From positions 1 to 6,738 of the forward strand of contig JACPWU010000066.1 in the NCBI GenBank assembly GCA_016196885.1: a stretch of 6,738 nt of DNA. The letters are read 5' to 3'. The position numbers were made by a program, and so were the translations under genes. Shown in pieces: positions 1 to 6,738 of this stretch. Position 1 is the first letter of the stretch, and each line of letters opens with the position of its first letter. The notes beneath the pieces are model-generated. The model was given only the letters and a program-made list of their open reading frames with translations, was not told where the DNA came from and ran no database searches. This DNA is from Chlamydiota bacterium. Its GTDB lineage: Bacteria; Auribacterota; JACPWU01.

Positions 1-1
1 A

Positions 2-418
2 GAGGAGATGCCTATTTTTATTCATCAGGTTGTTCCAATTGTCCAGGTTCGGCCTGATGATTATGTTTTTTCGCTCAATGAAGAGACGGGGAAAATTGAG
101 CTGCACAGGATTATGGGGCTGATGGACATGGGGGTTAAGCCCGTGTTTCGGCTCACCACCGCCAGTGGAAGAAGTATTCGGACAACGGCGAATCATCCGT
201 ATTTAAAGAGAATCATGGATCATGGACAAGAAAAGGATCATGGATCATGGATGATGGATGATAGAAAAGACAAAAACACTTCAAATCCACCCTCCACGAT
301 CCAAGATCCATCATCCGTTTTATCCACTCCACCCTCCACGATCTATCATCCATTATCCGCTTCTCATTGGACCCCCGTGAGTCGGCTTCATATTGGAGAT
401 AAGATTGCGGTGCCAAAA
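2..418 (+). other. Hint/intein N-terminal splicing lobe. The first residue and block A lie upstream of the window. The lobe carries a repeat insert at 212-364.
   Basis: Translation is ...DDYVFSLNEETGKIELHRIMGLMDMGVKPVFRLTTASGRSIRTTANHPYLKR[insert]HWTPVSRLHIGDKIAVPK. The block B TxxH (T 185-187, H 194-196) and the following W..V..L..GD.IAVP strand match canonical mini-inteins as I recall them (Ssp DnaB: GRTIKATANHRFLTIDGWKRLDEL..HIALPR). Spacing to block B implies that Cys/Ser1 lies about 10-15 codons upstream of position 1. Confidence 0.8.
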
Positions 419-3400
419 CTTGCTCGTCTAGATTTCTTCGAGTCTCTGGATCGCACGTTTAATGATGGCAAAGCTTACGAACAGTCTACTTCGGAGATAG
501 AGGTCTTCGAGCGCTTTTTTTGCTTCGGACGAAGTGAGCCATTTGTGTTTGACAGAGTAGGTGATGAGTCCAACAGTTCCATGGACCTCAATTCTCAATT
601 GCTTAGCGATAGTTCGAGCAGCGAGATCATCAGTGAGGAGGATCAAGGGTCTCTCTTCAAGAGCTATTGTCAAGCAGTCAGTTTCACCGCGATGAAGATG
701 ACCCTTTTCAAGGGCGGCTTCCAAGGTGTGTGGGACAGATTTAGGGGTGGAGACGATTGTTACATTGGCCCATTTTTCAATGACACGATGACTTTCACGA
801 GGAATGTGTCGAGCTGTTTCTTCGATGACACTCACTGGGATCATGATGTGAGAGAGGTGCTTCAGAAGGGACAAACGACCTATTTCTTCCAAATGGATCA
901 GTGGACCGGCGTCGACGACCCATCTATGCATTCAGACCCCACAAGACATCTTCTTGAACAGCCTGATCTTGTTTCTCAGCAAGTTGAACAAGTTCATGAC
1001 CCAGAAGGCGAATGGCTTTTCGGCGGGAGAGTCGCTTTGCAAGATAATGTTCAAGAACGGAATCTTGATAGAGCTTGGCCAAGCCCAACTCCAATGCCTC
1101 CGTTAGCACAGCCAATGGCGTTTCATGACGGAGCTTGGCCAATTCTTCTAGCTGGGCCGGTAGGGGCTGGGACATCATACGCATCTTCTCCTTTCATTGC
1201 TTTTACTGACTATACTTATAGCACATTGCCTGCATCACGGTCAAAGAGAGAACTTGATGTTAGGCGCTTATCTAAAGCCAACACAGACATCCTCTGGGAC
1301 CGTATTCAATCCATAGAATTGACTGGCTTCGAGAGGGTTTACGACATTGAAGTGGAAGGAACTCACAATTTTATTGGGAATGGAATTGTGGCGCATAATA
1401 CTTATATTACCTCTCTTTCCCCAATACATGCTGTGGGGCAAAGTGCTTCTCCCCCTTCTATAAAAGAAAACGAAAATTTGCGAGATGAAGAAGAGAAGGG
1501 CCAGGTCGCTGTTGAATATATACTGCTTTTACCTCTCCTGATTCCTCTTTTGGTGTTGGGGCTTCCTCTTTATATGGGGATTAGATTGTTTTGGTCCAGG
1601 CGTGTTCGTGTGCCTGCTCAATCATTATCTCCCTCTAATCTTAGGGCTTATCAAAATCTGCTCATCGAGATCGATCCGGAGAATGAATCACATTATGAAA
1701 CTTGTGCTGGGATGGCGCATGCTTTTGAAGCCTTGCCGGGTGGGACTCTAGCATGTGTACGTCAAACAGGCCGTCAGTTTTTCCTGGGACAATCGGGAAG
1801 AGTGATCATCAATCAAAATGAAGTTGTCGGTTTGAGCGTTTTGGCTCACGAATATGCCCATGCAGATCCCAGGGAACCCCTTCCAGCCTTTGTGACAGGC
1901 GGCTCCTTTGCTGAGCTTTTTGAATCTATTTATAGGCGCTTAATTGCAGATGAGGTTCAGGCGTTTGAGGCTGAGATTCTCTTTGCCAAAAAATTTAAAG
2001 AAAAAAGAAACCAGAGCCTGTGGGATTTGCCTTCTGAATCGGGTGTCAAGTCCATGATGGTCGGGCTTGAAGCTATTTATGATGAGCAAGGTCGCCAGGG
2101 GATTCAGACCTGGCTGGAAAGAGGTCATTATCTCACTTATAAGCTTCAAGCGCTCAAAATGGCGGCCTTGTTCAGGGCAGGTGCTTTAGATAAAGACATG
2201 ACCAACCTAGAGCCTTTGGGCCAAGGGGGCGAAAAAATAGAAAGGGATTTGATTGAAGAACTTTGGAATGCCCTTCGGCCTCAACTCACTCAAAATCCCT
2301 TGGGTGTTTTAAATCTGTCTCGTCAGCCAGGAATGAAAAGGGCCATCCGAAAATTTTGGGATGTTTCAAAAAGAACTGGGGCCCTAGAGCTAGAGGACAT
2401 TGATTTTTTGAGAAATGATTTTGACAAGGTTGTCACCTTTGTCGGGGTTTTGTTTGGGGAACCGGTTCCTGAAACGGAGAGCTCTTCAGAAAAAGTGGAC
2501 TCGGGTTCTCAACAAGTGATTCATCCCCTTTTTAATCAGCCTTCACAATCCTGGTATGAGTCCAGTCAGGGGACCTTGGATGAGACTCAAGCCGAAAATC
2601 ATCTGGCCCGTTGGCAGTTTTTGGCGCAGTATAAGATTTTGGCTTCTGTTTTAGATTCTGTAGGGGTGATGGAAGCCCTTTTGCCACTTGTCTCCTCACA
2701 GGATCAAAAGAGAATTTTGAGCGATCTCTATGAAAGGGTCCAGACAGAGCCTCTGGAATTGTATCACGTGGCTAAAATAGGTGCCTCTCATGGTTATTTA
2801 GAGGCGAGCCATGAATTGCTTGAGAGGGCCTTTCAGCATCCTGAGAATTTTCCGTTACGAGTTGGCGGTCGTTCTCTTTCTCATTTGCTGGAGTTGCTAG
2901 AGATTTTTGACCAAAGAAGAAATGATGAAGGCAGGAAGAGGGTGATCGCTCTTTTGACCCAATATGTCGAAAGAAGGGGTCTGGATGATTGGATTTATAC
3001 TTTCAGATATATATTACGGAGGCCTTTTAAAGAGAATGAGGTCGATGAATTAAGGGCCCATGGAAAGGAGGTCATGGATCATTCATGGATTGCAATGAAT
3101 CCAGAGCGCATTCATGAAATATTGGGATGGGAGCCGAAGGATCATTATCGAAATTTTCTGATTTCTGATGATTCCTTTAAACGTCTAGAATCCCTTGATT
3201 CTGCTCTTAAAAATTTAGAAGTTAAACCGTCCCTATCCTCAGCTTCTTCGCAAGCGGTCAGTGAATTAAGGGCTCGCCTCAAGGGTCATTTATCTCATTT
3301 GGCGATGGCCTCGAAAAGTGATTGGAATAAATTGAGTCAATCGGGTTTTGGCTCCCCCGATTTTTATCAGGGACTTCCTCCTCTTCAGGATTTGAAATTG

Positions 3401-6400
3401 GGTGAGGATCGTTTTTCAAATTATGTTCATAGTGAACTTACCATGGTAAGTCTTTCCTCGTCTCACCCGTATCTTGAAAATCTAAAGCATTTCTGCTCTT
3501 TTAAGGATGTTTTGAAATTTTTGAGTCAGTTAGATCCCTTGTTCTTTCACGCCCCTCTTTTTACTTGGGTGGGAGAGAATCTGGATCAATGGCCACAGTC
3601 TGATGCGGCTCGTTTGATTCAAGTGTGGGAACAATGGGTGAAAAGAGCTCATCGGCTGTCAGCGAGATTTCACTATCAGGGATATACGAAATTTTATGAT
3701 CAGCAGATGTTCCTCCAAGGACTTTCCTCTGCCTATCAAAGTCTTTCGTCTGCATCCTCTTTCTTACAATCCCCCGAGGGAATGCATTTACATTTGTCCC
3801 TGGCTGAAGGATGGCTTAAATCTTCGGATCCTCTTCTCAAAGCAAAAGCCGGGGCAATTTTGGAAGAGGTCCAGTCAAAATCTGCTGCCGCATTTTGGTC
3901 TCCCCGAGGTGATTACGACACTAACACTTATTTTTTCTCACAACATACAGGCTTTTGGATTGCAAAGGCCTGGCTATTAGATGGGATACAGGGATCTGGA
4001 GGATTAGTCGCTCTCAATAGGGCCTATGACATTCTCTCAAACCCCTCTCAAAGACTTCATACCGCCGCTCAAGTTTCAGAGTGGATTGAGCTTTTATTGG
4101 ATTTGGCTTTGGCATTTGAGCGGGAGGGGGATTTTCGTCAAAGAGCAGCCTGTGAGCAGGCGGCTTATAATTATGTTCAAGAGATGGATCGCTTGATGCG
4201 TTCGGAGGATTTTAGAGCAAGAGATTCCAGGTATAACAATAAACCCAAAAAGTCGGACGCCCTTTTACAGCATCTCCAAATGACTTATCAAAAAAGTCAG
4301 GCCGTTTACAGAACAAAGCTGGCCATTCAACAAAATTCGAGACAGGCTCTTACGACGGGACTAGCGCCCCAAGGTGAATTTAAAGATTACAGCTATCGCC
4401 AGTTCTTGGCCATGGCTAGAGAATTGTCTCAAGCCCATTGGAATCTAGAATTGATTCAGGTGCTTGAAAGAATGATTGTACAAGTCAGGGCAAGATCGGG
4501 CTTTGAAATCGAGGGAGAACAAAATATCGTAAGTTCGATTCAAACATTTTTTGAAGAGGAGAATTCTTTTGTCCAAGTCGTTTTGAATGCCTCACTCTCT
4601 CCATTAGAGAAAGATGATTGGATTTTACGATATGCTCAGGCCGTGATCGGCGAGGAAGAAAGCATTTTAGCCAAAGGAGACATCAGTTCTTTGGCGAGAG
4701 TAGCTCGTGGGTTTGAGCCTTTGTTAAAGGCGGTTCGGGATGGAAAATGTCCACGCTCAGAGGCTTTTTTACTCAAAAATTTGGCAGAGGCATTGGATGA
4801 CTTGAAAGCGACTTATCCCAACTTAGTTGAGGGTGGCGTTCAAGCCTTAGCCCCTTTGGTGAGGGGGCTTGAAGAATCTCATCCAGAGCTTTTGCAAAGC
4901 GGGAAAAGAGAGGCCTATCAGGCCTTGCTGCCCGAAAATCAAGCGCTTCGCCAGGCCCTGGATGTTTTATTTCCGGCCGAAGATGGATCTGAAATAACTC
5001 GTTTATCACAAAATCTTTATGAAGAGGCCATGGAGGCGCTTAAGTTAAAAATGCAGTTGGAGGGGTTTCATCAATCTAATATAAATATATCTTTCTACAC
5101 TCGTCTTTCCTTGGATGAGTTAACAGGGTTAAAGAGCTTTGCAGTTTTGAGGGGAAAGATGACCGCTTCAAGTGATGGGCCTCTCGACTCATTCCTAGAA
5201 AATCCTAAGAGGGTTCGTGAGGTCTTGATTGGAGAGCCTCCCGACTCCATGCGGGCCCAGGTCTTTTCTCCCCTTTTAAGGGAAATATTTTTGAAATCTG
5301 GAAGTCCTGAGGTTCGGGCCATGGCTGTTCAAGGCCTGATTGTAGCAGGCTATTTGGGAAGTTATGCAGAGCATCTCTTTAAAAAAAATACGGCCTCTCA
5401 GCAAAACCTCTATCGTATCTTGGAGGCCGTCGCCGGGGAATTTGCCTCTCCCATCCCCGATGAATTGTTTGCCTTGTATGATGAATCTTCTCCAGCGATT
5501 CCGGAGTCATCTTTAAAAAATCTAAAATTCATTGAATACATTCGTTATTACAACAAATCAAGTAAGCCCTTACTTATACATGTCGATTCCCTAGCTCCCA
5601 CCATTCAGGATCCCCAGGCCGAACTTCTCATTCTAACGGTTTTTTCTCATTATAATGAAAGTTGGCTACAGGATTATACCCAAGACATTGTAGATGCCTC
5701 CAAAACCTTAAAAACGCGTCTCAGGGTTAAAATGTTTTTGGAGACGACGACGCTTCCCAAACCTTTACAGGATTTGCCCGAGACCCTGAAATTTGTTTTT
5801 GCCATTTTCTTGTTTCAAAATCCGGATATCCTCTCCCGATTCAATGCCTATTGCCGCGAAAATTCCAAGCTTAGCCAAGGCGATTTATTGTGTGCATTCT
5901 TTAGAATGGCCCATGCCGAAAAACTCGCTCAAGCGCTCGCCAACTGGCCCGGACTGCTTCCTCCTCCTCTCCAAGAGGCTCTGGCCCAAACGCAGCAGGA
6001 CAATGAGCCCATTTCAGAATTGGAATTCTTAATGGATTTAAACGAGGCGCTCGGAGGAGACTATCGGGACCCTTTCAGTGAAATTGACTGGTCCAGCCGC
6101 AAGGTGGGGTCGGTGGCGGAGGTGGTCCGGGCGAAACGCAAGGACACTGATAAATGGGTCGCGATTAAATTAATTCCCTCAAGGAGGATGAAAAGGATGG
6201 AGCGGCATCTTGAGGGAATGGAAAAACTCTTTGAAGTCTTGTCCCTTTACAAAGACGAGAAATTTAGAGGCGTAGATCCCGCTCTCTTTGGAAAGGAATA
6301 TATCCGGAGCTATCGCCAAGAATTGGATTTAAGAAATGAGGCGAAAAATGTAAGTGTGATGCAGCCTGTTTTTCAAAGAATAGGTCAAGTGAGAATGCCA

Positions 6401-6738
6401 AAATATCAAAGTCAATACACGCGGCCTCGGCTTTTGGTGATGAGCTGGGAGGAGGGGACGCCTCTCAAGGCTCTTGCCCCTGATGAAGTGAAAAAGGCCG
6501 TTGAGGCCTTGAGCCGGCTCGTGATAGACGGCATTTTTCAAGAAGGGGAGATTTTGGATGATCTTCACAGCGATAATATCCGTTGGGATACAAAAGGGCA
6601 AAAACTGATTGTCTGGGACTTTGGACGCCTAAGCACGATTACAGAATTCGATCGGGATATTCTTCTGGATTATCTATCAGCCATTTACCAGAGGGATGCG
6701 AATGGGATAATTCAGGCCCTCCAAAAAATGGCGGATCC
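2..6738 (+). CDS. Giant multidomain protein, internal fragment partial at both ends. Order: Hint/intein domain, linker, TM helix, HExxH module, long helical region, ABC1/UbiB-type kinase domain.
   Basis: Hand translation of frame 2 shows no TAA, TAG or TGA across all 2245 codons. Recognisable motifs at 167-205, 1286-1399, 1847-1861 and 5918-6625 all lie in this one frame. The sequence looks protein-like throughout. No start or stop lies in the window, which explains why the ORF track omits it. Confidence 0.85.
212..364. repeat. Composite repeat and dyad-symmetry insert inside the intein N-lobe.
   Basis: Four tandem heptamers, (GGATCAT)x2 then (GGATGAT)x2, occupy 235-262, with a partial copy at 212-226. 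A perfect 16-nt direct repeat TCCACCCTCCACGATC occurs at 286-301 and 328-343; these head an imperfect 42-nt tandem duplication (286-327 and 328-369). Inverted matches: 249-259 GGATGATGGAT pairs with 306-316 ATCCATCATCC (11/11), and 249-264 pairs with 343-358 (15/16). Confidence 0.85.
428..931 (-). CDS. PIN-domain toxin, DUF3368/COG2405-like (VapC-like ribonuclease).
   Basis: The 167-aa ORF has an N-terminal VVDAGPLIHLEEIGRLSLLKHL..IPVSVIEE and a C-terminal GETDCLTIALEE..LILLTDDLAARTIAKQLRIEVHGTVGLI. These match the conserved acidic and PIN-like motifs of DUF3368 proteins as I remember them. Its ATG overlaps the stop of the upstream small ORF (ATGCATAG at 931-924), the usual type II TA arrangement. 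Confidence 0.8.
   Translation of the reverse strand: MHRWVVDAGPLIHLEEIGRLSLLKHLSHIMIPVSVIEETARHIPRESHRVIEKWANVTIVSTPKSVPHTLEAALEKGHLHRGETDCLTIALEERPLILLTDDLAARTIAKQLRIEVHGTVGLITYSVKHKWLTSSEAKKALEDLYLRSRLFVSFAIIKRAIQRLEEI
924..1184 (-). CDS. Putative antitoxin, UPF0175/COG2886-like small DNA-binding protein.
   Basis: This 86-aa ORF lies immediately upstream of the PIN gene and overlaps it by 8 nt. The segment LEHYLAKRLSRRKAIRLLG..LVQLAE resembles the UPF0175 helix-turn-helix core that typically pairs with DUF3368. AGGAG at 1192-1188 is only 3 nt from the first ATG, so the in-frame ATGs at 1178 or 1175 (9-12 nt spacing) may be the real start. Confidence 0.65.
   Translation of the reverse strand: MRMMSQPLPAQLEELAKLRHETPLAVLTEALELGLAKLYQDSVLEHYLAKRLSRRKAIRLLGHELVQLAEKQDQAVQEDVLWGLNA
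1188..1192 (-). promoter_or_regulatory. Shine-Dalgarno sequence for the antitoxin.
   Basis: The minus strand reads gaaAGGAGaagATGcgtATGATG. Confidence 0.5.
1215..1244 (-). promoter_or_regulatory. Sigma70-like promoter for the TA operon, embedded antisense in the intein ORF.
   Basis: The minus strand reads TTGACC (1244-1239), an 18-nt spacer ending in TGc (extended -10, T1223 G1222), then TATAAG (1220-1215). This places it about 30 nt upstream of the antitoxin ATG. A GCAATG direct repeat at 1229-1224 and 1200-1195 flanks the -10 and could be an operator. Confidence 0.5.
1262..1399 (+). other. Hint/intein C-terminal splicing lobe (blocks F and G), ending in His-Asn. The +1 residue is Thr at 1400-1402.
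   Basis: Translation is RRLSKANTDILWDRIQSIELTGFERVYDIEVEGTHNFIGNGIVAHN|T. This matches canonical block F/G (Ssp DnaB: DIYWDSIVSITETGVEEVFDLTVPGPHNFVANDIIVHN|S) and lies in the same frame as the N-lobe. Confidence 0.85.
1517..1582 (+). other. Predicted single transmembrane helix.
   Basis: The hydrophobic stretch YILLLPLLIPLLVLGLPLYMGI is preceded by an acidic linker (ENENLRDEEEKGQ) and followed by the basic cluster RLFWSRRVR, consistent with the positive-inside rule. Confidence 0.6.
1847..1861 (+). other. HExxH (HEYAH) zinc-metallopeptidase-like motif.
   Basis: The context is GRVIINQNEVVGLSVLAHEYAHADP, with acidic residues downstream (FAELFES, IADEVQAFEAE) that could supply a third metal ligand. 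It loosely resembles minimal metallopeptidase modules such as DUF4157. This is a motif-level call only. Confidence 0.35.
5918..6738 (+). other. ABC1/UbiB/ADCK-type atypical protein kinase domain, continuing past the window end.
   Basis: EKLAQALANWPGLLPPPLQEALAQTQQDNEPI aligns with the KLGQ.LS.R.DLLP....EL..LQD.VPP lead-in. SEIDWSSRKVGSVAEVVRAKRKDTDKWVAIKLIP matches PiAsASiaQVHrA....VAvKV. The family signature ELDLRNEAKN lies at 6320-6349. LLVMSWEEGTPL, DLHSDNI (6563-6580) and WDFG (6614-6625) are also present. Confidence 0.8.

Follow-up and report, generated by a model that had tools for sequence, protein, structure and literature searches.

An intein in a giant ABC1-type kinase gene with a predicted antisense toxin-antitoxin operon in its endonuclease slot

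The window analysed here, which is the entire 6738-bp contig of a Chlamydiae MAG, appears from its sequence to hold a single giant gene, a real one, whose product would be a membrane-anchored kinase and into which an intein of the self-splicing type is inserted. In this intein the endonuclease slot instead seems to carry a two-gene operon on the minus strand, with its own promoter, an antitoxin-like gene and a PIN toxin-type gene (Table 1). We regard this explanation as a whole, a giant ABC1 protein plus an intein with an antisense toxin-antitoxin (TA) operon in its endonuclease slot, as probable, and we found no published description of such an operon inside an intein.

Table 1. Features of the window (nucleotide positions; aa numbering follows the open sense frame)
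Feature	Position	Strand	Remarks
Precursor of intein-containing giant ABC1-family protein, partial CDS	2..6738	+	Both ends open; 2245 codons
Intein N-terminal splicing region, aa 1-138	2..415	+	Mini-inteins 4o1r and 1mi8 match over aa 19-69
Inverted/direct repeat nest, imperfect ~150-nt hairpin	203..364		Low-complexity loop aa 68-121 in the sense frame
Intein insert, aa 139-424, where an endonuclease usually lies	416..1273	+	Stop-free 'mirror' translation of the predicted antisense operon
PIN-domain toxin-type gene, 167 aa	428..931	-	COG2405/DUF3368, PADLOC PDC-S70; antisense to the intein frame and codon-aligned with it
Antitoxin-like gene, 86 aa	924..1184	-	ATG at 1184, more likely 1178/1175
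Predicted promoter and RBS of the antisense operon	1188..1244	-	Read from sequence
Intein C-terminal splicing region, aa 425-466, blocks F and G: VYDIEVEGTHNFIGNGIVAHN	1274..1399	+	TIGR01443
Thr467, +1 nucleophile, first C-extein residue	1400..1402	+	
Single predicted TM helix, aa 502-531	1505..1594	+	Kyte-Doolittle, 19-aa window maximum 2.45
Gluzincin-like module, conserved, aa 543-830	1628..2491	+	HEYAH at aa 616-620, nt 1847-1861
~1140-aa region without a recognised domain, rich in Leu, Ala, Glu and Ser	2492..5920	+	Colinear with P0133 and P0134
ABC1/UbiB-type atypical kinase domain, aa 1974-2240	5921..6721	+	PF03109, 102 bits, cut-off 22.9

The open frame, the intein and their linkage

Frame +2 has no stop in its 2245 sense codons, against 155, 117, 147, 84 and 98 in the remaining five frames, and the longest ORF outside it is 167 aa. 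With a stop probability of 0.056 per codon, taken from base composition, the log10 probability of such a frame is -56.3. An earlier sequence-only reading, which held that the whole window is one stop-free ORF running past both of its ends, is confirmed on both counts; the public record has the frame as the partial protein P0001 ('MAG: hypothetical protein HYZ67_10065, partial [Chlamydiae bacterium]') with an identical translation. That the ORF track misses this frame is also true, since the ORF lister does not include any ORF that is open at both ends of the source. The proposed order of domains holds as well, with the intein or Hint domain at aa 1-466, an acidic linker at aa 489-499, the hydrophobic peak at aa 502-531, HExxH at aa 616, a long middle, and ABC1 at aa 1974-2240.

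What that reading took for a Hint domain acting as an autoprocessing part of the combined protein is, by its TxxH, terminal HN and Thr+1, a canonical DnaB-type intein, and as a true intein it would be expected to be excised rather than to have a function in the mature protein. Solved DnaB mini-inteins are homologous to it (E 2e-13 to 4o1r), with matching splicing blocks. Block B reads T62-A-N-H65, PDB mini-inteins align again over aa 418-466, and the C-terminal model TIGR01443 (intein_Cterm) scores above its cut-off (E 4.7e-10), the intein ending ...VAHN/T (the slash marks the splice junction) with His465-Asn466 at nt 1394-1399. Upstream of the window fall the N-extein and the ~30 initial residues of the intein, among them Cys1 (block A); the N-terminal region is 67% identical to aa 1182-1317 of P0016, whose intein begins 'GR/CVTADTML' ~30 aa before the matching segment. 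The intein family to which the window belongs is highly uniform and very prolific, often with several copies per protein; its members sit in giant proteins from CPR, Omnitrophota and uncultured lineages related to these, with 'HN/TY' at 96 of 144 junctions. In the window the site of the intein lies ~35 residues upstream of the TM helix.

The uniformity and copy number of this family could suggest an assembly artefact, in which a chimeric contig was joined at a multi-copy intein and the intein and the kinase gene are not linked. The contig does start inside the intein, as expected of an assembler breaking at a repeat. An independent Logan assembly of raw run SRR12113417 (L089) matches nt ~182-1318 of the window exactly with the frame open. 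This stretch of the intein starts at block B (sense aa 61), ends at aa 439 and includes the TA segment, but stops short of the intein/extein junction at nt 1400. However, the reading frame is unbroken over the junction, the C-extein lacks its own start codon, and the 'TYITSLSP...' that follows HN matches a flank conserved in the hosts P0024 and P0035. An antisense TA pair within an intein is, moreover, independent of this junction and is present in at least six other contigs from different assemblies. We consider a chimera highly improbable.

The host protein

The single predicted TM helix is the only strong hydrophobic peak in 2245 aa, with the acidic ENENLRDEEEK before it and RLFWSRRVRV after it. 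The HExxH motif that follows occurs once, with Glu651 (nt 1952-1954) as candidate third ligand, and the H, E, H and E of HExxH...E are invariant in 8/8 family members. The AF2 model of this gluzincin-like module (pLDDT 85.2) runs from three strands into the HExxH helix and then the Glu helix; it had no significant PDB fold match, and from motif and topology the peptidase assignment is a putative one. The ~1140-aa middle had no match in Pfam, NCBIfam or the PDB and no word-index homolog. Aligned with 5yjz, the kinase has VAIK, ELDLRNEAKN, D-L-H-S-D-N and DFG all in place, so that by motif the ABC1 kinase is catalytically intact. It resembles the ABC1/UbiB/ADCK kinases (PF03109; M. tuberculosis 5yjz, 7cy2) in scoring far above threshold and in keeping the ATP-binding and catalytic motifs, but it lies far below the cut-off of the UbiB equivalog models (84 vs 487.55 bits) and sits at the C-terminus of a ~1800-2800-aa protein with a gluzincin-like module.

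The extein is colinear with the stand-alone, intein-less proteins P0133 (32% identity, 1738 aligned columns) and P0134 (28%, 1821), and with P0135-P0139 it has the HExxH module and the kinase in common; every extein homolog has a C-terminal ABC1 domain. P0133 runs 115 aa beyond its ABC1 domain, and the end of the window truncates the protein ~115 aa short of its expected C-terminus. The stand-alone relatives form a rare family of 1600-2800 aa, and the combination of gluzincin-like module and ABC1 was seen in only 8 cluster representatives among 1.84 billion. The architecture had been called unrecognised, which stands insofar as we found no description of an HExxH/long-middle/ABC1 protein in the searchable literature, but it is not unique, given its two colinear relatives at 28-32% over ~1700 aa. 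Between the end of the intein and the TM helix there is no in-frame start with a Shine-Dalgarno sequence, and the C-extein thus seems to need read-through.

The sequence-only reading also saw a likeness to effectors or polymorphic toxins, that is, a membrane-anchored modular protein in which Hint autoprocessing, peptidase and kinase act together. Hint domains do precede toxin tips in polymorphic toxins, and BIL and pretoxin-HINT domains, like the one in the window, are Hint-fold domains in variable regions of very large, non-housekeeping proteins. The size of the protein, its TM segment and its HExxH motif would fit such a role, Pretoxin-HINT (PF07591) is also matched by many of the proteins that host this intein family, and L081, a relative that carries the cassette, has an ART-PolyVal match below threshold (E 0.005). 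In BIL domains the +1 nucleophile is typically missing, as are inserts of endonuclease size, whereas the window intein keeps HN/T and its +1 Thr and is closest to true, splicing DnaB inteins, and PF07591 is not among the Pfam families that the window yielded at E<=1. What follows the Hint domain is not a small variable toxin tip but a conserved 1779-aa protein that occurs elsewhere without it; the neighbourhood of P0133 is a housekeeping one (trpA, NUDIX and PALP genes, no secretion genes) and no PADLOC family matches the extein. Within the bounds of the contig neither an immunity gene nor a secretion gene is visible. An effector is therefore a most improbable reading, and that likeness is without support here.

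The antisense operon

In canonical bifunctional inteins, such as the DnaB inteins of Synechocystis and Nostoc, a homing endonuclease of the LAGLIDADG or HNH type lies within the HINT splicing domain, in the loop that separates blocks B and F. The window is like them in that extra DNA occupies the same loop position, in frame and with removal expected after translation, but the endonuclease of those inteins is encoded on the sense strand and their site is a conserved one in a replication enzyme, whereas here we find an opposite-strand two-gene operon, a domain-less mirror peptide and a non-conserved linker in a giant protein that does not look essential. Read in sense, the insert (aa 139-424) matched no domain in Pfam or NCBIfam; it is 28% identical to the corresponding part of the P0027 intein, and the chance of 287 open codons across it is ~1e-7. 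It had been suggested that the giant frame would fall if its segments were translated as separate smaller genes. Two smaller genes were indeed found, but on the opposite strand and inside the intein; they are the main feature of the window, which the sequence-only reading had passed over.

The PIN protein has 20 homologs, with PF11848 in all (E down to 3e-50), the family's invariant acids being D7, E83, D101 and D102. It matches PDC-S70 of PADLOC over its full length (E 1.9e-23), its profile matches the structure 2lcq (E 8e-4), and the best Foldseek matches of its AF2 model (pLDDT 89.4), including all at E<=0.001, are PIN domains. The antitoxin-like gene overlaps the PIN start by 8 nt, and most PIN-family loci have kept a partner ORF directly upstream of this gene. 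Within the partner family (alignment A4) RHH_1 was found in 5/18 members (best E 3.4e-5) and UPF0175 in 2/18; the window's own 86-aa protein has no Pfam match and may, tentatively, be an RHH-like antitoxin. Upstream lie a predicted -35 TTGACC (1244-1239), an 18-nt spacer, an extended -10 TGC-TATAAG (1223-1215) and an RBS AGGAG (1192-1188), and TTGAC(A/C), TGnGCTATA(A/G)T and GGAG are kept in most of 10 embedded cassettes. A consensus promoter scanner missed this promoter because it demands T at position 6 of the -10. Taken together, the homologs, catalytic acids, PDC-S70 match, modelled PIN fold, partner, overlap and conserved upstream region argue that the antisense genes are real.

On the minus strand, 65 nt downstream of the PIN stop, lies the repeat nest, with arms 231-265/286-320 (35 nt, 77% complementary), direct repeats 281-320/323-362 and RNA fold z of -2.2 on the minus and -2.5 on the plus strand; L001 has a hairpin at the equivalent place with a different repeat unit.

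It could be hypothesized that the PIN protein is the mobility nuclease of the intein, a new, reverse-encoded type of homing endonuclease with the small ORF as its regulator. The PIN gene occupies the exact endonuclease slot, the intein family has spread to many unrelated sites with most copies lacking a recognisable endonuclease, and PIN-like domains include DNA nucleases (PMC5499597). On the other hand, COG2405/DUF3368 is placed within the VapC group, its predicted role being that of a TA toxin with a small partner exclusive to it (PMC5499597), its family is catalogued as a candidate defence system, and ~60 free-standing relatives with the same partner lie outside inteins; a mobility nuclease is very unlikely. 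The likeness to COG2405/UPF0175 type II TA systems (PDC-S70) extends to the PIN fold, catalytic acids, overlapping upstream partner and own promoter (PMC5499597), and the reading that fits the cassette best is that of a selfish or defence module lodged within the intein.

Selection on the sense frame and its possible meaning

In a codon-aligned antisense PIN gene any TTA, CTA or TCA codon would place a stop in the intein frame. The embedded PIN genes (window, L002, L003, L004, L031, L032 and L091-L093), at a GC of 0.38-0.65, have none, whereas the free-standing relatives, which are intergenic, use these codons freely, with 1-13 each and one exception. When the window PIN gene was re-encoded with host codon usage, a mean of 7.6 sense stops appeared and the probability of none was 2.5e-4; the antitoxin gene gave 0.046 and both together 5e-5. 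At the independent locus L002, 11.8 stops were expected in the PIN gene and 0/20000 simulations stayed open (P under 5e-5), with 0.007 for the antitoxin. The sense frame is under selection, the codons of the antisense genes having been altered in a way that keeps the intein frame free of stops.

The arrangement recurs, as at least six further diverged loci have the same PIN cassette inside an intein. L002 is a complete ORF of 1744 aa with Cys1, TxxH, HN/T and the embedded cassette; L031, L086, L091 and L093 also have the cassette within an intein, and L092 has both intein halves within one open frame of 481 codons. The same subclade of cassettes also lies beneath long open frames without a recognisable intein (L004, L081, L088), which suggests that the cassette, and not the intein, may be the adapted partner.

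These observations bear on whether the intein splices in cis at all, or merely cleaves, is split or is decaying, so that the N- and C-terminal parts would be separate proteins and the open frame a relic. L001, the closest relative of the window's N-terminal intein region (67% identity), has its sense frame broken by a stop and a frame change, so such inteins can decay or work as split or cleavage-only elements. P0133 starts ~60 residues before the conserved region, near the product expected of cleavage at Asn466, and the 286-aa unstructured insert and 54-aa loop might impair HINT folding. Against this, all visible splicing motifs are intact, P0134 is a natural case of a large N-terminal extension fused to the extein family, and codon avoidance keeps the frame open in at least nine diverged loci, unlike a relic. 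Cleavage alone would still need read-through and would differ just in the final chemistry. We consider loss of cis-splicing unlikely. The broken L001 resembles the 'fractured genes' that Dassa et al. reportedly described in 2009, split inteins separated by a free-standing endonuclease gene. The window shares with them a selfish gene, here predicted to be independently expressed, between intein halves, but its frame is continuous, its cargo is antisense to and fully overlaps a translated intein, and that cargo is a predicted TA pair and not an endonuclease.

The explanation we favour, of an intact intein with a nested TA operon, would then run as follows. The plus strand would encode the precursor of a giant, single-pass membrane-anchored protein, and a class-1 intein would, judging by its intact motifs, splice out post-translationally and join the N-extein to Thr467. 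The antisense operon would be transcribed against the host gene from its own sigma-70-type promoter, while the ribosome would read ~286 codons of a meaningless 'mirror' peptide to be discarded with the intein. The intein loop may in this way offer a DNA cassette a safe harbour within a gene, with the mature protein unharmed, and the TA pair, as an addiction or abortive-infection module, may stand in for the endonuclease as the selfish or beneficial trait that protects the intein from loss. Thus, the likely logic of the pairing between intein and TA operon would be one of mutual benefit.

The open frame and its intein

As the sequence-only reading had stated, the whole window is one giant open frame that the ORF list misses. 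Frame +2 (window 2-6738, plus strand) translates into 2245 sense codons with 0 stops, for which the chance estimated from the window base composition is ~10^-56; the five remaining frames contain 84-155 stops each, and the longest ORF outside frame 2 has 167 aa. The frame is absent from the ORF list because ORFs running off both ends are omitted there. The frame is already on public record as a single partial protein, 'MAG: hypothetical protein HYZ67_10065, partial [Chlamydiae bacterium]' (P0001), on a 6738-bp contig, and therefore the window is the entire contig. From nt ~900 on, the GC content by codon position follows the usual coding pattern, with position 1 highest. In window 1-900 the pattern is inverted, position 3 exceeding position 1, which is consistent with minus-strand genes dominating the composition there; this inversion over the first 900 nt was the earliest clue to the role of the opposite strand.

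The start of the frame had been described as an autoprocessing Hint domain of the protein. The Hint-type assignment holds; however, judged by its sequence, the domain is a real class-1 intein in which every visible splicing motif is intact, and since inteins are removed after translation, it would be no working domain of the mature protein. Pfam reports Intein_splicing in the window protein (E 1.8e-17), NCBIfam intein_Cterm TIGR01443 scores 39.4 bits against a cut-off of 15.6, and the solved structures nearest to it are DnaB mini-inteins from Nostoc and Synechocystis (4o1r, E 1.9e-13; 1mi8, E 1.2e-11), with the alignment covering aa 19-69 and aa 418-466. The TxxH of block B is present as T62-A-N-H65, aligned to block B of both structures, and blocks F and G are present as VYDIEVEGTHNFIGNGIVAHN/T467 (slashes mark splice junctions), the intein ending in GIVAHN466 and Thr467 following Asn466 as a competent +1 nucleophile. 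The window begins ~30 residues past the expected intein start, and Cys1 (block A) lies upstream of it; this residue is found in the homologous intein-host proteins P0016, which is 67% identical and starts with GR/CVTADTML ~30 residues further upstream, and P0027 (GL/CLTPDSL). The host protein also occurs intein-less, the C-extein being colinear with its relatives P0133 and P0134. Searches of the sense translation of the intein insert with Pfam and NCBIfam gave no family match, and the proposal that the insert is a degenerate sense-strand endonuclease was rejected, as antisense genes account for its conservation.

It is possible that the intein is cleavage-only, split or decaying, and the closest relative of its N-terminal region, at 67% identity in a Chlamydiae MAG (GCA_016178055.1; locus L001, 13400-15400), speaks for this reading. 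There the homologous intein is broken by a stop and a change of frame: the ORF with the N-extein and IntN covers ~100 aa of the loop before it stops, and IntC is found together with a Methyltransf_28 extein on a second ORF, in a different frame. The slot in the L001 loop is occupied by different minus-strand ORFs, among which the sole match came from a truncated PIN fragment (E 1.5e-3). An 85-aa ORF in this slot, taken by eye for a RelE/ParE toxin, received no confirmation from Pfam and was set aside. For the window copy, with its visible motifs in place, we prefer the reading of a class-1 intein.

The intein family is uniform and prolific, often with several copies in one protein, and it is found in giant proteins, unrelated to one another, from CPR/Patescibacteria, Omnitrophota, DPANN and other groups. 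It is unlikely, though conceivable, that the contig is a chimeric join at such a multi-copy intein, which would leave the finding of an intein with a toxin-antitoxin (TA) cassette unaffected. In the 112 matches to the full window protein we counted 144 C-terminal junctions of the type VYDIEVEGTHNF..NGI.AHN/T, 96 of which continue as TY; the N-side flanks are also conserved, Gly occupying position -2 at 93 of 117 junctions. At window 1400-1450, similarity to the intein-host proteins P0024 and P0035 runs ~16 residues beyond the splice site into the C-extein (TYITSLSPIHAVGQSAS), and the intein may travel with, or target, a short conserved flank. Among the host proteins P0002-P0112, those of CPR carry the intein within a repeated motif, GIGTTxP..LHVEGQ / intein / TYISGNVGIGTT; many intein copies of this set have a poly-Arg/Lys tract directly after CVTGDT, and many of the host proteins contain NYN (PIN-like) domains.

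The giant ABC1 kinase behind the intein

A word-indexed homology search with aa 468-1975 returned only the protein itself. When 1.84 billion cluster representatives were scanned in full with HMMER, seven relatives emerged, which makes a family of eight members. P0133 (1859 aa) is colinear with window aa 543-2244 at 32% identity and P0134 (2815 aa) with aa 543-2245 at 28%; P0135-P0139 (1619-2000 aa) have the N-terminal module in common with them, and the kinase too where the C-terminus is present. All four members scanned (P0133-P0136) have a C-terminal ABC1 domain. The members with a name come from MAGs of Bdellovibrio sp., 'Deltaproteobacteria' and unclassified bacteria, and some of the family are annotated as 'AarF/ABC1/UbiB kinase family protein'. 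H616, E617, H620 and E651 are invariant in 8/8 members, and by this combination of an HExxH and a downstream Glu, the candidate third zinc ligand, the module of aa 543-830 is putatively gluzincin-like. The kinase domain shares PF03109 (102.1 bits against a gathering score of 22.9) and the catalytic motifs with ABC1/UbiB kinases, keeping the VAIK lysine, ELDLRNEAKN, D-L-H-S-D-N and DFG in comparison with M. tuberculosis 5yjz, but differs in missing the UbiB equivalog cut-offs (TIGR01982, 84 bits vs 487.55; PRK04750, 71.3 vs 667). As these scores are far under the cut-offs, assignment as a UbiB ortholog was rejected. The ~1140 aa between the HExxH module and the kinase match no database domain.

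The relatives also hint at what lies beyond the contig. P0133 extends 115 aa past its ABC1 domain, so about that much would be missing from the window protein, and in P0134 ~1030 aa are fused to the N-terminus with no intein between, which makes a large N-extein plausible for the window protein. No in-frame start with a Shine-Dalgarno sequence is found between the intein end and the TM helix, and therefore the kinase protein appears to depend on translational read-through of the intein. As far as can be told, this host family of giant gluzincin-module ABC1 kinases is rare, uncharacterised and new.

The order of domains had been likened to an effector or to the modular proteins of polymorphic toxin systems. 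That comparison finds no positive support: Pretoxin-HINT (PF07591) is not reported for the window protein, the Hint domain precedes a conserved 1779-aa protein with no small variable toxin tip, and the homolog P0133, which has no intein, lies among trpA, NUDIX and PALP genes with no secretion context.

Features of the C-extein (amino acids of frame 2) and of the minus-strand cassette (window nucleotides)
Feature	Position	Strand	Remarks
Acidic stretch	aa 489-499	+	after Thr467
TM segment	aa 502-531	+	sole strong hydrophobic segment; Arg-rich on C-side
HEYAH	aa 616-620	+	sole HExxH
Antitoxin-like gene	924-1184	-	86 aa; operon-like pair, 8-nt overlap with PIN start
PIN gene	428-931	-	167 aa; COG2405/DUF3368
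-35 box, TTGACC	1244-1239	-	read by eye; N18 spacing
Extended -10 box, TGC-TATAAG	1223-1215	-	read by eye
RBS, AGGAG	1192-1188	-
Start codon, ATG	1184	-	alternatives 1178 and 1175

A probable, recoded TA cassette on the opposite strand

The sequence-only reading missed two real minus-strand genes in the intein (table); they are among the three longest ORFs of the minus strand, each of which falls under the intein. The PIN protein itself reaches DUF3368 and PIN_4 only under the Pfam gathering score. Its 20 homologs (159-175 aa; E down to 3e-50) are all PF11848/DUF3368, and the catalytic acids D7, E83, D101 and D102 are invariant. The family profile matches chain 2lcq (E 8e-4), deposited as 'Putative toxin VapC6' / endonuclease Nob1. 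In the AlphaFold model (pLDDT 89.4, pTM 0.85) the best PDB fold matches are PIN domains, including all eight at E<=0.001, and the matches include VapC4, Nmd4, SMG6, HARP and Nob1. COG2405/DUF3368 has been placed in the VapC group, as predicted TA toxins with UPF0175 as exclusive partner, in a study that does not mention inteins (Matelska et al. 2017, PMC5499597). A small partner upstream of the PIN gene is kept in most family loci; in the partner alignments RHH_1 is weakly matched by 5 of 18 members (best E 3.4e-5) and UPF0175 by 2 of 18, and the window's own 86-aa protein matches neither. That the PIN protein is a homing nuclease encoded in reverse is less likely, since free-standing TA relatives exist, and we read the pair as a TA cassette. 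The PIN protein matches PDC-S70, a candidate defence family of PADLOC, over its full length (six models, best E 1.9e-23), which suggests that this cassette may be an anti-phage (abortive-infection) module, beyond addiction alone. No PIN-family relative was found in viral contigs, PHROGs gave nothing informative, and Rfam found no RNA family in the window.

The cassette probably has a sigma-70-type promoter of its own, the window string TTGACC-N18-TGCTATAAG-AGGAG-ATG being a consensus-level reading. This promoter sits inside the sense ORF, where the sense peptide D-Y-T-Y-S-T corresponds to the reverse complement of the -10 box. When the same region was aligned from ten embedded cassettes (loci with PIN-family or intein relatives carry L numbers), a TTGAC(A/C) -35 was found in 9 of them and TGnGCTATA(A/G)T in 6, namely the window, L081, L086-L088 and, as GTGGTATAC, L004; L032 and L002 have weaker extended -10 variants, and in all of these GGAG and ATG follow the -10. 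The promoter scanner gave no antisense promoter, its rule demanding T at position 6.

On the minus strand, 65 nt downstream of the PIN stop, window 203-364 forms an imperfect ~150-nt hairpin of short direct and inverted repeats, which is translated in frame as the low-complexity loop of aa 68-121. L001 has a hairpin with a different repeat unit at the same intein position (13750-13895), and the intein of L002 is without the segment; the fold z-scores of the hairpin are only -2.2 and -2.5. It could be an operon terminator, a 3' stabiliser or a MITE-like in-frame insertion. A minus-strand ORF at 213-416 was rejected as a gene, having no family match and lying within the hairpin repeats.

Antisense to frame 2, the PIN gene is aligned with it codon by codon, such that TTA, CTA and TCA in the PIN gene are stops in the sense frame. 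Its 23 Leu and 11 Ser codons include none of the three, which in the host account for 25% of the Leu codons and 16% of the Ser codons. In simulations where the PIN protein was re-encoded with host codon usage, a mean of 7.6 sense stops arose and the frame stayed open in 2.5e-4 of trials. The corresponding fraction was 0.046 for the antitoxin, which lies in a different phase, and 5e-5 for the two genes jointly. Locus L002, from another MAG, has the same antisense pair in a complete 1744-aa ORF with a complete intein (Cys1, TxxH, HN/T); re-encoding its PIN gene gives 11.8 expected stops and an open frame in 0/20000 simulations (antitoxin, 0.007). In a census of 83 PIN-family loci, TTA, CTA and TCA are absent from the six closest PIN genes, at locus GC down to 0.38, and these genes underlie opposite-strand open frames of 342-1764 codons. 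In the ~60 free-standing relatives, from haloarchaea, Chloroflexota and others, 1-13 such codons occur and the opposite frame is closed, with one exception that has high GC3.

The same placement recurs in other inteins. The window intein halves failed in tblastn on the diverged inteins of L031 and L086; presence of an intein at other loci was judged by motifs and Pfam. On the strand opposite the cassette, L031 (NHPYL...GWKKVIDLKIGEEIAA), L091 and L093 have intein blocks on either side of it, and in L086 a PF14890 gene adjoins the pair. L092 is the most complete, reading RTTATHPYL...GDRIAIP, cassette, VYDIEVEGTHNFLANGILAHN/TS, with the whole 481-codon contig open. The PIN identities among intein-embedded loci are only 40-53%, which argues for an old arrangement that has been kept. 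L089, from an independent Logan assembly, agrees exactly with the window over sense aa 61-439 (about nt 182-1318). From the same run (SRR12113417) comes L091, a second diverged intein-embedded cassette with a PIN protein 52% identical, on a 65%-GC contig; with an exact window-type copy and a diverged cassette in one sample, different organisms must carry the arrangement.

Two further observations concern the boundaries of the cassette and its range of hosts. In L031 (2-1027, minus strand) the cassette stands in the sense ORF between LESWKAGKLESGW and VELESWRAGE, which could be a direct repeat and might mark the insertion boundaries. The same recoded cassette subclade also lies under opposite-strand open frames in L004 (2-5152, Omnitrophota), L081 (2-2068) and L088 (1-1770), which span 1717, 689 and 590 codons, each the whole contig. 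These three have no recognisable intein blocks and no Pfam intein match, and the cassette may also embed straight in giant ORFs; the L081 ORF matches ART-PolyVal under threshold (E 0.005).

A possible nested selfish element

We are highly confident of the structural claims, that is, the open frame, the intact visible motifs, the folded PIN gene with its partner and promoter, and the codon avoidance. The functional logic of a mutual payoff between cassette and intein is an even call. It can be hypothesized that the precursor is translated across ~286 codons of mirror peptide and the 54-aa low-complexity loop encoded by the hairpin, and that the HINT domain folds about this loop, as it would around an endonuclease domain, and then splices. 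In the resulting mature TM-anchored protein, the HExxH module, the middle and the kinase would lie on the Arg-rich (cytoplasmic) side. Transcription of the antisense operon would be convergent, and its products would be a stable PIN nuclease along with an antitoxin that binds DNA and is labile. The cassette would gain a site inside a gene whose product is unharmed, and the intein would gain an addiction or phage-defence function that penalises its loss and replaces homing; the two payoffs are not mutually exclusive.

We lean, by a little, towards a hitherto unrecognised class of nested selfish elements, in which TA or abortive-infection cassettes have adapted to antisense life inside inteins, and possibly giant ORFs, by purging the three host-stop codons, and replace the homing endonuclease as the maintaining function. 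The intein, the COG2405 PIN TA pair and the ABC1 kinase are each of a known kind. What is new, as far as can be told, is a TA operon with its own promoter placed antisense in the endonuclease loop of an intein, and its recoding to keep the host frame open, with a complete antisense overlap of >250 codons that is conserved across lineages. A literature search, with most subscription journals outside its coverage, gave no prior description of an intein-nested antisense TA. Annotation sees one strand at a time: the giant CDS was annotated by NCBI, and the TA genes by the Logan and JGI callers working on short contigs. As each pipeline sees one strand only, nested genes of this kind would be systematically missed.

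On the usual view, an intein persists either by means of a homing endonuclease or in the degenerate form of a mini-intein. A reverse-encoded TA or defence operon would, if true, be a third way of persisting, and the intein loop could offer foreign DNA a safe harbour at the protein level. Together with its relatives, the host protein makes up a rare, uncharacterised family in which a giant ABC1 kinase carries a gluzincin-like module. The reality of overlapping opposite-strand reading frames in bacteria is still debated, and the cassette offers a statistically clean, evolutionarily replicated example of two such frames, the overlap being tolerated, on this reading, because the sense-frame peptide would be discarded. 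If true, it would be among the cleanest natural long (>250 codons) fully overlapping antisense gene pairs in bacteria, where one frame is constrained as a protein and the other, because its product is spliced away, need only stay open.

Follow-up and report, generated by a model that had tools for sequence, protein, structure and literature searches.

What can occupy the loop of an intein that has no homing endonuclease, and how can further genes reside there without breaking the frame of the gene that the intein interrupts? The question is raised by a 6,738-nt stretch of DNA (the window) from a Chlamydiota bacterium (contig JACPWU010000066.1), in which a preliminary description had placed a toxin-antitoxin (TA) cassette on the minus strand, at positions 419-1261, between two intein lobes. 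These coordinates hold, the lobes now being placed by hidden Markov models (HMMs), and our analysis supports the presence of an intact-looking antisense TA operon in the endonuclease slot, with an open sense frame on the other strand. The features of the locus are as follows.

2..205, plus strand: intein N-lobe, partial (own N-lobe HMM match 29-205, 112 bits, E 1e-34)
204..362, strand not assigned: repeat insertion of ~160 nt, in-frame in the N-lobe (direct and inverted repeats D1, D2, I1-I6)
365..418, plus strand: last N-lobe beta-strands (W-TPVSRLHIGDKIAVPK), directly before the loop (W.KV..L..G.EIAV motif)
419..1261, plus strand: sense-frame filler peptide, 281 codons, stop-free, without any Pfam/NCBIfam match
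931-428, minus strand: PIN-fold, DUF3368-type toxin, 167 aa (homologues, predicted fold, PADLOC)
1184-924, minus strand: antitoxin, 86 aa (16 aligned partners, 37-60% identity)
1244..1188, minus strand: putative TA promoter and ribosome-binding site (sequence reading; conserved in 8 loci)
1262..1399, plus strand: intein C-lobe (own C-lobe HMM match 1289-1402, 81.6 bits; TIGR01443)
1400..6736, plus strand: C-extein of the giant host gene (open frame; first residue Thr+1)

The plus strand is open in frame 2 from 2 to 6736 (2,245 codons), running off both ends of the window. Its translation matches the Pfam model Intein_splicing (PF14890; 3e-19, 69.8 bits versus a cut-off of 35.8) and, at aa 446-467, the NCBIfam model intein_Cterm (TIGR01443; 9e-11, 41.7 bits versus a cut-off of 15.6); the match of the N-lobe to intein_Nterm (TIGR01445) is weak. 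Block B (...TTANHPYL), which has the T-x-x-H signature in the form TTANH, ends at 205, and the final N-lobe strands (...HIGDKIAVPK) end at 418; block A, with the N-terminal nucleophile Cys/Ser, lies upstream of base 1, outside the window. The C-lobe comprises ...DILWDRIQSIE..., block F (VYDIEVEGTHNF) and block G (GIVAHN), the last leading into an HN/T junction with Thr+1 at the intein end (1289-1402). The splicing-domain matches and motifs identify the element in the host gene as a real intein, for which splicing is predicted. The C-extein displays a transmembrane-like stretch shortly past its start and an ABC1 atypical kinase domain at ~6032-6718 (Pfam, 8e-30). A search for homologues of its 1403-3802 segment found none, and since the host extein lacks homologues, neither an allele without the intein nor the precise point of insertion can be demonstrated. 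The insertion at 204-362 is palindromic, MITE-like and separate from the TA cassette; it is missing in related inteins, the same peptide signature is found between blocks F and G of P0041, and a DNA hairpin in it is no better than in shuffles (z = -0.96).

The loop is filled by the cassette almost from end to end, as originally proposed, with only 9 nt separating the end of the N-lobe from the toxin stop and ~17 nt separating the -35 box from 1262. The plus frame across it had been described as open and free of endonuclease motifs, and we likewise found no LAGLIDADG, HNH or any other Pfam domain in this linker. The filler peptide that it encodes is predicted to leave together with the intein.

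The toxin is codon aligned with the plus frame. It has 20 homologues at 40-53% identity, all with a precomputed PF11848 annotation, and their alignment contains 32 invariant columns that include D7, E38, E83, D101 and D102. An AlphaFold model (pLDDT 89.4) retrieved PIN domains as its top Foldseek matches in the PDB, namely VapC4 (5h4g), HARP and SMG6 (probability 1.00, TM 0.5-0.58), with a further match to the PIN domain of Nmd4, and residues 1-166 of 167 match the PADLOC phage-defence candidate PDC-S70 (1.9e-23). Thus, the PIN part of the earlier assignment to a PIN/DUF3368 toxin is carried by homology, predicted fold and PADLOC. The family label is less secure: in our own search, the protein scores 14.8 bits against Pfam DUF3368 (PF11848), below the gathering score of 27.3 (E 0.028), its PIN_4 match is likewise under the Pfam cut-off, and PF11848 was matched at E <= 0.01 by 6 of the 20 homologues, although a precomputed collection annotation gives PF11848 for this exact protein. 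On the basis of homology and the modeled fold, we regard the toxin as PIN-like, with toxicity as a prediction. Among viral contigs, the toxin had no relative and the intein a single close one, which gives no sign of a phage-borne element.

The antitoxin overlaps the start of the toxin by 8 nt (ATGCATAG) and carries a C-terminal DVLWGL, its version of a conserved family motif, D-x-x-W-G-L. It matched nothing in Pfam (E <= 0.1) or NCBIfam, and an exact database look-up of the protein returned no record. UPF0175 (PF03683), the family to which it had been attributed, was not borne out, with no match for the window protein and one of 16 homologues at E = 0.21 only. RHH_1 is matched by three of the 16 relatives, and these comparisons suggest an uncharacterised family that pairs with DUF3368 toxins and is ribbon-helix-helix-like in some members. 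Upstream, we read a -35 box (TTGACC, 1244-1239), an 18-nt spacer with TG, a -10 box (TATAAG, 1220-1215) and a Shine-Dalgarno sequence (AAGGAG, 1193-1188) ahead of the antitoxin ATG at 1184, in agreement with the signals first noted there. The window promoter is sub-consensus, and a strict sigma-70 consensus scan of 300-1450 reported no promoter because, under its rule, the second hexamer must have T as its sixth base. In 8 loci of GC 0.44-0.65, this same layout, TTGACx-18-TGnTATAGT, is nevertheless conserved ahead of the antitoxin. The adjacent, co-oriented and overlapping genes (86 + 167 aa), with a promoter and ribosome-binding site upstream, have the layout of a type II TA system. The minus-strand ORFs are real, conserved genes that are probably expressed.

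Could two such genes leave the opposite strand open by chance? In a simulation, the synonymous codons of both proteins were redrawn at host usage and the plus frame was checked for stops. The probability of an open plus frame was 1.5e-4 over the toxin part and 0.046 over the antitoxin part, and the whole stretch was open in none of 20,000 resamplings and in none of 3,000 in a second simulation. For most TA-bearing linkers of related inteins, the corresponding probability is likewise <0.01. The codons TTA, CTA and TCA are absent from the window toxin and from all nine toxins of the intein-associated clade, versus 1-20 such codons in 22 free-standing homologues, and a long open antisense frame is limited to close homologues of the toxin. 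Nearly all antisense genes (88 of 90) lie in the two phases in which synonymous changes can avoid sense stops; the window antitoxin is in phase 1, which is rare and harder. The openness of the sense frame is selected and not a matter of chance.

The arrangement recurs well beyond the window. In three further contigs (L116, L117 and L118; GC 0.44-0.64), with toxins at 43-51% identity, members of this TA family again lie antisense, flanked on both sides by lobes of the window's intein family, and a fourth (L115; GC 0.65) has the cassette with only a partial N-lobe. Of 82 lobe pairs from related inteins, 80 share one frame, and no sense stop occurs in any of these 80. Routine breakage of the sense frame in homologous loci, which the preliminary description had named as counting against its own reading, is thus not seen. 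Near-duplicate loci (L049/L050, L057/L058 and L088/L101) are included in the 80, and the number of independent inteins is therefore somewhat lower. Their hosts belong to Omnitrophota, Patescibacteria and other lineages, and most appear complete, with the block A Cys in 65 of 80 (C[VI]TGDTLLP) and the HN/T junction in 71 of 80. The W.KV..L..G.EIAV motif is the sole conserved feature among 77 of their linkers.

Antisense TA pairs of at least five families (DUF433/DUF5615, ParE, HicAB, PemK and DUF3368) are present in about 33 of these 80 inteins, some of the related inteins having two cassettes. Pfam E-values for the antisense genes reach 1.7e-25 (DUF433), 1e-18 (HicA), 1e-16 (PemK), 2.3e-13 (DUF5615) and 4e-7 (ParE). 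A further 31 of the 80 lack a recognised cassette, from which it follows that inteins can persist without a TA pair, and about 12 have a small membrane ORF only. Single-difference codons fall predominantly at the third position (positions 3/1/2: 470/124/39 for DUF433, 260/75/39 for DUF5615 and 87/16/9 for ParE); judged by these patterns, the antisense genes of related inteins are under purifying selection at the protein level. The window case is one member of a widespread class and no singleton.

The cassettes and the lobes have separate histories. Lobe identity is equal between and within cassette groups (0.72), different cassettes occur in inteins of one and the same genome, and lobe identity correlates with TA identity at a rho of only 0.05, which rules out co-inheritance of lobes and cassettes. 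Close TA homologues at three loci (L002, L003 and L005) still have an open antisense frame, and no flanking lobes were detected there even with relaxed HMM settings; the cassette therefore also occurs outside inteins. At L002, an intein-bearing gene is merely adjacent, and at L015 a weak C-lobe lies 1.4 kb off. Two other loci (L006 and L115) resemble partly degraded inteins that still hold cassettes.

We consider it likely that the locus is a nested selfish element, in which an antisense TA cassette is lodged in the loop of an endonuclease-free intein and probably stabilises that intein. In the mechanism that we propose, a giant gene is interrupted by an intein whose family is frequent in Omnitrophota and Patescibacteria (CPR) and which itself has no endonuclease; the dispensable loop between its lobes accommodates a 0.84-kb cassette, both strands of which would be read. 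Minus-strand expression would start from signals of the cassette itself, a promoter and a Shine-Dalgarno sequence, and yield a translationally coupled antitoxin and PIN-fold toxin in the type II TA layout. In the plus direction, ribosomes on the host mRNA would pass through the cassette and make a meaningless filler of ~280 aa. This read-through is possible because the toxin is codon aligned and free of TTA, CTA and TCA and because the antitoxin avoids codon junctions that create stops. Splicing would then excise the filler with the intein, and the cassette would therefore come at no cost to the host protein. An antisense placement would allow a gene with its own stop to fit within another ORF provided that synonymous choices spare the host frame, making the intein loop a potential safe harbour for TA cassettes. 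The conserved splicing lobes probably serve as homology arms for cassette swaps between intein copies, and the TA pair probably makes it costly to lose the allele with the intein (addiction); it may also act in phage defence. Of the three roles originally suggested, that of an addiction module or lodger fits best, and the other two, replacement of a lost endonuclease and antisense regulation of the host gene, gained no support.

The first of these would have the toxin nuclease replace the homing endonuclease as the engine of intein mobility or drive, with the TA pair required for spread, either through cleavage of intein-free alleles or transcripts by the toxin or through a toxin-antidote gene drive. 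Neither LAGLIDADG nor HNH was found in any of 77 sense linkers of related inteins, yet lobe identity across phyla is 60-100% and individual genomes have multiple copies, which means that something spreads them. The lodged toxins are also mostly nucleases (PIN, DUF5615, ParE/RelE, HicA and PemK), and an in-frame NYN domain, a PIN-like nuclease domain, is present in seven of the 77 linkers. These toxin families are, however, RNases or gyrase poisons and not site-specific DNA endonucleases, and the presence of at least five unrelated TA families in the slot implies that the common property is the TA module rather than target specificity. A TA pair required for spread is also hard to reconcile with the 31 cassette-free inteins and the ~12 with a small membrane ORF only, and lobe identity is not tracked by TA identity. 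We judge this explanation unlikely.

Similarly improbable is a decaying relic, in which the TA genes would be non-functional or the giant ORF a pseudogene, and the dual open frames ancestral and not maintained. The homologues of the TA pair are only ~50% identical, which places recent selection in the window lineage beyond measurement, and both the orphan extein and the partly degraded-looking inteins with cassettes (L006 and L115) would be in keeping with decay. In contrast, the toxin retains all catalytic and invariant residues, the expression signals (promoter and Shine-Dalgarno site) and the start codons are intact, and the 6.7-kb sense frame runs unbroken into a good ABC1 domain, with blocks B, F and G intact.

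Very unlikely, in our estimate, is a cassette that acts chiefly as an antisense regulator, with transcription from the TA promoter colliding or pairing with the mRNA of the giant gene and the TA proteins being secondary. This would account for a conserved, outward-facing promoter within the host ORF and for an orientation convergent with the host gene, but purifying selection at the protein level, evident as third-position bias and strong Pfam matches, would be needless for regulation alone, and the wide variation of host genes among related inteins argues against host-specific regulation. An assembly chimera or inversion, which the preliminary description had named as a possible undoing of its reading, and chance shadow ORFs of the sense frame may be set aside as extremely improbable, since nothing was found in their favour beyond the general capacity of metagenome assemblies to misjoin repeats, an independent Logan contig of 1139 nt (reported in 2 samples) is identical through both junctions, the architecture recurs in unrelated samples of GC 0.44-0.65 and in dozens of MAGs, and shadow ORFs would not yield Pfam E-values of 1e-16 to 1e-25 or a PIN fold.

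The nested antisense cassette that we favour has points in common with several known systems. Canonical large inteins, with LAGLIDADG or HNH in the loop, share the Hint lobes (blocks B, F and G; HN/T), the insertion point for a second selfish module and an insert of similar size (~280 aa); they differ in that their insert is an in-frame endonuclease domain in the sense direction, in place of an antisense two-gene TA operon with its own promoter opposite a meaningless sense filler. The fractured genes that Dassa et al. reportedly described in 2009 are said to be split inteins whose halves are separated by a free-standing homing endonuclease ORF. In them too, a selfish ORF that starts and stops independently would occupy the endonuclease position of an intein, but there the intein and host gene are split into two genes, whereas the present intein is contiguous because its lodger is antisense and the sense frame has been kept open.

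With VapBC-like type II TA modules (DUF3368; PDC-S70), the cassette shares an antitoxin-first overlapping operon, the PIN fold and conserved acidic residues, the family being also flagged as a defence candidate (PADLOC PDC-S70); it is distinguished by being embedded in the frame of another gene, by antisense-constrained codon usage and by an antitoxin that is not UPF0175. TA cassettes on plasmids, in chromosomal integron arrays and on ICEs are thought to prevent the loss of mobile DNA. These, too, are TA genes in mobile or dispensable DNA, with a variable cassette and conserved flanks, but in the present case the coding sequence for a protein-splicing element provides the platform, with an open-frame constraint on the other strand, and no integrase or attC-like site was seen.

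The ShiLan-type insertion in phage DNA methylase genes is in-frame and contains an HNH endonuclease concealed in another reading frame (Arsenault, Gosselin and Gogarten 2025, PMC11855218). It resembles the present case in having a selfish gene in an alternative frame of an insertion that is stop-free in the host frame. It differs in that the hidden gene is a homing endonuclease on the same strand rather than an antisense TA operon, and in that it has no splicing domains, so that its filler stays in the host protein, whereas bona fide intein lobes flank the filler here. Long antisense overlapping genes have been reported in Pseudomonas aeruginosa (PMC8850804), also with ORFs of hundreds of codons on both strands; there, the embedded gene is reported to have arisen by overprinting a functional mother gene. 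In the intein loops, in contrast, it is the antisense genes that are old and conserved, and the sole constraint on the sense frame is that it remain open.

No published description of TA genes inside inteins was found in the literature searched, most subscription journals being outside its scope. The loop of this intein family might be a general, previously unrecognised integration platform for antisense cassettes, accepting TA genes from many families and small membrane proteins, with two cassettes sometimes in tandem. The lobes would act as portable homology arms, splicing would hide the cassette, the open-frame filter would shape the codon usage of whatever lodges there, and the TA cargo would make endonuclease-free inteins hard to lose. 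We offer this broader proposal tentatively, with somewhat less than even confidence.

The finding indicates that independent genes can live harmlessly within another gene through a combination of antisense placement, frame-sparing codons and the predicted splicing-out of filler. Few natural examples of extended coding on both strands of bacterial DNA are as clear: selection on one strand acts on the protein sequence, and on the other it requires no more than freedom from stops. The locus also reveals that annotation errs systematically, in that gene callers either break up the host gene or overlook the TA genes, and it suggests a design rule for concealing cargo genes in engineered inteins. 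For these bacteria and their inteins, it offers testable answers to how endonuclease-free inteins may persist and how TA systems may spread in the small, tightly packed genomes of uncultivated bacteria.

The + frame (frame 2) is open over the entire 6,738-nt window, giving 2,245 codons with both ends running off it. The first 1,400 nt encode an intein (Pfam Intein_splicing, 69.8 bits versus a cut-off of 35.8; TIGR01443 intein_Cterm match at aa 446 to 467 of the + frame), and the window starts downstream of its block A. Lobe HMMs based on the conserved lobes found in relatives placed the N-lobe and C-lobe on either side of a minus-strand two-gene operon, as the preliminary description had proposed.

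Features of the window
29-205, + strand: intein N-lobe (lobe HMM), block B ...TTANHPYL at its end
ending at 418, + strand: last N-lobe strands, ...HIGDKIAVPK, directly before the cassette-bearing stretch
931-428, - strand: toxin ORF, 167 aa, second gene of the operon
1184-924, - strand: antitoxin ORF, 86 aa, first gene of the operon
1193-1188, - strand: AAGGAG upstream of the 86-aa ORF
1220-1215, - strand: -10 TATAAG, downstream of the TG-containing spacer
1244-1239, - strand: -35 TTGACC, followed by an 18-nt spacer containing TG
1289-1402, + strand: intein C-lobe (lobe HMM), ...ILWDRIQSIE...VYDIEVEGTHNF...GIVAHN/T
~6032-6718, + strand: ABC1 atypical kinase domain at the end of the C-extein (E 8e-30)

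A transmembrane-like stretch lies directly 3' of the intein in the C-extein (1403-6736), and a homologue search with 1403-3802 found none, making this part an orphan extein. In the N-lobe, block B and the W..V..L..GD.IAV strands are separated by a ~160-nt in-frame insertion (204-362) with direct repeats (281-320/323-362, 83%; 206-226/231-251, 90%) and inverted repeats (231-265 versus 286-320, 77%), whose DNA fold is no better than that of shuffles (z = -0.96). Its peptide signature GSWIMD...PPSTIHHPLS is also present in the intein of a related protein, P0041, between blocks F and G. The insertion resembles a palindromic mini-element that may also insert in frame into inteins.

The antitoxin and toxin ORFs overlap by 8 nt. 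A strict promoter scan around the cassette called no site; eight loci with GC contents of 0.44 to 0.65 share the pattern TTGACx-18-TGnTATAGT upstream of the antitoxin. The toxin has 20 homologues (40 to 53% identity), all with a precomputed DUF3368 annotation, and D7, D101, and D102 are among the residues invariant across them. Its own Pfam matches fall below the cut-off, and the PIN identity first ascribed to it is borne out by its AlphaFold model (pLDDT 89.4), which matches PIN domains, e.g., those of VapC4, SMG6, and HARP. The PADLOC defence candidate PDC-S70 also matches it over its full length (1.9e-23), and the toxin may have a role in defence. For the antitoxin, the Pfam search returned no match, and its earlier assignment to UPF0175 is rejected as unsupported; its family is conserved, always precedes these toxins, and has a C-terminal D-x-x-W-G-L motif. 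As all motifs and signals are intact in the window copy, it is improbable that it is a relic or pseudogene.

The open sense frame across the cassette is not a product of chance. Toxin codons and + frame codons are in register, and a + frame stop would therefore read as TTA, CTA, or TCA on the toxin strand. None occurs among its 23 Leu and 11 Ser codons; in the host extein, TTA and CTA make up 18% and 8% of Leu codons and TCA 16% of Ser codons. When synonymous codons were resampled with host usage and the + frame was checked for stops, the probability of an open frame was 1.5e-4 across the toxin gene and 0.046 across the antitoxin gene, and the whole stretch was never open (0/20,000 and, in a second simulation, 0/3,000). 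The three codons number 1 to 20 per gene in 22 free-standing toxin homologues, including those with GC contents of 0.64 to 0.68, and 0 in 9/9 close-clade toxins. A long open antisense frame is likewise found only in the close clade (1,086 to 1,860 nt versus ≤675 nt elsewhere).

A lobe search returned 116 protein matches, mostly from Omnitrophota, Patescibacteria, Elusimicrobia, and DPANN, and a scan of GTDB species representatives recovered 375 relatives, from which 78 loci were fetched; the nearest relatives of the window intein come from Omnitrophota. The splicing lobes are very conserved among them. N- and C-lobes share a frame in 80/82 pairs, with linkers of 297 to 1,671 nt, and the broken sense frames that the preliminary description had considered were found in none of these 80 inteins. 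With a block A Cys in 65/80 and HN/T in 71/80, they look splicing competent from their motifs. The sense frame lacks LAGLIDADG, HNH, or GIY-YIG domains in all 77 linkers searched, in line with the initial reading of the window linker. An in-frame NYN domain (PF01936, a PIN-like nuclease) occupies the endonuclease slot in 7/77 sense linkers (best E 3.6e-25), probably including L082:561-1400 (compare P0045 and P0047, intein proteins with an NYN annotation), and may represent an intein-borne nuclease of a type not yet described. ORFs inside the linkers were clustered into families, with TA identity confirmed by Pfam.

TA families in the linkers of related inteins
DUF433: 21 inteins, antisense, best Pfam E 1.7e-25
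DUF5615/Mut7-C: 19 inteins, antisense, best Pfam E 2.3e-13
ParE/RelE, with several antitoxin types: 14 ORFs in 13 inteins, antisense, best Pfam E 4e-7
HicA: 1 intein, antisense, best Pfam E 1e-18 (HicB-like partner weak, E 0.0089, below cut-off)
PemK/MazF: 1 intein, antisense, best Pfam E 1e-16
DUF5647: 1 intein, antisense, best Pfam E 4e-18

At least one TA pair is present in ~33/80 inteins, two pairs in three, and no recognised cassette in 31/80, the independent counts being slightly lower owing to a few near-duplicate loci. As a control, ATG-started linker ORFs of ≥80 aa were counted: 65 are antisense, versus 11 in both alternative sense frames together. The tandem loops have an array-like organisation, with the sense frame open throughout (up to 1,671 nt).

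Tandem TA cassettes within one loop
L054:2099-3502, antisense: two ParE pairs
L051:217-1563, antisense: DUF433/DUF5615 and HicAB
L045:4175-5845, antisense: ParE pair and DUF433/DUF5615

A further ~12/80 inteins, mostly from Patescibacteria and with short linkers (~500 nt), have one small antisense ORF (66 to 85 aa) with two hydrophobic, transmembrane helices (L088:2879-3388, L101:2018-2608, L041:2441-2953, L106:499-1002, L078:2519-3058, and others). The coding status of these ORFs is uncertain because their third-position bias is weak; one has a weak DUF6722 match. Several inteins of the family occur per gene or contig in L088, L101, L102, L106, and L076, and their insertion point is often a repeated extein motif (...KLHVEGQ/C...HN/TYISGNVGIGTTSP...). 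This pattern suggests that, with no homing endonuclease, the inteins spread from one repeat unit to another in large surface-type proteins.

In pairs of related cassettes, we scored codons with single-position differences by antisense-frame position. Differences at positions 3/1/2 number 470/124/39 for DUF433, 260/75/39 for DUF5615, and 87/16/9 for ParE, a large excess of synonymous changes in the antisense genes. Because differences fall mostly at the antisense third position, selection at the protein level acts on these genes, not on the sense filler. That the cassette is an antisense regulator of the host gene, a role suggested at the outset, would leave this protein-level selection unexplained and is highly improbable. 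For most TA-bearing linkers, the probability of an open frame under host codon usage is <0.01; the sense frame is selected only for staying open. Further, 88/90 antisense genes lie in the two phases in which synonymous changes can remove sense stops: phase 0, which forbids TTA, CTA, and TCA, and phase 2, which restricts the wobble base of the previous codon. The remaining two genes include the window antitoxin.

The best-supported explanation is a nested selfish element, in which a TA cassette is lodged in the intein loop. This loop is dispensable for splicing, as mini-inteins and engineered inteins with foreign domains at this position illustrate. Provided that translation is uninterrupted, intein excision would strip anything in the loop from the host protein, and an antisense gene with its own stop codon would fit there if its phase lets synonymous changes remove sense stops; the observed cassette geometry is exactly that. 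Lobe phylogeny does not predict cassette type: lobe identity between cassette groups equals that within groups (0.72) and is uncorrelated with TA identity (rho 0.05). As single genomes also have inteins with different cassettes, we infer exchange of cassettes, for which recombination between the conserved lobes would be the simplest route. A lodged TA pair would penalise loss of the intein-bearing allele. That the toxins took over from the homing endonuclease as the mobility engine, as initially entertained, is unlikely, since they are RNases or gyrase poisons, at least five unrelated TA families occupy the slot, and many inteins have no cassette.

Four further contigs with close toxin homologues (43 to 52% identity) were fetched from different samples (GC 0.44 to 0.65). 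In three loci, L116, L117, and L118, the TA pair is antisense between both intein lobes and the sense frame is open, with the flanks ...TTGNHPYL...W.KV..L.VG..IAV... upstream and ...ILWD.I.SIE..VYDIEVEGTHNF..AHN/T downstream; L115 keeps only block B and the following strands. This recurrence, together with an independent 1,139-nt assembly reproducing the window over both junctions, excludes a chimeric artefact. The related locus L006 has a 1,563-nt open frame (215-1777, minus strand; GC 0.48) with a block-B-like GNHPYF at its start and no C-lobe downstream, running antisense across two TA pairs (DUF433/DUF5615 and DUF3368); it looks like a decaying intein still holding its cassettes. At three high-GC loci (L002:1-1086, L003:2-1861, and L005:1-1770), cassettes of the same TA clade have no detectable intein lobes around them and still show 0 TTA/CTA/TCA codons and an open antisense frame, which in L002 and L003 continues into the signal peptide of the next gene. 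These either escaped from inteins or lie in another kind of host ORF.

The relatives of the window element include canonical endonuclease-bearing inteins, split "fractured" genes, which carry a free-standing endonuclease ORF, and the TA cassettes of plasmids and integrons. In full-text literature searches, no account of intein-borne TA genes came up, the one candidate paper being irrelevant. Long antisense overlapping genes (PMC8850804) are another relative. The closest known case is the ShiLan insertion of phage methylase genes (PMC11855218), where an out-of-frame HNH gene is likewise hidden in an insertion without host-frame stops; that gene is a same-strand endonuclease in an insertion without splicing domains, whereas the window has an antisense TA operon between intein lobes. 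The window element is an intein carrying antisense TA cargo and probably belongs to a wide class not described so far.

Follow-up and report, generated by a model that had tools for sequence, protein, structure and literature searches.

The dnaX-type intein is an example of an intein whose central region is overlapped by a second gene and whose own frame must stay open throughout. The embedded gene is under purifying selection while the intein frame drifts, and a secondary invasion of a mini-intein has been proposed. The passenger in this case is a single LAGLIDADG endonuclease, which lies on the same strand in the +2 frame and drives homing. Toxin-antitoxin (TA) modules of the PIN-like type II group, in turn, are normally free-standing, in intergenic regions or on mobile elements. 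Canonical homing-endonuclease inteins and mini-inteins (such as those of Ssp and Npu DnaB, PDB 6frg and 4o1r) are characterized by the HINT fold, the TxxH motif and a terminal HN followed by the nucleophile, and they tolerate a large insertion at the endonuclease site. A selfish gene inserted in a host ORF without host-frame stops and read through as a tolerated loop was described as ShiLan (2025, PMC11855218). The window analysed here (the whole stretch of 6,738 nucleotides of a Chlamydiota contig, JACPWU010000066.1) is similar to the dnaX-type and canonical inteins in the features named above. With a probability of about 0.7, we read it as a nested selfish element, namely a mini-intein in a giant gene, the loop of which holds an opposite-strand type II TA operon.

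The plus-strand frame of positions congruent to 2 mod 3 contains no stops across 2245 codons, i.e. over the whole window at 45% GC, and the remaining two plus frames are full of stops. The sequence-only reading had described this frame as staying open antisense through both TA genes, and this is indeed the case. Most of the frame belongs to the C-extein of the giant host ORF (1400–6736, plus strand), which starts with Thr+1 (TYIT...) and runs off the window. An ABC1/UbiB-type kinase domain is recognized by Pfam at about 6032–6718 (PF03109 ABC1, 8.3e-30). The same partial giant ORF is present in the protein library as a protein of 2246 aa (P0132).

Upstream of the extein the frame passes through two intein lobes. 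The partial N-terminal lobe (2–415, plus strand; Pfam PF14890, Intein_splicing, 2.7e-19, and NCBIfam intein_Nterm) includes block B, TTANH, at 182–196, as well as the strand HWTPVSRLHIGDKIAVP. The window begins downstream of the Cys1 end; the near-identical intein copy at the related locus L060 begins with GR|CVTADTML, and the N lobe is 77% identical in nucleotides to L060 positions 9200–9608. Directly 3' of block B there is an in-frame repeat-rich insertion of about 48 aa (206–362) that contains 7-nt tandem repeats together with direct and inverted repeats, whereas in related inteins NHPYL is separated from W by about 5 residues. It gives the intein a second variable site; at another locus, L064, the matching site is occupied by TA cargo. 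The C-terminal lobe (1293–1399, plus strand; NCBIfam intein_Cterm, 8.8e-11) contains blocks F and G, VYDIEVEGTHNF...GIVAHN, and is 96% identical in nucleotides to L060 positions 10908–11028. Block G followed by the extein (AHN then T, 1391–1402) provides the penultimate His, the terminal Asn and Thr+1. In the AF2 model the pLDDT exceeds 90 at residues 11–70 and 121–140 of the N lobe as well as in the C lobe, and is about 50 in the 206–362 insertion. The lobes are modelled as a HINT fold, for which the best Foldseek matches are DnaB mini-inteins (E 2.4e-5). Judging by the profile matches and the model, the flanks can be assigned to a single class 1 intein of the HINT type, as its N and its C lobe, and splicing activity is predicted. 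Since both lobes belong to one intein, the cassette has to be read through if the C lobe and the extein behind it (about 1780 codons) are to be made. The same had been proposed from the sequence alone, and the lobe matches in Pfam and NCBIfam together with the HINT fold bear it out.

It is possible in principle that the intein does not splice, and that the antisense-coded peptide stays in the host protein as a tolerated disordered linker, which would then be the sole reason for the open frame. Cys1 is outside the window, and the locus L061 speaks for tolerance of unspliced read-through: there a PIN cassette like that of the window lies in a 2002-codon giant ORF (37% GC) without intein lobes, which means that splicing is not strictly required. 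Against this stand the splicing residues visible in the window (TxxH, the block F Asp, and HN then Thr+1), all of which are intact and invariant across 48 relative inteins, and the confident folding of the lobes in the AF2 model. In addition, a further copy of the lobes, located in a different gene, is 96% identical in nucleotides, which points to recent activity or to constraint. We consider a non-splicing intein unlikely, though it is the most serious of the alternatives.

The segment between the lobes (416–1292, 877 nt) is delimited by the similarity to the L060 intein, which ends at 415 and restarts at 1293. This cargo fills the intein loop that is the usual place of a homing endonuclease. 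No LAGLIDADG or HNH endonuclease was found between the lobes, and there is no Pfam or NCBIfam domain match at residues 140–430. On the plus strand the cargo reads as about 292 stop-free codons and the TA operon lies on the minus strand; the stops in the three plus phases number 10, 26 and 0. A same-strand passenger ORF in an alternate frame, of the kind that encodes the dnaX-type endonuclease, is therefore absent from the cargo, the other plus frames carrying 10 and 26 stops. The non-genic 108 nt (1185–1292) are also open on the plus strand (shuffle P = 0.15). AF2 gives pLDDT below 50 for residues 152–410, and the antisense-coded stretch of about 260 residues is modelled as disordered. With the complete intein as query, a word-indexed protein search returned 111 inteins, none of which aligned across the cargo region.

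The toxin gene (428–931, minus strand) encodes a PIN-domain protein of 167 aa of the DUF3368 family (PF11848, a precomputed match on an identical protein; the Pfam match to PIN_4 is weak, 1.3e-3). Nineteen homologues were found with E down to 2.7e-50, and their alignment shows no variation at the acidic residues D7, E38, E83, D101 and D102. A cassette identical to that of the window occurs in SRR12113417. The antitoxin gene (924–1184, minus strand, 86 aa) is the ORF 5' of the toxin, with which it shares 8 nt (ATGCATAG). It has no match in Pfam or NCBIfam, the latter giving no match for any toxin or antitoxin examined, and homologous ORFs of 83–88 aa precede the PIN gene in L002, L025, L057–L059 and L061; homologous partners are counted in 7 related loci. 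Putative expression signals lie at 1188–1244 on the minus strand. A Shine-Dalgarno sequence AGGAG (1192–1188) stands 4 nt ahead of the antitoxin ATG, and TTGACC (1244–1239) and TATAAG (1220–1215), separated by an 18-nt spacer, can be recognized by eye. The promoter is given here as a suggestion, because a consensus scanner with a rule stricter than this reading by eye found no sigma-70 promoter at 150–1500. On this evidence the two genes are a predicted type II TA module of the PIN/DUF3368 type, co-oriented and translationally coupled.

The two genes are placed differently with respect to the host frame: the toxin is codon-aligned antisense to it and the antitoxin is antisense in a register shifted by one, exactly as the sequence-only reading had assigned them. 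In the aligned register a host stop arises from TTA, CTA or TCA, and none of these occurs in the 23 Leu and 11 Ser codons of the toxin, in agreement with the earlier count. By comparison, in the extein (1421–6736) 42 TTA and 18 CTA make up 25.4% of 236 Leu codons (an earlier hand count of about 45 and 18, or about a quarter, was close) and TCA accounts for 24 of 145 Ser codons (16.6%). In the antitoxin, also said earlier to be stop-free in antisense, NTT|A, NCT|A and NTC|A junctions are absent; the host frame carries 0 stops over it and the other registers carry 3 and 8. CTA is used in 3 of the 19 Leu codons of the antitoxin, in a register where this codon is harmless, which serves as an internal control. 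When synonymous codons were resampled from extein usage, the probability of an open host frame was 1.1e-4 for the toxin, where 7.7 stops are expected on average, and for the antitoxin it was 0.046; permutation of the antitoxin's own synonymous codons gave 0.054; the expectation that such an open antisense would be unlikely by chance thus holds. The host frame is kept stop-free by codon choice within the TA genes. In the aligned register this avoidance costs the TA proteins nothing, since Leu and Ser have other codons.

The open antisense could alternatively be a by-product of the codon usage of the cassette or a matter of chance, with no selection involved. The codon-aligned antisense frame generally has the fewest stops, and under pooled TA codon usage the toxin's probability of an open frame rises to as much as 0.18, although this null is circular. 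High-GC relatives also lack the codons concerned. The close relatives without TTA, CTA and TCA fall into three groups: those that sit within an intein or a giant ORF (L056, L061 and P0134), those of high GC (L002 and L057–L059, GC3 0.66–0.84), where the absence is expected, and L025 alone, which lies inside a long antisense ORF. The high-GC loci are uninformative and were rejected as evidence of selection, as their genomes hardly use these codons and the neighbouring genes lack them too. The window cassette has a GC3 of 0.47, and free-standing DUF3368 homologues of 44–53% GC, taken as a family control, contain 3–9 TTA, CTA or TCA codons; homologous cassettes outside ORFs do therefore use them at moderate GC. 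Together with the CTA codons of the antitoxin, the stops of the other two phases, the product of 1.1e-4 and 0.046, and a frame-specific zero that is seen again at 5 further loci of moderate or low GC, whose TA families are unrelated, this makes an origin without selection very improbable.

Recurrence of the arrangement is seen in 6 of the 7 related inteins read at DNA level (the window's own included), which contain antisense TA cassettes. Four TA families are represented, DUF3368, VapBC, RelE-like and DUF433/DUF5615, each with frame-specific stop avoidance. No host-phase stops are present at L056, P0134, L060, L062, L063, L064 and L061, and stop avoidance beyond the null recurs in 6 loci other than the window. 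L056 holds a DUF3368 TA as in the window, behind ...NHPYL...IAVP, and P0134, known from its protein sequence, is an intein with an antisense-TA peptide between the lobes. In these two and in the window the cargo junction is located about 3–4 codons past IAVP/IAVT, and judging by this common junction the TA insertion is a single old capture in all three. The intein of L062 carries VapBC (P <5e-5 and 0.064) and those of L063 and L064 carry DUF433/DUF5615 cassettes. L060 holds in its intein a RelE-like pair (P 0.046 x 0.041), the identity of which rests on a weak PDB match (2khe, 4.4e-4), with no Pfam match for the RelE-like ORF or its partner. The intein-less L061 follows the same rule: TTA makes up 44% of the Leu codons of its ORF, yet 0 of 18 in the PIN gene. 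The annotation of L060 and of L059 lists separate fragments for the intein gene and for the TA genes. A hidden gene in the intein linker of L059 was considered and rejected, the plus-strand ORFs having no Pfam match.

For the same DNA, sense identity is 41–83% and antisense identity 19–63%, so that, as far as these alignments go, it is the TA proteins that have been conserved and the antisense peptide that has drifted. Conserved sense proteins and recurrent stop avoidance beyond the null together support selection on both strands, as had been suggested earlier. A related possibility is that the antisense frame encodes a functional domain, i.e. a third overlapping gene, and that its sequence is itself selected. 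Long antisense ORFs cover cassettes without an intein as well, with 517 stop-free aa over two cassettes at L025, where there is no surrounding intein or host ORF, and 596 aa at L002. For L025, continuation of the ORF under an alternative genetic code was rejected because the flanking stops include TAG and TAA, and its NHPYF was rejected as a degraded intein lobe, there being no other lobe motif in any frame. Selection on the antisense sequence is hard to reconcile with antisense peptides that are 19–36% identical where the sense proteins are 41–62% identical and that are predicted to be disordered, nor does it fit a slot occupied by unrelated TA families. An alignment of the antisense peptides used as query returned nothing in the word-indexed protein search, and an exhaustive HMMER protein search gave three proteins with such peptides. 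Against 1.84 billion proteins the peptide matched only other TA-antisense stretches inside long ORFs. A third gene is hardly credible on these grounds.

Some composites of this kind do decay. At L060 a frameshifted VapBC remnant is accompanied by a broken host frame, and L025 may be an ex-embedded module. It could be argued accordingly that the TA genes or the giant ORF of the window are nonfunctional and that the dual open frames are an undecayed leftover. The window gives a different picture, as the host frame is open at each of its 2245 codons with a GC content of 45% and both TA ORFs are intact, with the Shine-Dalgarno sequence, the coupled overlap and the invariant PIN acidic residues. 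No relative is closer to the window cassette than 52–53% identity, and the embedded copies of the window and L056 have a common junction at only 52% identity, which means that both constraints persisted over a long divergence. A relic is thus improbable, slightly more so than an intein that does not splice.

Under the preferred reading of a TA operon nested in a mini-intein, the operon consists, in order, of the promoter-like site, the Shine-Dalgarno sequence, the antitoxin and the translationally coupled PIN toxin. To arrive at the C lobe and at the extein of about 1780 codons in the window, the host ribosome has to translate some 292 codons that are TA antisense. The antisense-coded peptide would form a disordered loop, the two HINT lobes would dock, and the loop would be spliced out together with the intein. 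The host protein would thereby be unharmed. The intein would then be a neutral and hard-to-delete harbour for the TA operon. The TA may in turn penalise intein loss through post-segregational killing and would replace homing as the means of persistence; this stabilising (addiction) role is purely an inference.

A broader proposal is more tentative, and we regard it as somewhat less probable than its opposite. According to it, mini-inteins of Chlamydiota, Omnitrophota, Elusimicrobiota and relatives would constitute an undescribed class of composite selfish elements, whose endonuclease slot serves antisense TA operons as a landing pad. The TA cassettes would be adapted, through a stop-free antisense, to life inside reading frames, including intein-less giant genes, and the TA would replace homing by killing cells that lose the intein. 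No description of TA genes within inteins was found in the literature searched, and the giant-gene papers compared make no mention of inteins or antisense genes. Such composites are systematically mis-annotated because gene callers report the TA genes or the long ORF, not both. The window would be a clean natural case of long-term opposite-strand dual coding in bacteria, with a transparent constraint and a simple statistical signature. Intein cargo would be extended beyond homing endonucleases, which suggests how endonuclease-free inteins might persist, and TA modules would be placed in an overlooked niche inside ORFs. Designers of overlapping synthetic genes and of cargo sites in inteins could draw on the permissive loop and on the codon rule that keeps an aligned antisense frame open at zero cost.

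The locus departs from each of the known systems in a definite way. In the dnaX-type intein the passenger is an endonuclease, whereas here the two genes of an opposite-strand TA operon form the passenger, together with a Shine-Dalgarno sequence and a possible promoter that belong to the operon, and there is no endonuclease; in the window's intein family at least four different families of passenger are found in this slot. ShiLan resembles the intein-less L061 but differs in that its passenger, an HNH homing endonuclease, lies on the same strand, and neither an intein nor a TA module is involved (PMC11855218). In contrast to canonical inteins, the insertion in the window encodes no in-frame domain, and its coding sense is on the other strand. 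Finally, the TA genes match PIN-like type II modules (DUF3368/PF11848, VapBC, DUF433/DUF5615) in gene order, sizes, coupled overlap and PIN acidic residues, but unlike the usual modules they lie wholly inside the frame of another gene, which constrains their synonymous sites.

The host + frame, read from base 2, is free of stops over the 2245 codons of the whole window, and the remaining two + frames contain many. It stays open through the antisense of both genes of the toxin–antitoxin (TA) cassette, an antitoxin ORF (924–1184, minus strand, 86 aa) and a toxin ORF (428–931, minus strand, 167 aa) which overlap by 8 nt, ATGCATAG. The toxin is a DUF3368/PIN protein (PF11848 is carried by the identical protein) with 20 relatives down to E = 2.7e-50, among which the acidic PIN residues are invariant. 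The antitoxin matches no curated family of Pfam or NCBIfam; homologous antitoxin partners adjoin the toxin gene in 7 other loci. A putative Shine-Dalgarno sequence AGGAG, 4 nt 5' of the antitoxin ATG, and a promoter-like TTGACC-18-TATAAG upstream of this gene can be read on the minus strand; a consensus scanner called no promoter.

The toxin ORF is codon-aligned with the host frame and the antitoxin ORF is one register off, exactly as the sequence-only reading had it. TTA, CTA and TCA are likewise absent from the 23 Leu and 11 Ser codons of the toxin gene. For the downstream extein that reading had estimated about 45 TTA and 18 CTA, a quarter of the Leu codons; the count is 42 TTA and 18 CTA among 236, and 24 of the 145 Ser codons are TCA. 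When each synonymous codon was redrawn from extein usage and the fraction of trials with an open + frame was scored, P(open) was 1.1e-4 for the toxin gene, with 7.7 stops expected, and 0.046 for the antitoxin gene. Permutation of the antitoxin's own synonymous codons among their own positions gave P = 0.054. The host frame is open as well through the 108 nt of non-genic sequence that precede the antitoxin (shuffle P = 0.15). The stop avoidance is frame-specific: counted across the entire insert, stops number 10, 26 and 0 in the three + phases. Two observations speak against an overall bias in the codon usage of the cassette: the antitoxin has 3 CTA codons where its register makes them harmless, and free-standing toxins of the same family at 44–53% GC use 3–9 TTA, CTA or TCA codons each.

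Toxin proteins are 41–83% identical between loci in the sense alignment, and the antisense translations of the same DNA 19–63%, always lower. This asymmetry demonstrates that the TA proteins are conserved and the host-frame peptide drifts freely as long as it is stop-free. The stop-free dual-strand arrangement is confirmed, and the proposal of selection on both strands is supported by stop avoidance together with conservation of the TA proteins. The window, contig L056 and protein P0134 share a junction ~3–4 codons after IAVP/IAVT, and their toxins are ~52% identical. Most simply, this points to one ancient capture, after which cassette and intein diverged together under the two constraints.

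Flanking the cargo on the + strand are the N and C lobes of a single intein (Pfam Intein_splicing, 2.7e-19; NCBIfam intein_Cterm, 8.8e-11), with TTANH as block B and a C-terminal end ...VAHN followed by Thr. The window starts inside the intein, so that its first residue and the N-extein lie upstream. In an AlphaFold2 model built with 47 relatives, residues 11–70, 121–140 and 430–470 have pLDDT >90 and the antisense-coded residues 152–410 have pLDDT <50; the structured part resembles DnaB mini-inteins. The same intein is found in the Chlamydiae MAG contig L060 (JACOUC010000044.1), which matches window 1–415 at 77% and 1293–1413 at 96% nucleotide identity, with no similarity between these blocks or in the exteins. 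The cargo is therefore delimited to 416–1292, the usual position of the homing endonuclease in inteins. A repeat-rich in-frame insertion of ~48 aa (206–362), with ATCATGG-type 7-nt tandem, 40-nt direct and inverted repeats, directly follows block B (NHPYL); L060 has another, GGTGGAAGG-like repeat set at this position. The TA cargo of locus L064 sits at the matching site, apparently a second, hypervariable position at which the intein takes insertions.

The C-extein runs on for ~1780 codons within the window and ends there with an ABC1/UbiB-type kinase domain (6032–6718; PF03109, 8.3e-30), apart from which it is without annotation. A hydrophobic, transmembrane-like stretch, VAVEYILLLPLLIPLLVLGLPLYMGIRLFW, lies ~35 residues past the intein (1500–1600). 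Otherwise unrelated hosts (P0022–P0042, P0134) share with the window (1400–1408) an extein start TY[I/L/M] after HN. The N junction of many hosts carries the repeated motif GIGTTxP...HVEGQ|C, and some proteins (P0134) contain two intein copies, which suggests a multi-copy intein targeting a short repeated motif. In P0041, P0047, P0050 and about 20 further relatives of the intein (Patescibacteria and archaeal MAGs), the lobes enclose a PIN-like nuclease domain of the NYN type (PF01936; residues 213–392 in P0047), encoded in frame on the sense strand. It may represent a kind of intein endonuclease that has so far gone unrecognised.

The phenomenon is not confined to the window. Antisense TA operons occupy six of the seven family inteins with DNA sequence, window included, each with no host-phase stops; the operons come from four TA families and sit at two different sites. 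L056 (65% GC, same sample) carries the same TA family from 4 codons after ...IAVP, and its whole 1004-nt contig is open in that frame. L060 carries a RelE/ParE-like toxin (PDB 2khe, 4.4e-4) with its partner (P 0.046 and 0.041), with 0 stops in the host phase versus 4–9 in the others. L062 has an intact VapC (PF01850, 3.1e-9) with VapB (P < 5e-5 and 0.064). DUF433/DUF5615 pairs are found in L063 (P 0.0007 and 0.012) and, just after block B, in L064, where both genes are aligned and have no TTA, CTA or TCA at 43% GC. A further carrier known from protein alone, P0134, shows a TA-antisense peptide in its second intein, between the two lobes (exhaustive HMMER, E = 2.5e-6). The intein of L059 (protein P0039) is the only one of the set with no recognisable linker cargo (150-aa linker); the same TA cassette directly adjoins its gene on the 3' side, in convergent orientation (216–969, 1056–2771). 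L060 additionally has a frameshifted VapBC remnant between two copies of the N-lobe tail (9558–10161; HWTPVSQLHVGDKIAVP, then HWTQVSQLHIGDAIAVP), and its host frame is broken, changing phase and running into a stop at 9918. This locus may be a composite in decay or an incipient split intein, or an indel in the assembly may be the cause. Small minus-strand genes upstream of the intein gene in L063 (1006–2920, Elusimicrobia contig) encode a PIN protein, two retropepsin-like aspartyl proteases and a DUF5678 protein, and in L002 a retropepsin-like gene comes after the PIN cassette; both look like islands of TA and defence genes. L002 and L057–L059, of high GC and uninformative, were left out as evidence on stop avoidance.

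Stop-free antisense frames also occur over cassettes with no intein lobes around them. L061 (protein P0133; GCA_043811225.1, JBDRNH010000001.1) is a 2002-codon open ORF of ~37% GC whose minus strand carries the same antitoxin and DUF3368/PIN toxin pair, plus an antitoxin ORF of CopG type (1580–2495). TTA makes up 44% of Leu codons in the host and 0 of 18 in the toxin; P(open) is < 5e-5 for the toxin, 0.001 for the antitoxin and 0.04 for the CopG-type ORF. In L025 (Ga0114945_10059553, a 2-kb metagenome contig of 47% GC) an antitoxin/PIN pair is followed by a DUF433/DUF5615 pair, and one common antisense frame is stop-free across all four genes; the two of them whose register is harmless contain 7 and 8 TTA, CTA or TCA codons. 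This antisense ORF (212–1766, 517 aa) has no host gene around it and ordinary TAG, TAA and TGA stops at its ends. L025 may be a TA module that has only recently left an ORF.

From established intein biology it follows that splicing can tolerate a large insert at the endonuclease site, and that the loop leaves with the excised intein. The intein would offer a safe harbour where an insert does no harm to the host protein, and imprecise deletion would wreck a giant gene. In antisense orientation the operon would retain a promoter and autoregulation of its own, and the aligned register is probably favoured because there synonymous changes at Leu and Ser codons suffice to avoid stops. In return, the TA module may make loss of the intein costly. 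A literature search found no report of TA operons in inteins or antisense in giant genes. Nearest to the arrangement come the dnaX intein of cyanobacteria, with a homing endonuclease coded in the +2 frame, and ShiLan, an insertion in a phage methylase with a hidden out-of-frame HNH (PMC11855218). In contrast to these same-strand single endonuclease genes, the passenger of the window is an antisense TA operon; the arrangement is kin to the nested or dual-coding selfish elements of inteins.
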